This document shows positions 1-64,000 of a stretch of DNA of 64,000 nt, piece by piece. Source of the stretch: Acidimicrobiales bacterium (GTDB lineage: Bacteria > Actinomycetota > Acidimicrobiia > Acidimicrobiales > JAUJNH01); contig JBBSHS010000001.1 in NCBI GenBank assembly GCA_038232515.1, positions 36,407 to 100,406 of the forward strand. The letters run 5' to 3'. The notes below the pieces were generated by a model. The model was not told where the DNA came from. It was given only the letters and a program-made list of their open reading frames with translations, and ran no database searches. Position numbers and translations under genes: made by a program. Within the stretch, counting starts at the first letter, position 1. The number at the start of each line of letters is the position of its first letter.

Positions 1-33
1 CCGTGGCCGGGATGGAACGAACCGGAGGCGGAC

Positions 34-807
34 ATGGCCGAACGAAGCGACTACTCCCCTGGAACACCATCCTGGGTCGACCTCCAGAGCCCCGACATCG
101 ACGCGTCCACGTCGTTCTACGGGGGGCTGTTCGGCTGGACGGCTGACCCAATGCCCGACCCGGAGGCCGGTGGCTACACGATGTTCCGGTTGGCCGGCAA
201 GCAGGTGGCCGGAGTCGGGCCGCAGATGAGCCCGGGCCCTCCAGCCTGGGGCACCTACGTCAGCGTGGCTGACGCCGTCGACACCGCGGCCAAGGCCAGG
301 GCGGCCGGCGGCACAGTGCTCATGGAACCGATGGCCGTCTTCGACGCCGGCCACATGGCCGTGTTCGCCGACCCGCAGGGCGCGGTCGTCGCCGTCTGGC
401 AACCCGGGACGAACCGGGGCGCGGAGCTGGTCAACGAGACGGGGACCTTGTCGTGGAACGAGTTGGCCACCCGGGACATCGAAGGGGCCAAGGCCTTCTA
501 CGGCCAGGTCTTCGGATGGTCGGGCGAGACCCACACGACGGGCCCGATGGTCTATACCGAGTGGAAGCTCGACGGGAGGTCCGTCGGCGGGATGCTGGAG
601 ATGGGGCCGCAGTACCCGCCCCAGGTGCCGCCGCACTGGCTCGTCTATTTCGCGGTGGACGACTGCGATGCCACGGTGGCCAAGGCCCAGGAGCTGGGCG
701 GCTCGGTCACCATGCCGCCGATGGACATCCCCCAGGGCCGTTTCTCCGTGCTCGGCGACGCCCAAGGGGCAATGTTCGCGGTGATCCAGATGTCCGCCGC
801 CACATAG
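34..807 (+). CDS. VOC (glyoxalase/bleomycin-resistance/dioxygenase) family protein with two tandem VOC domains
   Basis: 257-aa ORF with a visible internal duplication (FYGGLFGW... and FYGQVFGW... halves), typical of two-domain glyoxalase-fold proteins; high GC3. Confidence 0.8.
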   Translation: MAERSDYSPGTPSWVDLQSPDIDASTSFYGGLFGWTADPMPDPEAGGYTMFRLAGKQVAGVGPQMSPGPPAWGTYVSVADAVDTAAKARAAGGTVLMEPMAVFDAGHMAVFADPQGAVVAVWQPGTNRGAELVNETGTLSWNELATRDIEGAKAFYGQVFGWSGETHTTGPMVYTEWKLDGRSVGGMLEMGPQYPPQVPPHWLVYFAVDDCDATVAKAQELGGSVTMPPMDIPQGRFSVLGDAQGAMFAVIQMSAAT

Positions 808-915
808 GAGGCGAGACAGCCGACCCGGTGCTCGGGCAGAGGAACCGGACGGGAGGGGTCGGTCCAATCACGGTTGACCCAGGCCTTCTGTCCGAAAGCC
901 CAGGTCGACCGGCGG

Positions 916-1000
916 CGGAGGGGGTGGGATTTGAACCCACGGTGACTTGCGCCACAACGGTTTTCGAGACCGTCCGATTCGGCCGCTCTCGCACCCCTCC
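916..1000 (-). tRNA. tRNA-Ser (anticodon CGA)
   Basis: Reverse complement folds as a cloverleaf: acceptor GGAGGGG/CCCCTCC, anticodon stem ACGGT/ACCGT with loop CTCGAAA, long variable arm, T-arm GTGGG-TTCAAAT-CCCAC; CCA not encoded. Confidence 0.85.
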
Positions 1001-1094
1001 TCGACAACGGCCCGGAGGCTATCGCGGCGTCGTCGCCGGACGGCCGACGTTCATGGCTGCACCCGTCTCAGCTACGGCCAAGCGGTTAGGGCGG

Positions 1095-1631
1095 TCATCC
1101 CTGATGGGGGCCGCCCAGCTGCGCTCGCGACCCCTCGATGGCCTGGCGCACGACCGTTTCCACGTGGGCCGGGTCTATGCCGATGGCCTGGCCGATGTGG
1201 ACCGACCAGATCTCTGAGCGCAGGTTCGTCTCGAAGTCCAACTCACTGCGGATGTCGGCCCGGGCGGCCTGGCGGTTCTGGCTGACCATGACGAAGGTGG
1301 AGAGGAAGATGGCCTCGAGGCTGACGATCATGGTGAGCAGCCCGAAGGGAAACTTGTCGAACTTCAAGGAGGCGCCGGCGAAGCCGACATTCAGCAGGAC
1401 CCACACCGCAAACCAGACGGAGTGGAGGTAGACGAAGTTGAGCGAGCCGGCGAACGCTGTCACCCGGTCGGCTGCCCGGTCCTGGGCCTGTTTCATGGTT
1501 TCGAGGATGCGACGCTCGTTCTTCACCCGGGTGTTCAGCACCGGGAACAGGTTGCCGTCCTCAATCCCGTCGGCCTGGTCGATGGTGCGACAGGCCTTGC
1601 ATTGCGAGGTGGTGTTCTCGGTGTTCGACAT
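1095..1631 (-). CDS. DUF1003 family membrane protein
   Basis: 178-aa ORF; DRVTAFAGS..F..LH..WF..W followed by two TM helices and a FVMVSQNRQ motif as remembered for DUF1003. Confidence 0.75.
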   Translation of the reverse strand: MSNTENTTSQCKACRTIDQADGIEDGNLFPVLNTRVKNERRILETMKQAQDRAADRVTAFAGSLNFVYLHSVWFAVWVLLNVGFAGASLKFDKFPFGLLTMIVSLEAIFLSTFVMVSQNRQAARADIRSELDFETNLRSEIWSVHIGQAIGIDPAHVETVVRQAIEGSRAQLGGPHQG

Positions 1632-1868
1632 GGGCGCAGCTTCGCGCTCAGCCCCAACGGGCGTGGGCCTGGGACCAACGAACGCCGGTAGGACCGTGGG
1701 GCCAATCGATCTGAGGGCACCCGAATCGGCCTGACGTGGAGTTCAGCGCCCACCAACGCCGTGGTCCTCGACCTTGGCCCCATGTCGGCAGGGTAGGGCC
1801 GGGCCGCGTCGTCGTCGTCAGTCCAGGGGCGTAGCCGGTACTGCGCCCGGCGTGGTAGCGGCCACGGT

Positions 1869-2315
1869 TCAACGGTCCGTTGGCTTGGCCCGGCGGGCGG
1901 CGAAGAACTCGGTGAGGAGCTTGGCCCCCTCGTCGCCCCGGACGCCGGCCACGACGGCGGGCTCGTGGTTGAGACGGGGATCGGCGCACAGGTTGTAGAG
2001 CGACCCACAGGCGCCCGCCTTCGGGTCGGCCGGCCCGAAGACGACCCGGGCGACCCTGGCGTTGACCGCTGCTCCCGCGCACATCGGACAGGGTTCGAGG
2101 GTGACGACCAAGGTGGCGCCGTCTAGCCGCCAGGTGCCTACGGAGGCGGCGGCATCTCTCAGAGCCAGGATCTCGGCGTGGGCCGTCGGGTCACCGACCT
2201 GCTCACGTTCGTTGTGGCGGCGGGACACAACCCGGCCGTCGACCACCACCACCGCCCCGACGGGTACGTCGCCGTGGGCCAGGGCCTTCTGGGCCTCGTC
2301 GAGGGCGACGGCCAT
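1869..2315 (-). CDS. tadA: tRNA adenosine(34) deaminase TadA
   Basis: CDA zinc motifs HAEILAL and PCPMCAGA. The ORF track starts at 2507, but homology begins at MAVALDEAQKA (ATG 2315); an upstream GTG start is possible. Confidence 0.85.
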   Translation of the reverse strand: MAVALDEAQKALAHGDVPVGAVVVVDGRVVSRRHNEREQVGDPTAHAEILALRDAAASVGTWRLDGATLVVTLEPCPMCAGAAVNARVARVVFGPADPKAGACGSLYNLCADPRLNHEPAVVAGVRGDEGAKLLTEFFAARRAKPTDR

Positions 2316-2534
2316 GGCGTCCTCGTCGCTCAACCTGGCCACGACCGCTGATTCTGCCAGGACCTGTCGCCGCCACGTCGCCGGACGAACGTGGATGTCG
2401 GGTCCGGCGTGTCGGCCGACCGAGATCAGTTCTACGAGCCCGGCGGATCTGCGAGGCGATCCATCGGGCGTCGAGGCGCTCCCCGCTGGGATGGGCCCAG
2501 TGCGCATCCGGCAGGCCGAGGCAACGGGCGGCCT

Positions 2535-2898
2535 CTACGGGCGGTCGGCCCGTGGCGTGGGTCGGCCCACCCCGGCCATGCGCCGTCCCCGCTCGTCGGT
2601 GAACACCACCTCGTCAGGGCTGCCCCGGGGGGCGTCGGCGTTGCCGGCGATACCCAGGCGGCCCAGGTGGTGAGCTCGATGATGGAAACCGCAGCCGAAG
2701 CCCACGTAGCGGCGGGGCCCGGCCTCGGGCGGCTCGGATGCCTCGGACGGCTCGGTGTCGTCGGGCGGCTCGGTGTCCTCGGGCTCGTCGTGGCCGGCCG
2801 GCGTGGGCGCCGTTGGTGAGCGGCAGTCCCACCATCCGCCGGGCAATGGCCACCAGGCCCTCGGCCCTGGCCGTCGACACCCCGCACACCTCGGCCAT
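2535..2898 (-). pseudogene. hypothetical protein with apparent frameshift (possible HTH N-terminus, acidic P/E/T-rich linker)
   Basis: High-GC3 coding signal switches frame. The N-terminal part MAEVCGVSTARAEGLVAIARRMVGLPLTNGAHAG (ATG 2898, frame of ORF 2614..3123) continues as HDEPEDTEPPDD...RYVGFGCGFHHRAHHLGRLG...DEVVFTDERGRRMAG in the frame of ORF 2535..2960. The junction is at about 2790-2815 in a GGCCGGCCGG run. No family recognised. Confidence 0.35.
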
Positions 2899-2924
2899 GT
2901 CGGCCTCCAGCACCTGTTTTCGAT

Positions 2925-2981
2925 GGGCCCATATGGGGATGAGCGAAGCGCTACAGGCACTGATCACACCCATTTGGGCCC
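2925..2981. repeat. 57-bp hairpin repeat, family 3, copy 1
   Basis: GGGCCCATATGGGGATG...CTGATCACACCCATTTGGGCCC; the arms are inverted repeats. A second 57-bp copy lies at 14973-15029 (39/57 identical by hand alignment, arms conserved). Confidence 0.6.
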
Positions 2982-2997
2982 ATCCAAACAGAGCGCG

Positions 2998-3087
<90 letters not shown>

Positions 3088-3156
3088 AGGCCCGACCAGG
3101 ATAGGCGGAGGCGGAGCAGCCATCGCCCGGATCCCCTAGCATGGAGGCACTGGATC

Positions 3157-3294
3157 GGCCCGCCGCCTGCGTGCGGTGGCCGGGTCCTGCGCAAGGTCGT
3201 GCCGTGAACCGAGTCAGGGCCGGAAGGCAGCAGCTCTCAGCGGATCACCTCCTGTGCCGCAGATCGCCTGGCCATCGCACACAGCCGGCGGGTC
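3157..3294 (+). ncRNA. ffs: signal recognition particle RNA (small/4.5S-type)
   Basis: Conserved domain IV motif TCAGGGCCGGAAGGCAGCAGC (3214-3234, GGAA tetraloop) at the tip of a long imperfect helix whose base pairs CCCGCCG (3159-3165) with CGGCGGG (3286-3292). It sits in the classic position directly upstream of dnaX; exact ends are uncertain. Confidence 0.7.
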
Positions 3295-3409
3295 GCTCCT
3301 GCGTCGGGCAGATCGGGCCGGGCGGCCACAGCCCGAGCCATCGACAGGTTCAAGGCTGACCCGCCTCCGGCGGCCCCGCTGTCGCAGCCACCCCATAGGA
3401 TCAGGGGTC

Positions 3410-5329
3410 GTGTCCGACCTGCCCTACCAGTCGCTCTACCGCCGCTACCGACCGAAGTGCTTGGCCGAGGTGCGTGGCCAGGAGCACGTCGTCAAGGCGG
3501 TGCGCAACGCCGTGCGCGACGGCAAGGTGGCGCACGCCTACCTGTTCAGCGGCCCGCGGGGCACGGGCAAGACCTCCACCGCCCGCATCCTGGCCAAGGC
3601 CCTCAACTGCACCGACCTGCAGGCCGACGGTGACTGTTGCACGGCGTGCGAGTCGTGCCGGGGCATCGAGCGCGGTGTCAGCTTCGACGTCATCGAGCTC
3701 GACGCGGCCAGCAACCGCAAGATCGAGGACGTCAGATCGCTGCTGGAGACGGTGGCCATCGGCACCGGCGGCCAGAAGAAGGTCTACATCGTCGACGAGG
3801 TCCATCAGCTCACCACCGACGCGTCCAGCGCGCTGTTGAAGACGCTGGAGGAGCCGCCCGGGCACGTCGTCTTCGTGCTGGCCACCACCGATCCGCAGAA
3901 GGTGCTGCCCACCATCCGCAGCCGCACCCAGCACTACGAGTTCAAGCTTCTCAACCCGGAGGTGCTGGGCCACCTGGCGGCCGATGTGGCCGCCGCCGCC
4001 GGTCTGGCCCTGTCCGGGCACGACCTCGAGGCGGCCGTGCGGCGGGGCCGGGGCTCGGCTCGCGACACGTTGTCGGTGCTCGACCAGGTGGCCGCCGCCG
4101 GTGGGGCGGAGGACGAGGCCGACGTGGCCGGTGGTGTGATCGACGCCCTGGGCCAGCGCGACCCGCTCGGGTGCCTCGCCGCCGTCGCCGCCGGTGCCGC
4201 CGCCGGGCGCGATCCCCGACGGTTGACCGTGGAACTGGTCGAGCGCCTCCGCAACGCCTTTCTGTCCACCCAGGCTCCCGACCTCGTCGATCTGCCGGCG
4301 GCCGACCTGGCGGCGGTGGCCGACCAGGCCCGGCGGCTGGGGCCGGCTGCCATGGTGCGGGCCATGGAGACACTGGGCGAGGCCCTGGTGGAGATGCACG
4401 AGTCGGTCGACACCAGGGTCACACTCGAGGTGGCCCTGGTCCGCCTGGCCAAGCCCGAGCTCGACACGTCCGTCGCCGCCATCGTCGAACGCCTCGAGCG
4501 CCTGGAGCGGGCCGCCGCCGGACGCCCCCATGCCACGGGCGGGCCGGCTGGCTTCGGGTCGACCGATGGGGTGTTCGGTACGGGCGTGGAAGCCGGTCCC
4601 GGGGCCCCGGATTCGACGGCCGTGGCCGAGCCCGTGGCTGGGGCCGCGGTTGCCGGCCTGGCCGGTCCCGGTGCACCCGATATGGTGCAGCCCACGGCCA
4701 AGTCGCCGGTTCCGCCGCCGTCGGCCGCCGCCGCCGGCCTGGCCGGCCCACGCGCTGCGCTGGACGCAGCGCAGGCCGCGGCCAAGCCGCCCCCACCTTC
4801 GTCGCCGGGCCGCCGGGCCTCGGGCCCGGTCACGCCCCGGCCGCTCGACGGGGCCACGTCGCCGGCCAAGAGCGCACCGGAACCCAGACCGACGGCCGGG
4901 GCCGGCGATCGCGACGACGGGGCCGGCGAGGGCGGCGGCGACGGGCAACCTCCGAGCCGCGAGGCGCTCACCAAAGCGTGGGGCGACGGCCTGTTCGGGC
5001 GCCTGTCGCCCAAGACCAAGGCGCTGTGGGGTGCCGGCCGTTGGGTCACCTTGGGTGGCGGCCGCTCCGGCTTCGCCGTCGACAATGCCCACCAGCGCGA
5101 CCACTGCGACGAGCGGCGGGCCGAGGTCGAGCACGCCCTGCGCGCCCACTTCGGCCGGCCGGTGTCGGTCCGGCTGGTGGTCGACGACGGCGCCGTCGCC
5201 GGTCCTGCGCCTGACGACGAGAGCGACGAGCACCTCGATCCGCATGCCTTGGTGGAAGCGGCCGAAGCGGTAGCCTCGCCGGAAGAACGCCTGCTCCAGG
5301 CCTTCCCCGGCGCCGAGGAGGTCCCGTGA
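3410..5329 (+). CDS. dnaX: DNA polymerase III subunit gamma/tau
   Basis: YRPKCLAEVRGQEHV, Walker A GPRGTGKTS, zinc module CxxCxxC, DEVHQL. GTG start at 3410 after AGGATCAGGGG; the ORF-track extension from 3176 is the SRP RNA. Long Ala/Pro-rich linker. Confidence 0.9.
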   Translation: MSDLPYQSLYRRYRPKCLAEVRGQEHVVKAVRNAVRDGKVAHAYLFSGPRGTGKTSTARILAKALNCTDLQADGDCCTACESCRGIERGVSFDVIELDAASNRKIEDVRSLLETVAIGTGGQKKVYIVDEVHQLTTDASSALLKTLEEPPGHVVFVLATTDPQKVLPTIRSRTQHYEFKLLNPEVLGHLAADVAAAAGLALSGHDLEAAVRRGRGSARDTLSVLDQVAAAGGAEDEADVAGGVIDALGQRDPLGCLAAVAAGAAAGRDPRRLTVELVERLRNAFLSTQAPDLVDLPAADLAAVADQARRLGPAAMVRAMETLGEALVEMHESVDTRVTLEVALVRLAKPELDTSVAAIVERLERLERAAAGRPHATGGPAGFGSTDGVFGTGVEAGPGAPDSTAVAEPVAGAAVAGLAGPGAPDMVQPTAKSPVPPPSAAAAGLAGPRAALDAAQAAAKPPPPSSPGRRASGPVTPRPLDGATSPAKSAPEPRPTAGAGDRDDGAGEGGGDGQPPSREALTKAWGDGLFGRLSPKTKALWGAGRWVTLGGGRSGFAVDNAHQRDHCDERRAEVEHALRAHFGRPVSVRLVVDDGAVAGPAPDDESDEHLDPHALVEAAEAVASPEERLLQAFPGAEEVP

Positions 5330-5808
5330 CGTCTACCCCAGAGCCGCCGGAAGATGTGGTCCATCCCGAGGTGGTGGGTACGCCCGAGGTGGTCCAGCCC
5401 GAGATGCCCGGCGGGCTCGGCGACCTCGACGTGGGCAATCTCGACCTGGGCGGCATCGACCTGGGTGCCATCAACCTGGGTGGGGTCGACATGGGGGGCC
5501 TGCTCGAGCAGGCCCAAGCCATGCAGGCCGGTCTCATGGAGGCCCAGGCCCAGGCGGCCGAGGAGGAGGTCGAGGGGGTTGCCGGTGGCGGCGTGGTCAC
5601 GATCGAGGCCACCGCCGGTTTGGAGTTCCGGGCCGTGCACATCCGACCTGAGGCCGTCGAGGGCGCCAGCCCCGCCGACCTCGAGATGCTCGAGGATCTG
5701 GTGCTGGCTGCCCTGCGCGACGTCGTCAGCCAGGCCAACGAGGTGAGCGCCCAGGCGTTGGGCGGGCTCGGCGGTCTGGGTGGGCTCGGTGGCCTGCTCG
5801 GCGGCTAG
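5326..5808 (+). CDS. ybaB: YbaB/EbfC family nucleoid-associated protein with N-terminal extension
   Basis: Core MGGLLEQAQAMQ...VEGVAGGGVVTIEATAGLEF..V.I.PE. GTG 5326 overlaps the dnaX stop (GTGA) and GC3 is high from 5326, so the roughly 55-aa extension is probably translated. Confidence 0.8.
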   Translation: MTSTPEPPEDVVHPEVVGTPEVVQPEMPGGLGDLDVGNLDLGGIDLGAINLGGVDMGGLLEQAQAMQAGLMEAQAQAAEEEVEGVAGGGVVTIEATAGLEFRAVHIRPEAVEGASPADLEMLEDLVLAALRDVVSQANEVSAQALGGLGGLGGLGGLLGG

Positions 5809-5814
5809 ACCGGC

Positions 5815-6438
5815 GTGGCCAACGTCTACGCCGGACCCGTCCAGGATCTCATCGACGAGCTCGGGCGACTGCCTGGTATCGGCCCCAAGTCGGCCCAGCG
5901 GGTCGCTTACCACCTGCTGAAGCTGCCGGCCGAGGACGCCGGCCGCCTGGCCCGGGCCATCACCACGGTGAAGGAGCGGATCCGCTTCTGCCGCCGCTGC
6001 TTCAACGTGGCCGAGGGCATGCCCGGTGGCGACGAGGTCGAGTGCCGGATCTGCCTCGACGCCAAACGTGACCACACCGTGGTGTGTGTGGTCGAGGAGC
6101 CCAAGGACATCGTGGCCGTGGAGAAGACCGACGAGTACCGGGGTCGCTACCACGTGCTCCAGGGCGCCATAAACCCCCTCGAGGGCATTGGCCCCGACCG
6201 CCTCCGCATCCGTGAGCTGTTCGCCCGCCTCGGTGCCGAGGGCATCGAAGAGGTAATCCTGTGCACCAACCCCAACCTCGAGGGTGAGGCCACGGCCATG
6301 TACCTCGCCCGCCAGTTGAAAGCCCTCGACCTCAAGGTCACCCGCATCGCCAGCGGCCTGCCGGTGGGCGGCGACCTCGAGTACGCCGACGAGCTCACCC
6401 TGGGCCGGGCCCTGGAAGGCCGCCGCCTGGTCGACTGA
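5815..6438 (+). CDS. recR: recombination protein RecR
   Basis: [18 protein letters not shown], Cys4 zinc finger CRRCFN...CRIC, Toprim domain. Confidence 0.95.
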
Positions 6439-6473
6439 CGGCCATCGGCCGGTGCCAGAGCGGGTGGTGCACC

Positions 6474-6923
6474 TTGGCGCCGCCTGCCGTAGCGTTCTCC
6501 ACCGTGCGGGCTGGAGACGGGAGCGGTGGGCTGTTGACCCGGATCGACCACGTGGCCATCGCCGTCCACGACCTCGACGCAGCCGTGGCCTACTACGCCG
6601 AGGTCTTCGGGGCGGGGGTCGAGCACCGTCAACGGGTCGAGTCCGACGGGGTGGAGGAGGCCATGGTGCGGCTGGCCGACTCCTACGTGCAGCTGCTCGC
6701 GCCCACCCGGCCCGATTCGCCCGTGTCCAGACATCTGGAGCGGCGGGGCGAGGGGCTCCACCACATCGCCTACCGGGTGGCCGACTGCGCCGCCGCCTTG
6801 GAGACTGTCAAGCAGTCCGGCGCCCGGGTCATCGACGAGGCTCCCCGGCCCGGCAGCCGGGGTACGACGGTGGCCTTCATCCGCCCCGCCTTCGGCACCC
6901 TCGTCGAGCTCGTTCAGGTGTGA
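6474..6923 (+). CDS. mce: methylmalonyl-CoA epimerase (VOC fold)
   Basis: IDHVAIAV.DLD.A..YY...FG, GEGLHHIAY, and the FIRPAFGTLVELVQ C-terminus. The start is uncertain (TTG 6474, GTG 6504 or TTG 6534). Confidence 0.8.
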   Translation: MAPPAVAFSTVRAGDGSGGLLTRIDHVAIAVHDLDAAVAYYAEVFGAGVEHRQRVESDGVEEAMVRLADSYVQLLAPTRPDSPVSRHLERRGEGLHHIAYRVADCAAALETVKQSGARVIDEAPRPGSRGTTVAFIRPAFGTLVELVQV

Positions 6924-6951
6924 CGGCCGTCGGTCCTCCCCGGAGCCTGGC

Positions 6952-7827
6952 GTGAGAGCGTTCCTCATCGACGGCACCTACGAGCTGTTCCGTCATTTCT
7001 TCCCGCTTCCCAGCCACACCACGGCGGACGGCCAGGAGGTGGCGGCGGTCCGGGGCGTGCTGGGCTCGGTCTGCCAACTGCTGGAGCAGGGCGCCACCCA
7101 TGTGGGGGTGGCCACCGACCACGTCATCGAGAGCTTCCGCAACCGCCTCTTTGCCGGCTACAAGACCGGCGCCGGCGTCCCTCCGCTGCTGCTGAGCCAG
7201 TTCGGTCTGCTGGAGCAGGCGTTGATGGCCATGGGAGTCGTGGTATGGGCCATGGTCGAGCTCGAAGCCGACGATGCCCTGGCGTCGGCTGCGGCGGTAT
7301 GCGCAGACGATCCCCGCTGCGATCAGGTGGTCATCTGCACCCCGGACAAAGACCTGGCTCAGTGCGTCCGGGATGGCCACGTGGTGCAGGTCGACCGTCG
7401 GACCGACACGGTCACCGACGAGGCGGGCGTGGAGAAGAAGTACGGGGTGCCGCCCCAGTCCATCCCTGACTGGCTGGCGTTGGTCGGCGACTCGGCCGAC
7501 GGCTTCCCCGGGCTCAAGGGGTGGGGGGCGAAGTCGGCGGCGGCCGTGCTGCGCCATTACCGCCACCTCGAGGACATCCCCGACGCCGTGGGCCAGTGGG
7601 AGGTATCGGTACGGGGTAGCGGCGTGCTGGCGGCCACGCTCGCCGCCCATCGCAGCGATGCCGCCCTGTTCAAGGACCTGGCCACCCTGCGGGTCGACCG
7701 CGCCCTGCTGGCCAGCGCCGAAGCCCTGCGCTGGATCGGCCCCACGCCCGAGCTCGCCGGGCTCTGCGCCCGTATCGACGCCCCCGGCGTGCTCCGCCGG
7801 GTGGAGGCTCTGGCCCGTCGGGTGTGA
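6952..7827 (+). CDS. 5'-3' exonuclease (FEN/PolI N-terminal-like)
   Basis: LIDGTYELFR..F, ATDHV..SFRN..F..YK, EADD, and the H3TH region GDSADGFPGLKGWGAKSA. Confidence 0.85.
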   Translation: MRAFLIDGTYELFRHFFPLPSHTTADGQEVAAVRGVLGSVCQLLEQGATHVGVATDHVIESFRNRLFAGYKTGAGVPPLLLSQFGLLEQALMAMGVVVWAMVELEADDALASAAAVCADDPRCDQVVICTPDKDLAQCVRDGHVVQVDRRTDTVTDEAGVEKKYGVPPQSIPDWLALVGDSADGFPGLKGWGAKSAAAVLRHYRHLEDIPDAVGQWEVSVRGSGVLAATLAAHRSDAALFKDLATLRVDRALLASAEALRWIGPTPELAGLCARIDAPGVLRRVEALARRV

Positions 7828-7860
7828 CGCCGGATCACCGTCACCCTTCCCCGCGGTGCT

Positions 7861-8538
7861 TCAGGCGAACGCAGGGGGCAGAGGAAGCTCCAAGGCGCGG
7901 CGCAGGCGGCGCCGGTACTCCGACCGGGAGACGGCCACCACGCCGAGCGAGCCGAGGTGCTCGGTGCGCCACTGCACGTCCAGCAGCCTGTCGGCGGGTA
8001 TCCCGTCGGCCGCCGTCATCCGCTCGATCAGACCGACGAGCGCCACCTTGGACGCGTCTGTGGCCCGGTGGAACATCGACTCACCGGCGAACAGACCGGC
8101 GACGGCCACACCGTAGAGACCGCCCTCCAGCGTCCCGTGCTCGAGGGACCACGCCTCCACCGAATGGGCCCATCCAAGTCGGTGGAGGCGGACGTAGGCG
8201 TCTCGGATGGCGGGGGTGATCCACGCCCCGTCCCGACCGGGGTCGGCGCACGCCGCCGTCACCTCGTCGAAGGCGGTGTCGACCCGGATCTCGAAGCGCC
8301 GGCAGGCCTTGCGCAGCGAGCGGCTGACCCGCACGCCCGCCAGCGGCAGGATCCCCCGGGGGTGGGGCGACCACCAGGCGATGGCACCACCGTCCAGCGG
8401 CATCGGGAACAGTCCTGCCCGGTAGGCGGACAGGAGGGTGGCCGGCTCCAGGTCCGCCCCGACGCCCACCACCTCGCCGTCAACGGGATCGGCGTCGGCC
8501 GGGAACGCCCATCGGCTGGGCGGTGGCTCAAGGGGCAC
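7861..8538 (-). CDS. aat: leucyl/phenylalanyl-tRNA--protein transferase
   Basis: LLSAYRAGLFPMP, WWSPHPRGILPL, SLRK, AWITP..R.AY..LH.LGWAHSVE.W. Confidence 0.85.
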   Translation of the reverse strand: MPLEPPPSRWAFPADADPVDGEVVGVGADLEPATLLSAYRAGLFPMPLDGGAIAWWSPHPRGILPLAGVRVSRSLRKACRRFEIRVDTAFDEVTAACADPGRDGAWITPAIRDAYVRLHRLGWAHSVEAWSLEHGTLEGGLYGVAVAGLFAGESMFHRATDASKVALVGLIERMTAADGIPADRLLDVQWRTEHLGSLGVVAVSRSEYRRRLRRALELPLPPAFA

Positions 8539-8612
8539 CGGCCCATCCTGCCCACCACCATCGCACCCACGCCCACCCTCCAGGCGCCGGGTACCGGCCT
8601 AGGCTCCCGGGC

Positions 8613-10172
8613 ATGTCCGAGCACCCCATGAGCGAGCGGCTCGCGGACCTGAGGCGGCGCAAGGACGAGGCTCTTCACGCCGGCACGCCCCACGCCGTGG
8701 AGCGTCAGCACGCCAAGGGAAAGCTGACGGCCCGGGAACGAATCGACCTCCTCTTGGACGACGGCACCTTTCAGGAACTGGACATGCTGGCCCGCCATCG
8801 GGCGTCGGGCATGGGCCTGGAGGAGACCCGGCCCTACACCGACGGCGTGGTGTGCGGCTTCGGGGAGATCGCCGGCCGCAAGGTCTGCATCTTCAGCCAT
8901 GACTTCACCGTTTTCGGTGGCGCCCTGGGCGAGGTGTTCGCCGAGAAGATCCACAAGGTGATGGACCTGGCCACGTCGGTGGGCGTGCCCATGATCGGCA
9001 TCAACGACGGCGCCGGCGCCCGCATACAAGAGGGCGTCGTCAGCCTCCACGCCTACGGCGGCATCTTCCGCCGAAACGTGCAGGCGTCAGGAGTCATCCC
9101 CCAGATCAGCGTCATCCTCGGGCCCTGCGCCGGGGGAGCGGTCTACAGCCCGGCCATGACCGACTTCATCTTCATGGTGCGTGAGATCAGCCACATGTTC
9201 ATCACCGGGCCGGACGTGGTCAAGACGGTGACAGGCGAGGAGGTCACCCTCGAGCAGCTGGGTGGGGCCATGAGCCACGCCACCAAGTCGGGCGTGGCCA
9301 CCTTTGTGGCCGGCGACGAGAAGGAGTGCCTGGAGAGCGTCCGTTACCTGCTCTCGTTCCTGCCCTCCAACAACTTGGAGCAGCCGCCCCGCATCGTCAC
9401 CGAGGACGACGCCGAGCGTCGCTGCCCGGAGCTGGCCGAGCTCATGCCGGCCTCGCCCACCCTGCCCTACGACATGGGCAGGGTCCTCAAGGCGGTGGTG
9501 GACGACGGCGACGTCTTCGAGTACTTCCCGCACTGGGCCATGAACCTCATCTGTGGGTTCGCCCGGTTCGACGGCCACGCAGTGGGCATCGTGGCCAACC
9601 AGCCCCAGGTCCTGGCGGGCGTGCTCAACATCGACGCCAGCGAGAAGGGTGCCCGTTTCGTGCGCACCTGTGACGCCTTCAACCTGCCCCTGGTCACCTT
9701 CGTCGACGTCCCCGGGTTCATGCCCGGCACCGACCAGGAGTACGGCGGCATAATCCGCCACGGGGCCAAGCTGCTCTACTCGTTCTGCGAGTCGACCGTG
9801 CCCCGCATCCAGGTCATCACCCGCAAGGCCTACGGCGGCGCCTACGTGGTCATGGACTCCAAGTCCATCGGCTCGGACCTCGCCTTCGCCTGGCCGTCGG
9901 CCGAGCTCGCCGTCATGGGCCCGCAGGGCGCGGTCGACGTCGTCTACTCACGAGAGCTGGCCACGGCCAACGACCCCGTGGGCCGCCGGGCCGAGCTGGT
10001 CGAGGAGTACACCGAGCGCTACGCCAACCCGTACGTGGCGGCCGAGCGGGGGTACGTCGACGACGTCATCGACCCGGCCGACACGCGGGCGGTGCTCATC
10101 AAGAGCCTGGCCATCCTCCGCTCCAAGCGGGAAGACCTGCCCAATCGCAAGCACGGCAACATGCCGCTGTGA
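8613..10172 (+). CDS. pccB: acyl-CoA (propionyl-CoA) carboxylase carboxyltransferase beta subunit
   Basis: AccD5/PccB-type sequence throughout (HAKGKLTARERIDLLLD, GINDGAGARIQEG, FVDVPGFMPG, RKAYGGAYVVM). Start taken at ATG 8613 (MSEHPMSERL). Confidence 0.9.
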   Translation: MSEHPMSERLADLRRRKDEALHAGTPHAVERQHAKGKLTARERIDLLLDDGTFQELDMLARHRASGMGLEETRPYTDGVVCGFGEIAGRKVCIFSHDFTVFGGALGEVFAEKIHKVMDLATSVGVPMIGINDGAGARIQEGVVSLHAYGGIFRRNVQASGVIPQISVILGPCAGGAVYSPAMTDFIFMVREISHMFITGPDVVKTVTGEEVTLEQLGGAMSHATKSGVATFVAGDEKECLESVRYLLSFLPSNNLEQPPRIVTEDDAERRCPELAELMPASPTLPYDMGRVLKAVVDDGDVFEYFPHWAMNLICGFARFDGHAVGIVANQPQVLAGVLNIDASEKGARFVRTCDAFNLPLVTFVDVPGFMPGTDQEYGGIIRHGAKLLYSFCESTVPRIQVITRKAYGGAYVVMDSKSIGSDLAFAWPSAELAVMGPQGAVDVVYSRELATANDPVGRRAELVEEYTERYANPYVAAERGYVDDVIDPADTRAVLIKSLAILRSKREDLPNRKHGNMPL

Positions 10173-10420
10173 CACGACCGCCGTCGGGGCCGTCGGGGCC
10201 GACCGCCGATGTGACCGGAACGCCGTCGGGGGCAACGGCCGAGGTGGCTGGTTGCGAGCGGCCCTCTGCGGCCGAGGTGGCGGCCATCGTCGCCGCCGTC
10301 GAGCTTTTGTGGCCACGCCCCGTCGTGTACCAGCCACCGGTGACCGAGGGGTCGGGGTGGCGGTTCTCCGGACGGTGGTGGGCCAGGCCGGTGCCGGCCC
10401 GCCGGCACCGGCCCTGGTGA
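10169..10420 (+). CDS. accE: acyl-CoA carboxylase epsilon subunit
   Basis: Small ORF overlapping the beta-subunit stop (GTGA), with the C-terminal WRFSGRWW motif typical of the actinobacterial epsilon subunit. Confidence 0.6.
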   Translation: MTRPPSGPSGPTADVTGTPSGATAEVAGCERPSAAEVAAIVAAVELLWPRPVVYQPPVTEGSGWRFSGRWWARPVPARRHRPW

Positions 10421-10425
10421 CCGCT

Positions 10426-10575
10426 CTACTTCTTGTGGGCGACGCTGCTGGGCGGGTCGGTCCGCCCGTCGCCTGCCGCCTTGCCCCGGCACCCGACAAC
10501 GCCCAGCGAACAGGTGGCCACCAGGGCGACGGCCACCAGCCGGTGCACGACGCGGTGAGCAGGAGCGCAGGGCAT
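10426..10575 (-). CDS. small putative lipoprotein (49 aa)
   Basis: MPCAPAHRVVHRLVAVALVATCSLGVVGC: signal peptide with lipobox VVGC. Good GC3 but no clear SD. Confidence 0.35.
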   Translation of the reverse strand: MPCAPAHRVVHRLVAVALVATCSLGVVGCRGKAAGDGRTDPPSSVAHKK

Positions 10576-10791
10576 GGCCGAGAACCTAGCGGCAGGCGTG
10601 GCCGGTGCTCCACGTGGTGAATCCTGATGTTTGCCCACAGGTCACCCTGGGGAAAGGCCGCTGGACGCCCCCACTCAGTATCGCTTGGTGTGAATACTTT
10701 GGCGAGCACCCTGCCATCTGCGGTGACGCACGGCTCGGGCCCATTCGGCGGAGGAGTTATCCCACGCCTGTGGACAACCTTGGGGATTGTC

Positions 10792-11430
10792 ATGGTTGAC
10801 CATCCCCTGTTCGCAGCCGTCTACGACCGGCTCACCGAGCCGCTCGAGCGGGCCGCCCTGGCCGAGCGCCGCCGCCGGCTTCTGGGCACGGCGAGGGGCA
10901 AGGTGCTGGAGATCGGCGGCGGCACCGGCCGTTCCCTGGCCCACTACCGGTCCACCCAGGTCGAGCGGGTCGACGTCATCGAGCCCGACGGGGCCATGCG
11001 GCGGCGGCTCGTGTCCCGGGCCGCCGCCGCCCCGGTGAGCGTGCGGGCCTACCCGGGCGGCGTCGACGACCCTTTCCCCGAACCGCCCTACGACACCGAG
11101 GTCTGCTGCGGCGTACTGTGCACCGTGCCCGACCTCGACCGAGCCGTGGCCCGCCTCTTGAGCGGGTTGGCGCCCGGCGGCCGACTGCTGTTCCTCGAGC
11201 ACGTGCGCAGCCCTGGCTGGCGCGGCCGGGCCCAGCACGCCGCCACCCCGTTGTGGTCACGGGTCGTGCCCGGCTGCCACCTCGACCGCGACGTGCTCGG
11301 CGCCCTGTGGGCCGGGGGCTTCGTGGTCACCGACGGTGACCGGTTCCGCATTCCGCTGTCCGGCGGTGCCCTTTTCGACATGGTGGAGGGCACGGCCATC
11401 CGACGCATCCGACCGGAGGCAACGCCATGA
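10792..11430 (+). CDS. class I SAM-dependent methyltransferase
   Basis: Motif I VLEIGGGTG, post-I and motif II (PGGRLLFLEH). Start at ATG 10792 (MVDHPLFAAVYD). Confidence 0.8.
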   Translation: MVDHPLFAAVYDRLTEPLERAALAERRRRLLGTARGKVLEIGGGTGRSLAHYRSTQVERVDVIEPDGAMRRRLVSRAAAAPVSVRAYPGGVDDPFPEPPYDTEVCCGVLCTVPDLDRAVARLLSGLAPGGRLLFLEHVRSPGWRGRAQHAATPLWSRVVPGCHLDRDVLGALWAGGFVVTDGDRFRIPLSGGALFDMVEGTAIRRIRPEATP

Positions 11431-12104
11431 CGACGACCGAGGGCACCCTGGCACTGGTGGGCGGGGGTGAGTGGCGAGACGGCTGCCGTGCCTTGGACGC
11501 CGAGCTGCTCGAAGCCAGCGGTGGCACCGAGGTGTCGGTCCTGCCCACGGCGGCGGCCTACGAGCATCCGGGCAGGGCGGTCGACTGGGCCGCCGCCTAC
11601 TTCGACAGCCTCGGTGCCACCGTGCGCCCGGTCATGGTCCTCGGTCGCGTCGACGCCGGGGCCGACGAGAACGCCCGGGCCATCCGGTCATCCCGGTTCG
11701 TGTACCTGGGCGGCGGCTCCCCGCTCCACCTGCGCTCGGTGCTGAAGGGCTCGCCGGTGTGGGAGGCGCTGGTCGAGGCGTGGCGGGACGGTGCGGTGGT
11801 GGCCGGGTCGTCGGCCGGCGCCATGGTGCTGGGCGACCCGATGGTCGACCCGCGCGGCGGGGCGTTCACCCTCGGCCTGGGACTGGTCGAGAACATGGCC
11901 GTCCTGCCCCACCACGACGCCGGTTCCGCCGAGCGCGTCCACCGCACCCTGGCCCTGGCCTCCAAGGGAGTGGCCGTGGTCGGGTTACCCGAGCAGACGG
12001 GCGTGGTGCTGAGCCCGGGTTCCCCGTGGCGGGCCGTGGGCGACGGCCAGGTCACCGTCTGGGTGGACGGCCAGGAACGCGATCTCAGCGTCCTGCCCTC
12101 GTAG
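11427..12104 (+). CDS. peptidase S51 / cyanophycinase-like (type 1 glutamine amidotransferase-like) protein
   Basis: LALVGGGEW, FVYLGGGSP, AGSSAGAMVLG nucleophile-elbow-like motif. ATGA overlap with the upstream methyltransferase. Confidence 0.7.
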   Translation: MTTTEGTLALVGGGEWRDGCRALDAELLEASGGTEVSVLPTAAAYEHPGRAVDWAAAYFDSLGATVRPVMVLGRVDAGADENARAIRSSRFVYLGGGSPLHLRSVLKGSPVWEALVEAWRDGAVVAGSSAGAMVLGDPMVDPRGGAFTLGLGLVENMAVLPHHDAGSAERVHRTLALASKGVAVVGLPEQTGVVLSPGSPWRAVGDGQVTVWVDGQERDLSVLPS

Positions 12105-12152
12105 AGCACAAGAGGAGGGGCCCGCCGGGGAGGGGCTACGCCCCGCCCCGCG

Positions 12153-12707
12153 CTACTGCTCCGAGACGGTCACGGACTGGATGACCACGTCCTTCACCGG
12201 GCGGTCGCCGCCGGCGGTCTGGACGGCCTGCATCTGGTCGACGACGTCGAGGCCCTTGACGACCTTGCCGAACAGTGAGTACTTGGGGGGCAGGGCCATG
12301 CCCGCCTTTCCGCTGACGATGAAGAACTGGCTGCCGTTGGTGTCGGGGCCGGCGTTGGCCATGGCCACCGATCCTTTCTCGTACCGGCCCGCCTTGGGCA
12401 GCTCGTCGGCGAAGCGGTAGCCGGGGCCGCCCGATCCCGTGCCGGTGGGGTCTCCGCCCTGGCACATGAAGTCGCGGATGATGCGGTGGAAGATGAGCCC
12501 GTCGAAGTAGTGCCACCGCGCCAGGAACACGAAGTTGTTGGTGGTGAGCGGCGCGCCGGCGGCGTCCAGGGCGATCGTCATGGAGCCCAGGTTCGTGGTG
12601 AGCTCGGCGCTGTACCGCTTGGCCGCGTCGATGGTCATGGGCGGGATGCCGTCGAAGTGGGTCTTGCGAGGGCTCGACCCGTCCGGTTCGGGGGCTTCGG
12701 TGGACAT
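12153..12707 (-). CDS. ppiB: peptidylprolyl isomerase, cyclophilin type (cytosolic)
   Basis: TNNFVFLARWHYFDG..FHRII.DFMCQGGDPTGTG.GGPGY.F.DE, SVAMANAGPDTNGSQFFI. Confidence 0.9.
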   Translation of the reverse strand: MSTEAPEPDGSSPRKTHFDGIPPMTIDAAKRYSAELTTNLGSMTIALDAAGAPLTTNNFVFLARWHYFDGLIFHRIIRDFMCQGGDPTGTGSGGPGYRFADELPKAGRYEKGSVAMANAGPDTNGSQFFIVSGKAGMALPPKYSLFGKVVKGLDVVDQMQAVQTAGGDRPVKDVVIQSVTVSEQ

Positions 12708-12779
12708 GAAGGTTCCTCTCGTGGTGGCGTGGCTCGTGGGTCGCGTTCGCCGCGGCCGGTTCAGGTGGCGGCGATCGGT

Positions 12780-13625
12780 TCAGCCGGCGGCAATGGTCAC
12801 GGTCTTCACGGTGACCACCGGATCGGGGCGACCGCCGAGACAGCCCTGGTCAGACTGGTCCGCCGGGCACGCCGCGCTGGTGGCTTCGACCTTCTGCAGG
12901 ATGTCCAGGCCGGCGGTCGTGTGGCCGAAGGTCACGTATGTCCCCTGGCTGTCGAGCTGGGAGGCCTTGGGCCCGGTGACGAAGAAGTACTGGGCCGAGG
13001 CGCTGTCGGCGTTCTGGCCGCGGGCCATGGTGAGGTCACCTGGGCTGTACGAGAACTTCCCACCCTCGTCCTTGATGTTGTAGCCCGGGCCAGGGTCGGT
13101 TATGTCCTGGGTCTGCGGCGACCCGCCCTGGATGATGTCGAGGGTGTCATCCACCCGGTCGAAGGACGTGCCGTCGTAGTAGTGGTAGAGGGACAGGACC
13201 ACGAAGTTGTTGGTGGTCATCGGCGTGCGCTTGGTGTCCAGGGCGACCTTGACCACGCCGGCCGATGTGTCGAAGGTGGCCGTGTAGGTCTTCTTGGGAT
13301 CGATGCACATGGGTGGCGCCTTGGCGAAGCCGGTGGTGCGGGGCGACGACCCGTCGGCCTTCGGGCACGGGGTGTCGCCGGTCAGCGTGGCCCCCTTGGC
13401 CGCCGGGTCCGCCTTGGGTGGGCTGGGCTGGGTCACCGACGTGGTCGAGTCGCCCGGCCCCGTCGTGCTCGTCTGGTTGGCCGAGACCTTCTTGGAGCTG
13501 TTGTGGTGCAGGGCGAGGTAGCCGCCGACGAGGGCGGCGACCACGACCACGGCCACCCCGGCGTACAGTCCCTGGCTCTTGCGCTGCTCGCGCTTGCGCG
13601 CCTTGGCCAGCGCGGCGCGGCGCAT
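12780..13625 (-). CDS. membrane-anchored cyclophilin-type peptidylprolyl isomerase
   Basis: Basic N-terminus plus a TM helix (GVAVVVVAALVGGYLAL), an S/T/P linker, then a cyclophilin domain (TNNFVVLSLYHYYDG, GDLTMARGQNADSASAQYFFV). Start at ATG 13625; an upstream alternative exists. Confidence 0.8.
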   Translation of the reverse strand: MRRAALAKARKREQRKSQGLYAGVAVVVVAALVGGYLALHHNSSKKVSANQTSTTGPGDSTTSVTQPSPPKADPAAKGATLTGDTPCPKADGSSPRTTGFAKAPPMCIDPKKTYTATFDTSAGVVKVALDTKRTPMTTNNFVVLSLYHYYDGTSFDRVDDTLDIIQGGSPQTQDITDPGPGYNIKDEGGKFSYSPGDLTMARGQNADSASAQYFFVTGPKASQLDSQGTYVTFGHTTAGLDILQKVEATSAACPADQSDQGCLGGRPDPVVTVKTVTIAAG

Positions 13626-13750
13626 GGCCTGCCCCTGGCGTTTGCGCGATCGCTTTTCGCTCGGCACGGGCCGACACCATAGGTGCTCGGTGCGAACGGG
13701 AGGGCCGGACGGCACGGCGTCCGCGGCCTGAAGATCTACCCTCGTCGGCC

Positions 13751-14968
13751 GTGGCCCTGGTCGTCCAGAAGTTCGGGGGCACCTCGGTGGCCGACGCCGA
13801 CCGCATCCGGGCCGTGGCCGACCACATCGGTCGCACCCGTCGGCGGGGCCACGAGGTCGTCGCCGTGGTGAGCGCCATGGGCAAGACCACCGACGAGCTC
13901 GAACGCCTGTCGCTGGAGGTCTCCGCCACCCGGCCCGGACGCGAGCTCGACATGCTGCTCAGCTCGGGAGAGCGGATCACCATGGCGCTGTTGTGCATGG
14001 CCCTCGCCGACCTCGGGGTGCCCTCGTCCAGCTTCACCGGCAGCCAGGCCGGCATCATCACCGACACCAGCCACACCCGGGCCAAGATCGTGGAGATCAG
14101 GGGCGACCGGATCCGGTCCGCCCTGGCCGATGGACAGGTGCCGGTGGTGGCCGGGTTCCAAGGGGTGAGCGTGGCCAAGGACGTCACCACTCTGGGCCGG
14201 GGCGGTTCCGACACCACGGCGGTGGCGCTGGCCGCCGTGCTCGACGCGTCCGTGTGCCAGATCTACACCGACGTCACCGGCGTGTTCAGCGCCGACCCCC
14301 GCATCGTGCCGTCGGCCTACCGCATCGCCCGGCTCTCGTGGGAGGAGCTGCTGGAGATGTGTGCCGCCGGCTGCCCCAAGCCCGAGGTCCGGGCGGCCGA
14401 GTTCGCCCGCACCCACCAGGTGCCCCTCGAGGTGCGGTCATCCTTCACCTGGCAGCCCGGCAGCACCGTCCGTGAGGAGGACCACTCCATGGAGCAGGCC
14501 ATCGTCAGCTCTGTCGTCCACGAGCCGGGGGAGGCCAAGGTCACCGTGACCGGGGTGCCCGACCGTGTCGGCGTGGCCGGCCAGCTGTTCACCGCGCTCG
14601 CCGAACACCATGTGAACGTCGACATGATCGTGCAGAGCATCTCGGTGCACGGCGTCACCGACATCAGCTTCACGGTGCCGTCGAGGGAGCTGGAGGCCAG
14701 CCTGGTCGTGGGGCGTTCTCTGCAGGCCGAGGTCGGCGCCACCGACGTCATCGGCGATGCGGCGGTGGCCAAGGTGAGCATCATCGGCGCCGGCATGAAG
14801 ACCAACCCGGGCGTGGCCGCTACCGTCTTCCGTGCCCTGGCCGCCGGGGGCGTGAACATCGAGATGATCTCCACCTCGCCCATCCGCATCTCCTGCGTGC
14901 TTCGCGAGGCCGACTGCGAGCGGGCCGTGCAGCTCCTCCACACCGCCTTCGAGCTGGACGCCGACTAG
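13751..14968 (+). CDS. ask: aspartate kinase
   Basis: VVQKFGGTSVADADRI, VVVSAMGKTTDEL, and C-terminal ACT domains. GTG start at 13751; the upstream part of the 13265 ORF is antisense to the cyclophilin gene. Confidence 0.9.
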   Translation: MALVVQKFGGTSVADADRIRAVADHIGRTRRRGHEVVAVVSAMGKTTDELERLSLEVSATRPGRELDMLLSSGERITMALLCMALADLGVPSSSFTGSQAGIITDTSHTRAKIVEIRGDRIRSALADGQVPVVAGFQGVSVAKDVTTLGRGGSDTTAVALAAVLDASVCQIYTDVTGVFSADPRIVPSAYRIARLSWEELLEMCAAGCPKPEVRAAEFARTHQVPLEVRSSFTWQPGSTVREEDHSMEQAIVSSVVHEPGEAKVTVTGVPDRVGVAGQLFTALAEHHVNVDMIVQSISVHGVTDISFTVPSRELEASLVVGRSLQAEVGATDVIGDAAVAKVSIIGAGMKTNPGVAATVFRALAAGGVNIEMISTSPIRISCVLREADCERAVQLLHTAFELDAD

Positions 14969-14972
14969 AGCC

Positions 14973-15029
14973 GGGCCCATATGGGGGTGGACAAGCCCTG
15001 TGGAGCTCTGATCACCCCCGTCTGGGGCC
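14973..15029. repeat. 57-bp hairpin repeat, family 3, copy 2
   Basis: GGGCCCATATGGGGGTG...CTGATCACCCCCGTCTGGGGCC between the convergent ask and cysC ends, overlapping the last codons of cysC. Confidence 0.6.
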
Positions 15030-15632
15030 ACCCGAACCGGGCGGGAGGTGGAGCAGCTCCAGCACAGAGGCGGCGGCCCCGGCGACGTCGGCCCCGGGCT
15101 CCAGGCGTAGGTCTGGGGCGGCCGGGGGCTCGTAGGGGTCGTCGATGCCGGTGAAACCGGACAGCTGGCCCGAGCGGGCCTTGGCGTAGAGACCTTTGGG
15201 GTCGCGGCGCTCGCACTCCGCCAACGGCGTGTCCACGAACACCTCGACGAAGGGCAGGGCCGCCGTCTCGTGGGCGGCCCGGACGCGGGCGCGGCCGTCG
15301 GCGTAGGGGGAGATGACCGGGGCCAGGGCCACGATGCCGGCATCGGCGAACAGACGCGCCACCTCACCGACGCGGCGCACGTTCTCCTCCCGGCCGGCCC
15401 GGTCGAAGCCCAGGTCCCCGTTCAACCCGTGGCGCAGGTTGTCGCCGTCCAGCAGGTAGCAGGGCCGGCCTTGGGCCAGCAGCAGGCGCTCTACTTCGAC
15501 GGCCACGGTCGACTTGCCCGACGCCGACAGGCCCGTGAACCACACGGTGGCGCCGCCGGGGGAGCCGATGGCGGCCAGCCGGGTGGCCCGCCCGGCGCCC
15601 GTGTGCCACACCACGCCGGTATTCGTCGTCAT
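15012..15632 (-). CDS. cysC: adenylyl-sulfate kinase
   Basis: WFTGLSASGKST, LDGDNLRHGLN.DLGF....R.ENVRR. ATG 15632 overlaps the cysN stop (ATGA). Confidence 0.9.
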   Translation of the reverse strand: MTTNTGVVWHTGAGRATRLAAIGSPGGATVWFTGLSASGKSTVAVEVERLLLAQGRPCYLLDGDNLRHGLNGDLGFDRAGREENVRRVGEVARLFADAGIVALAPVISPYADGRARVRAAHETAALPFVEVFVDTPLAECERRDPKGLYAKARSGQLSGFTGIDDPYEPPAAPDLRLEPGADVAGAAASVLELLHLPPGSGGPRRG

Positions 15633-16879
15633 CACAGGATCATGCCTGCGGCCAGGGTGGCGGCGCTGGACTCGTCGATCAGGATGAAGCTGCCGGTGAC
15701 CCGGTTGCGTTGGTAGGCGTCGTGGAACAGCGGCACCGTCGTGCGCAGGCTCACCCGGCCGATCTCGTTCAGGTCCAGGCGCGCGGCGGTCTCGTCGCGG
15801 TGGAGGGTGTTGACGTCGAGTCGGTACTGCAGGTCCTTGACCAGCGCCCGGGCCGTTCGGGTGGTGTGCTTGATGACGACTTTGGTCCCCTCGGTGAGCG
15901 ACCGGTGGTCGGTCATCCAGCACACCATGGCGTCGATGTCCTGGCCCACCTTGGGCTGGTTGTGGAGCCGGCAGATCATGTCGCCCCGGCTCACGTCCAG
16001 GTCGTCGGCCAGGCGGACGGCCACCGACATGGGGGCGAAGGCCTCGGCCACCGGCCCGTCCAAGGCGTCGATGGACTCGATTTTGGACGTCAGGCCCGAC
16101 GGCAGCACCATCACCTCGTCGCCCGGCTTGAGTACGCCGCCCGCCACCTGGCCGGCGTAGGAGCGGTAGTCGGGCCATTCGGCCGACTGCGGCCGGATGA
16201 CGTACTGCACGGGCAGGCGGACGTCTATGAGGTTGCGGTCCGAGGCGATGAACACGTCCTCGAGATGGTGCAACAGCGAGGTTCCGTCGTACCACGTCAT
16301 GTTGGCCGACCGCTCGACGACGTTGTCGCCCTGGAGGGCCGAGACCGGGATGAAGGTCAGGTCGTGTACGTCCAGCTTGGTGGCGAACTGCCGGAACTCG
16401 TCCTTCAGCTCCTCGAACCGGCCCTGGTCCCAGCCCACCAGGTCCATCTTGTTGACACATAGGACGAGGTGGGGGACCCGCAGCAGGGCGGCAAGGAAAG
16501 CATGCCGGCGGGACTGCTCGACGATGCCGTTGCGGGCGTCGACGAGGATGAGGGCCAGGTTGGCGGTCGACGCCCCTGTCACCATGTTGCGGGTGTACTG
16601 GATGTGCCCAGGGGTGTCGGCGATGATGAACTTGCGCCTGGGGGTTGAGAAATAGCGGTAGGCGACGTCGATGGTGATGCCCTGCTCGCGTTCTGCCCTC
16701 AACCCGTCGGTCAACAGCGCCAGGTTGGTGGTGTCGTCGCCCCGGCGCTGCGAATAGCGCTCGATGGCCTCGAGCTGGTCCTCGAAGATGCCCTTGGCGT
16801 CGTACAGCAGCCGCCCGATGAGCGTCGACTTGCCGTCGTCGACCGAGCCGGCGGTGGCCAGCCGCAGCAGCTCCGTCAT
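15632..16879 (-). CDS. cysN: sulfate adenylyltransferase subunit 1 (GTPase)
   Basis: LRLATAGSVDDGKSTLIGRLL, DTPGH, NKMDL. Start at ATG 16879 (MTELLRL). Confidence 0.9.
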   Translation of the reverse strand: MTELLRLATAGSVDDGKSTLIGRLLYDAKGIFEDQLEAIERYSQRRGDDTTNLALLTDGLRAEREQGITIDVAYRYFSTPRRKFIIADTPGHIQYTRNMVTGASTANLALILVDARNGIVEQSRRHAFLAALLRVPHLVLCVNKMDLVGWDQGRFEELKDEFRQFATKLDVHDLTFIPVSALQGDNVVERSANMTWYDGTSLLHHLEDVFIASDRNLIDVRLPVQYVIRPQSAEWPDYRSYAGQVAGGVLKPGDEVMVLPSGLTSKIESIDALDGPVAEAFAPMSVAVRLADDLDVSRGDMICRLHNQPKVGQDIDAMVCWMTDHRSLTEGTKVVIKHTTRTARALVKDLQYRLDVNTLHRDETAARLDLNEIGRVSLRTTVPLFHDAYQRNRVTGSFILIDESSAATLAAGMIL

Positions 16880-16904
16880 GTCCGCGCCCTCGTGCCCGCG
16901 GGCA

Positions 16905-17813
16905 TCAGAAGTAACCCTCTTTCTTGCGGTCCTCCATGGCGGCTTCGGAGAACCTGTCGTCGGCCCGGGTGGCGCCCCGTTCGGTGATGCGGGTGGCGGC
17001 CACCTCGGCCACGATGTCCGATGCCGCCCGGGCCGCCGACTCCACCGCACCGGTGCAGGTCACGTCGCCCACCGTGCGATAGCGCACGGAGGCCTCGAAG
17101 GGTTCCTCGCCGGGCAGGGTTTGGACCGGTCCGCCGACGCCCAGGAGCATGCCGTCACGGCGGACCACCGTGCGACGGTGGGAGTAGTAGATCGACGGCA
17201 CCTCGATGCCTTCGGCCTCGATGTACTGCCAGATGTCCAGCTCGGTCCAGTTGCTGAGCGGGAACACCCGGAAATGCTCGCCTCGGGCCCGGCGCCCGTT
17301 GTACAGCGACCACAGCTCGGGTCGCTGCGCCTTGGGGTCCCACTGCCCGAACTCGTCGCGGACACTGAAGACCCGCTCTTTGGCCCTGGCCTTCTCCTCG
17401 TCCCGGCGGGCGCCCCCGAAGACGGCGTCGAAGCCGTGGGTCTCGATGCCATCGAGCAGCGTGGTGGTCTGCAGCCGGTTACGGCTGGCCCGGGGACCGG
17501 TCTCTTCGACCACCCGGCCGGTGTCGATCGAGGCCTGGACGCTGGCCACCACCAAGCGGACGCCCAGCTCTGCCACCAGGCGGTCGCGGAGCTCGATCAC
17601 CTCGTCGAAGTTCTCCCCGGTGTCGACGTGCATCAGCGGGAAGGGCAGGCGTGACGGCCAGAACGCCTTTTGGGCCAGCCGCAGCATGACGATCGAGTCC
17701 TTGCCGCCGGAGAAGAGCAGGCCGGGGCGTTCGAGCTCGGCCACCACTTCACGGAAGATGTGGACCGATTCCGCCTCCAGGGCGTCGAGGTGGGACAGCT
17801 GGTACGTGGCCAT
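16905..17813 (-). CDS. cysD: sulfate adenylyltransferase subunit 2
   Basis: LDALEAESVHIFREV, FSGGKDS PP-loop, RVFPLSNWTELDIWQYI. Start at ATG 17813. Confidence 0.9.
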   Translation of the reverse strand: MATYQLSHLDALEAESVHIFREVVAELERPGLLFSGGKDSIVMLRLAQKAFWPSRLPFPLMHVDTGENFDEVIELRDRLVAELGVRLVVASVQASIDTGRVVEETGPRASRNRLQTTTLLDGIETHGFDAVFGGARRDEEKARAKERVFSVRDEFGQWDPKAQRPELWSLYNGRRARGEHFRVFPLSNWTELDIWQYIEAEGIEVPSIYYSHRRTVVRRDGMLLGVGGPVQTLPGEEPFEASVRYRTVGDVTCTGAVESAARAASDIVAEVAATRITERGATRADDRFSEAAMEDRKKEGYF

Positions 17814-17875
17814 TACGGCCCACACGGTGCCGTACCCAAAGCTGACTCGGCAAGTCGGGATTGCCGGTCCGATAG

Positions 17876-19009
<1,134 letters not shown>

Positions 19010-19020
19010 CGGGAGGGCTC

Positions 19021-19809
19021 GTGGCCGTCGAGCGCCCGCGGTGGCCGGCCCGTCCCCCGGGAGCGCCAGCCTTCGAGCACATGGATGTGCCGGGGGCGGC
19101 ACGGCCGGACGTCTGGGCTCAGGCTCCGCCCGGCGGGCCGGCCTCCGGGGTGGTCCTGCCGGCCTGGGTGGTCACGTTGGCCAAGACCCTGACCGTGGGC
19201 TGCGTGGCCGCCGCCGTGCTCGCTCCTGTGGCTCTGCTCTTCAACCTGCACGAGGGCGGCTCGGCCTCGGGCCCGGCCGTCCCGTTCTCCACCACCACGT
19301 CGACCACCCCACCGCCGACCGGGCTTGTCCGGCCCCTCCGCCCCACTGTCACCCAGCCGGCGCCGACCACCACGACGGTGGTCCCGGGCACCTCGCTCGC
19401 CTCGCAGAAGGTGTGCACTCTGGTGCAGGACGCCGAGGCCCAGGCCGTCCTGGGTGCAGTCCCGGCGTCGCGCAACCCGGGCACCACCAGCGGTTTCGGG
19501 CCGCCCATGGACGCCTGTGTGATCTCCGTCGGCTCGGCCGGTGACCCGGCCGCCGCCCAGCTCGTCGTGGCCGTGGGGGACGACACCGACTTCCTACTGG
19601 CCGAGGCCAACGAGCCCACCGCCTCCGACCTGGGAGTGGGTGACGACTCCTACGTGGCCGTCCGCCCCCGCAGCTCGCCCCGCTCGGTGGCGCTGGGGCT
19701 GTTGCAGCAGGACCGGTCGGTGATCCTCGAGATCATCGGCTCCAAGGCGTCCGACGACGGAGTGGCCGCCGCCCGCCAGCTCCTGGTCGCCGTCCGCTCC
19801 CGTCTCTAA
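19021..19809 (+). CDS. hypothetical membrane-anchored/secreted protein
   Basis: GTG start preceded by GGGAGGG; one TM helix, a T/P-rich linker, and a Cys pair in the C-terminal domain. No family recognised. Confidence 0.55.
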   Translation: MAVERPRWPARPPGAPAFEHMDVPGAARPDVWAQAPPGGPASGVVLPAWVVTLAKTLTVGCVAAAVLAPVALLFNLHEGGSASGPAVPFSTTTSTTPPPTGLVRPLRPTVTQPAPTTTTVVPGTSLASQKVCTLVQDAEAQAVLGAVPASRNPGTTSGFGPPMDACVISVGSAGDPAAAQLVVAVGDDTDFLLAEANEPTASDLGVGDDSYVAVRPRSSPRSVALGLLQQDRSVILEIIGSKASDDGVAAARQLLVAVRSRL

Positions 19810-19871
19810 CCGGGCCGCCGGCATTTGATGTGCCGTGAGCTGCGTTACCGCCGGATCCTCCGGCCCGGCCC

Positions 19872-20723
19872 TCAGCGGACGGCAAGGACCTCGCCGTGCA
19901 GGACGGCGAAGAAGCCATCGGCCTGGTCTGCCCACCGCCGCCATGCCGTCGCCATCCGGGCCAGCTCCTGCGGCTCGGACAGCGCAGAGCCGACGGCCTG
20001 CTCGGCGAAGGACGAGAGCTCGACCCGCTCGGCCCAGAGGTCGCCCCACCAGCGGCGGCTCTTGGGCTCGGCGAACGTCCACGTGGAGCTGCTCACCCGG
20101 ACGTCGGTGAAACCTGCGGACTGCACCCATCCCAGGAGCCGGCGGCCGGCGTCGGCGTGGGCCCCGTTGAGGGCGACGATCTGGAGGTAGAGCTCGAGCC
20201 AGCGGTCCAGGAGAGGATCAGCCGGGGCCCAGGCGAAGGCCGGGTAGTCGCTGTCGCGCACGGCCAGGACGCCGCCCGGTCGCAGCACCCGACGCATCTG
20301 CCCGACGGCGGCGACGGGATCGGTGAGGTGTTGGAGGACCTGGTGGGCATGGACCACGTCGAAGGAGCCATCGTCGAAGTCGAGGCTGTACACGTCTCCG
20401 GCCATGAAGCGGGCGTTGCCGACCATCTCACGGCGGCGCAGTTCTTCGGCCCCGGCCACGACGTCGGCCGAGCGGTCGATGCCGGTCACCACGCCCGGCT
20501 CGACCAGCTTGGCCAGATCGAGGGTGATGGTCCCGGGGCCGCATCCGACATCGAGCAGCCGCTGGCCCGGCGCCAGGGAGCCCAGTAGGTAGGCGGCGGA
20601 GTTCTCGGCGGTCCGCCACCGGTGGCTGCGCAGCACCGACTCGTGGTGCCCGTGGGTGTAGTTGTCCTCCACCGGCCCACTCTGCCAGGCCACCGCCGAC
20701 CCGCCCGTGTCTTTGCCCGTCAC
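19872..20723 (-). CDS. class I SAM-dependent methyltransferase (UbiE/COQ5-like)
   Basis: YTHGHHESVLRSH, LLDVGCGPGTIT, FDVVHAHQVLQHL, RVLRPGGVLAV. The start is uncertain (GTG 20723 chosen; ATG 20741 or GTG 20693 possible). Confidence 0.8.
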   Translation of the reverse strand: MTGKDTGGSAVAWQSGPVEDNYTHGHHESVLRSHRWRTAENSAAYLLGSLAPGQRLLDVGCGPGTITLDLAKLVEPGVVTGIDRSADVVAGAEELRRREMVGNARFMAGDVYSLDFDDGSFDVVHAHQVLQHLTDPVAAVGQMRRVLRPGGVLAVRDSDYPAFAWAPADPLLDRWLELYLQIVALNGAHADAGRRLLGWVQSAGFTDVRVSSSTWTFAEPKSRRWWGDLWAERVELSSFAEQAVGSALSEPQELARMATAWRRWADQADGFFAVLHGEVLAVR

Positions 20724-20739
20724 TACGCTGTACCACCGC

Positions 20740-21363
20740 ATGCGGAGCTGTTTCGACAAGGCTTCGGGCGCCTTCGCCACGGTGGTCGGCGCTTTGGGCA
20801 GCGACGACTGGGAACGGCCCGCCCTCGGGCAATGGTCGGTACGCGACCTCGTCGGCCACACCAGCCGGGCCCTTTCGACGGTCGAGGCCTATCTGGGCGA
20901 CCGGCCCCGTCCGAGCGGCGACCACCCGGTCCCCGGCGTCATCGACGACCCGACCGTCTACTGGCTGGCGGCCCGGTCCAGCCTGGCCGACCCGGACGCC
21001 GTGGCCCGGCGGGGCCGGGAGGCGGGCGCCGCTCTGGGGGCCGACCCGGCCGCCGCCGTCGCCTCACTCGCCGCCCGGGTGACGGCCCTTGTGGCCCAGA
21101 CGTCCGACGAGGCGGTCGTGGCCAGTCCGGTGGGGCCGATGACCCTGTCCGCCTACCTGCCGACCCGGATCTTCGAGCTCACCGTGCACAGCCTCGATCT
21201 GGCCCGGGCCACCGGGACGGAGGTGCCGGCGGCGCTCGCCGAGCCGATCGGCGCCAGTCTGCTCATGGCGGCGCGAATGGCGCAGGACCGGCCCGATTCG
21301 GGCCATCTGCTGTTGGCCCTCACCGGCCGGGGGCCGATACCAGCGGGTTTCAGCGTGGTCTGA
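20740..21363 (+). CDS. maleylpyruvate isomerase family mycothiol-dependent enzyme (DinB-like)
   Basis: N-terminal W.RP....WSVRDLVGH motif of the mycothiol-dependent MDMPI_N/DinB_2 fold. Start at ATG 20740. Confidence 0.7.
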   Translation: MRSCFDKASGAFATVVGALGSDDWERPALGQWSVRDLVGHTSRALSTVEAYLGDRPRPSGDHPVPGVIDDPTVYWLAARSSLADPDAVARRGREAGAALGADPAAAVASLAARVTALVAQTSDEAVVASPVGPMTLSAYLPTRIFELTVHSLDLARATGTEVPAALAEPIGASLLMAARMAQDRPDSGHLLLALTGRGPIPAGFSVV

Positions 21364-21373
21364 GGCTTGGCCG

Positions 21374-22372
21374 TCAGGTCTGTGCGCCGGCCGACCGGCG
21401 GGCGTTGGGTGGCGACGGCTCGTCCCAGATGCCGGCCGCCTTCCACAACAGCTTGGAGGCGGGGTTGACGAGCCCGAGCTCCACCCACAGGCGGCGCGTC
21501 TTGGCCACCGAGTCCTTGAGCAGCTGGGACCCTTCGAGCGACCCGAATGCCTGGCGGACGACGGACCGGGGTATCCGGTTGTTGCGCACGAGGTCGGCCG
21601 GTGGCCGCAGCATGAGCCGGCTCATGATGCCGAGGACGATGGGGGCTACCGCCGCCAACAGGTGTCGGCGCACGAAGCCCAGCGCGGGAACATCGTGCCT
21701 CAGGTGGTGACGGGCGAAGGAGAGGTGGCGCGCCTCCTCGGTGACGTGGATGCGCATGATCCGCTCCACCAGCGGGTGGCGAACGGCTCCGTCTTCGAGC
21801 TGACGGCGCTGCAGGTGGTCGATCGGGTCCTCCCCACCCAGGACGAAGACGAAGAACATCGACGGGAACCAGCGGCTGAGGGGCACGATGGTCAGCTCGG
21901 CCAGGACCCGCAGCGACCTGGGCATCCCCCGGACCGGGAGCCGGGAGCGGTTCGTGAACTCCTGGAACATCAACGTGTGCTGGGACTCTTCGATGATCTC
22001 GTGGTGAAGGTAGCGGAACTCGGGGGCGCCGTTGGGCAGGGTGAAGGCGTACCGCAGCAGCCCCCGTTGGAGCAGGTTCTCGAAGTGCCAGCCCACCTTC
22101 ATGAAGGCGGCGTAGCGGTACAGCCCGATCCGGGCCCGGACCGCAGCCGGCTGGGAGCGGTACCACTCGCTGGCCCCGAGCGGGTCGTGGCCCGGCAGGT
22201 CCAGCCTGGGATCGTCGGGGACGAGGGCCATGTCCGAGCTGTCCCAGGCGACGTCGGTGTAGGCCTCGAAGTGCCTGTCCACCGACAGCCGGCTGAGCCG
22301 GTCGAGCATGGTGCGGAACCCGTCGCTGTCGGCGGCGTCTTCGCCGGCCTCCTGGTCGAGGACGTCGCTCAT
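21374..22372 (-). CDS. diiron oxygenase (AurF-like family)
   Basis: Two carboxylate-bridged diiron motifs (HHEIIEESQH and VTEEARH) in a helical protein resembling the AurF/p-aminobenzoate N-oxygenase family. Confidence 0.75.
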   Translation of the reverse strand: MSDVLDQEAGEDAADSDGFRTMLDRLSRLSVDRHFEAYTDVAWDSSDMALVPDDPRLDLPGHDPLGASEWYRSQPAAVRARIGLYRYAAFMKVGWHFENLLQRGLLRYAFTLPNGAPEFRYLHHEIIEESQHTLMFQEFTNRSRLPVRGMPRSLRVLAELTIVPLSRWFPSMFFVFVLGGEDPIDHLQRRQLEDGAVRHPLVERIMRIHVTEEARHLSFARHHLRHDVPALGFVRRHLLAAVAPIVLGIMSRLMLRPPADLVRNNRIPRSVVRQAFGSLEGSQLLKDSVAKTRRLWVELGLVNPASKLLWKAAGIWDEPSPPNARRSAGAQT

Positions 22373-23379
22373 CGGTGCCCCCCTTCGCCGCTGGAATTGG
22401 TGGTGGGTGTCAGCGCCGTCGGGACGGCGTCGGTCGACCCATCGCCGTGGGCCTGGGCGATCAGGTCGGCCAGCAGGTCCGGTGCCTCGAACGGCAGCAT
22501 ATGCCCGGCGCCCGGCACCTCGACCAGGCGGGCGCCCGGGATGGCAGCGACGATGGCCTGGCTGAAGCGGACGGGGGTTAGGACGTCGCGGCGCCCGACC
22601 ACCACGGTGGTGGGCACGGCGACGTCGGCCAGCCCGTCGCGCAGGTCCATGGCCTGCATGGCCTTGAGGTAGGCGAGGCGCACGGCGGATGGCGTCGTCG
22701 AGAACCCGCTCTGGGTGATGGCCAGATGCCGGCGGCTGATGCTGCGCCCGGCCGTGGGGCGAACGAGCACCGAGCCGATCCGTCCGGCGACCAGGCGACC
22801 CACCAGCTCGTTGCCCACGACCGTGGCGGCGACGTGGCCCAAGTACATCAGACCGGTGAGGCGGCTGGCCGTCGACACCAGCACCAGGGCCCTCACCCGC
22901 TGGGCGGTCACATCCGGGTGGTCCACGGCCAGGGCCTGGACGGCCATGCCGCCCATCGAGTGGCCGGCCACGACCGCGTAGCGGGCGTCGACGGCTTCGA
23001 GCACGGACCGCAGGTCGTCACCCAGCTGGGCCACCGTGGGCGCCGTGTCGCCCAGCGTCGACGTGCCGTGGCCCCGCTGGTCGTACAGCACGAGCCGGTG
23101 ACCGGCGTCGAGGAGCCGGCTGGTGACCGGCGACCACACGTCCCTTGTCCCCGTCCAGCAATGTGAGAGCACGACGTCAGGCCCATCGCCGATGACCACC
23201 CCGTCGAGAACGGCGCCGTCGTCGGCCTCCACCTTGAAGGACTCACCGGTACCCAGCTGGTCCTCGAGGTCGTCATCCTCGCTGCGCGCCCGTCGCCGGG
23301 CCACCTCCGCGCCGACGACCGTGGCCGCCACCGCTCCGGCCGCGCCCCACCCGACGGACCGCTTCACGACAGCCTCCAC
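22369..23379 (-). CDS. alpha/beta hydrolase with N-terminal TM segment
   Basis: Nucleophile elbow AGHSMGG, LYDQRGHG, C-terminal GAGHMLPFE. Its stop overlaps the start of the diiron oxygenase (ATGA). Confidence 0.85.
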   Translation of the reverse strand: MEAVVKRSVGWGAAGAVAATVVGAEVARRRARSEDDDLEDQLGTGESFKVEADDGAVLDGVVIGDGPDVVLSHCWTGTRDVWSPVTSRLLDAGHRLVLYDQRGHGTSTLGDTAPTVAQLGDDLRSVLEAVDARYAVVAGHSMGGMAVQALAVDHPDVTAQRVRALVLVSTASRLTGLMYLGHVAATVVGNELVGRLVAGRIGSVLVRPTAGRSISRRHLAITQSGFSTTPSAVRLAYLKAMQAMDLRDGLADVAVPTTVVVGRRDVLTPVRFSQAIVAAIPGARLVEVPGAGHMLPFEAPDLLADLIAQAHGDGSTDAVPTALTPTTNSSGEGGHR

Positions 23380-23542
23380 CGGTCAGTGCCAGTCTGGGGA
23401 TGCCCGGGCCCGACGCGGCCACGATGTCGCACGGTCTGAACGATGGCACGGGTCGGCGGCCGGGTCCACCGCCGGCCCGCGCCAGCCATGTCCGTCGGCG
23501 CCGTCGGCCCTCCGCTGGCCTGGCCGCGGTGGCTCGGGGGCC

Positions 23543-24238
<696 letters not shown>

Positions 24239-24296
24239 GCGGCACCCGAAGGCCAACCACGCCGATCGCTCGGCGGTCCGTGCCGCCGCACGCGCC

Positions 24297-25607
24297 ATGA
24301 CCTGGCTCGACGCCTTTTCCCTGGCGGCCAAGAGCCTGGGCCGGCGGGCCGGCCGGGCCGTCCTGACCGTGCTGGCGGTGGGCCTGGGGGCGACGCTCCT
24401 CGTCGCCCTGCTGACCATCGCCGGCACGGCCCGTACCCGGGTGCTGTCGGAGCTTTCCAAGGGCGGCCCCCTGGCCGGCGTCAAGGTGGCGGCGGCCGAG
24501 CCCGACCCCACCCAGATCGACGAGGACAACGCCAAGCCGGGCGCTCCCAAGGACCTCGACGAACGGGCCCTCGACCAGATCCGGGCCCTGCCGGGCGTCG
24601 GCTCGGTGGTGCCGGTGGTGACGGCTCGGATCGTGGTCGTGCCCACGTCGCTGCCGCCGACCGTCACCCTGTCCAACACCGACGTCCCCGGCGGCTTTGC
24701 CGAGACGGTCGTCGGCGCCAACCTGGGCCGGATCTCGGCCCTGCCCATCTCCATCCTGGCCGGCCGACTCCCCACCGCCGGGGCGTCGACCGAGGTGGCG
24801 GTCACGCCCGGATGGCTCCAGCAGCTGGGTCTGGGGCGCAAGGAGGCGGCGTCGGTCGTCGGCCAGACCATGGTCCTCGCTGCGCCCCGGGGCCGGGGAC
24901 GGGGCCTGCAGGGGCGGTGGACCAAGGCGACGGTCGTGGGAGTCGTGGCCCAGGAGGCGGCCAGCGGCCAACTGGTCATGGACCAGGGCGCCGTCACCGA
25001 GGCTCGGGCGTGGTCGCAGGCCGGTGGGCCGGTGGGCCGGTTCAGCCAGCCCAGCTCTCCCTACGCCGGTCTGTTCGTCGTGGCCCGCCGCCTCGACCAG
25101 GTGACCCAGGTACGTCAGGAGATCACCCAGGTGGGCTACTCGACTCAGGCCCCCGAGAACCTCATCGCCTCGGTCCAGCGCTACCTGAGGGTGGTGGAGA
25201 TCGTCCTCACCGGCATCGGCGCCATCGCCCTGGTCATCGCCTCGCTCGGCATCGCCAACGCCATGTTGGCCGCCGTGCGCGAGCGGCGTCGGGAGATCGG
25301 CGTGCTGAAGGCCATCGGCGCCAGCGACGGCGACGTGTTGCGGCTGTTCCTGGTGGAGGCGGCCGTCCTGGGCCTGGTCGGTGGGGCGCTGGGCACCCTG
25401 ACGGGATGGGCCATTGCGTCCGGCGTCGGCTCGGTGGTCAACACCTATCTGACCGACCAGGGACTCGCCGGGGTGCGCCTGTCGCTGCCGGGCTGGGTGG
25501 CCCTCGGCGGCGTACTGGGCTCGATGGTCCTCGCCCTGCTGGCCGGCACCGCGCCGGCCGTGCGGGCCGCCCGCCTGCCGGCCCGGGAGGCGGTGGGAGC
25601 GGCATGA
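24297..25607 (+). CDS. ABC transporter permease (FtsX/MacB-type)
   Basis: N-terminal TM, a large extracytoplasmic domain, and a C-terminal FtsX 3-TM bundle (ERRREIGVLKAIGA). Confidence 0.85.
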   Translation: MTWLDAFSLAAKSLGRRAGRAVLTVLAVGLGATLLVALLTIAGTARTRVLSELSKGGPLAGVKVAAAEPDPTQIDEDNAKPGAPKDLDERALDQIRALPGVGSVVPVVTARIVVVPTSLPPTVTLSNTDVPGGFAETVVGANLGRISALPISILAGRLPTAGASTEVAVTPGWLQQLGLGRKEAASVVGQTMVLAAPRGRGRGLQGRWTKATVVGVVAQEAASGQLVMDQGAVTEARAWSQAGGPVGRFSQPSSPYAGLFVVARRLDQVTQVRQEITQVGYSTQAPENLIASVQRYLRVVEIVLTGIGAIALVIASLGIANAMLAAVRERRREIGVLKAIGASDGDVLRLFLVEAAVLGLVGGALGTLTGWAIASGVGSVVNTYLTDQGLAGVRLSLPGWVALGGVLGSMVLALLAGTAPAVRAARLPAREAVGAA

Positions 25608-26380
25608 GCCGGGCCTGGCGAGGTGGGGTGGCCAGACGGGCTCTGAGCGGCGTGGTCGTCCTCGTCGCGGTGCTCGTGGTGCTGGCCGCCGGGTGCGCCA
25701 GCCCGAAGCCGAAGGTGGCGGGGCCGCCGCTGGCGCCGCCGCCAGTCAGGGTCGTGTACGTTGCCGTCGGCGCCAGTGAGACGGTCGGGATCGGAGCCGC
25801 CGATCCCCTGAACGAGGCATGGCCCCAGGTGCTGTTCCGCAAGGATCTGCCCCCCGGGACGGTCTTGGAGAACTTCGCCATACCCGGCGCCACCGTGGCC
25901 GACGCCCTGCAGCGGGAGGTGCCCGACGCCGTGGCGCAGTCGCCGGCCCTGGCCACGGTGTGGCTCAACGTGAACGACATCAACCGGCTCGTGCCTGTGG
26001 CCACCTACAAGCAGCAGTTGGACGACCTGGTCCACCGGCTGCGACGGGGAGGAGCCACCAGGGTGCTGGTGGCCAACACTCCACCGCTCGACCACCTGCC
26101 CGGCATCCTGGCCTGCGGTGACCGCCCGCCGCCCGGCGTCCGCTGCCTCGCCAATGGGCCGCTTCCCGGCCTGGCCGCGCTCGACGCCACCGTCGACGCC
26201 TACAACGCGGCCGTGGCCCAGGTGGTGCAGTCCGAGGGAGCCGTGCTCGTCGACCTGCACGCCGCCGGCCTGGCGGCCCGGGCCGACGGTAGCGAGGCCT
26301 CGCTGGTGGCCTCCGACGGTTTCCATCCGTCGACCGTCGGTCACGCCGCCATCGCCGCCCAGTTCGCCGCCGGGTTGTAG
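25604..26380 (+). CDS. SGNH/GDSL hydrolase family lipoprotein
   Basis: Signal peptide with lipobox LAAGC, block I VAVGASET, block V SDGFHPS. ATGA overlap with the permease stop. Confidence 0.8.
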   Translation: MSRAWRGGVARRALSGVVVLVAVLVVLAAGCASPKPKVAGPPLAPPPVRVVYVAVGASETVGIGAADPLNEAWPQVLFRKDLPPGTVLENFAIPGATVADALQREVPDAVAQSPALATVWLNVNDINRLVPVATYKQQLDDLVHRLRRGGATRVLVANTPPLDHLPGILACGDRPPPGVRCLANGPLPGLAALDATVDAYNAAVAQVVQSEGAVLVDLHAAGLAARADGSEASLVASDGFHPSTVGHAAIAAQFAAGL

Positions 26381-26384
26381 CGAA

Positions 26385-26537
26385 GGGGTGGGGCGTCGCC
26401 CCTCCCCCTCGCGCTCCCCCTCCGCTTTGGGAGCTCGCTTTCGCTTGCCCTCATCTTCCGCAAGGACCGGCAAGCCGGATCCTTGCTCAGTGTGGGGGGC
26501 AAGACCCCCCACGCCCCCCGGCCGGCTCCGCCGGCGG
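26385..26537 (+). repeat. GC-rich triple-hairpin interspersed repeat, family 1, copy A
   Basis: Shares a roughly 110-bp core with 27994-28108 (inverted), 33165-33307 and 61544-61620 (inverted, truncated). Hairpins are CAAGGACCGG/CCGGATCCTTG, GTGGGGGG/CCCCCCAC and GCCGGC/GCCGGC. Confidence 0.8.
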
Positions 26538-27965
26538 GCTGGCACTGATCTCGGAAGGTCGATCCTCGGCTGGGTTTGGCGACGGGGGCTTGCCCTCCGG
26601 GGGCGTTGTCCTGCTTCTCATTCGCTGGGCGAACCCCCACGCCACCAGGGCCGTGGCCAGGGCGTAGGAGGCTCGGCCCAGGGCCAGTTGGTGGGGGTGG
26701 TCGAGGATCACGGCGAAGAACTCGACTTCGCCGGCCACCGCCACCGCCGCCCACCACGGCATGGCCGCCAGCGTGGCTACGGCCAGCAGGGCCACCGCGT
26801 ACCAGGGCTGCACCGGCGTGGCCACGAGGAAGAGAACGCCCAGCACGGCCACGGCCCCGACCTCGACGGGGGGCCGCCGCCACGCCACCCACGCCATCAC
26901 CGCGGCCACGGCCAGCAGGGCCAGAGCGGTGGTGACGTTGCCGGGCAGGCCCAACAGGCCCAGGAGCAGGAACCGCGAGCCGGTGTCGTAGTGCTCCTCG
27001 CGCAGGTACGAGGGCAGGTAACCGAGCACCTTGAGGCCGACAGCCAGGACGTGGGGGAGATAGGCCAGGCCGCAGACGGCGGCGAAGGCGCCGGTCACGG
27101 TCAACGGCCGGCGGCGCCACAGCGCGGGCAGGATGAGGGCGGGGTACAGCTTGACCATGGCGGCCAGGCCGAGCAGGCCGCCGGCCAGCCACGGCCGTTC
27201 GCGGCGGTGGGCCAGTAGGGCCCCGATGAGCAGGGCGATGGCCAGCCCGTCTACGTGGGCGTTGTTGGTGATCTCCAGCACCGCCACCGGGCACAGGGCG
27301 TACAGGACCACCAGGCGCTCGTCCCGCCCGAAGGCCCGTAGGGCCGCCACGAGCAGCCCGCACAGGATCAGGTCGACCAGGCCCGCCACCGCCTGCCACC
27401 CCCGCTCGTGGCTGGCGATGCCCACCACCGCGTACACCGCCCGGAACCACCCCTGGGCCACCGGCGGGTAGATGGTGCGGGCGTCGGGTCGGTTGATACG
27501 GGTGCAGCCGGGCGGCCGGTCGAGGGCTGCGCACTGTCGGGCACCGGGCCACAGCCAGGGTTCGCGTAGCTGGGCCAGCGCCGGCGAGGAAGGTGGGTAG
27601 CGGTAGGGGTCGACACCGGCGGCCTGGACCCGGGCCTCCCACGAGTAGCGGTACACATCGTCGGAGGTCGACGGGATACCGGCCAGGGCGGCCACCCGCA
27701 GCAGGGCGGCGAACGCCAGGACCACCAGGATCGAGGTCCGGGCCGGCAGGCGCAGGGCACAGCGCACCGCCACCACCCATGCCAGCACCCACACCGCGAG
27801 CCGTGCCATCAGCGCCCACCGGTCGCCCAGGATCAGCTGCCGGGCGCAGTCCGCCGAGAGCACGACCCCCGCACAACCACTGACCAGAAGCCCCACCACG
27901 GTCCACCGCGAAGGCTTCTCAGTCCCACAAGCATTCTCTTGACCTTCCTGGGCGCCAAGAGTCAT
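26487..27965 (-). CDS. GT87 / DUF2029 family polyprenol-phosphate-sugar-dependent glycosyltransferase (GT-C fold)
   Basis: About 11 TM helices; the SDDVYRYSWEARV....G.DPY loop motif typical of mycobacterial PimE-like mannosyltransferases. Start at ATG 27965; the last 17 codons and the stop lie inside repeat copy A. Confidence 0.75.
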   Translation of the reverse strand: MTLGAQEGQENACGTEKPSRWTVVGLLVSGCAGVVLSADCARQLILGDRWALMARLAVWVLAWVVAVRCALRLPARTSILVVLAFAALLRVAALAGIPSTSDDVYRYSWEARVQAAGVDPYRYPPSSPALAQLREPWLWPGARQCAALDRPPGCTRINRPDARTIYPPVAQGWFRAVYAVVGIASHERGWQAVAGLVDLILCGLLVAALRAFGRDERLVVLYALCPVAVLEITNNAHVDGLAIALLIGALLAHRRERPWLAGGLLGLAAMVKLYPALILPALWRRRPLTVTGAFAAVCGLAYLPHVLAVGLKVLGYLPSYLREEHYDTGSRFLLLGLLGLPGNVTTALALLAVAAVMAWVAWRRPPVEVGAVAVLGVLFLVATPVQPWYAVALLAVATLAAMPWWAAVAVAGEVEFFAVILDHPHQLALGRASYALATALVAWGFAQRMRSRTTPPEGKPPSPNPAEDRPSEISASPPAEPAGGRGGSCPPH

Positions 27966-27993
27966 GTGGTCGCGGCCAATGGCGACGGTTTCT

Positions 27994-28108
27994 GGCGGCG
28001 GCCGGGGGGCGTGGGGGGCTTCGCCCCCCACATGCAGCAAGGATCCGGCTTGCCGGGCCTTGCGGGAGATGAGGGCGAGCGCAGCGAGCTCCTCAAGGGG
28101 AGGGGGCC
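27994..28108 (-). repeat. GC-rich triple-hairpin interspersed repeat, family 1, copy B (inverted)
   Basis: The reverse complement aligns with copy A over hairpins 1-3. It fills the epimerase-GT87 intergenic gap and contributes the last 5 codons and the stop of the epimerase. Confidence 0.8.
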
Positions 28109-29085
28109 CGCGCCATCTCGGCCATGCCCTCGTCGAAGCCCACGGCGGCCTGGAAGCCGAGCACGTCCGCAGCCCGGGCGGGCGAGGCGACGACGTGACG
28201 GACGTCGCCCAGTCGGTAGCCACCGACGACCTGGGGACGGGGCGCCGTCGGCCCGGTTGCGTCGGCCAGGGCATTGGCCATGTCGAGGACGGTCTTTGGT
28301 CGGCCGCTGGCCACGTTGAGGGCCACGAAACCGCTGACATCGGCGACGAGGGCCAGCCGATTGGCCACGGCCACGTCGGCGACGTGCACGAAGTCGCGGG
28401 TCTGGCCACCGTCCTCGAACACCTGGGGAGCCCGTCCCGACGCCAGCGCCGACCGGAAGATGGCGGCCACCCCGGCATAGGGCGTGTCGCGGGGCATGCC
28501 CGGGCCGTACACGTTGTGGTAGCGAAGGGCCACCACCGACCCGGCTGACTCCCGGGCCCAGCACGCGCACAGGTGCTCCTGGGTCAGCTTGGTGGTGGCG
28601 TAGACGTTCCTGGGGTCGACCGGCGCATCCTCGCCCACCAGCTCCCAGGCCAGCGGCGCACCACACGCCTCACAGGGTGGCTCGAAGCGGCCCTGCTCCA
28701 GGTCGGCCACCGAACGAGGCCCGGGACGGACGCGGCCGTGGTCCGGGCACCGGTAGCGGCCCTCGCCGTACACGACCATGGACGACGCCAGCACCACCCG
28801 GCCCCCGAAGCCGGTGCGCCACAGTGAACCGAGCAGGACGGCGGTACCCATGTCGTTGTTGTGGACGTAGTCCGTGACGTCGCTGAAATCGACGCCCAGG
28901 CCGACCTTGGCCGCCTGATGGCACACGGCGTCCGCTCCGACCAGGGCCCGGTCGACGGCGGCCGGGTCGGTGACGTCCTCACCCTCGACGAGGTCGAGCA
29001 CGCGAACGCTGTAGCCCAGGCGTTGCAGTTCACGGACCACATGCGTCCCGATGAAGCCGGCGCCCCCGGTGACCAGGACCCTCAC
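28093..29085 (-). CDS. NAD-dependent epimerase/dehydratase (UDP-sugar 4-epimerase-like SDR)
   Basis: VLVTGGAGFIG Rossmann motif and the YATTK catalytic motif. GTG 29085 overlaps the kinase stop (GTGA). Confidence 0.9.
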   Translation of the reverse strand: MRVLVTGGAGFIGTHVVRELQRLGYSVRVLDLVEGEDVTDPAAVDRALVGADAVCHQAAKVGLGVDFSDVTDYVHNNDMGTAVLLGSLWRTGFGGRVVLASSMVVYGEGRYRCPDHGRVRPGPRSVADLEQGRFEPPCEACGAPLAWELVGEDAPVDPRNVYATTKLTQEHLCACWARESAGSVVALRYHNVYGPGMPRDTPYAGVAAIFRSALASGRAPQVFEDGGQTRDFVHVADVAVANRLALVADVSGFVALNVASGRPKTVLDMANALADATGPTAPRPQVVGGYRLGDVRHVVASPARAADVLGFQAAVGFDEGMAEMARAPSP

Positions 29086-30359
29086 CGGGCTGGCGCCAAC
29101 GGCACCCGGACGGTGAAGCGGCAGCCGGGCGCCTCGTTCCTGACCTCAATGCGTCCCCGGTGGGCTTCGACCAGGCCCCGGGCGATGGCCAGGCCGAGCC
29201 CGGCGCCCCCGTCGTCGCTGGGGGTCCGGGCCTGGTCGCCCCGGTAGGCAAGATCGAAGACCCGGTCGAGGTCTTCGGTGGGGATGCCACCGCAGGCGTC
29301 GCGCACGGAGACGACGGCATCGTCACAGTCCACGTTGGATTCCACGACGATCTGGCCCCCGGCCGGTGTGTGGCGGATCGCGTTGTCGAGGAGGTTGCGC
29401 ACCACCCGGGCCATCTCGGCGGCGGACAGTTCGACGATGAGCGACGGATCGGCGGGCACGGCGCCGAGCCCGACCCCTTTCTTGGCCGCCCCCGGCGAGG
29501 CTCCGGCGATGGCGTCGGAGACCAGATCGCCCAGCGGAACCCGCTGGAGCTCGAGGCGCAGGGCACCGGCGTTGATGCGCGACAACTCGAACAGGTTGTC
29601 GACCAGGCCGGCCAGGCGGTCGGCTTCGAGGCGCATGGTGCGGTGGTAGCGGGCCACAGTCTGGGGATCGTCGACGACCCCGTCCTCCAGCGCCTCGACC
29701 ATGGCCCGGATGCCGGACAACGGTGTGCGCAGGTCGTGGCTCACCCATGCCACCAGCTCGCGTCGGCTCTGCTCGAGCGACTGCTCGCGTGACCGGCTCT
29801 CGGCCAGGCGGGCGGCCGTGGTGTCGAGCTGGGCGGCCAACTGGGCCAGCTCGCGGGGGAGGAGCACGCCCGGCACGGCGTCTTGGGACTCGTCGCCCAG
29901 GCGTCGGGCCATCTCGCCCACATGGGCGGCGCCCCGGGTGACGCTGCCGGCCAACCGCAGGGCGGCGGCCAGCCCGGTCGAGCTGGCGGCCACGAGGACC
30001 ACGAGCACGGCCCGCAGGTCGTGGCCCGACACGAACATGAGGCCGGCGCCCCCGCCCACGCCGACCACCGTGGCCGCCACGGGGACCAGCGTCGCCACCA
30101 CCACCTGGTTGCCGACCTGGCGGGAGCGGCGGGGACCGAGGACCAGGGCCGCCGCGCCCAGGACCAGTCCGGCACCGGTCACGGCGTAGGCGAGGAGGAG
30201 AGCCGAGTCCTCGACGGGAAGACCGAGGGCGAGGGCCACGGCCGCGGCCAGGGCCCAACCGAGGCCGAGCACCAGCGCCGCCGGGTGGCGGCCGATGCGT
30301 CGCCGTCCGCCGTCGTGGCCCCCGGTGGGCTCCTTGGGACGGGGTCTGGCTGCGGTCAC
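29082..30359 (-). CDS. sensor histidine kinase (TM-HAMP-HisKA-HATPase)
   Basis: H-box WVSHDLRTPLSGI, N-box NLLDNAIRHT, G-boxes DACGGI / GGAGLGLAI. Confidence 0.9.
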   Translation of the reverse strand: MTAARPRPKEPTGGHDGGRRRIGRHPAALVLGLGWALAAAVALALGLPVEDSALLLAYAVTGAGLVLGAAALVLGPRRSRQVGNQVVVATLVPVAATVVGVGGGAGLMFVSGHDLRAVLVVLVAASSTGLAAALRLAGSVTRGAAHVGEMARRLGDESQDAVPGVLLPRELAQLAAQLDTTAARLAESRSREQSLEQSRRELVAWVSHDLRTPLSGIRAMVEALEDGVVDDPQTVARYHRTMRLEADRLAGLVDNLFELSRINAGALRLELQRVPLGDLVSDAIAGASPGAAKKGVGLGAVPADPSLIVELSAAEMARVVRNLLDNAIRHTPAGGQIVVESNVDCDDAVVSVRDACGGIPTEDLDRVFDLAYRGDQARTPSDDGGAGLGLAIARGLVEAHRGRIEVRNEAPGCRFTVRVPLAPAR

Positions 30360-31048
30360 GGCTCGAACCGATAGCCGACGCCCCAGACGGTGACGATGTG
30401 GCGGGGATCAGCCGGGTCCGCTTCGATCTTCTCCCTGAGTCGGCGGACATGGACCGTCACCGTCGACGTGTCGCCGTAGGTGTAGCCCCATACCTGGTCG
30501 AGCAGCTCTTCGCGGCGAAGGGCCCGTCGCGGGTGGCGCATGAGGAACTCCAGCAGATCGAACTCCCGAGAGGTGAGAGCCACCAGCTGGCCGTCCACCT
30601 TGGCCTCGTGGGCCTTGGAGTCGACGCACAGGTCGCCGGCCACCAGCACGGCCGGGACGGCCGCCGCACCCAGCGGCGCGTTGGCCCGCCGTAGCACGGC
30701 CTTGACCCGCGCCATCAGCTCACGGGGTGAGAATGGTTTGGTCACATAGTCGTCGGCGCCGAGATCGAGCCCGGCGATGCGGTCGTCCTCGGTGCCCTTG
30801 GCCGTGAGCATGATGATCGGGACCAGCAGGGCATCGCGAAGGCGGCGGCACACCTCGAAGCCGTCAAGGCCCGGGATCATCAGGTCGAGCAGCATGACGT
30901 CAGGAGGCGCGGCCAGGGCCCGGTCCAGCGCCAACCGGCCGTCAGCCACTGACTCGACGGCGTACCCTTCGCGGACCAGGTAGCGGGCCACCACCTCAGC
31001 CACGGTCGGGTCGTCCTCCACGACGAGGACGCGACTGGGCGAGGGCAT
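30356..31048 (-). CDS. OmpR/PhoB-family response regulator
   Basis: Receiver (VLVVEDD, LLDLMIPGLDG, LTAKG, DDYVTKPF) plus a winged helix (LTSREFDLLEFL...VWGVGYRF). Its stop overlaps the kinase start. Confidence 0.9.
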   Translation of the reverse strand: MPSPSRVLVVEDDPTVAEVVARYLVREGYAVESVADGRLALDRALAAPPDVMLLDLMIPGLDGFEVCRRLRDALLVPIIMLTAKGTEDDRIAGLDLGADDYVTKPFSPRELMARVKAVLRRANAPLGAAAVPAVLVAGDLCVDSKAHEAKVDGQLVALTSREFDLLEFLMRHPRRALRREELLDQVWGYTYGDTSTVTVHVRRLREKIEADPADPRHIVTVWGVGYRFEP

Positions 31049-31160
31049 GGCCGAGATGGTGCCGCCCGGCTCCCGGCTGCGGCAAGTGACGGCCAGAATT
31101 TCACGAGACCGTAAGCGCCGGGCGTAGTGGCGTGGGTCCCGGTCTGACTACGGTCGCCGT

Positions 31161-31805
31161 GTGCCCGACGTCGTGCTCCCCGTCCTTGACGAGGCGGATG
31201 CCATCCCGGGTGTCCTCGCCGCCATGCCCAGCGGCTACCGCGCCATCGTGGTCGACAACGGCTCGACTGACGGGTCGGGCACCATCGCCCGCGAGCTGGG
31301 AGCGCAGGTTGTCGTGGAGCCCCTCCGCGGGTTCGGGGCCGCATGTTTCGCCGGTCTCCGGGCGGCTACAGACGACGTCGTGTGCTTCATGGACTGCGAC
31401 GGCTCACTCGACCCGGCCGAGCTCGTGACCGTCGCCGGCCCCGTCATGAGGGGTCAGGCCGACCTCTGCCTGGGTGCCCGGCGCCCCGACCGGCGGGGCA
31501 CGTGGCCGGCGCACGCCCGGCTGGCCAACCGTTTCCTGACCTGGGAGGTGCGTCGACGGTCGGGGGTGGCCCTCGACGATGTCGGCCCCATGCGGGCCGC
31601 TCGCCGCCAACGGCTGCTGGGGCTGGGCCTCGTCGACCGCCGATTCGGATGGCCACTGGAGATGGTGCTGCGGGCGGCCGCGGCCGACTGGCGCATCGTC
31701 GAGGTGCCGGTCGTCTACCGGCCCCGGACCGGGCGATCCAAGGTCACCGGGACGGTGCGGGGCACGTCCCGCGCCATCCGGGACATGGCCGGGGTGTTGC
31801 GTTGA
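31161..31805 (+). CDS. family 2 glycosyltransferase (polyprenol-phosphate sugar synthase/GtrB-like, soluble form)
   Basis: VVLPVLDEA, VVDNGSTDGS, FMDCDGS (DxD). GTG start at 31161. Confidence 0.8.
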   Translation: MPDVVLPVLDEADAIPGVLAAMPSGYRAIVVDNGSTDGSGTIARELGAQVVVEPLRGFGAACFAGLRAATDDVVCFMDCDGSLDPAELVTVAGPVMRGQADLCLGARRPDRRGTWPAHARLANRFLTWEVRRRSGVALDDVGPMRAARRQRLLGLGLVDRRFGWPLEMVLRAAAADWRIVEVPVVYRPRTGRSKVTGTVRGTSRAIRDMAGVLR

Positions 31806-31816
31806 GCCATGTTCTG

Positions 31817-33157
31817 GTGATGGCCAAGGCGCCGGTGGCCGGCCTGGTCAAGACCCGCCTCTGTCCTTCCCTCACCTCCGCCGAGGCCGCCGAGGTGGCG
31901 GCCGCGGCCCTGGCTGACACCCTCGAGGCGGTGGCGTCGTGCGGGGCCGATCGCCGCATCATCGCTCTGGACGGTGAGCCCGGGCCCTGGCTGCCTCCCG
32001 GCTTCACCGTGGTGCCCCAGTGCGGAGGCGGCCTCGACCAGCGGCTGGCGGCAGCGTGGGATCAAGCCGGAGGACCGGGTCTGCAGATCGGCATGGACAC
32101 CCCCCAGGTGACGCCGGACCTGCTCGACGACGCCTTGGGCCGCCTGGACGGGCCGACCGGCACGAACCGTCTGGGCGGAGAGAAGGGCCGGAGCGGCCAC
32201 GACAGGCCCGATGCCATGGGCGGTACCGATGCGGTCCTCGGTCTTGCCCCCGATGGCGGCTGGTGGGCCATCGGCCTCCAGCACGCGGACAGCCGGGTCT
32301 TCCTAGGCGTCCCCATGTCGACGACCGGGACGGGCAGGGCCCAACTGGGCCGCCTCCGGCGCCTCGGCCTCCGGGTGGAGCTGCTGGACCAGCTGAACGA
32401 CATCGACACCGTGGCCGATCTGGCCGAAGTGGGCGCCCTTGTCCCGCGTTCCAGGACCGGGTCGCTGGCTGCCCGCCTCGACGTCGCCGCCCGTGGTCCG
32501 CGCCGCTGCCACTGCGCCTCCGGGCAGCCGTCCGCCTTGTGCTCCCACCACCGCCCGGTGCTGATGGCCGGGGTGAGCCTGGCCCTGCGAGCCCACGACG
32601 GTTCCCTCCTCGACGTCGGCACAGACCGTTGGCACGGACCGCCCACGGCGGAGGACGAGACCGTGCTGGCCGGCCTCACCGGGCCCGTGCTCGACGTGGG
32701 CTGTGGCCCCGGTCGAGCGGTCCTGGCCCTGGTCCACCGGGGTGTCATGGCCCTCGGCACCGACTCGTCGCCACGGGCCGTGGCCGTCGCCCGACGGGCC
32801 GGTGTCAGCGTCCTGCAACTCTCGGTGTTCGACCGGGTACCCGGCGTCGGCCGGTGGCGCACCGCTCTGCTGCTCGACGGCAACCTCGGCATCGGTGGTG
32901 CCCCCGTGCGCCTGCTGCAACGGCTGGGCGACCTGCTGGCGCCCGGAGGCGAGGTGGTGGCCGAGGTCTAAGCGTCGGGTCGGGGCTGCCGATTGCTCAG
33001 GGCCCGCCTCGAACGCGACGGCCAGACCACGCGGTGGTTCCCGTGGGCGGTGGTCGGCGCCGATGCCGTCGCCGCGCTGGCGGCCGAGACCGGTCTGCGT
33101 CTCGACGGCATCGACACCCATGGGGACCGCCACTTTGCCCGGCTCTCCAACCCATGA
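31817..33157 (+). pseudogene. DUF2064 (TIGR04282-like) domain fused to a class I SAM methyltransferase, interrupted by an in-frame TAA
   Basis: VMAKAPVAGLVKTRL... DUF2064 N-terminus, then LDVGCGPGRAVLAL methyltransferase motif I. TAA at 32969-32971, after which the same frame stays open with high GC3 for 61 codons (…RLERDGQTTRWFPWAVVGADAVAALAAETGL…HFARLSNP) to TGA 33155-33157. Confidence 0.7.
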
Positions 33158-33164
33158 GCGTGAC

Positions 33165-33307
33165 GGGAGGGGGGCAGGCCCCCCTCCCGGCCTCCCCCCT
33201 CGAGGAGCTCGCTCCGCTCGCCGTCTTCCCGCCAGGACCGGCAAGCCGGACCTGGCTCTATGTGGGGGACAAAGCCCCCCACACCCCCCGGCCGGCTCCG
33301 CCGGCGG
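33165..33307 (+). repeat. GC-rich triple-hairpin interspersed repeat, family 1, copy C
   Basis: Begins with its own perfect hairpin GGGAGGGGGGC/GCCCCCCTCCC, then the family core. Hairpin 1 reads CCAGGACCGG/CCGGACCTGG, a compensatory variant. Confidence 0.8.
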
Positions 33308-33347
33308 TGCTCGGAACTGGTCGTCACGCCGGGATCTCGGTCGCCCG

Positions 33348-34417
33348 AAGCTCTGCTTCCTGCTCCGCGGCGCCCTCAGCCACATCCACCAGAACCCACA
33401 GCCCTGGCTCACGCTCCCGTCACGCCCGGCCGGCTTCTATCGCATTACCCAGAGCGTCCATGTGGCTACCGGCATCGCCAGCATCCCGATTCTGCTGGCC
33501 GAGCTCGGGACGGTCTGGCCGAGGATCGTGCAGTGGCCGCCGTTCACCTCGGTGGCGTCCGTGATCGAGCGCCTGTCGCTCATTCCTCTGGTCGGTGGAG
33601 GCCTGTTCCTGCTCTTCACGGGCACGGCCAACCTGGTGGAGTGGTACCCGTGGTCTTTCGGCTTCCGGGCCGCCCACTTCTGGATGTCGTGGGTGACGAT
33701 GGGTGCCCTGGTCGCCCACATCGGTGGAAAGTGGACGCTGACCCGCTCCGCCCTCGGCAGGGGCTCGACACCGCTGGCCCAGGCCAACCTAGCCACCCTC
33801 GACGTGGCTGAAGCCAAGACCGGGGGGCTGACGAGGCGCGGCTTCCTGGGTACGGTGGCCGCCGCCTCCGGCGTACTGACGGTCGCCACCGTCGGCGAGG
33901 CGGTCCGGCCCTTGGCCGCCGTCAGCGTGCTGGCTCCCCGGGACCCGCGGGGCCACAGGGCCTGCCCGTCAACCGCAGCGCCGAGGCGGCCGGAGTCATT
34001 CCCGACGCCACCTCGGTCGACTACCGCCTCGTCATCACCGGCCGGGGTGTGGCCGCCGATGTGGCGTTGACGGCGGACCAGGTCCGGACCATGGCCGCCC
34101 ACCGGGCCACCCTGCCCATCCAGTGCGTCGAGGGTTGGAGCGTGAGCGCCCGCTGGCAGGGAGTCCCGGTGCGTGACCTGCTCATCCTGGCCGGCGCACC
34201 GGCGGGCCGGTCGGTGCGCATCGAGTCGATCGAGCACGACGTATACGGATCTTCGATCTTGAACCCTCTGCAGGCCAGCGATCCTGACACGATGCTGGCC
34301 ACGCATGTGCGCGGTGAGCTCCTGCACATCGAGCACGGGGCCCCGGTGCGGCTGATCGCCCCCAACCGCCCGGGTGTGGAGCAGACCAAATGGGTCACCA
34401 GGGTCGTGGTGCTGTGA
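33348..34417 (+). pseudogene. molybdopterin-dependent oxidoreductase (sulfite-oxidase-like with N-terminal membrane domain), disrupted
   Basis: Homology runs LCFLLRGALSHIHQNPQPW...YRITQSVHVATG...WYPWSFGFRAAHFW in the frame of ORF 32703..34070, then continues as GPQGLPVNRSA...LPIQCVEGWS...APVRLIAPNRPGVEQTKWV in the frame of ORF 34049..34417. There is a 1-nt gap at about 33950-33955 (GGCCAC, expected GGCCCAC) and no ATG/GTG/TTG start between repeat copy C and the conserved region. Confidence 0.7.
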
Positions 34418-34436
34418 CAGGGGGACAGGCGGCAGC

Positions 34437-34946
34437 ATGGACAGTACGACGACGATATCGGGCTGCCCCCACGACCCGATGGCCGCCAAGGAGGGCGTCG
34501 GGCCCGCGTTCTGGATTGGGCCCTCGTCGGTTGGGTGGTGATCGCCTACGGGATCTACGGGATCTTCCACAACCGCGCCGAGACCCGACCGACGTTGAAG
34601 CCACGGGAGCTGGGACGCTTTTTCGGCGGGATGCTGGTGGGCCACGACGTCGTCTTCGTGCCCTTGGCGTTGCTGGTCGGTGCGGCCCTGACCCGCCTGG
34701 TACCGGCAAGGGTTCGGGCCTTCGTCCAAGGCGCCATGGTGGTAGCGCCACCTCGCCCTGTTCGCCTACCCGGCCATTCGCGGCTTCGGTCGCCACGTCG
34801 ATCCCGCCAATCACACCCTCGTGCCCCGCAACTACGCCCACGGCCAGGTGTTGGCCGTCGTCCTGGTGTGGGCCGGTGCCCTCGTGCTGGCCACCATCCG
34901 CGTGGTGCGGTGGCGGCGTCGCCGCCCGCCGATCTCCCCTGCCTGA
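34437..34946 (+). pseudogene. conserved 4-TM membrane protein (usual partner of the Mo-oxidoreductase), frameshifted
   Basis: The middle segment VLDWALVGWVVIAYGIYGIF...FVQGAMVVA (frame of ORF 34535) continues as HLALFAYPAIRGFGRHVDPANHTLVPRNYAHGQVLAVVLVWAGALVLATIRVV in another frame (extra C near 34748). An ATG at 34437 with good GC3 lies in the C-terminal frame, implying a second shift near 34500. Confidence 0.45.
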
Positions 34947-35012
34947 ACCCCGGACCGGCGGCCTCCAAATTCACCGGGCCCATTCGTGGGCATCTGGTTA
35001 GGATAGCACCGC

Positions 35013-36809
35013 GTGAAGGACATCCTAAAGATCATCCGCTATTCTTGGGTCCTGAAACCGTACTATCTTGCGACGGCCTTCTTCGTTGTTGTCATCGCTC
35101 TTCTCAATCAGGTCAACCCCTTCCTCCTCAAGTACCTGGTCGACGCCGTGGTAAAGCGGGGATCGGGCAGGTCCGTCGGCACCGCTTATTTCGGCGTGCT
35201 CCTGGCCCTGCTGTTCTCGGGCGGAGTCATGGTGTCGTTGATGAGCAACATCCAGGGCTACATCGGCGATCTGCTGGGAGCCAAGCTCAACACATTGCTG
35301 AGCCAGCGCTACTACGACCACCTCCTCGAGCTGCCCCTGGAGTTCTACGACGACGAGATAACCGGCCGGATCACCGGCCGCTTGGACCGGAGCATCGCCA
35401 CGATCTCAGAGCTGGTGAAGGCGATGGCCAACAACTTCATCGGCTTCTTTCTCACCAGCCTGTTCACCCTGGCCATCCTGGCTCGGTACTCACCGTTCGT
35501 CGCGCTGTTGTTGGCCGTCCTGTTCCCGCTGTACATCTGGCTGACCACGCTCACGAGCCGGGGATGGCAGAAGAGGCAGGAGGGCATCAACCAGCAGTCG
35601 GACTTCGGGAACGGCCGTTTCATCGAGTCGATCGGCAATATCCGGGTGGTAAAGGCCTTCGTCCACGAACGGGCCGAGAGCCGGATCTTCGCCGGGGCCC
35701 GGAGCTCGGTCGAAGGCCAGACCAAGGCACAGTCGAAAGAGTGGCACCGCTACGACGTCATACGGGGCCTGAGCATCAACGTCATCTTCTTCGGCATCTA
35801 CTCCATCATCATCTGGCAGGCCCTCAACGGGACTTTCGGGCCATTGCAGCACTCGATAGGCACCGTCGTGTTGATGTTGCAGCTCACTCTCCAGGCCCAG
35901 TTCCCCCTGTTCGCATCGTCGTTCATCGTCGACCAGATCCAACGGGCGGCGGCCGGTAGCAAGGACCTCTTCGCCATCATGGACCTCGTTCCTGGTATCC
36001 AGGACGACGAGGGGGCGGCCGAGCTGGTGGTGAGCGCAGGCCGGGTCGAGTACCGCGACGTGTCTTTTAGCTACAAGGGCGGCCGACGGGTGCTGAGCGA
36101 TGTCAGCTTCGTCATGGAGCCCGGCACCAAGCTGGCGTTGGTGGGCGAGAGCGGGGAGGGCAAGACCACCCTGGCCAACCTGCTGCTGCGCTTCTACGAG
36201 ACGACCGAGGGACAGATCACGATCGACGGGACGGACATCCGGACTGTCAGCCAGGCCTCGCTCCGCCGCAGCATCGGGGTGGTCTTCCAGGAGGCGGCGC
36301 TGTTCTCGGGCACGGCGGCGGCCAACATCACCTACGGCCAGTCGGGCTTCACCGACGAGCAGGTCGTCGCCGCGGCACGGGCGGCCAACGCCCATGACTT
36401 CATCGAGCGGCTGCCGCAGGGATACGACACCGAGATCGGCGAGCGGGGCGTGAAGCTGTCGGGCGGCCAGAAGCAGCGCATCGCCATCGCCCGGGCGCTC
36501 ATGAAGAACCCGCCGATCCTCGTTCTCGACGAGGCCACGAGCTCACTTGACAGCAAGGCCGAGCGAGAGGTGCAGGACGCGCTCGAGCGTCTGATGCGCG
36601 GTCGGACGACGCTCATCATCGCCCATCGTCTCTCGACCATCCAGAACGTCGACGTCATCGTGGGCATCCGTGGCGGCGGCGTGTCCGAAATCGGTCCACC
36701 GGCCGAGCTGGCCGCGTCCGACGGCATCTACGCCGAGCTGCTCAACCTACAGGCGCCCACCAAGGCCAACAAGGCGAAGCTCAAGGAGTACGACATCGCC
36801 CGGATCTGA
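35013..36809 (+). CDS. ABC exporter, fused permease/ATPase (MsbA/type I exporter-like)
   Basis: Six-TM domain plus an NBD (Walker A GESGEGKTT, LSGGQKQRIAIARAL, ILVLDEATSSLD). Noticeably lower GC than its surroundings, especially the first 300 nt. Confidence 0.9.
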   Translation: MKDILKIIRYSWVLKPYYLATAFFVVVIALLNQVNPFLLKYLVDAVVKRGSGRSVGTAYFGVLLALLFSGGVMVSLMSNIQGYIGDLLGAKLNTLLSQRYYDHLLELPLEFYDDEITGRITGRLDRSIATISELVKAMANNFIGFFLTSLFTLAILARYSPFVALLLAVLFPLYIWLTTLTSRGWQKRQEGINQQSDFGNGRFIESIGNIRVVKAFVHERAESRIFAGARSSVEGQTKAQSKEWHRYDVIRGLSINVIFFGIYSIIIWQALNGTFGPLQHSIGTVVLMLQLTLQAQFPLFASSFIVDQIQRAAAGSKDLFAIMDLVPGIQDDEGAAELVVSAGRVEYRDVSFSYKGGRRVLSDVSFVMEPGTKLALVGESGEGKTTLANLLLRFYETTEGQITIDGTDIRTVSQASLRRSIGVVFQEAALFSGTAAANITYGQSGFTDEQVVAAARAANAHDFIERLPQGYDTEIGERGVKLSGGQKQRIAIARALMKNPPILVLDEATSSLDSKAEREVQDALERLMRGRTTLIIAHRLSTIQNVDVIVGIRGGGVSEIGPPAELAASDGIYAELLNLQAPTKANKAKLKEYDIARI

Positions 36810-36910
36810 GGTGCACGGGCACGACCCGTTCTGCCCGGGCAGCGCGGGTGGACGGCTCAGCGCGGACCCGGCCGGGCCGGGACGCGGCAGGTTCGACGGT
36901 TCGTGCCACC

Positions 36911-37840
36911 ATGCCGGCCATGGCCGTGACGCCGGAGCTCGAGGCCGTGCGCCACCAGTTGCGGGCCAAGCGGCGACGTGGCGGGGCCGAGGCCGTGCCG
37001 GTCGACGACGACGAGGGCGACGCCGCCGCGTCGAGAGGCGGGCCGGGCCGGCTGGACCGGCTGGACCAACCGGACGATATGGCCATCGAAGTGGTTGAGG
37101 TGGCCGGCCGACGGGCGTGCTGGGTGGCGGCCGGGGCAGAGGCGACGGATCGAGCGGTGTTGTACCTACCTGGTTACGCTCAGGTCCCTTCCTCGCCCGC
37201 CGCCCATGTGCGGCTGTGCGCCCGACTCTCCCGGGCGATGCCGGCTCGGGTCCTTGTCGCCGCTCGGACCGAGGCGCTCGAGCGCCCGTTCCTGGCTGCG
37301 GTCGACGACGCCGTCGCCACGCTCGGCGAGCTGGAGCGCCTGGGTCTCGAACCGGGTCGGACCGTCATCGCCGGCGACGGGGCCGGAGGGGGCGTGGCCC
37401 TTGCCGCCATCGTGGCCCTGCGCCAGGGTGGGCATCGGCTGCCGGCGGCGGTCGTGCTCCTGTCGCCGTGGGTCGACCTGGCCGGCAGGGGCGACTCCTA
37501 CCAGACCCAGGCCGAGCTCGACCTGGTGTGGCGACCGGACGAATTGCGAGCCCTGGCCACGCTGTTGGCCACCGGCACCCAAGTCAGCGATCCCCGGGTC
37601 AGCCCCGTCGGTGCCGACCTCACCGGCCTGCCCCCGGTGCTGGTCCAGGTGGGCAGCGACGAGATCCTTCTCGACGACTCCGTCCGGCTCCACGAGCGTT
37701 TGCGAGCGGCCGGCGTCGACGCCGTGCTCGAGGTGTGGGACGACATGCCCCATGCCTTCCAGTTCATGGAGACCCTGGCCGAGGCGGCCGAAGCCGTCGA
37801 CCGCATCGCCGCCTCCGTCCGGCGACATGCGGCGCCCTGA
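36911..37840 (+). CDS. alpha/beta-hydrolase fold protein of the HSL/esterase-lipase family with degenerate catalytic motifs
   Basis: Aligns to the HSL family, but the nucleophile elbow is GDGAGG (Gly codon GGG 37379-37381 where Ser is expected) and the oxyanion HGGG box is LPGY. Asp (GSDEILLDD) and His (MPHAF) are retained. The start is uncertain (36848/36911/36920). Confidence 0.7.
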   Translation: MPAMAVTPELEAVRHQLRAKRRRGGAEAVPVDDDEGDAAASRGGPGRLDRLDQPDDMAIEVVEVAGRRACWVAAGAEATDRAVLYLPGYAQVPSSPAAHVRLCARLSRAMPARVLVAARTEALERPFLAAVDDAVATLGELERLGLEPGRTVIAGDGAGGGVALAAIVALRQGGHRLPAAVVLLSPWVDLAGRGDSYQTQAELDLVWRPDELRALATLLATGTQVSDPRVSPVGADLTGLPPVLVQVGSDEILLDDSVRLHERLRAAGVDAVLEVWDDMPHAFQFMETLAEAAEAVDRIAASVRRHAAP

Positions 37841-37843
37841 GGC

Positions 37844-37930
37844 CGGCACCCGGCACCCGGCACCCGACACCGGCACCGCACCCGCCCCCGTACCCGGTAC
37901 GGCACCCGGCACCCGGGCACCCGGCACCCC
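37844..37930. repeat. imperfect heptanucleotide tandem repeat (CGGCACC)n
   Basis: CGGCACC CGGCACC CGGCACC CGACACC GGCACC ... CGGCACC CGGGCACC CGGCACC between convergent genes; the complementary strand carries many GGG tracts. Confidence 0.8.
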
Positions 37931-37937
37931 TGGCCGA

Positions 37938-37959
37938 CCCTGGTGCTACTGCACCAGGG
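37938..37959. terminator. GC hairpin at a convergent gene junction (possible bidirectional terminator)
   Basis: CCCTGGTGC-TACT-GCACCAGGG, a perfect 9-bp stem with no T-tract. It overlaps the last codons of the small membrane ORF. Confidence 0.4.
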
Positions 37960-38128
37960 TGGCGAGCGCCCACACGGCGGCCAACAGTCCGATGGCCATG
38001 AACGCCAGGCTGCGACCGAGTGGTGGACGGTCGAGCTCGCCGTCCTTGATTTCGGGCCGGGGCTTGACCAGGGCCAGGCCGGTGCCCAGGACCATCGCCC
38101 CGCCCAGGGCCAGCACGATGTACTGCAT
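37946..38128 (-). CDS. small two-TM membrane protein (60 aa)
   Basis: MQYIVLALGGAMVLGTGLALVKPRPEIKDGELDRPPLGRSLAFMAIGLLAAVWALATLVQ. The upstream part of the track ORF looks non-coding. Confidence 0.45.
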   Translation of the reverse strand: MQYIVLALGGAMVLGTGLALVKPRPEIKDGELDRPPLGRSLAFMAIGLLAAVWALATLVQ

Positions 38129-38389
38129 CAACTGGTCACCCAGGAACAACGGGGGCCTCCAGATGGGAACGGGCGGGTCGGCGCATGCGCGGGCGAGGCT
38201 ATCTGTGGCCACGGCCGCCCAAGGACGGCCGTGGCAGCCCCGACACCAGGCACGGCGCTGCCCGGCGCACCGCGGCGGGAGAGTGGCGACGTTGTCTCCT
38301 CTGACCGTGGGGACGGGCGCGGAGCCAACCCCGGCCTTCCCGTGGCCCGGCCGATCCGCCAAGGTACTCGGGCGCGCCACCATGGACTG

Positions 38390-39766
38390 GTGACCGCAGC
38401 CGCCATTGTCCAGGACCTCCGTGCCAATTTCGATGCCGGCCTCACCCGGCCGCTCTCATGGCGACGGTCGCAGTTGCGCCAGCTCATCCGCCTAATGCAG
38501 GAGGGCGAGGACGAGCTGCTGGGCGCCCTCCATGCCGACCTGCGCAAGCCGGCCACGGAGGCCTGGATGTCCGAGCTGGCGGTGACCGTGGCCGAGCTGG
38601 AGGGCATGATCGATCATCTGGCCGAGTGGGCCGAGCCCGAGAAGGTCGCCATCCCGTTGTCGATCAGACCGGGCCGTGGGTACGTGCGGCCCGAGCCGCT
38701 GGGCGTGGCCCTGGTCATCGCCCCGTGGAACTACCCCGTGGAGCTGGTGATCCTGCCCGTCGCCGCAGCCCTGGCGGCCGGCAACTGCGTGGTGGCAAAG
38801 CCCAGCGAGCTGGCGCCGATCACATCGCAGACGCTGGCCCAACTCGTACCCCGGTTCCTGGACGAGCGGGCCGTGGCCATCGTCGAAGGGGGCATCCCCG
38901 AGACCACCGAGCTGCTCAGCCAGCGCTGGGACCACATCTTCTACACCGGTAACGGCCGGGTAGGCCGGGTCGTCCTGGAAGCGGCCGCCCGCCATCTCAC
39001 CCCCGTCACGCTGGAGCTCGGCGGCAAGAGCCCGGCCATCGTCTGCCGGGACGCCAACCTCGACGTGGCCGCCCGCCGCATCGCCTGGGGCAAGTTCTTC
39101 AATGCCGGACAGAGCTGCATCGCCCCCGACCACGTACTGGTCGACGACGCCGTACACGACGAACTGGTGGCCAGGGTGACAGCGGCGACGAGATCCCTGT
39201 ACGGCACCGACCCCCGCCAGTCCAAGGACTACGCCCGCATCGTCAACCGCGCCCACTTCAACCGGCTGGCCGGGCTGATCGACGGCGGTGGCTACAGAGA
39301 AATGGTTCTCGGCGGCGAACGCGACGAGGGGTCGCTGTACCTCGCCCCGACCGTGGTGGATGGCATCGAGGACGAGGCCCCGGCCATGGGCCAGGAGATC
39401 TTCGGCCCCATCCTGCCCATCCGTGCGGTGGCCGACCTCGACGCCGCCATTGCCCACGTCAACGCCCACGACAAGCCGCTGGCCCTGTATGCATTCACCG
39501 AATCCAAGGTCACGACCGACCACATCGTGGAACGCACCTCGTCCGGCGGTGTGGTGGTCAACCACGTCCTGCTGCAGTTCGGGGTGCCCGCTCTACCGTT
39601 CGGCGGGGTGGGGCCCAGCGGCACGGGCGCCTACCACGGTCGGGCCGGCTTCGACACCTTCAGCCACCGCAAGGCCGTCCTGGACAAGCCGAGCCGTCCC
39701 GACCCCAGGATGATCTACCCGCCGATGAAGGCGTGGAAGCGGCTCCTGCTTCGGCGCCTCATGTAG
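38390..39766 (+). CDS. aldehyde dehydrogenase (class 3-like)
   Basis: PLGVALVIAPWNYP, ELGGKSP, NAGQSCIAPD catalytic Cys region. GTG start at 38390. Confidence 0.9.
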   Translation: MTAAAIVQDLRANFDAGLTRPLSWRRSQLRQLIRLMQEGEDELLGALHADLRKPATEAWMSELAVTVAELEGMIDHLAEWAEPEKVAIPLSIRPGRGYVRPEPLGVALVIAPWNYPVELVILPVAAALAAGNCVVAKPSELAPITSQTLAQLVPRFLDERAVAIVEGGIPETTELLSQRWDHIFYTGNGRVGRVVLEAAARHLTPVTLELGGKSPAIVCRDANLDVAARRIAWGKFFNAGQSCIAPDHVLVDDAVHDELVARVTAATRSLYGTDPRQSKDYARIVNRAHFNRLAGLIDGGGYREMVLGGERDEGSLYLAPTVVDGIEDEAPAMGQEIFGPILPIRAVADLDAAIAHVNAHDKPLALYAFTESKVTTDHIVERTSSGGVVVNHVLLQFGVPALPFGGVGPSGTGAYHGRAGFDTFSHRKAVLDKPSRPDPRMIYPPMKAWKRLLLRRLM

Positions 39767-39793
39767 CCGTGGGCGGTGACGCCGTCGGGTGGT

Positions 39794-40102
39794 TCAGATC
39801 TCGAACTGCGAGGCCACCCGGCTGGCCAGATGAGGGGTGATCAGGGCGTCGATCACGGCGCGGTGGGCGGGATGATCGAGGTAGGCGAGGTAGCCGGCAT
39901 GGTCGTCGAAGTCGGCCACCACCGCCAGCGAGGCGTTGGCCGGGCCCAGGCCAAGGTCGGGACCGACGGTATAGGCGCGGATCTCAGAGATCACGGCAGG
40001 CAGGCGGGCCAGCTCCCCGGCCACGAAAGCGGCATGGCCCGCATCGGTGTCGGTGGTGAAGGTGATCAGGGCACAGTGGCGGATCATGTCCTGATCGACC
40101 AT
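39794..40102 (-). CDS. Dabb (stress-responsive alpha/beta barrel) family protein
   Basis: MIRHCALITF..., YLAYLDHPAHRAV. Start at ATG 40102 or, more typically for the family, ATG 40087. Confidence 0.8.
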   Translation of the reverse strand: MVDQDMIRHCALITFTTDTDAGHAAFVAGELARLPAVISEIRAYTVGPDLGLGPANASLAVVADFDDHAGYLAYLDHPAHRAVIDALITPHLASRVASQFEI

Positions 40103-40106
40103 AGGC

Positions 40107-40205
40107 GCCGAAGCCACCGAAGCCACCGAAGCGGCCGAAGCCACCGAAGCGGCCGAAGCCACCGAAGCGGCCGAAGCGGCCGAAGCCACCGAAGCCGCCG
40201 AAGCC
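40107..40205. repeat. 11 tandem copies of a 9-bp unit RCCGAAGCS
   Basis: GCCGAAGCC ACCGAAGCC ACCGAAGCG GCCGAAGCC ... fills almost the whole divergent intergenic region between the Dabb and ATL genes. Confidence 0.9.
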
Positions 40206-40216
40206 GCCGGCCGGCC

Positions 40217-40504
40217 ATGATGTGGGCCGTGCTGGCTGACTTCAGCCGTCGAGTGGTCGCCGTCGTGCGGGGTCTGGCGGTGGGCGAGGTGGTGAGCTAT
40301 GGAGACGTGGCCGCCCAGGCCGGCTACCCCGGAGCGTCCCGGGGCGTGGGCGCGGTGCTGGCCCACAGCCGCGAGCCACTGCCATGGTGGCGGGTCGTGA
40401 CCAGCACGGGTCGGCTGGTCCCGGGCAAGGAGGCACGACAGGGCGACCTTCTCCGGGCCGAGGGCGTCACCGTCGAGGGCGGACGGGTCGTCCGCCCGCT
40501 GTGA
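40217..40504 (+). CDS. MGMT-family alkyltransferase-like (ATL) protein lacking the acceptor cysteine
   Basis: O6-alkylguanine transferase DNA-binding domain (VSYGDVA...GASRGVGAVL) with PWWRV in place of the catalytic PCHRV. Confidence 0.8.
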   Translation: MMWAVLADFSRRVVAVVRGLAVGEVVSYGDVAAQAGYPGASRGVGAVLAHSREPLPWWRVVTSTGRLVPGKEARQGDLLRAEGVTVEGGRVVRPL

Positions 40505-40586
40505 CCGACGAGCCGCCCACCACGAGCGGGCTCCGTGGCGGTGGCGGTGGCGCTGCATCGCCCGGACAGGGGCGTCTGGTGCGTCC

Positions 40587-41078
40587 TCAGGCCGATCTGT
40601 CGGGTGGAGGACCGGCGGCTTGGCTCACCAGGAAGTCGACCTCGAGGCGGACCGACCCCTCCAAGGTCAACCGATGCGGCACGGCGGGGGGCAGGCCCTG
40701 CGTGGTGCCGGCTGTCAGTCGGAGCCTGACCGGGGGATCGGTGGCCATGGATACGATCACCGATCCCTCGATGACCCGCAGGGCCCCCCAGTTGCCGTCG
40801 GCCACCCGGTGCTCTCGGCGAAGCCCGGCGGGCAGGCTGTCAGCGTCGAAGGGCCCCGCCGTCCGGGCCAGTCGGAGCCCAGGAGGCAGTTCAGCACGGT
40901 CGCAGAGCGGGCAGTCGATGTCCGAGCCGATCTTGGCGGCGCGCCCCGAATCGGTCAGCACCCAGGGGCGCTCCTGGAACGGTGGCCGATGGCGGATGTG
41001 CTGACCATGAAGGCAGGACAGCCGAGCGACCCAGTCGCCCGCTTCATCCTGGGCGAAGCCCACGATCGTGCGTATCAC
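40587..41078 (-). CDS. DUF3565 domain fused to a DUF1971 (TehB N-terminal/YeaR-like) domain
   Basis: IVGFAQDEAGDWVARLSCLHGQHIRHRPPFQERPWV (DUF3565), then LPAGLRREHRVADGNWGALRVIEGS...PHRL (DUF1971). GTG 41078 overlaps the stop of the upstream globin frame (GTGA). Confidence 0.7.
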   Translation of the reverse strand: MIRTIVGFAQDEAGDWVARLSCLHGQHIRHRPPFQERPWVLTDSGRAAKIGSDIDCPLCDRAELPPGLRLARTAGPFDADSLPAGLRREHRVADGNWGALRVIEGSVIVSMATDPPVRLRLTAGTTQGLPPAVPHRLTLEGSVRLEVDFLVSQAAGPPPDRSA

Positions 41079-41404
41079 GGTCGGGCCGGGAAGCGGTCCA
41101 AGGCGGCACCGATGGAGCCCCCGGCCTGGCGGGCGAGGTGCTTCGCCCGCGCCGCGGTGGGGCCGACGAAGCATTCGTCGACCGTCTCGTCGAACAGATC
41201 GAGCCAGCGGACGAGGTGGTCAGGACCGAACGGGGCCCTGGCCAAGATGGCCATATGGGCACGCACGACATTGCCGTGATAGTCCGAGCCGCCCAGAAGC
41301 CGCTGTTCCCAGAAGGCGCACAGAAGCGGGACATGGGTCGACCAGTCGACGTCGGCGGCACGGAAGACCGGGCCGAGACCCGAGATTGGGTCGTGGGGTG
41401 GCCT
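41075..41404 (-). pseudogene. group III-like truncated hemoglobin, 5'-truncated (no usable start)
   Basis: The open frame reads PHDPISGLGPVFRAADVDWSTHVPLLCAFWEQRLLGGSDYHGNVVRAHMAILARAPFGPDHLVRWLDLFDETVDECFVGPTAARAKHLA, matching trHb from the LGPxF region onward. The frame is closed by TGA at 41405-41407, the first ATG/GTG/TTG is at 41266, and about 25-30 N-terminal residues are missing where the family-2 hairpin sits. Confidence 0.6.
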
Positions 41405-41450
41405 TCAGGGTCTGATTTGGCCCGGGAAGGCCACGTGGCGACCCAATCTC
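41382..41450. repeat. 69-bp near-palindromic long-hairpin repeat, family 2, copy 2
   Basis: GAGATTGGGTC-GTGGG-GTGGCCTTCA...GGAAGGCCAC-GTGGC-GACCCAATCTC. It matches copy 1 at 51/69 positions, or 55/69 if copy 1 is reverse-complemented. Confidence 0.65.
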
Positions 41451-41483
41451 GCGGCGGTCGTTCACTGGATACGATGGGAGGCA

Positions 41484-41804
41484 ATGTTGGATGCCGCCGA
41501 CGAGCTGAACGTGTCCGAGCTGGACGATGCCTACCTCAAGATCCTCCTGCTGCTCGCAGGCCGTCGGGCGGAGGGGTCAGAGCCCCGTCGCGCCGGCTTC
41601 TGGCACGGCCTGGCCGGCATCTTGAGCGCCGAGCAGGAGAAGCGCCAAGGTGCCGCTTTCCTCGGCCACCAAGGGCCGACACCGCTTCGGGCTGACGAGA
41701 TCAACGAGCTTGAGGCGGTCCTTGACGAACTGCGTCGCGACGTGGCGACACTCGGATCGGAGTACCGGGCGTCCTACGGACAGGTACCGCCAGCAGGGGA
41801 GTGA
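41484..41804 (+). CDS. hypothetical protein (106 aa)
   Basis: ATG ORF with acceptable codon bias and predicted helical/acidic character; no family recognised. Confidence 0.4.
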   Translation: MLDAADELNVSELDDAYLKILLLLAGRRAEGSEPRRAGFWHGLAGILSAEQEKRQGAAFLGHQGPTPLRADEINELEAVLDELRRDVATLGSEYRASYGQVPPAGE

Positions 41805-41855
41805 CTGGATGCCATAGCTGACGATCGGTTGCCGTCGCGCTAATCTACTATCTGC

Positions 41856-42305
41856 ATGCCTGCGCAGAGGGAACGTAAACGGGCTCTGTCCGAGCCCACC
41901 GACGAGCAGGTCTCTCTGGCCGTGGGCACGCTCAAATTGCTGGCTGATCCCACCCGGCTGCGGATAATCTGGGCCCTGCTGCACGGCGAGCACTCCGTCA
42001 ACGAGCTCGCCGACCACGTCGGCGGTCAAGCCGCGTCCGTGTCCCAACACCTGGCCAAGCTGCGTCTGGCCCGGCTGGTCAAGACCCGTCGGGATGGGAC
42101 CCGCATCTTCTATGAGACCCAGGACATCCATGTCCGTCAACTCATGGAAGAGGCGCTCTTCCACGCCGATCACGTCGGCCGTCAGATGCAGGACCACGGG
42201 CCGGACCGCCCGGCACCCGTCGGCAGGCACGGCGCAGAGCCGTCCGGGGCCGCGAAGGGCCCCGGCGCCGTGGGCCGTCCGCCCAAGGGCGGCAGGTCGG
42301 CGTGA
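41856..42305 (+). CDS. ArsR/SmtB-family metal-responsive transcriptional repressor
   Basis: LKLLADPTRLRIIWALLHGEHSVNELADHVG...SQHLAKLRLARLV winged HTH, with a His-containing C-terminal tail. Confidence 0.85.
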   Translation: MPAQRERKRALSEPTDEQVSLAVGTLKLLADPTRLRIIWALLHGEHSVNELADHVGGQAASVSQHLAKLRLARLVKTRRDGTRIFYETQDIHVRQLMEEALFHADHVGRQMQDHGPDRPAPVGRHGAEPSGAAKGPGAVGRPPKGGRSA

Positions 42306-43438
42306 ACGACGAACGAGCGCCCCAGCACGAAGGGCACGCCCACGAAGGCCACGCCCACGAAGGCCACGCCCACGAAGGCCACGCCCACGAAGGCCACGCC
42401 CACGAAGGCCACGCCCACGAAGGCCACGCCCACGAAGGGCATCCAAGGGGCGTCCGGGGACTGATCGCCTCCCTCTTCGCCCCGCACAGCCACGACGCCG
42501 CCGATTCCATCGACACCGCTCTCCAGACCAGCGCCGACGGCATCCGGGCACTGAAGATCTCCCTCGCCGCCCTTGCCGTCACTGCGGGGATTCAGCTGGT
42601 CGTAGTGATGCTCAGTGGGTCGGTGGCTCTCCTGGCCGACACCGTCCACAACTTTGCCGACGCACTGACCGCCCTCCCGCTCGGACTGGCCTTCTGGCTC
42701 GGTCGCCGACCGCCGACCCGACGGTACACCTATGGCTACGGCCGGTCCGAGGATCTGGCCGGCATCTTCATCGTGGCGATGATCGCGCTGTCTTCGGCGG
42801 TTGCGGCATGGGAGGCAGTGCAGCGACTGGTCCATCCCCATCCGGTCGGACACGTCGGATGGGTCATCGTCGCCGGCGTCGTGGGCGCCGCCGGCAACGA
42901 ACTGGTGGCCGGCTACCGCATACGGGTCGGCCGCAGGATCGGCTCGGCCGCGTTGGTGGCCGACGGGATCCACGCCCGTACGGATGGACTGACCTCATTG
43001 GCGGTCGTCGCCGGAGCCATCGGTGTTGCCCTCGGTTACCAGCTCGCCGATCCCATCGTCGGGCTCGTCATCACGCTGGCCATCCTGCTGGTGCTGAAGA
43101 ACGCGGCCCGCGGCATCTACCGGCGCCTGATGGACAGCGTCGATCCGGGTCTTGTCGAGCACATCGAAGAGGTGCTGTCCAAGGTGGCCGGAGTCCAGGC
43201 TGTCGAAGCCGTCCGGGTCCGTTGGGTGGGCCATGAGCTGCGGGCCGAGGCCGAGATGGTGTCCGACGCCGATCTCTCTCTGGCCGATGCGCACGCCATC
43301 GCCGAGGAGGCGCGCCACGAGCTCCTGCACCGGATCGCTCGCCTGGCTGAGGTGACCATCCATACGAACCCCTGCACCCACGGTGGTCGTGACCACCACG
43401 CCGCCACGCATCACCACTTCCCCGGCCGCAGCCGCTGA
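42302..43438 (+). CDS. cation diffusion facilitator (CDF) family metal exporter with His-rich N-terminal repeat
   Basis: GTG overlaps the ArsR stop (GTGA). (HEGHA)x8 N-terminus, six TM helices with ADTVHNFADALT and HARTDGL motifs, and a C-terminal cytoplasmic domain. Confidence 0.85.
   Translation: MNDERAPQHEGHAHEGHAHEGHAHEGHAHEGHAHEGHAHEGHAHEGHPRGVRGLIASLFAPHSHDAADSIDTALQTSADGIRALKISLAALAVTAGIQLVVVMLSGSVALLADTVHNFADALTALPLGLAFWLGRRPPTRRYTYGYGRSEDLAGIFIVAMIALSSAVAAWEAVQRLVHPHPVGHVGWVIVAGVVGAAGNELVAGYRIRVGRRIGSAALVADGIHARTDGLTSLAVVAGAIGVALGYQLADPIVGLVITLAILLVLKNAARGIYRRLMDSVDPGLVEHIEEVLSKVAGVQAVEAVRVRWVGHELRAEAEMVSDADLSLADAHAIAEEARHELLHRIARLAEVTIHTNPCTHGGRDHHAATHHHFPGRSR
42325..42444 (+). repeat. 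15-nt tandem repeat CACGAAGGCCACGCC x8 inside the CDF coding region
   Basis: Six internal units are nucleotide-identical; the first and last units differ slightly. It encodes HEGHA repeats. Confidence 0.9.
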
Positions 43439-43442
43439 GACA

Positions 43443-44027
43443 ATGTTGCATCCTGCGATCGCCGCAGCCGTCTTCCCGCTGGTCTTCGTCGGCGAGCTTC
43501 CCGACAAGACCATGTTCGCCTCTCTGGTCATGGCCACGCGGGGCAGACCGGCCTCGGTATGGCTGGGCGCGGCCTTGGCCTTCGTGCTCCACGTGGTCAT
43601 CGCCACCACCATCGGAGTGGGCCTTTTCCATCTGCTGCCCCCTCGCGCCCTCGACGCCGTGGTCGCGTTTCTGTTCCTCGGTGGTGCCATCTACGCCTTC
43701 GTCGAAGCCGGCAAAGCCGAGCCTGAGCCCGCACAGGACGAAGTGGCCAGCCACCGCCGCGTGGTCACGACCGCCTTCGTGGTCATCTTCGTGGCCGAAT
43801 GGGGTGATCTGACCCAGATCCTCACCGCCAACCTGGCCGCCCACTACCACGACGCCCTTTCCGTCGGAGTCGGCGCCACCGCCGCGCTGTGGGCCGTGGC
43901 GGCCGTGGCCGTCATCGGCGGCCAGGGCCTGTTGCGGTTGGTCGACATCGCCATGGTCCGCAGGGTCACCGGCGTCGTCCTTGTGGTCCTCGCCGCCGTG
44001 GCCGCAACGGCCGCGGTGCGGGGCTGA
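43443..44027 (+). CDS. UPF0016 (TMEM165/GDT1) family cation (Mn/Ca) transporter
   Basis: Two copies of the E-x-G-D-(KT) motif (GELPDKT and AEWGDLTQ) in a 6-TM protein. Confidence 0.8.
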   Translation: MLHPAIAAAVFPLVFVGELPDKTMFASLVMATRGRPASVWLGAALAFVLHVVIATTIGVGLFHLLPPRALDAVVAFLFLGGAIYAFVEAGKAEPEPAQDEVASHRRVVTTAFVVIFVAEWGDLTQILTANLAAHYHDALSVGVGATAALWAVAAVAVIGGQGLLRLVDIAMVRRVTGVVLVVLAAVAATAAVRG

Positions 44028-44029
44028 AG

Positions 44030-44637
44030 TCAGCCCTCGCCGGCCTGGACGGGACGGTCCCGTCGGTACTCCATGCGTCCCGCCAGCCGGTCGGCGAGGT
44101 CCCTGCCGGAGAACCGTTCAACGAGCCACAGCGCCAGGTCGATGCCGGCTGTCACCCCACCACTGGTGACGAGCTCCCGTCATCGACGACGCGCTCTGAG
44201 ACCACTTGGGCGCCGGTGGCGGCGAGGTCGTCCAAGGCAGCATGGTGGGTGGTGGCCCGCCGGCTGCCGACGACCCCGGCGTGAGCCAGGAGCATCGTGC
44301 CCGTGCACACCCCGGCCATGATGCCGCCCTGGCCGGCGGCGTCGGCCAGCAGCGGCAGCAGGGCGCCGTCCTGCGCTTCAGCCCACGCTCCCACCGCGGC
44401 TCGGGCGGCCCATCCTCCTCCGGGGACCAGGACAACGTCGGCACCTGATTCGTAAACCGCGTCTGGGCGAAAGCGAAGCCCGAACGCGCCGACGACCTCG
44501 CCCACCGGGATCCTCGTCACGAGGCGGGCGGTCATGTCCGCGCCAGCGGCTTGGGCGCTGCGGAGAACCTCCAGCGGCCCGAGCGCGTCCATCTCATCCA
44601 AGCCGTCGTAGACCACGATGTCGAACCTCACGAGCAC
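44030..44637 (-). pseudogene. DJ-1/PfpI family protein with apparent 1-nt frameshift
   Basis: GVCTGTMLLA nucleophile elbow. ORF 44152..44637 ends after ERVVDDGSSSPVVG, but shifting frame gives the canonical continuation (DG)ELVTSGGVTAGIDLALWLVERF...* ending at 44030. The lesion maps to the CCC run at 44176-44178 (GGG on the coding strand, GGGG expected). Confidence 0.7.
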
Positions 44638-44784
44638 AGCCTCGCCGGCCTGGGCGCCGGTGCCAACGCGACTTCAGGACCCGCCCGCTCAAGCTCCACG
44701 CCTGGGAGATCCCTGTCCCGCCGTGAGGCGGAGCGCAGCCCAGGAGGAGCCCGTGGAGCGGCCGGGTTACGCTCGGACGGGCCC

Positions 44785-45357
44785 ATGACCGCGACCTGCC
44801 GGGTGCTGCTCATCTCAGGGAGCCTGCGGAGCAGGTCGACGAACACCGCCGTGTTGCGCACGGCGGCCGACGTGGCGCCCGACGGCATCGAGGCGGTCCT
44901 CTACGGGCACCTAGCCGACCTTCCGCATTTCAACCCCGACGACGACGTGGAACCGCTCCACCCCGCCGCCGGTGAGCTGAGACGCCAATTCCGTGGCGCG
45001 GACGCCGTGCTGTTCTCGACGCCCGAGTACGCGGGCGCACTTCCGGGGTCGTTCAAGAACCTTCTGGACTGGACGGTGGGTGACGACCAAGCCGGTTCCA
45101 TCTACGACAAGCCCGTGGCGTGGATCAACGCGTCAACCCGCGGGGCGGTCGACGCCCATGGCTCGCTGCGTAGGGTCCTGGGCTACGCCAAGGCGGCCGT
45201 CGTCGAAGCTGCGTGCGCAGACATAGCGGTATCGGGGGCCATGCTCGGCGATGACGGGCTGATCGTCGAGCCCTCGGTCCGCCACCGGATCGCCCGTGCC
45301 TTGACGACGCTCGCCGATCATGGCTGCCGCCTCCCGGACCGACGGAGGGAATTGTGA
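44785..45357 (+). CDS. NADPH-dependent FMN reductase family protein
   Basis: VLLISGSLRSRSTN, FSTPEYAGALPGSFKNLLDW. Start at ATG 44785. Confidence 0.8.
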   Translation: MTATCRVLLISGSLRSRSTNTAVLRTAADVAPDGIEAVLYGHLADLPHFNPDDDVEPLHPAAGELRRQFRGADAVLFSTPEYAGALPGSFKNLLDWTVGDDQAGSIYDKPVAWINASTRGAVDAHGSLRRVLGYAKAAVVEAACADIAVSGAMLGDDGLIVEPSVRHRIARALTTLADHGCRLPDRRREL

Positions 45358-46952
45358 CCGATCCTGAGACGATCTTCCGCCGCCGGTGGGCGATCCTCGC
45401 CGTTCTCAGCCTGAGCGTCTTCCTGGCCGTCGTCGACAACACGATCGTCAACGTGGCCCTGCCCAGCATCAGCGAGCAGATCAACGCCTCGACCAGCCAG
45501 CTCCAGTGGATCGTCGACGGCTACTCCCTGGTCTTTGCCGTGCTCCTGCTCGTGGGGGGCAGCCTCGGCGACCGGTACGGGCGGAGGGGCGCGCTTCAAC
45601 TCGGCATTGCCGCCTTCGCCGGGTTCTCGGCCTTCGCCGGTCTCTCGGGCTCGACCCATCTGCTGATCTTCGCCCGCTGCCTCATGGGCATGGCCGCCGC
45701 GCTGATCTTCCCGGCGACCCTTGCCATCCTCACCAACACGTTCACGAACGCCAAGGAGAGGGCGGCGGCGATCGGGGTTTGGACGGGCGTCGTAGGGCTG
45801 GCCGTGGCCCTCGGCCCACTCACCGGCGGGGTTCTCCTCCAGCACTTCTGGTGGGGGTCGATCTTCTTCGTCAACCTGCCCGTCGCCGCTGTCGCCCTCG
45901 GGCTCGGGGCGTGGGTACTGCCGACGAGCCGTGACCCGGCCGCCCCTCGGCTCGACTCTCTCGGCTTCGTCCTGTCCGGCGTCGGGATCGGCGCGCTCAT
46001 CTACACCACGATCGAGGCCCCGGGGCGGGGCTGGATGACCCCGCTCACGATCGGGGGCTACGTCGTCGGCCTGGCGGTGATCGCCACCTTCGCCATCTGG
46101 GAGCATCGCACTTCAGACCCGATGCTCGACATCGGCCTCTTCAACAACATCCGGTTCAGCGCGGCCAGCTTCTCGATCACCGTGTCCTTCTTCGGACTGT
46201 TCGGGTTCATCTTCCTCATCACCCAGTACTTCCAGCTGGTGCGCGGGTACGACACCCTGTCCGCCGGTGTCCACACTCTGCCGTTCGCCATCGCCACAGG
46301 CGCCGTGGCACCAGTGGCACCACTTCTGGCTGGCAGGATCGGCACCAAGATCGTCGTCCCTTCGGGCCTGGTGATCATGGGAGCGGGGTTCCTGGTCGCC
46401 ACCGGGCTCAGGGTCGACACCCCGTACTTCGGCGCCGTGATCGGGTCCATGCTCCTCATCGCCACCGGCCTCGGGCTGGTTGCCGCTCCGTCCACCGATG
46501 CCATCCTGGCCGTGCTGCCACCGGCCAAAGCCGGCGTCGGCTCGGCCGTCAACGACGTCACCCGGGAGCTGGGCGGAGCGTTCGGGGTGGCCGTCGTGGG
46601 TGCCGCCTTCTCGTCCGTCTACGGCACCGCCCTGGCCCGGCGCCTCGATGCCCTGCCCATCCCTCCGTCCGCCCTTACCGCGGCCCGGTCGTCGACGGCA
46701 GCCGCCCTGGCGGTCGCCCAGCGCGCACCCGTCGGGGCCCGAGGCGCCATCGTGGACGCGGCGCGCACGTCGTTCGTCGATGGTCTCGGACGTGGCTCGG
46801 CCGTCTGTGCCGGGGTGGTCCTGGTGGGGGCGGTGTTCGCCTTCGTGGTGCTCCCCCGCCGCCTCCCCTCGGTGGGCCACGCCGTCGGTACGGATGACGA
46901 CGTCATGAGCAGCGCCGGCATCGAAGACCTTGAGCCCGACGTCGTCGGGTGA
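45354..46952 (+). CDS. MFS transporter, DHA2 (EmrB/QacA, 14-TM) family
   Basis: VDNTIVNVALPSI, LGDRYGRR, 14 predicted TM segments. GTG overlaps the upstream stop (GTGA). Confidence 0.85.
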   Translation: MTDPETIFRRRWAILAVLSLSVFLAVVDNTIVNVALPSISEQINASTSQLQWIVDGYSLVFAVLLLVGGSLGDRYGRRGALQLGIAAFAGFSAFAGLSGSTHLLIFARCLMGMAAALIFPATLAILTNTFTNAKERAAAIGVWTGVVGLAVALGPLTGGVLLQHFWWGSIFFVNLPVAAVALGLGAWVLPTSRDPAAPRLDSLGFVLSGVGIGALIYTTIEAPGRGWMTPLTIGGYVVGLAVIATFAIWEHRTSDPMLDIGLFNNIRFSAASFSITVSFFGLFGFIFLITQYFQLVRGYDTLSAGVHTLPFAIATGAVAPVAPLLAGRIGTKIVVPSGLVIMGAGFLVATGLRVDTPYFGAVIGSMLLIATGLGLVAAPSTDAILAVLPPAKAGVGSAVNDVTRELGGAFGVAVVGAAFSSVYGTALARRLDALPIPPSALTAARSSTAAALAVAQRAPVGARGAIVDAARTSFVDGLGRGSAVCAGVVLVGAVFAFVVLPRRLPSVGHAVGTDDDVMSSAGIEDLEPDVVG

Positions 46953-46998
46953 CCCCACCGGGGCGCGGCGGACGACGAGTCTCCCGATGGGTACGGCC

Positions 46999-47406
46999 TC
47001 AGGCTGGGCCGGGCCCGGTCGGTCGTGGGTGCCGTATGGACGCCGTCCGGCGGACGTGGAGGGCCCACAGGACCAAAGGGATCTGTATGGGCAACCGTGC
47101 GTACCCGATCAGGGGGTCGAGGCCGGAGCGATGACGCCAGTCGGCCGCCATCTGGATGTTGGCGGGGAAGACGGCGACGAAGAGGACGGCGGTGACGGTG
47201 GCGCCGGCTCGGCGCGTCGCAGGATGGGCGACCAGGCCGGCGCAGGCCAGCTCGGCCATGCCGCTGGCCACCGTCCAGCCGACTCGGGAGCCGGGCAGCA
47301 CGCGGGGGACGATGTCCTCGTAGACACCGGGCGCGGCTAGGTGGGTCAGGCCGGCGCCGGCCAGGATGGCCGACAGGGCAAGGGCCCAGCCGTCGGGTCT
47401 GGTCAC
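46999..47406 (-). CDS. DoxX-like small membrane protein
   Basis: 135-aa, 4-TM ORF with GLTHL...VP and FPANI motifs as remembered for the DoxX-like family; moderate certainty. Confidence 0.6.
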   Translation of the reverse strand: MTRPDGWALALSAILAGAGLTHLAAPGVYEDIVPRVLPGSRVGWTVASGMAELACAGLVAHPATRRAGATVTAVLFVAVFPANIQMAADWRHRSGLDPLIGYARLPIQIPLVLWALHVRRTASIRHPRPTGPGPA

Positions 47407-47694
47407 GGAGCGAGGCCGATCGTCTTCACTTCCGACACCTTCGCACCCAGCGATCCAACCAGACCAGCCTGAGCAGGTCCCGAAGGGTCATGGAGGGCTG
47501 GCCGAGACACCGGCGCCCGCCACGCGCCGGGATACGGCGCCAGCGCTGGCGATGGCTCTGATGTCTTCGGACATGCTGAGGGCGAGCGCGACGCGCTTCG
47601 CCGGGGAGAGCCGGCGGTAGACCGAGATCTGGACCGCCCGAGCGGCCGGCGTCGTAGCGGCCGGCCACCGGCCACGACCTCGTTCCTCCATCGG

Positions 47695-47769
47695 TCGGGC
47701 TGCCCGGATTTGAACCGGGGACCTCTGCGTCCCGAACGCAGCGCGCTAACCAAGCTGCGCTACAGCCCG
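47695..47769 (-). tRNA. tRNA-Pro (anticodon CGG)
   Basis: 75-nt cloverleaf: acceptor CGGGCTG/CAGCCCG, anticodon stem CTGCG/CGCAG with loop TTCGGGA, T-arm CCCGG-TTCAAAT-CCGGG; CCA not encoded. Confidence 0.85.
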
Positions 47770-47840
47770 TCGGTTGCGGCCATGGAGCCTAGCGGAGACC
47801 GGGGCGTTCCCCGTCCGGTCGGGCCTGGACGCACAGGTCG

Positions 47841-48263
47841 TCAACCTCGGGTGACGACCACGGTCTCGGGGCGGTCGGTGGCGTCGAAATAGGTGCCACC
47901 GGCCAGCAGGGCCTCGACGGCCTTGCGCAACCGGATCGGATCGAGTGGCTTCACCAGCCAGCCGTCGGCGTTGGAACGCCGGGCCAGGAAGACGTCGGCC
48001 CGCCGGTCGAGCAGCATCAGCACTGGGACGGGGGGCAGGCGACCGGCACCCTCTTCGAGGTGGAGGTCGGCGCACATGGCCACGGCGCCCATGTTGCCCA
48101 TCTGGAAGTCGAGCACCGCCAGGTCGGGCGGCCTGTCCCGAACGGCCCGGAGCAGGTCCGTCCCGACGGTCGACTCCTGCACCGAGTGGTGGCCCCGGCT
48201 GAGCACCTGGCGGACCTCGTCCCTGACCCAGTCGGCGTCGCTGGCGACGAGGACGTGGGCCAT
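47841..48263 (-). CDS. single-domain (CheY-like) response regulator
   Basis: Receiver motifs VLVASDAD, LAVLDFQM, WLVKPL. Start at ATG 48263. Confidence 0.75.
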   Translation of the reverse strand: MAHVLVASDADWVRDEVRQVLSRGHHSVQESTVGTDLLRAVRDRPPDLAVLDFQMGNMGAVAMCADLHLEEGAGRLPPVPVLMLLDRRADVFLARRSNADGWLVKPLDPIRLRKAVEALLAGGTYFDATDRPETVVVTRG

Positions 48264-48419
48264 GTCGGGCGAGCGTAGGCCAGCCGGCATCGCCGTCGCC
48301 GCCCGGCGTCCCCGGTCCGGTCCGGCGGTCGGCTGGCAGCGGTTGTGGGGCGCTGGCCGTGGGGCCGTCCCAGTCTGGGTACGATGCCGCGCCAACTGCC
48401 CCCGGGAGTGAGGAGCCGC

Positions 48420-48773
48420 ATGCTGGAGATCCAGCTTGACGAGGTGCAGGGCCTGAAGGTCTGTCGTCCCATAGGTGAGCTCGACGCCTTCACCGTCAGC
48501 CAGTTCCGCCAGTCTCTGGCCGAGTTGGCCTCGACGCCCCGTCTGCTGATCGACATGTCTGGCGTGCCGTTCGTCGACTCCGCCGGCCTGGGGGCACTGA
48601 TCGGCGGCATCCGGCGAGCCCGTGAGCTAGGGGGTGACGTGGCCGTCGCCTGCAACCGGCCGGCGCTCACGCGGCTGTTGCGCACGACCGGCTTCGACCG
48701 CATCGTCACCGTCGCCGAGACGCTCGAGGAGGCGGCCGCCGCCCTCGAGCCGCCCCCGCCCGCCGACGTCTGA
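48420..48773 (+). CDS. STAS-domain anti-sigma-factor antagonist
   Basis: LLIDMSGVPFVDSAGLGALIG (conserved Ser), TGFDRI. ATG 48420 is preceded by GGGAGTGAGGAG. Confidence 0.8.
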   Translation: MLEIQLDEVQGLKVCRPIGELDAFTVSQFRQSLAELASTPRLLIDMSGVPFVDSAGLGALIGGIRRARELGGDVAVACNRPALTRLLRTTGFDRIVTVAETLEEAAAALEPPPPADV

Positions 48774-48863
48774 CCTGGCGGCCGGCCGCCGTTGTGGCCT
48801 GGCCCAGGACGTGCCCCACCGGGTGTGGCCGACGGGCGGTCCGGGCCATTCGGCCCGGGCGGG

Positions 48864-49976
48864 TCAGGCGCGGCCGAACAGGTGGGCGGCCACCAGCTCC
48901 AGGCCGCCGAGGTCGTGGACGTCGTCGGCCAGGAACGGCACGCGGGTCACTGGGGCAGGGGCCACCTGCTCGACCAGCTCCACCAGGTGGGCGGCCTCGC
49001 GGCTGGCAACGGCGTCGAGCTCGGCCAGGTTGCGCTCGAGCACGGCGAGGGCCGAGCCGTCCGGGGCCGGAGGGATCGGAGGTAGGCCCAGCCCGAAGGC
49101 CGGATGGACGCGGTTCACCACCAGGGCGGCGACTTTGATGCCGCCGTCGGCGAGCCTGCCGGCGAAGTACAGCGCCTCTTCGACCGTGTCGCGTCGGGCG
49201 GAGGCCACCAGCACGAACGCGGTGGTGGGGTCCTTCAGCAGGTCCAGGACGGCCTGGGCCCGCTCCCGGAAGCCCTGCTCCATGCCTTCGAAGGCGTCGA
49301 AGAAGGCAAGTGTGTCGGCCACCACCTCGCCTCCCACAACCTTGGTGACGGTCCGCAAAAAGGCCTGGGTGGCCATCGACACAGCCCTCAGATAGGCCCG
49401 CGTCGGCATCAGGAGCAGGCGGAAGACCCGGTTGTCCAGGAAACGGGTGAGGCGGCGGGGGGCGTCGAGGAAGTCCAGGGCGTTGCGGGTGGGCGGAGTG
49501 TCCACCACGACGATGTCGTACGTCTGATCACCGCTGCCCGACCACAGCTCGTACAGCTTCTCCATGGCCATGTACTCCTGGGTGCCCGACAGCGCCCCAG
49601 CGATGTTGCGGTACATGCGGTTGGCGAGGATGGCTTCAGCCTGTCGCTCGTCGGCCGCGTAGCGACGCACCACCGTGTCGAAGGTCGACCTGGTGTCCAG
49701 CATCACGGCCCACAGCTCGCCCGGCCCGACGCCGGCCACCCGAGATGGCGTGTCGGAGAGGGTGTCCAGACCGAGGGCATCGGCCAGGCGCTTGGCCGGG
49801 TCGATGGTGACCACGCAGGCCACCCGGCCCTTCTTCGCCGCCTCGACGGCGACCGCGGCGGCCACTGTCGTCTTGCCCACGCCGCCCGACCCGCAGCACA
49901 CGACGACGCCCCGTTCCCCGGCCAGGTCGGCCAGGTCCACCGAGGCCGGGGGCCCGGCAGGCTGTTGTGAGCTCAT
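48864..49976 (-). CDS. ArsA/GET3-family ATPase (BagA/BagB-like)
   Basis: Deviant Walker A CCGSGGVGKTT, TIDPAKRLADALG, VVVDTPPTRNALDFL. Confidence 0.85.
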   Translation of the reverse strand: MSSQQPAGPPASVDLADLAGERGVVVCCGSGGVGKTTVAAAVAVEAAKKGRVACVVTIDPAKRLADALGLDTLSDTPSRVAGVGPGELWAVMLDTRSTFDTVVRRYAADERQAEAILANRMYRNIAGALSGTQEYMAMEKLYELWSGSGDQTYDIVVVDTPPTRNALDFLDAPRRLTRFLDNRVFRLLLMPTRAYLRAVSMATQAFLRTVTKVVGGEVVADTLAFFDAFEGMEQGFRERAQAVLDLLKDPTTAFVLVASARRDTVEEALYFAGRLADGGIKVAALVVNRVHPAFGLGLPPIPPAPDGSALAVLERNLAELDAVASREAAHLVELVEQVAPAPVTRVPFLADDVHDLGGLELVAAHLFGRA

Positions 49977-50019
49977 CTCGGGGTTCCGGTGGGGGCCACG
50001 GGCGCGTGGGGTCCGCGCC

Positions 50020-50997
50020 TCAACCGGACGTGACGGGGTCGGGCAGTGACCGGATGGACCGGGCCAGGGCGGTGGCCAGGTCGGCGAGCTGCGCCGGACC
50101 GATCTCGTGGCCGAACACGAAGGGCATCCGCAACTGCGACAAGGGCAGGGCGTGGCGCAGACGCTGCACCTGCTCCTCGTGGAGGGCCTGGCGCTGGCGG
50201 CGAAACGACGCCGCTCGGGTCAGCGCCTCGGCCTGGCCTTCCACCAGCTCCAGGCCGGCCTGGGCGGCGGCCTCCACCGGGCCCACCTCCAGCCCGTCGA
50301 GGTGGTCGTACACGCCGTTCACCACCACCGGCGCCAGGCTCACCCCAACGCGGTCCTCGAGGGCGAAGGCCGTCTCCACCACCTCGTTGACAGGGGTCTC
50401 CTCGGCCAGGGTCACCAGCAGCACCTGGCACCGGCGGCCGTCGGACAGCAGTTCGAGCACCTCCTCGGCCTGGGCCCGGATGGGGCCGACGGTGACGGCG
50501 TCGAGCAGTCCGGAGGCGCTTGTCAGGAACGTCACCGCGTGCCCGGCGGCGGGAGCGTCGAGGACGATGAGGTCTATCTCCGGTGCCCGTTCCAGTTGCT
50601 TCACCTTGCCCAGCACGAGGATGTCCTTGATTCCCGGCGCAGCCGTCGCCACGATGTCGATGGCCCCGCTGTTCACCAGCCGCTTGGACAGGCGGCGTAG
50701 GCCGTGGCCCTGGAGGTACTCCACCAGGGCGTCGTCCGGCGTGATCATCCGGGCCCGGACATCGGCCCGGCCGTCAGCTCCGCCGCCCGACAGGACTACC
50801 TCGTCATAGGTAAGCGGTCCGGTCCGGCCGAAGGCCGAACCGATGCCCGACTTGCCCTCCACCTCGACGATCAGGGTGGTCAGCCCGTAGTTGGCGGCCA
50901 TACGGGCGAGGGTGGCGCTCACCGTCGTTTTGCCCACACCGCCCTTCCCGGCGACGATGAGCAGCCGTGTCTGTGAGCAGAACGCGGCAGGGTCCAC
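50020..50997 (-). CDS. ArsA/GET3-family ATPase (BagA/BagB-like), second paralogue
   Basis: VAGKGGVGKTTVSA, VLDAPAAGHAVTFL. GTG start at 50997. Confidence 0.85.
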   Translation of the reverse strand: MDPAAFCSQTRLLIVAGKGGVGKTTVSATLARMAANYGLTTLIVEVEGKSGIGSAFGRTGPLTYDEVVLSGGGADGRADVRARMITPDDALVEYLQGHGLRRLSKRLVNSGAIDIVATAAPGIKDILVLGKVKQLERAPEIDLIVLDAPAAGHAVTFLTSASGLLDAVTVGPIRAQAEEVLELLSDGRRCQVLLVTLAEETPVNEVVETAFALEDRVGVSLAPVVVNGVYDHLDGLEVGPVEAAAQAGLELVEGQAEALTRAASFRRQRQALHEEQVQRLRHALPLSQLRMPFVFGHEIGPAQLADLATALARSIRSLPDPVTSG

Positions 50998-51002
50998 TCA
51001 GA

Positions 51003-52319
51003 GTGAGGTTACTGCCCGGTGTCCCGGCCTTTGGTGCCGCCGTCGCCGTCGCCGTCGCCGTCGGCGTCGGCGTGGTGGCGATGGGTGGCCCCGCCGTGGC
51101 GGCCGCCGCCCCCGGCCCGGTGCCGGCCGCCCGTCATGTCGACGTCGTGCAGCTGGGCGGCATCTTCGATCCGGTCAACGCCCGGCTGTTGCGTTCGTCC
51201 GTCCGTACCGCCACCGCCGACGGCGCCTCAATCCTCGTCGTCCAGCTGGATTCCACCAGCAGCACCGTCTCGGCCGGCGAGGCGTGTGCCGCGGCTGGCG
51301 CGGCACGGGCCGGCGTCCAGACCGTGCCGGTGGCCGTCTGGGTCGGCCCTGCCGGGCGGGGCCGTGCCTATGGCTCCGCCTACAGGGTCTTCGAGGAGGC
51401 CGACGTGCAGGGCGTGGCCCCGGGGGCCCGCATCGGCGAGGCGCCCCCGGCCTGCCGCACCGCGGCCGTCGACCCGTTGGCCGGCCACACGCTGACCGGC
51501 CAGGCGGCCACCGACGTGGGCCTGGCCGACATCGTGGCCCCGACGCTGTCCAACTTCATCGGCCAGCTCGACGGCGTGAAGGTCGACAGGACCGGTGAGG
51601 TGCTGTCCACCCTCGCCCCGGCCGACCAGGTGCCCGCCGGGCAGGGCCGGGGCCTGGCCCGCGACCTCGATGTCCGCTTCGTCAAAGCCGGCCTCATGGA
51701 CCGCCTGCTTCACGGCCTGGGCAGCCCGACCGCCACCTACCTCCTGCTCGTCACCGGCCTGCTGTTCGTGCTGTTCGAGTTCTTCACCGCCGGCGTCGGC
51801 ATCGCCTCGGGCGCCGCCGCCGTCGCCCTGGCCCTGTCCGCCTACGGCCTGGGCACGCTTCCCCTGCGACCGTGGGCCCTGGTGCTAATCGTGGTCGCCA
51901 TGGTTGGCTACGGCATAGACGTGCAGTCGGGGGTTCCCCGATCGTGGACGGTCATCGCCACGGTCTGCCTCATCGGGGGGAGCCTCGAGCTGTTCGGGGG
52001 CGGACGCCTGCCGCTCATCAGCATCGCACTGGTGCTGGCGACCACACTGGTCGTGATCCTCGCCGCCATGCCATCGGTGGTGCGGTCCCGCTTCGCCACG
52101 CCCACGATCGGGCGGGAGACCATGATCGGGGAGATGGGCACCGCCCTGGCCGCGGTCGACCCTGACGGCACCGTGGTCGTCCGAGGGGCGCCGTGGCGGG
52201 CCCGCACCAACCGGGCCACCCCCATCGAGGCGGGTGGGGCCGTGCGGGTCGTGGCTATCGACGGCCTCCTCCTGGAGGTGGAGCCTGAGACCGGTGGGGC
52301 CAAGGAAGCACACCATTGA
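51003..52319 (+). CDS. NfeD-family membrane-bound ClpP-class protease-like protein
   Basis: Signal/TM, a ClpP-like N-domain, a multi-TM middle and a C-terminal NfeD OB-fold (VVVRGAPWRARTN...VRVVAIDGLLLEVEP). The start is GTG 51003, or 50967 if it overlaps the divergent gene. Confidence 0.75.
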   Translation: MRLLPGVPAFGAAVAVAVAVGVGVVAMGGPAVAAAAPGPVPAARHVDVVQLGGIFDPVNARLLRSSVRTATADGASILVVQLDSTSSTVSAGEACAAAGAARAGVQTVPVAVWVGPAGRGRAYGSAYRVFEEADVQGVAPGARIGEAPPACRTAAVDPLAGHTLTGQAATDVGLADIVAPTLSNFIGQLDGVKVDRTGEVLSTLAPADQVPAGQGRGLARDLDVRFVKAGLMDRLLHGLGSPTATYLLLVTGLLFVLFEFFTAGVGIASGAAAVALALSAYGLGTLPLRPWALVLIVVAMVGYGIDVQSGVPRSWTVIATVCLIGGSLELFGGGRLPLISIALVLATTLVVILAAMPSVVRSRFATPTIGRETMIGEMGTALAAVDPDGTVVVRGAPWRARTNRATPIEAGGAVRVVAIDGLLLEVEPETGGAKEAHH

Positions 52320-52451
52320 CCGGCGACCCGCCCGTCGAGGCAACGGAAACCGCTGGTCAAAGACGGCGCTCGCGATAGTTGCCTCTTGTGCCGGCGCCCG
52401 CTGGCGGATACCGTCCGCGTCGTAGCCATGGAGGGAGGCCCGCAGGTGTCC

Positions 52452-52709
52452 ATGCCTCGTTTGGACGACGGCTGGCAGGCGAAAGCGGCGTGCCGCGGGC
52501 CACAAGCCGCCGTGTTCTTCTCACCGCCCACCTTCGAGCGAAAAGACGAGAAGGAGGAGCGGGAGGGCCGGGCCAAGGCCATCTGTGCCTCCTGCTCGGT
52601 GCGCGGCCCGTGCCTCGAGTACGCCCTGCGCATGCGGGAGCCCCACGGCATCTGGGGCGGTCTCAACGAGGCCGAGCGCAAGCAGCTGCTCGCCCGCCCG
52701 GCCGTCTGA
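52452..52709 (+). CDS. WhiB-family Fe-S transcriptional regulator
   Basis: Four Cys (AACRG...ICASCSVRGPC) and the GIWGGLNEAER turn. ATG 52452 is preceded by GGAGGGAGG; ATG 52428 is possible. Confidence 0.85.
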   Translation: MPRLDDGWQAKAACRGPQAAVFFSPPTFERKDEKEEREGRAKAICASCSVRGPCLEYALRMREPHGIWGGLNEAERKQLLARPAV

Positions 52710-52768
52710 CCACCCCGGGGGCCACTGAAACGGGTCCCACCCGCTGACATGGGAGACTACCGGGCGAC

Positions 52769-55012
52769 ATGCCCGGACTGGCTCGCATCATCGGGCGGGT
52801 GGCCGTTCTGCTGGTCACCTGCACCGTCGTCATCCCCGTCGTCGTGGCCGGCATCATCCTGGGCTCGTTGCTGTTCCTGCCCCTGCCGGCCACGCTGCCC
52901 CAGGCCAGGCCCATCAGCACCAGCCAGGAGAGCCACGTCTACGACGCCGCCGGCAACGAGATCGCCACTTTCCACGCCTTCGACCAGAACATCCCGGTCA
53001 AGGCCGAGGACATCCCGGTGGTCCTGAAGCAGGCCGTGGTGTCGGCCGAGGACCGCTCATTCTTCAGCCGAGGGGGCGGCGTCGACCTCCGGGGCTCGAT
53101 CCGTGCCTTCGTCAACGATCTGCAGGGCGGCGCCACCCAAGGTGGGTCCACCATCACCCAGCAGTACGTGAAGCTCACCTACACCGGCGGGCAGCGGACC
53201 CTCAACCGCAAGGTGCGAGAGGCCATCCTGGCCAGCCAGTTGGCCAGGAAGGTGTCCAAGGACGAAATCCTCTACAAGTACCTGTCGACCATCTACCTGG
53301 GCGACGGGGCCTATGGGGTGGGCGCGGCGGCCCAGAGCTACTTCCACAAGCCGGTGAACCAGTTGAACCTCTCCGAGTCGGCCGCCCTGGCCGGTCTCAT
53401 CCCCGCCCCCAGTCGGCTGGCGCCCCGCGAGAACGTGAGCGGAGCCGAGGACAAGCGCCGCACCGTGCTGCAGGAGATGCTCGACCAGCACTACATCGAC
53501 GACGCCGCCTACGCCGACGCGCTGTCCCAGGTGCTGGTCCTTGGTACCGCTCCGCTGCTTCCCGGCCAGACGGGCACCGTCGTGTACCCGGCGAGCGAGG
53601 ACAAGAACAGGTACCCGTACTTCGTCGACTACGTAAAGAAGTACCTCATCGGCAGGTACGGTGCCGACACGGTCTTCCAGGGCGGCCTACAGGTCCAGAC
53701 GACGCTCGACCCGGCGATGCAGGCCAAGGCCGATCAGGCGGTGGCCGCCACCCTCAAGGGCACGGCCGCCGACCTGGACATGAGCCTCGTCTCGGTCGAA
53801 CCCGGCTCCGGTTTCGTCAAGGCCCTGGTGGGCGGCCGGGACTTCTACGACCCGAGCCGGGGACAGGTCAACCTGGCCCTTGGCGGCTGCCCGGCCAAGC
53901 CCGTCAACCCCAGGACGCAGATCGTGGTGGCCGCCAGTTGCTGGAACGACACCAGCGTCACCGGTGGTGGCTCGGGCCGTCAACCAGGCTCGTCCTTCAA
54001 GCCCTTCACCCTGGCCGCGGCGTTCGAACAGGGCATCTCGCCGGAGACGTCCATCCCCGCCCCCGTCGTGTACACCATCCCCAACTGCCGGCCCACCCCC
54101 AAATCCGACTGCACCATCCACAACGCCGCCGACGGCGAGGGCGGCGGCAGCCTCTCCATCCGCCAGGCCACGGCCAAGTCGGTCAACACCGCCTTCGCCG
54201 GGCTCCAGGCCCGGGTCGGCGGCCCGACCACCGTGGCCGCCGAAGCCGAGAAGCTGGGCATCTCCTCCGCCTGGTTCAGTCCTCAGGTGCAGGGTTACGG
54301 AGCCAACCTGACGCTGGGCGTGGAGGAGGTGTCGCCCCTCGACATGGCCTCGGCCTACTCGGTGTTCGCCAACCGTGGCATGCGTAACACCCCCACGCCG
54401 GTCTTCAAGATCACGAGCCCGGACGGGAAGGTGGTCGAGGACAATTCGACGCCCCATCCCACCCAGGTGGTGCCCCAGAACGTCGCCGACACCGTCAACG
54501 ACGTGCTCCAAGGCCCCCTTGGGCCGGGGGGCACGGCCGGCGGCAAGGCGCTCGACCGACCGGCGGCGGGCAAGACGGGCACGACCAGCGACTACAAGGA
54601 CGCCTGGTTCGTCGGCTATACCCCCGACCTGGCCACCGCCGTCTCACTGGGGTACGACTCGCCCAAGCCCTTGAAGGGCGTCAAGGGTGTGGGCATCGTC
54701 TTCGGGGGCACGATCCCGGCCCAGACATGGCACGACTACATGATCCAGGCGTTGGCCGGCCGGCCCCCGGCACCGTTCAACCAGCCTGCGCCCATCCAGC
54801 AGATCCAGGACCAGCTCAACCGGGACAAGCGCGGTGGCATCGACCCCGGTGACCAACAGCCCGCCATTCCCACCCCGGTCGGCGGCCCCTACGTGCTGAG
54901 CGGCCCGAATCCCCAGGCCACGCCGCCCCGGGCCTCCACTACGACATCGTCGACCACCACGCCGCTACCGACGTCCACAACCAGGCCCCCCTTTCCCCTG
55001 GCCCCACCGTAG
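52769..55012 (+). CDS. ponA: class A (PBP1A-type) bifunctional penicillin-binding protein
   Basis: Glycosyltransferase motifs (SAEDRSFF, GGSTITQQ, RKVRE) and transpeptidase motifs (SSFKP, SVN, KTGTT); P/T-rich C-terminus. Confidence 0.9.
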   Translation: MPGLARIIGRVAVLLVTCTVVIPVVVAGIILGSLLFLPLPATLPQARPISTSQESHVYDAAGNEIATFHAFDQNIPVKAEDIPVVLKQAVVSAEDRSFFSRGGGVDLRGSIRAFVNDLQGGATQGGSTITQQYVKLTYTGGQRTLNRKVREAILASQLARKVSKDEILYKYLSTIYLGDGAYGVGAAAQSYFHKPVNQLNLSESAALAGLIPAPSRLAPRENVSGAEDKRRTVLQEMLDQHYIDDAAYADALSQVLVLGTAPLLPGQTGTVVYPASEDKNRYPYFVDYVKKYLIGRYGADTVFQGGLQVQTTLDPAMQAKADQAVAATLKGTAADLDMSLVSVEPGSGFVKALVGGRDFYDPSRGQVNLALGGCPAKPVNPRTQIVVAASCWNDTSVTGGGSGRQPGSSFKPFTLAAAFEQGISPETSIPAPVVYTIPNCRPTPKSDCTIHNAADGEGGGSLSIRQATAKSVNTAFAGLQARVGGPTTVAAEAEKLGISSAWFSPQVQGYGANLTLGVEEVSPLDMASAYSVFANRGMRNTPTPVFKITSPDGKVVEDNSTPHPTQVVPQNVADTVNDVLQGPLGPGGTAGGKALDRPAAGKTGTTSDYKDAWFVGYTPDLATAVSLGYDSPKPLKGVKGVGIVFGGTIPAQTWHDYMIQALAGRPPAPFNQPAPIQQIQDQLNRDKRGGIDPGDQQPAIPTPVGGPYVLSGPNPQATPPRASTTTSSTTTPLPTSTTRPPFPLAPP

Positions 55013-55034
55013 GAGCGCTGAACGCTTCGGTGTC

Positions 55035-56084
55035 TTACGGCTTGGAGCCCTGGGAAGCACCCGCCGGGTCGCCGTTGGGGCACTTCAGGACCTTTTCGCA
55101 GGCGGCCCTCGTGGGGATGCCGAACCACACTCCGTCGGTGGTGAAGCCGAGCGGCGCATACTGCCGGCTGGCGACGGCGACCACCTGACCCTGGTCGTTG
55201 ACCAGCGGGCCGCCCTGGAAGGCCTGACCGATGGGCACGTCGTGTTGGATGCCGTTGGCGGACACGTCGGCCACGAAACCCTGGGTGATGGCGTTGCCGG
55301 AGCCGCCCACGCCGGAGACCGAAAAAATGCGCTGACCGATGGCCAACGGCGGGCTCGTCGGCGCAAATGCGAGCTTGGGTTGGTTGCTCTTCTGGATGAT
55401 GAGCAGGGCCAGGTCACGTTCGGGCTGCCAGGTCCACAGCGTGGCCTTTTCCTGGTCCGAACCCCGGGTCACCGTGATCTGGGGCCCGGGTTGGCGGGTG
55501 GCCGCCGTCACCGTGGCGAAGGAGCACAGCAGGAGAGTGGTGGAGTTGTCGGAGGCGACGACGAAGGCGGAGCCCACCGAGGGCTGGCCGGCGTTGTCCT
55601 GGGTCTGCACGAACCAGACAGACGGCCCCACGTTCTTCTGGAGGCCGGTGAGCACGTCGCCTCCGGCGGCCAGCTGACGCAGAGGTTGGAGCTCCTTCTG
55701 GATGTCCGACCGGGCATTCTGACCGTCAGCCTGGATGGTCTTGGTGGCGTTGTCGAAAGACTTGGAGAAGTCGCTCGCCAACTGCTTGTTGACGGTGTCG
55801 GTCTGGTCCAGACGATGTGCGTAGTAGGCGTAGAGGATAACGCCCGACAGAGCGGCTCCGATCGAGGCGGCGAGCAGGACGGTGGCTATGCCCAGGGCCG
55901 TTCGGGGCACGAGGCGGTCCCGCAGGACGGGCGGTCGACGCGACGACGTCGGGCTCCGCGGCGGCGGCGGCCGCCTGGTCGGTAGAGGCGACGGGTCCTG
56001 CGGCTCCTCCTGGGCACGGTTGTCTTCCAGGCCGAAGGAGCGACGGGCAAATGCACGCCAGGAGTTCGGGTCATATGAGGCCAT
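55035..56084 (-). CDS. membrane-anchored trypsin-fold (S1C/HtrA-like) protein with a degenerate catalytic triad
   Basis: One TM plus a coiled region, then VGSAFVV...DLALLII...IQHDVPIGQAFQGGPLVN. GNSGGPL is replaced by AFQGGPL, and the TNxHV His box reads CSFATV. Confidence 0.65.
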   Translation of the reverse strand: MASYDPNSWRAFARRSFGLEDNRAQEEPQDPSPLPTRRPPPPRSPTSSRRPPVLRDRLVPRTALGIATVLLAASIGAALSGVILYAYYAHRLDQTDTVNKQLASDFSKSFDNATKTIQADGQNARSDIQKELQPLRQLAAGGDVLTGLQKNVGPSVWFVQTQDNAGQPSVGSAFVVASDNSTTLLLCSFATVTAATRQPGPQITVTRGSDQEKATLWTWQPERDLALLIIQKSNQPKLAFAPTSPPLAIGQRIFSVSGVGGSGNAITQGFVADVSANGIQHDVPIGQAFQGGPLVNDQGQVVAVASRQYAPLGFTTDGVWFGIPTRAACEKVLKCPNGDPAGASQGSKP

Positions 56085-56149
56085 TGCCGCCAACGGTACC
56101 TGGAGACAGGGCCGAGCCCATGAGTGCCCGCCGCGCCGGCCCGAAGTGG

Positions 56150-57340
56150 TCAGGGCCGGCGCGTGGTGGCCAGGGCCTTGAGCATGCCCATGGCGGTGCA
56201 CTCGGCCATCTCCACCACGGGGATGGCCTCGGTGACGATGTGCTGGGCCAAGGCGACGAAGGCGTGGGCGGCGGCACCCTCCGGCTGGGCCAGCACTGCG
56301 GGCCGGCCCGCGTCACCACCGGTGGCCACGGCTGGTTCGAGCGGGATGGAGCCCAACAGCGGCACACCGATCTCGGCGGCCAGGCGCCGGCCTCCACCCG
56401 AACCGAACAACGGGTAGAGCGCACCGTGCTCACACTCGAAGGCGCTCATGTTCTCGATGACGCCGGCCACCCGGAGGTAGCCCTTGCGAGCCATGTCCGC
56501 CGCCCGTGAAGCCACTTTCTGGGCGGCCAGCGCCGGCGTCGTGACGACGATCATCTCGGCCCGGGGCAGCATCCGGGCCAGGCCCATCTGGATGTCGCCG
56601 GTGCCGGGAGGCATGTCGACCAGCAGGTAGTCGAGGTCACCCCAGGAGACATTCTCGATGAAGTGCTGCAGCGCCCGGTTGAGGAGCAGGCCCCGCCACA
56701 TGATGGCGTCCTGCTCCTCGGCCAGAAAGCCCATGGACACCACCTTGAGGCGGCCGCCACGGTCACCGACCGGGACCTCGAGCGGGCGGATACGCCAGTC
56801 CTCGCGGGTTCCGTCGGCCTCGAGCTGGCCCTCGAGCCCGAGCATGCGGGGTATGGAAAACCCCCAGATGTCGGCGTCAAGCACGCCCACGGTAAGGCCC
56901 CGATCGGCCAGGGCAGCGGCCAGGTTGGCCGTGACGGACGACTTGCCGACGCCGCCCTTGCCCGACGCGATGGCCACGATGCGGCACGTGGGCGGGATGT
57001 CGGTGGCCGGCGCCCCCTCGCGGGCCTTCCACCGGGCCCGGGCCATGAGGGCCGACTTCTCCTCGGCGTTGAGCTCGCCGTAGTGGACCTTCACGGCGGT
57101 GACCCCGGGCAGGGAGCCGACCCGGGCCTGGGTGTCGTTCTTCAGCTGACCCCGTAGAGGACAGCTCGCCGTCGTGAGCGCGATGGTGACGCCGACCTGG
57201 CCGTCGGGGGCGATCTCGACGGCCTTGACCATGCCCAGGTCGACGATGTTGTCGCCCAGCTCCGGGTCGATCACGCCCAGAAGGGCGGCACGGACGGCCT
57301 CTTCGGCCACGGGCAGCAGGGCGTTTGCCATCACGTGCAT
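56150..57340 (-). CDS. mrp: Mrp/NBP35 (ApbC) family Fe-S cluster carrier ATPase
   Basis: N-terminal DUF59-like region (GVIDPELGDNIVDLGMV), Walker A SGKGGVGKSS, VDMPPGTGD. Start at ATG 57340 or 57331. Confidence 0.9.
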   Translation of the reverse strand: MHVMANALLPVAEEAVRAALLGVIDPELGDNIVDLGMVKAVEIAPDGQVGVTIALTTASCPLRGQLKNDTQARVGSLPGVTAVKVHYGELNAEEKSALMARARWKAREGAPATDIPPTCRIVAIASGKGGVGKSSVTANLAAALADRGLTVGVLDADIWGFSIPRMLGLEGQLEADGTREDWRIRPLEVPVGDRGGRLKVVSMGFLAEEQDAIMWRGLLLNRALQHFIENVSWGDLDYLLVDMPPGTGDIQMGLARMLPRAEMIVVTTPALAAQKVASRAADMARKGYLRVAGVIENMSAFECEHGALYPLFGSGGGRRLAAEIGVPLLGSIPLEPAVATGGDAGRPAVLAQPEGAAAHAFVALAQHIVTEAIPVVEMAECTAMGMLKALATTRRP

Positions 57341-57347
57341 TCTAACG

Positions 57348-58112
57348 GTGGCGGCCGGGGATATTCTTGCCGATGTGGATCGCCTCCAGGTCTTCAAGGC
57401 GTTGGGTGACAACACGCGCTACGCCGTGTACCTCGAGTTGGCCCGCTCGCCTTCGCCCTTGTCGACCAGCGACGTGGCCGATGCATTGGGCCTGCACCCC
57501 AACACGGTGCGGCCCCACCTGGAGCGGATGCGCGAGGTGGGCCTGCTCGACGTCGAGGTCGACAGCCGGGGCACGGTGGGACGGCCCCAGCACCGCTACT
57601 GCGTGGCCGACGATGCCCCCACCCTGGGCCTCGAGCCGTCTTCGTTCCGCCTGTTGGCCACCCTGCTGGCCGGCGTGGCGGCTGCCCATCAGCCGGGTCC
57701 CGAGCAGGTGGCCGGGGTGGGCCGCCAGCGTGGCCGGCTGGCCGCCGCCGAGCTTGGCGACCAGGGGCTGACGGGGACAGGTGAAGCGACGGCAGTACCG
57801 GAGGGGGGCTCCGCCGGTGTGCCCCGCACATCGGCCTCGGCCTGTGTGCGGGGCCTCGTGGCCGAACTGGCGGAGTTGGGTTTCGACCCTGTCACCTCTG
57901 AGGACGCGGGCACGACCACCGTGGCCTTCACCCGTTGTCCGTTCATCGAGTTGGCCACGGTGTTCCCCGACCTCGTCTGCCACCTCCATCGAGGCATCGT
58001 CGAAGGCTTCGTGGCCCAGGCCGGCGGCGCCGAGGTCGCTCATTTCGCCACCATCGCCGATCGTGACCCCTGCCGGGTCGATCTCAACGGGATTGGCGTG
58101 CCGACCCGGTAG
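57348..58112 (+). CDS. ArsR-type HTH transcriptional regulator with Cys-containing C-terminal domain (SufR-like architecture)
   Basis: VFKALGDNTRYAVYLEL...LSTSDVADALGLHPNTVRPHLERM winged HTH; C-terminal CPF...C.LHRG. The start is uncertain (GTG 57348 or 57375). Confidence 0.7.
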   Translation: MAAGDILADVDRLQVFKALGDNTRYAVYLELARSPSPLSTSDVADALGLHPNTVRPHLERMREVGLLDVEVDSRGTVGRPQHRYCVADDAPTLGLEPSSFRLLATLLAGVAAAHQPGPEQVAGVGRQRGRLAAAELGDQGLTGTGEATAVPEGGSAGVPRTSASACVRGLVAELAELGFDPVTSEDAGTTTVAFTRCPFIELATVFPDLVCHLHRGIVEGFVAQAGGAEVAHFATIADRDPCRVDLNGIGVPTR

Positions 58113-58142
58113 GCTGTGGTCAGACCGAACCTGGAGGCCGCC

Positions 58143-58484
58143 ATGAGCATCACCCAGACCGAGACCTTCCACATCACCGACGCGGCCACGGCCAAGGTCG
58201 CCGAGTTGCTCGCCCAGGAGGGTGACGACAACCTCGCCCTGCGGGTGGCGGTATGTCCCGGGGGTTGCTCGGGCTTCTCCTACGAGATGTTCTTCGACGC
58301 CGACATCGGACCCGACGACGTCAAGTTCGGGGCCGGACATGTCAAGGTCGTCATCGACCCCGCCTCTGTCCCGCTGCTGCAGGGCGCCAGCCTCGACTAC
58401 AAGGACGGGCTGCAGGGCGCCGGGTTCAGCATCAACAACCCCAACGCGTCGCGCACCTGCGGGTGCGGCAACAGCTTCAGCTGA
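58143..58484 (+). CDS. erpA: A-type Fe-S cluster insertion/carrier protein (HesB/IscA/ErpA)
   Basis: LRVAVCPGGCSGFSY ... the CGCGNSFS C-terminus. ATG is preceded by CTGGAGG. Confidence 0.9.
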   Translation: MSITQTETFHITDAATAKVAELLAQEGDDNLALRVAVCPGGCSGFSYEMFFDADIGPDDVKFGAGHVKVVIDPASVPLLQGASLDYKDGLQGAGFSINNPNASRTCGCGNSFS

Positions 58485-58526
58485 GTCCCCGCCGGCCGGA
58501 GCCCGGTTCAGGTCCGGCGCTCCGGC

Positions 58527-59453
58527 TCACTGTTTGACGAGGCTGCTGATGGCCGTCGTCGCTTCTTCGGCGCCGAACAGCCCTTCGATCCGGTCGTGGA
58601 CGGTGCCGTTGGGGTTGACGAGGAACAACGACGGCTCGCTCTGCAGCTTGAAGGCCGTCACCGTCGGAGCCAGCGTCAGGCTGGAGATGGCGGCGTCGGG
58701 GGTGGGCCTGGCGTAGATTTCGACGTGGATGAAATGGGCCCGGTCATGGGCCGCGCCTCGGGCGGCCAGGATGGTGTCGAGCACCGGGCCGCAGGTCTCC
58801 GACTGGCAGTACCGAGGTGTGGCGAACGCCAGCACCACCGGCATGCCGTCAGCCACCGCCGCGTTCAGCGACAACTGGTGCAGGCCGCAGGGCGGGTCGT
58901 GGGTGCAGATCGGGTCGACGCCCTGCGCATCGGCCACCGTCGGCGTCGGCACCAGGGGGACCGGGTCGCCCACTCCGGGCCCGGGCAGATGGTCGACCAC
59001 GCTGACCGGAGCACTCGCCTGGCCCCCGTTGGCCTTCACCGTGGCCCACAACGTGCCCGTCTGGGGGAAGTCCCGCTGAACCGTGATGTAGGCCGGCACT
59101 CCAGGAGAGTCGGTGTGCACGGCGGCCGGGACCACCGCCCCTTGGACCTTGCCCTGCTGGGGGCCGAAGCCCACCAGCACCGGGCCGGAGGGGACTACGA
59201 AGTCACCGGCATCGTTCTTCAGCAGCCAGGCCACCCGCCGGCCCGTGCCGACCGGGACGTCCCCTGACGGCGACAGCAGGTTGAGCCCCCCGCCTGTGCG
59301 TCCCGGCCGGCTGGTGACGGTTATGTCGGCGTCCGTCGAGGACCTGCTGCAGGCAGCCAGCAGGGCGCCGCCCAGGCCGAGGGAGGCTCCTCCCAGGAAC
59401 AGTTGGCGGCGGCTGAGCAGGCGGTCCACGGACCCAACGTAGTCTTGGCCCAT
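58527..59453 (-). CDS. Tat-signal lipoprotein with C-terminal thioredoxin-like domain
   Basis: SRRQLFLGGASLGLGGALLAAC (twin-arginine plus lipobox); the C-terminal region has a CQSETCGP motif and a TlpA/Sco-like layout. The start is ATG 59453 or GTG 59429. Confidence 0.6.
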   Translation of the reverse strand: MGQDYVGSVDRLLSRRQLFLGGASLGLGGALLAACSRSSTDADITVTSRPGRTGGGLNLLSPSGDVPVGTGRRVAWLLKNDAGDFVVPSGPVLVGFGPQQGKVQGAVVPAAVHTDSPGVPAYITVQRDFPQTGTLWATVKANGGQASAPVSVVDHLPGPGVGDPVPLVPTPTVADAQGVDPICTHDPPCGLHQLSLNAAVADGMPVVLAFATPRYCQSETCGPVLDTILAARGAAHDRAHFIHVEIYARPTPDAAISSLTLAPTVTAFKLQSEPSLFLVNPNGTVHDRIEGLFGAEEATTAISSLVKQ

Positions 59454-61050
59454 GTCGGGTTGGCTTCGGGTCGACGGCCGGGCCGTCGCCTTGGAGACCG
59501 GCGACGAAGCCACGTCGCTGCTGGACGTACTGCGCCGGCGGGCGGGGACGACGAGCGTGAAGGACGGCTGCTCACCCCAGGGTCAGTGCGGTTGTTGCAC
59601 GGTTCTGGTCGACGGTGCGGCGCGGGTGGCGTGCGTGACCCAGACCCGGCGGGTCGTGGGCCGCGACATCACGACGGTCGACGGCCTGGAGCCGGCCGTG
59701 CGGGACGCATGGGTGCGGGGTTTCTGCCGGACCGGGGCGAGCCAGTGCGGCTTCTGCACCCCGGGCATCATCGTGCGGCTGGCGGCGACGGCCGGGCGGG
59801 TACCGGTCGAGGACGCCCTGCTCGCCCATCTCTGCCGCTGCACCGGGTGGCGGACGATCCTCGAAGCCGCCCATCTGGTGGCCGACGGCGGGGCGACAGA
59901 CGCCGTGGCCGGTGACGACCGTGACTGGGCGGGAGCCGCCCGCCGAGCCGCGATCGAGGGCCACACCTCCCAGGCGGTCGGCCCCGAGGTGGCGTTGGGC
60001 CGGGGTGGCTTCGCCGACGACACCGCTCCTGTCGACGCTCTGGTGGCCGTGCCCGACGGTCGCGGTGGTTGGGTCGTCGGCCCGACGGTGACCGAGGCGC
60101 GGGCCGCAGCCGGCCGTGTGCAGGGCCGCAACACCACCTTGGCGCCCACATGGCCGGTGGCGCTGCCGCCCGGAGACTGGGATGTCACACTGCGCACCAC
60201 CTGGGTGGAGCCTGCCTACCTCGAGCCCGATGCCTCGTGGTGCCGGCCCGGCGGTGAACCGGTATCCCCTCTGGCCAATGGTGGCGCTTTCGGCGCCAAG
60301 GTGGCGTCGGTGGCGCCGGCCACGGCCCGGAGATTGGCCGATGAGCACGGCTGTGCGGTGCGTGTGGTGCTGGCCCGCGAGGACGTCGTCCGGCTCGGCC
60401 CAAAACGCCCGCCACTGGCCGGCGGTGTGCGGCGGGACGGAACCGGCGTTTTGCGGGTGGTGCGCACGTCCGGCATCGCCCGAGCCATCGCTGCGGTGGC
60501 GCCCGGCCTCGTCGTGGAAGAGGTCGACGTGCCCGGCCCGCCCACTTCGGCGGCCATACGGGGCGCCGGTTGGGCGGAGGCCGCCGTGATGCTGGCCGCA
60601 GCTGCCGGGCGCACCACGGTCACGTCGCCGGCCGGCGCCACCGCTTCAGCGTACGTCGGCCTGGATGACGGCCTACGGGTGCAGGTGGCGTGCGGCCGGC
60701 CCCTCGATCCGGTTGTGCTGCGTTCGTACTGCGTGGGGGCGGCCCACATGGCGCTCGGATGGGTGCGCAGCGAGGCCATCGCCGTGGACGACGACGGCAG
60801 CCCCCTCGATCTCACCATCCGATCGTTCGGCGTCCTGCGGGCCAGGGACACACCCGCCATCGACGTGGAGATCGACGACGGCGATGGCCGCGACCCGGTG
60901 AACGGCTCGGACGCCGTGTTCGCCGCTGTGGCCGCCGCCGTCTGGCAGGCCGACGGCCTCCCGGACCGTTGGCCCGACCGATGTGCCGGCTCCCTTGACG
61001 GCCGCCAGCACCCGCCCGGCGCCTCGGGATACCTACGATCGATCCCATGA
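59452..61050 (+). CDS. (2Fe-2S)-binding CoxS-like domain fused to a reduced xanthine-dehydrogenase/aldehyde-oxidase Mo-binding-like domain
   Basis: N-terminal DGCSPQGQCGCCTV and QCGFCTPG...LCRCTGW motifs. The C-terminal roughly 370 aa carry XDH-family-like blocks (FADDTAPVDALVAV, YLEPDAS, GGAFGAKV) but are much shorter than a normal large subunit. Confidence 0.7.
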   Translation: MSGWLRVDGRAVALETGDEATSLLDVLRRRAGTTSVKDGCSPQGQCGCCTVLVDGAARVACVTQTRRVVGRDITTVDGLEPAVRDAWVRGFCRTGASQCGFCTPGIIVRLAATAGRVPVEDALLAHLCRCTGWRTILEAAHLVADGGATDAVAGDDRDWAGAARRAAIEGHTSQAVGPEVALGRGGFADDTAPVDALVAVPDGRGGWVVGPTVTEARAAAGRVQGRNTTLAPTWPVALPPGDWDVTLRTTWVEPAYLEPDASWCRPGGEPVSPLANGGAFGAKVASVAPATARRLADEHGCAVRVVLAREDVVRLGPKRPPLAGGVRRDGTGVLRVVRTSGIARAIAAVAPGLVVEEVDVPGPPTSAAIRGAGWAEAAVMLAAAAGRTTVTSPAGATASAYVGLDDGLRVQVACGRPLDPVVLRSYCVGAAHMALGWVRSEAIAVDDDGSPLDLTIRSFGVLRARDTPAIDVEIDDGDGRDPVNGSDAVFAAVAAAVWQADGLPDRWPDRCAGSLDGRQHPPGASGYLRSIP

Positions 61051-61400
61051 GCACACCCGTCGGTCCCTACGCACCCGTCGTCCGTGCCGGTGACTGGTTG
61101 ATCTGCTCAGGCCAGCTGGGCCTGGAGGCCGGTGGTGCGCTGGCGGCCGGCGGCGTGGGCGCTCAGACCACGCAGGCCCTCGCCAACGCCTCGGCCGTGT
61201 TGGCGGAGCACGGCGCCATCCTCGACGACGTGGTCAAGACGCTTGTATTCCTGGCTGACATCGGCGGCTACCCGGCCATGAACGAGGCGTACCTGGTGGC
61301 CTTCGGGGATCATCGGCCGGCGCGCTCGGCCGTGGCCGTCGGGGCCCTGCCCCGTGCCGCCGAAGTCGAGATCGAATGCTGGGCCTTCAAACCGCAATAG
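61047..61400 (+). CDS. ridA: RidA/YjgF family reactive-intermediate deaminase
   Basis: AGDWLICSGQLG, KTLVFLADI, PARSAVAVGALPRAAEVEIE. ATGA overlap with the upstream gene. Confidence 0.85.
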   Translation: MSTPVGPYAPVVRAGDWLICSGQLGLEAGGALAAGGVGAQTTQALANASAVLAEHGAILDDVVKTLVFLADIGGYPAMNEAYLVAFGDHRPARSAVAVGALPRAAEVEIECWAFKPQ

Positions 61401-61411
61401 CCTGACTTCCG

Positions 61412-61549
61412 ATGGTCGGAGTCGTGCTCGTCGTGTTGGTCCTGCTGGCCCTGATCCCGCTGTTCCTAATAGGGGCCGGCGTGGTGAGCGCCACGCTGGC
61501 CCAGCTCCTGAAGCGCGGTGCGGAGGCCGAGCACGAAGCCAGTCCCTGA
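61412..61549 (+). CDS. small hydrophobic ORF (45 aa), not in the ORF track
   Basis: MVGVVLVVLVLLALIPLFLIGAGVVSATLAQLLKRGAEAEHEASP; ATG start and consistently high GC3. No SD or family evidence. Confidence 0.3.
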   Translation: MVGVVLVVLVLLALIPLFLIGAGVVSATLAQLLKRGAEAEHEASP

Positions 61550-61620
61550 CGGACTGCCGGTCCATGCGGAAGATGAGGGCGAGCGAAAGCGAGCGCCAAA
61601 CAAGGGGAGGGGGCCTTCGC
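61544..61620 (-). repeat. GC-rich interspersed repeat, family 1, copy D (inverted, truncated)
   Basis: The reverse complement GGCCCCCTCCCCTTG...GCGCTCGCTTTCGCTCGCCCTCATCTTCCGCATGGACCGGCAGTCCGTCAGGG matches the 5' half of the family; hairpins 2-3 are absent. It sits between convergent genes. Confidence 0.7.
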
Positions 61621-62300
61621 TATATCGCCCATCTTGGTTGACCGAAGCGGTAGCCGACGGAGCGGACGGTGGAGATCAGACTGGCGTGGTCCTCGCCCAG
61701 CTTGGCCCGCAGCCGCCGGATGTGGACGTCCACCGTGCGGGCCCCGCCGTAGTACTCGTAGCCCCACACCCGGGACAGCAGCACCTCGCGGGTGAAGACC
61801 TTGCCCGGGTGGGTGGCCAGGAACTTGAGCAGCTCGTACTCCATGTAGGTGAGATCGAGAGGGCGGCTGGCGATGACTGCCTGGTAGGTCTCGAGGTTGA
61901 GGACGAGCGGCCCGTACTCGATCAGCTCGGGCCGGGTGCCGCGCCCGGTGCGCCAGAACAGGTGCTTGAGGCGGGCGTCCAGCTCGGCCGGCTGCACCGG
62001 GGCGAGGCAGAAGTCGTTGAACAGGTCCTCTCGAAGCTCCAGGTCCTTCACTTGGCCGGCGCTCACCACCACGAGCAACGGCTCGACGGGTGTGTCCCGC
62101 TTGCGCAGGGCGCGGCACAGTCCGAAGGCGCCCTCGGCGTCAGCGTCGGCGCAGACGATGGCGCCGGCCCAACCATCGTCGGGCTCGACGCGTCCGGCAG
62201 CATCGGCGGTCGGGACGGCGAGCCATGGGTAACCGGCCAGGTCGAGGGCGTGGCTCACCTGCGCCGGCGGCGGATCGGGGTAGAGCAGCAGCGGTTCCAT
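61620..62300 (-). CDS. glnR: GlnR-type orphan OmpR-family response regulator (atypical receiver)
   Basis: C-terminal winged helix (LTYMEYELLKFLATHPGKVFTREVLLSRVWGY...VRSVGYRF). The receiver lacks the N-terminal acidic pair and the conserved Lys. It is adjacent to two glutamine synthetase genes. Confidence 0.75.
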   Translation of the reverse strand: MEPLLLYPDPPPAQVSHALDLAGYPWLAVPTADAAGRVEPDDGWAGAIVCADADAEGAFGLCRALRKRDTPVEPLLVVVSAGQVKDLELREDLFNDFCLAPVQPAELDARLKHLFWRTGRGTRPELIEYGPLVLNLETYQAVIASRPLDLTYMEYELLKFLATHPGKVFTREVLLSRVWGYEYYGGARTVDVHIRRLRAKLGEDHASLISTVRSVGYRFGQPRWAI

Positions 62301-62317
62301 GAAAGCTGGCTCTTCGA

Positions 62318-63646
62318 CTACAGCCGGGCGAAGTAGCGGTCCATCTCGAACTGGGAGATGGCGGTCTTGTAGGCGATCCATTCCTCGCGCTTGTTGCGGA
62401 TGAACCACTCGAAGACGTGTTCGCCCAACGTCTCGGCCACGAGCTCGGACCTCTCCATGATCTCGATGGCCTCGGCCAGCGACCCTGGGAGCTGGCCGAT
62501 GCCCTCGGCGGCCCGCTCTTCGGGGGTGAGGTCGTACAGGTTGACGGCCGTCCCTGTGGGCAGGGGATAGCCCTCGTCGATGCCCTTGAGGCCGGCGGCG
62601 AGGACCAGCGCGAAGGCCAGATAGGGATTGCAGGCCGGATCGGGCGCCCGGTACTCGATCCTGGTCGACTCGGCCCGCTTGGCGTGGGGCACGTTGACCA
62701 CCACCGAGCGGTTGTTGCCGGCCCAGGCCACGTACATGGGCGCTTCGAAGCCGACCACCAGGCGCTTGTAGGAGTTGACCCACTGGTTGGTGACGGCCGT
62801 GATCTCCGACGCATGGCGCAGGATCCCGGCGATGAAGTGGCGGGCCACCTTCGACAGCCGGTCCGGGTCGCCGGCATCGAAGAAGGCGTTGGTGTCGCCC
62901 TCGAACAGCGAAAAATGGGTGTGCATACCCGAGCCCTGCACCCCGGCCAGCGGCTTGGGCATGAAGGTGGCGTACAGGCCCTTCTCGCTGGCCACCTCTT
63001 TGACGACCTGGCGCACGGTCATGACCGTGTCGGCCATCGTGAGGGCGTCGGTGTAGCGCAGATCGATCTCGTGCTGGCTGGGGGCGTCCTCGTGGTGGCT
63101 GTACTCCACCGGGATCCCCATGTCCTCGAGAGTGAGCACCGTGCGCTTGCGCAGCCCCCATCCCGTGTCGGCCACGGTCAGGTCGAAGTACGAGCCGGCG
63201 TCAACCGCCTTGGGCGCGACGGTCGGATCGTCGTCGGAGAAGTAGAAGTACTCCATGTCGGAGGCGGCGAAGAACGAAAAGCCCCGCTCCCGCGCCTGGT
63301 CGAGCGCCCCCTTCAGCACCCGGCGCGGATCCCCGGCGAACGGTGTGCCGTCGAGGTGGCAGACGTCGCAGAACACCCGGGCCACCGCCGTGTCGTCCAC
63401 CTTCCAGGGCAGCAGTTGGAACGTCATGGGGTCTGGCTTGGCCAGCACGTCCGATTCCTGGACGCGGCTGAAGCCGTCGACGGCCGAGCCGTCGAAGCTC
63501 ATTCCCTCTTCCAGGGCGTTCTCGAGCTCGGCCGGAGTGATGTCGAAGACCTTGGGCACACCCAGCACGTCGGTGAACCACAGTTGGATGGTGCGGACGT
63601 TGCGTTCCTCGACGGTGCGCAGCACGTAGTCCTGTTGTCGTTCCAT
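62318..63646 (-). CDS. glnA2: type I glutamine synthetase, GlnA2-like
   Basis: [29 protein letters not shown]... closely parallels the mycobacterial GlnA2 N-terminus as remembered; GS catalytic blocks throughout. Start at ATG 63646. Confidence 0.85.
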
Positions 63647-63709
63647 GACAGCCGTAGTCTCGCAGCCCGTTCCGGCCCGCACCCCATCCGCGGCCCCCCC
63701 GAACCGGTC

Positions 63710-63748
63710 GTTTACACGAGGTTCACGCGTGGGCAACGGCCTCGAAAC
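63710..63748. promoter_or_regulatory. putative GlnR operator (four half-sites) in the glnA2/glnA divergent region
   Basis: GTTTAC-n5-GTTCAC-n6-GCAAC-n6-GAAAC resembles the actinobacterial GlnR box pattern gTnAc-n6-GaAAc. Confidence 0.45.
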
Positions 63749-63836
63749 CGCGGGGCTTGCCCCTGGGTCGTCCGGCTCCTACGGTTCGGCAGCCTCAATC
63801 TGGGCGCAGACCGCCCTCACCTCCAAGGAGCCGCTG

Positions 63837-64000
63837 GTGCAGCCTCGTACCCCCGACGACGTCCTCAAGCTCATCAAGGATGAGGGGGTCCAGATTGTCG
63901 ACGTCCGTTTCTGCGACCTGCCGGGCCTGATGCAGCATTTCTCCGTGCCCGCCCATGCCTTCGGCGAGGACATCTTCACCGACGGGTTCGGGTTCGACGG
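63837..64000 (+). CDS. glnA: type I glutamine synthetase GlnA (5' part; continues beyond the window)
   Basis: GTG after [48 protein letters not shown] matches the GlnA1 N-terminus. Confidence 0.85.

Follow-up and report, generated by a model that had tools for sequence, protein, structure and literature searches.

A composite palindromic repeat, probably REP/BIME-like, at gene ends in an Acidimicrobiales bacterium

A family of GC-rich repeats of about 160 nt was characterized in 64 kb of DNA from an Acidimicrobiales bacterium (the whole stretch of 64,000 nt is referred to below as the window), where it is present in four copies, A, B, C and D. With moderate confidence, we consider this repeat to be a lineage-specific, non-autonomous mobile element of the REP/BIME-like type, probably forming a 3'-end or terminator structure of transcripts. 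The family adds a further case to a kind of element already known and does not define a new one. Sequence comparison indicates at least four insertions of the repeat at gene ends of this genome. The REP-like reading is drawn from the palindromic modules, the GTAG head of the best-preserved copy, the TAG terminus and the location of the copies after open reading frames (ORFs), together with the absence of terminal inverted repeats and target duplications, the lineage specificity, the gain, truncation and decay of copies over short times and the damage that neighbouring genes have suffered in some cases. Short palindromes of this kind have been studied thoroughly in Proteobacteria; for the Acidimicrobiia, which are widespread, uncultured actinobacteria, there is hardly any such work. 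The copies described here form a dated series, in which a diverged copy is old, two insertions into overlapping genes are young and one copy was truncated at the strain level, and this series illustrates how repeats may uncouple operons, rewrite protein C-termini and destroy a neighbouring gene.

Copies and modular anatomy of the repeat

The window has a G+C content of 70.8%. Its closest proteins are those of uncultured Acidimicrobiales, and its GT87 and glnR-like products match NCBI proteins at 100% identity. The preliminary description of this DNA had counted four copies of the repeat in 64 kb, and the same number was obtained by three approaches. A search of the window by nhmmer with a four-copy profile retrieved A, B, C and D with E-values of 1.9e-36, 5.2e-34, 7e-28 and 1.8e-20, respectively, and no fifth match with E<1. 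Two diagnostic patterns matched 4/4 and 3/4 of the copies, the expected number of matches being 0.00 (100 shuffles), and a covariance model of the repeat recovered the identical four copies. Over their long shared stretches, the copies are 82-88% identical in pairwise comparisons. With D', a further copy carried by the sister-strain contig L083, the known family comprises five members. Copies A (26377-26547, + strand, full length), B (27984-28108, - strand, without the 5' palindrome H0 described below) and C (33160-33319, + strand, full length) are each defined by sequence, profile, fold and covariance model, and copy D (61555-61622, - strand, truncated) by sequence, profile, covariance model and comparison with relatives. 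The positions initially assigned to the copies were thus right or nearly so, but both ends had to be corrected.

The order of the modules is fixed across all copies, and the four hairpins are four different palindromes. The left end of the element coincides with the stop codon of the upstream gene, followed by CGAAGG, the stop being comprised in GTAG in copy A (26377-26380, + strand; the TAG at 26378-26380 is the stop of a lipase gene) and in ATAG in copy D. A GT(A/G)G head is clear in A only: the corresponding letters are GTGA in C and ATAG in D, from which H0 has been deleted, and B is devoid of H0. This module, an additional palindrome located 5' in the element, after the head, is present in A (26381-26411, + strand; CGAAGGGGTGGGG / CCCCTCCCCCTCG; 31 nt) and C (33164-33189, + strand; CGGGAGGGGGGC / GCCCCCCTCCCG) and absent from B and D. 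Hence, the three stem-loops initially recognized do exist, but the full-length copies A and C possess four, H0 having been left uncounted.

Beyond H0, copy A consists of a C-rich tract with its linker, GCTCGCTTTCGCTTGCC (26412-26459), hairpin 1 (26460-26486, 27 nt), hairpin 2 (26492-26512, 21 nt), hairpin 3 (26521-26535, 15 nt) and a right end, GGCGGGCTGGCAC, which extends to ~26547 when compared with C and D' (all on the + strand). The linker contained in the C-rich tract reads GCTCGCT-N-CGCTCGCC. Hairpin 1 is GCAAGGACCGG-CAAG-CCGGATCCTTGC, hairpin 2 is GTGGGGGGC-loop-GCCCCCCAC and is followed by a run of C, and hairpin 3 is GGCCGGC-TCC-GCCGGC, beyond which about 10 further nucleotides are common to the copies (to ~26547 in A and ~33319 in C). 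The termini of the element are GTAGCGAAGG... on the left and ...GGCGGTGCTCGG on the right. Copy C begins 3 nt past the TGA (33155-33157) of a DUF2064/methyltransferase gene and displays the linker at 33207-33232, hairpin 1 at 33231-33256, hairpin 2 at 33262-33282 and hairpin 3 at 33291-33305, all on the + strand. In copy B, hairpins 1 (28037-28063) and 2 (28011-28031) are found on the - strand and hairpin 3 is degenerate, with a loop shortened by 3 nt and a mutated 3' arm; measured against the gene overlap of a relative (see below), the insert extends from ~28101 to ~27966. Copy D retains the TAG (61620-61622), CGAAGG, the C-rich tract, the linker and only the 5' arm of hairpin 1. Its break therefore lies inside hairpin 1, following GGACCGGCA at 61555, and not after this hairpin as had been proposed. 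The sequences flanking the copies on the left are TGTAG, TATAG, ATGAGC and, for B, GGCGCG, a set limited to four sites.

Gene junctions and comparison with relatives

As had been noted from the sequence, every copy sits at a gene boundary, A and D between convergent genes and B and C inside operons, yet the insertion of C also cost the downstream gene its 5' end. Copy A separates a GDSL/SGNH lipase gene (25604-26380, + strand), whose TAG stop lies within the GTAG head, from a GT87 glycosyltransferase gene (26487-27965, - strand; ~27896 is the start of the deposited protein). Copy A, read in antisense, supplies the stop codon of the GT87 ORF (at 26487) and the 16-20 codons before it, in agreement with the donation of a C-terminus previously suggested. 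The 5' end of the same gene adjoins copy B, which is inserted between the co-directional epimerase and GT87 genes (- strand). The NAD-dependent epimerase gene (28093-29085, - strand) ends with ...ARA-PSP*, its last 3-4 codons (PSP) and TGA stop deriving from copy B; this second donation, also anticipated, is illustrated by the homology with a relative, which stops at ...ARA and is followed by PSP-stop in the window vs. ALRDG-stop in the relative. On the predicted reading frames, copies of the repeat have thus rewritten gene ends, providing new C-terminal tails and stop codons to the GT87 and epimerase genes.

The closest relative compared (contigs L020 and L021) shares the gene order of the window and has a GT87 protein 85% identical. 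No copy was detectable at sites B and C in these contigs, in which the epimerase gene shares 23 nt with the GT87 gene. In an outgroup (L075, 56% identity), the overlap is 20 nt between the epimerase and GT87 genes and 4 nt between the methyltransferase and oxidoreductase genes. Because the junctions overlap in both the relative and the outgroup, tight junctions are ancestral, and copies B and C are insertions that occurred in the lineage of the window.

Copy C is located between co-directional genes of the + strand, the DUF2064/methyltransferase gene (31820-33157) and a molybdopterin oxidoreductase remnant (33351-34414). The former is interrupted by an in-frame stop at 32969-32971, which was seen again in an independent Logan assembly. 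The latter has lost its first ~52 codons, lacks a canonical start and carries a frameshift at ~33950, and no ATG, GTG or TTG start was found between the upstream stop and the conserved oxidoreductase region. Copy C took the place of a spacer of ~80 nt and of these ~52 codons, so that, on comparison of the coding sequences, it deleted the 5' end of the Mo-oxidoreductase gene. Genes around and downstream of copy C, including the one following the oxidoreductase, are broken, and the operon is decaying. The pseudogenes near copy C could equally explain why the insertion was tolerated.

Copy D fills the ~70 nt between two convergent stops, that of a GlnR-type response regulator gene (61620-62300, - strand, 226 aa), whose TAG forms the left edge of the copy, and that of a conserved ORF encoding a membrane protein of 45 aa (61412-61549, + strand). 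Since the length of the regulator is 226 aa in 120/120 homologues among the matches listed, this TAG stop is native. At the orthologous position, L083, an ENA contig of 879 nt whose regulator is 99% identical and whose DNA is 98.3% identical across the glnR-like gene, carries D', a full-length element with complete hairpins 1-3 that is 89.6% identical to copy A. Therefore, the copy D of the window is a deletion derivative, and the D site is polymorphic between strains. Insertion polymorphism, for which the preliminary description had recommended a comparison of relatives, was thereby observed in two forms, as relatives have no detectable copy at sites B and C and the D element is full in L083 and truncated in the window. 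An internal deletion in copy D that would have fused hairpin 1 to the right end via GTGCTCGG was also considered and rejected: the alignment with L079 identified the sequence distal to 61555 as the native 3' end of the 45-aa membrane ORF and not as part of the copy.

At site A, the sequence CGGCCGGCTTGGCCGGCAGGCGGGC, corresponding to hairpin 3 and the right end of the element, is found in L020 immediately 3' of the GT87 stop. Its similarity stands out from shuffles with a z of 6.9 against D' and 4.3 against A, and hairpins 1 and 2 have left diverged traces on its upstream side. Since site A is occupied in this 85% relative, the family is older than the split from it; the diverged copy was not caught by the profile.

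Several contigs of relatives stop at or near these sites. L083 ends within the element, L084 within the H0 of copy C, and L077 and L078 end 122 nt past the glnR-like stop. Such breaks in short-read assemblies are consistent with repeats interrupting assembly, and the family would thus account for them. Besides, the covariance model and motifs can be used to mask and annotate these repeats in metagenome-assembled genomes (MAGs), avoiding that protein tails derived from a repeat be taken as real. The sequence that follows the glnR-like stop in L077/L079 (TCGCCCTCAC-TCGCTGCGCTC) was evaluated as an older orthologous copy, which its z of <= 2.5 does not support, and it constitutes a weak lead. A motif of L077/L079 resembling the ColE1/pUC origin region was discarded, presumably being a low-complexity coincidence.

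Folding, composition and a possible role at transcript ends

RNA folding predicted hairpins 1-3 in copies A and C and hairpins 1-2 in copy B. Compared with dinucleotide shuffles, the folds of A (z -3.1) and C (z -3.0) were more stable, and those of B (z -0.9) and D (z -0.3) were not. Across the four copies, 92% of the cells of 26 base pairs were paired. The compensatory double change described earlier in hairpin 1 is real, CAAGG/CCTTG in A and B facing CCAGG/CCTGG in C (A-U to C-G). It was the sole compensatory pair among the three long copies of the window and was not significant, 51/500 column shuffles being as good. When D' was added, a second, neighbouring pair (A-U to U-A) appeared in hairpin 1, the observed values being reached by 7/500 shuffles, and slid controls yielded zero compensatory pairs. 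Hairpins 2 and 3 displayed no compensatory changes, but only disruptions, in the copies and D'. Hence, the pairing of hairpin 1 appears to be maintained in this very small sample, and the view that structure was preserved rather than sequence, based on the single pair reached by 51/500 shuffles, was overstated for the repeat as a whole, covariation being confined to two pairs of hairpin 1. Compensatory changes in palindromes can also come from hairpin-templated repair or template switching, for which selection is not needed.

A bias in composition was observed in every copy. When the element is read in the same sense as the gene preceding it, its 5' half contains 45-56% C and 18-24% G, i.e., a C/G ratio of 2.3-2.8; among the 55-nt windows of both strands, this places it in the top 0.2-0.8%. 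The signature of Rho entry and pausing is an unstructured C-rich, G-poor tract followed by stable hairpins. The orientation relative to transcription is informative for B and C only, A and D being placed between convergent genes. A consensus scan inside the copies revealed no U-tract (intrinsic) terminator, the hairpins being followed by C/G-rich sequence, and no promoter-like site was found in the copies. After insertion, the element would form the 3' end of transcripts from the gene upstream of it, and its C-rich 5' half and stable hairpins would probably constitute a Rho-loading/pause module or a 3'-end protector. Either role could uncouple the downstream gene or lower its expression. Should Rho indeed enter at the C-rich tract, these repeats would be natural portable terminators for high-GC bacteria.

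The same features might instead belong to a module selected by the host and not selfish, i.e., a portable Rho-dependent terminator/attenuator or a 3'-UTR stabiliser, spread by recombination, that would be retained for tuning expression at operon junctions and in the gaps of convergent genes. We regard this alternative as unlikely, although it would accommodate the excess of C over G on the sense strand of the 5' half in all copies, the start of every copy at, or a few nucleotides from, an upstream stop codon and the survival of hairpin 1 pairing through two double substitutions. The retention of hairpin 3 past the GT87 stop in the 85% relative would also be in line with it. Such a function is difficult to reconcile with the absence of copies from sites B and C of relatives, whose overlapping genes are presumably coupled in translation, with the removal of a gene's start by copy C, with an element truncated in one strain and full in the other at site D, and with the unpaired changes building up in hairpins 2 and 3. 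As for the decay observed downstream of copy C, it is expected from polar termination, but polarity cannot explain why the gene on the upstream side of C, encoding the methyltransferase, is broken too.

Within the reading of the repeat as a REP/BIME-like mobile element, a stronger version can be formulated, which we hold to be quite improbable: the repeat would be a selfish, mobile transcription-termination cassette, in which a rut-like tract and pause hairpins impose Rho-dependent polarity in operons. If so, insertion would silence the downstream genes, which would then decay, as the oxidoreductase and the next gene would suggest.

The stable multi-hairpin folds of A and C (z about -3) and the partial covariation of hairpin 1 could also indicate a family of structured cis-regulatory RNAs, riboswitch-like, or of sRNA genes. 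This possibility has little in its favour, since a gathering-threshold Rfam scan of the window identified SRP RNA and three tRNAs only, and a permissive scan of the copies (E<=10) returned only chance miRNA-like matches with E>0.5. Moreover, the copies are devoid of a promoter-like site, precede no consistent class of downstream gene, exist in truncated versions that are tolerated, are missing from orthologous sites in close relatives and, beyond the linker, possess no conserved unpaired core resembling a ligand pocket.

Affiliation with known repeats and possible mobilisation

In 185,579 species genomes, the linker pattern produced 19 matches and zero family members. Nine of these matches fell in the coding sequence of pheT (Solirubrobacterales), and five in repeats of Alphaproteobacteria and planctomycetes that have only the linker in common with the family. 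The hairpin-1 pattern produced 52 matches in JGI metagenomes and IMG/VR, mostly in isocitrate lyase coding sequence, and no member. Being based on exact patterns, these genome and metagenome scans show no more than the narrow range and fast evolution of the family. The concatenated translations of five open frames of A and C had no match at E<=10 among 5.8 billion proteins; hence, annotated ORFs elsewhere conceal no copies, and no conserved peptide is encoded. BLAST against plasmids and phages yielded only GC-rich chance matches of 26-41 nt, and literature sequence searches with the linker and flanking sequences gave zero matches. The repeat, which had been described as not assignable to a described element, thus met no meaningful counterpart in Rfam, in plasmids and phages or in literature sequences. 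It shows the defining features neither of a MITE, a MIRU or a strict BIME nor of an intrinsic terminator, and it belongs to no Rfam family.

The nearest likeness is with GTAG REPs, for which the descriptions of Nunvar et al. (2010; PMC2817692) and Di Nocera et al. (2013; PMC3733652) served as references. GTAG REPs have a TAG stop at their terminus and follow ORFs, in gaps that separate convergent or co-directional genes (PMC3733652). The window repeat shares with them short imperfect palindromes, headed by GT(A/G)G in copy A (GTAG and H0), a location after ORFs, in convergent or co-directional gaps, with a terminus that gives a TAG stop (A and D), the absence of terminal inverted repeats and target duplications, a species-specific sequence with quick turnover among relatives, and complementary mutations that keep the palindromy. 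It differs from them by its architecture, a composite of ~160 nt with four different palindromes and a C-rich non-palindromic tract of 50 nt, whereas GTAG REPs are single palindromes of 20-40 nt or inverted REP pairs (REPINs), and by its head, which is GTGA in C and missing in B and D. The host differs as well, being an actinobacterium of the Acidimicrobiales, and Actinobacteria are unmentioned in the text of the RAYT paper (PMC2817692). In REP/RAYT systems, the RAYT gene is flanked by two inverted REPs, and tens to hundreds of copies are dispersed in the genome; here, no RAYT gene occurs among the ~55 ORFs of the window and four copies were counted in 64 kb. The assignment is therefore to REP-like elements with a composite unit of 160 nt, and membership in REP/RAYT proper cannot be claimed. 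The absence of a transposase in 64 kb, the head clear in A only and the non-identical hairpins are points against the REP-like reading.

BIMEs, pneumococcal BOX and rhizobial RIME are composite modular intergenic repeats. Like the window repeat, they combine several stem-loops and linkers, exist as variants lacking modules and are transcribed within 3' UTRs, but their sequence similarity to it is nil. In the BIMEs of E. coli, the same REP types alternate in orientation and are joined by defined linkers; here, the hairpins are distinct, and within a copy no unit is paired with its own inverted counterpart. The resemblance to REP/BIME elements put forward at the outset is thus upheld by the REP-type location and the TAG terminus, and not in the strict BIME sense, the hairpins being all different.

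A partial likeness is with PATEs, which derive from IS200/IS605 elements and insert 3' of a fixed tetra- or pentanucleotide with a strand bias: subterminal hairpins are found at both ends, without inverted termini or target duplication, and the left end adjoins a short conserved motif (TAG / TGAGC), a motif resting on four sites. Unlike PATEs, the repeat has no TnpA/TnpB nearby, and with copies in either orientation in the 64 kb, a replication-linked preference for one strand is not apparent. The GC skew is too weak to assign the leading strand. According to Pfam annotation, the ~55 ORFs of the window are ordinary chromosomal genes, with no transposase, integrase, RAYT or IS200/IS605 gene, as the initial statement on the absence of a nearby transposase had it for these 64 kb. 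The repeat may be mobilised as a single-stranded, hairpin-forming DNA by an enzyme acting in trans, a Y1/HUH transposase (RAYT or IS200/IS605 type) whose gene would lie elsewhere in the genome. An enzyme of this class would cut beside the GT(A/G)G head, which would account for insertions directly after stop codons. We place much less confidence in this enzyme as the mobiliser than in the REP/BIME-like assignment.

A MITE, or the solo end of a DDE-type insertion sequence, would also be small, present in several dispersed copies, prone to truncation and polymorphic in insertion. This origin is largely refuted and very improbable: comparison of the left end with the reverse-complemented right end gave scores of 16 and 12, the shuffle mean being 14-15, no direct target duplications were found in the flanks of the copies, no insertion sequence or plasmid matched, and the window contains no transposase.

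The resemblance to mycobacterial-type MIRUs, actinobacterial units that are likewise intercistronic in operons, in sense orientation and overlapping the upstream stop, fails, and an intercistronic unit with a mini-ORF translationally coupled to the flanking genes is the least credible origin of all, even though B and C lie in operons in sense and the element supplies stops and C-terminal codons, since MIRUs are tandem units of 46-101 bp with coupled mini-ORFs, whereas the copies here are single, dispersed and hairpin-forming, the sense frames of copy C contain no start codon to restart downstream translation, the translated frames have no homologue in 5.8 billion proteins, and A and D lie between convergent genes.

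Finally, the linker was encountered in intergenic repeats of Rhizomicrobium, Acetobacteraceae, Pseudolabrys and a Planctomycetota MAG (L004, L005, L011, L014 and L019), the alphaproteobacterial ones having no Rfam family either. These repeats share with the window family the 16-nt linker GCTCGCT-K-CGCTCGCC, a C-rich block before it (CCCCTCACC vs. CCCCCTCCCC) and a hairpin after it, in a low-complexity motif and in matches chosen by a pattern that forced 21 of the shared bases. They differ in that the hairpin sequences are unrelated and, for the alphaproteobacterial elements, in that a long palindrome has the linker as one of its arms. The shared motif might at most hint at a common origin. A still bolder and likewise improbable proposal would be that GCTCGCT-N-CGCTCGCC marks a deep REP super-family, extending to Alphaproteobacteria and a Planctomycetota MAG and recognised by a single conserved protein acting in trans. 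According to the description given in PMC3733652, the alphaproteobacterial repeats resemble CGTC-tagged REPs, which is to be taken as a lead only. At the position of this tag, the window family carries CGTC in copy C and CCTC in copies A, B and D, CCTC being a permitted variant of the CGTC tag (PMC3733652).

Gene decay around copy C and insertion downstream of GT87

Copy C (33160-33319, + strand) of the main repeat, the GC-rich REP/BIME-like element of about 160 nt, is flanked by three genes in a row (31820-34892) that appear to have become pseudogenes recently. The DUF2064/methyltransferase gene (31820-33157, +) is interrupted by an in-frame stop at 32969-32971, which was found again in an independent Logan contig of 99.83% identity. 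The Mo-oxidoreductase gene on the other side of the repeat (33351-34414, +) lacks about 52 N-terminal codons and carries a frameshift near 33950, while the gene that follows it, a homologue of a 183-aa protein, contains two frameshifts. The protein sequence left in these three broken genes remains 72-84% identical to that of the intact genes in a relative. Besides, the PGAP1 and MauE genes, which come next in order in this relative, are missing here.

In the outgroup of 56% identity, a phage-integrase gene and prophage-like genes lie directly behind the GT87 gene in one assembly (L076, 11679-21368), whereas housekeeping genes occupy this place in its sister assembly (L075). Therefore, the region downstream of GT87 is a recurrent insertion site.

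Repeats with shared motifs in other genomes

Directly behind the stop of the glnR-like gene (61620-62300, - strand, in the window), the contigs of close relatives carry a tandem 2x31-nt unit GGTCGCCCTCACTCGCTGCGCTCCGTTCGGG in L077 (10679-10745) and L078, both of which end 122 nt past the gene, and GATCGCCCTCACTCGCGGCTGCGGCG followed by a hairpin in L079 (2675-2740). These sequences have the 12-mer CTCGCTGCGCTC and TCGCCCTCA in common with the main repeat of the window; their overall similarity to it was not significant (z <= 2.5).

Further afield, the linker GCTCGCT-K-CGCTCGCC is common to intergenic repeats in L004, L005, L011, L014, L019 and L015, hosted by Alphaproteobacteria, one Planctomycetota MAG and another Acidimicrobiales MAG. 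In these repeats, which are absent from Rfam, the linker is associated with a C-rich block in 5' and a hairpin in 3', and in L019 it forms one arm of a long palindrome. A further small repeat, GCACCGCC(C)TTCGGCGGTGC-TGCGCGGT-CCGGCAAGCCGG-ACCTTGCT, was found in five soil metagenome contigs (L030, L038, L044, L048 and L059), the core of its second hairpin being identical to that of hairpin 1 of the main repeat.

Other features of the window

Another palindromic family, unrelated to the main repeat, was observed at 17886-17975 and 41380-41468. It consists of a near-perfect long hairpin of about 75 nt, GAGATTGGGTCG..GTGGCCTTCAG..CTGAAGGCCAC..CGACCCAATCTC. Its two copies fold with z-scores of -3.9 and -7.6, and Rfam contains no match to them. 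One copy precedes asd, while the other precedes a small ORF together with an ArsR/cation-efflux operon.

Coding regions on the minus strand contain two tandem repeats, one with a period of 9 (11 copies, 40080-40218) and one with a period of 15 (8 copies, 42296-42456); their probable products are low-complexity stretches of protein, Gly-rich and His/Val-rich. The context is ordinary chromosomal, with a bacterial small SRP RNA (3178-3276) adjoining dnaX-ybaB-recR and three tRNA genes, two for Ser (CGA and GGA; 914-1000 and 3000-3087) and one for Pro (CGG, 47693-47769). Finally, the interval between the RidA gene and the glnR-like gene contains an unannotated-looking ORF of 45 aa with a single membrane helix (61412-61549), which exists as a called protein in the public collection and whose position and sequence are kept in relatives, with 51-52 aa in L079 and L082.
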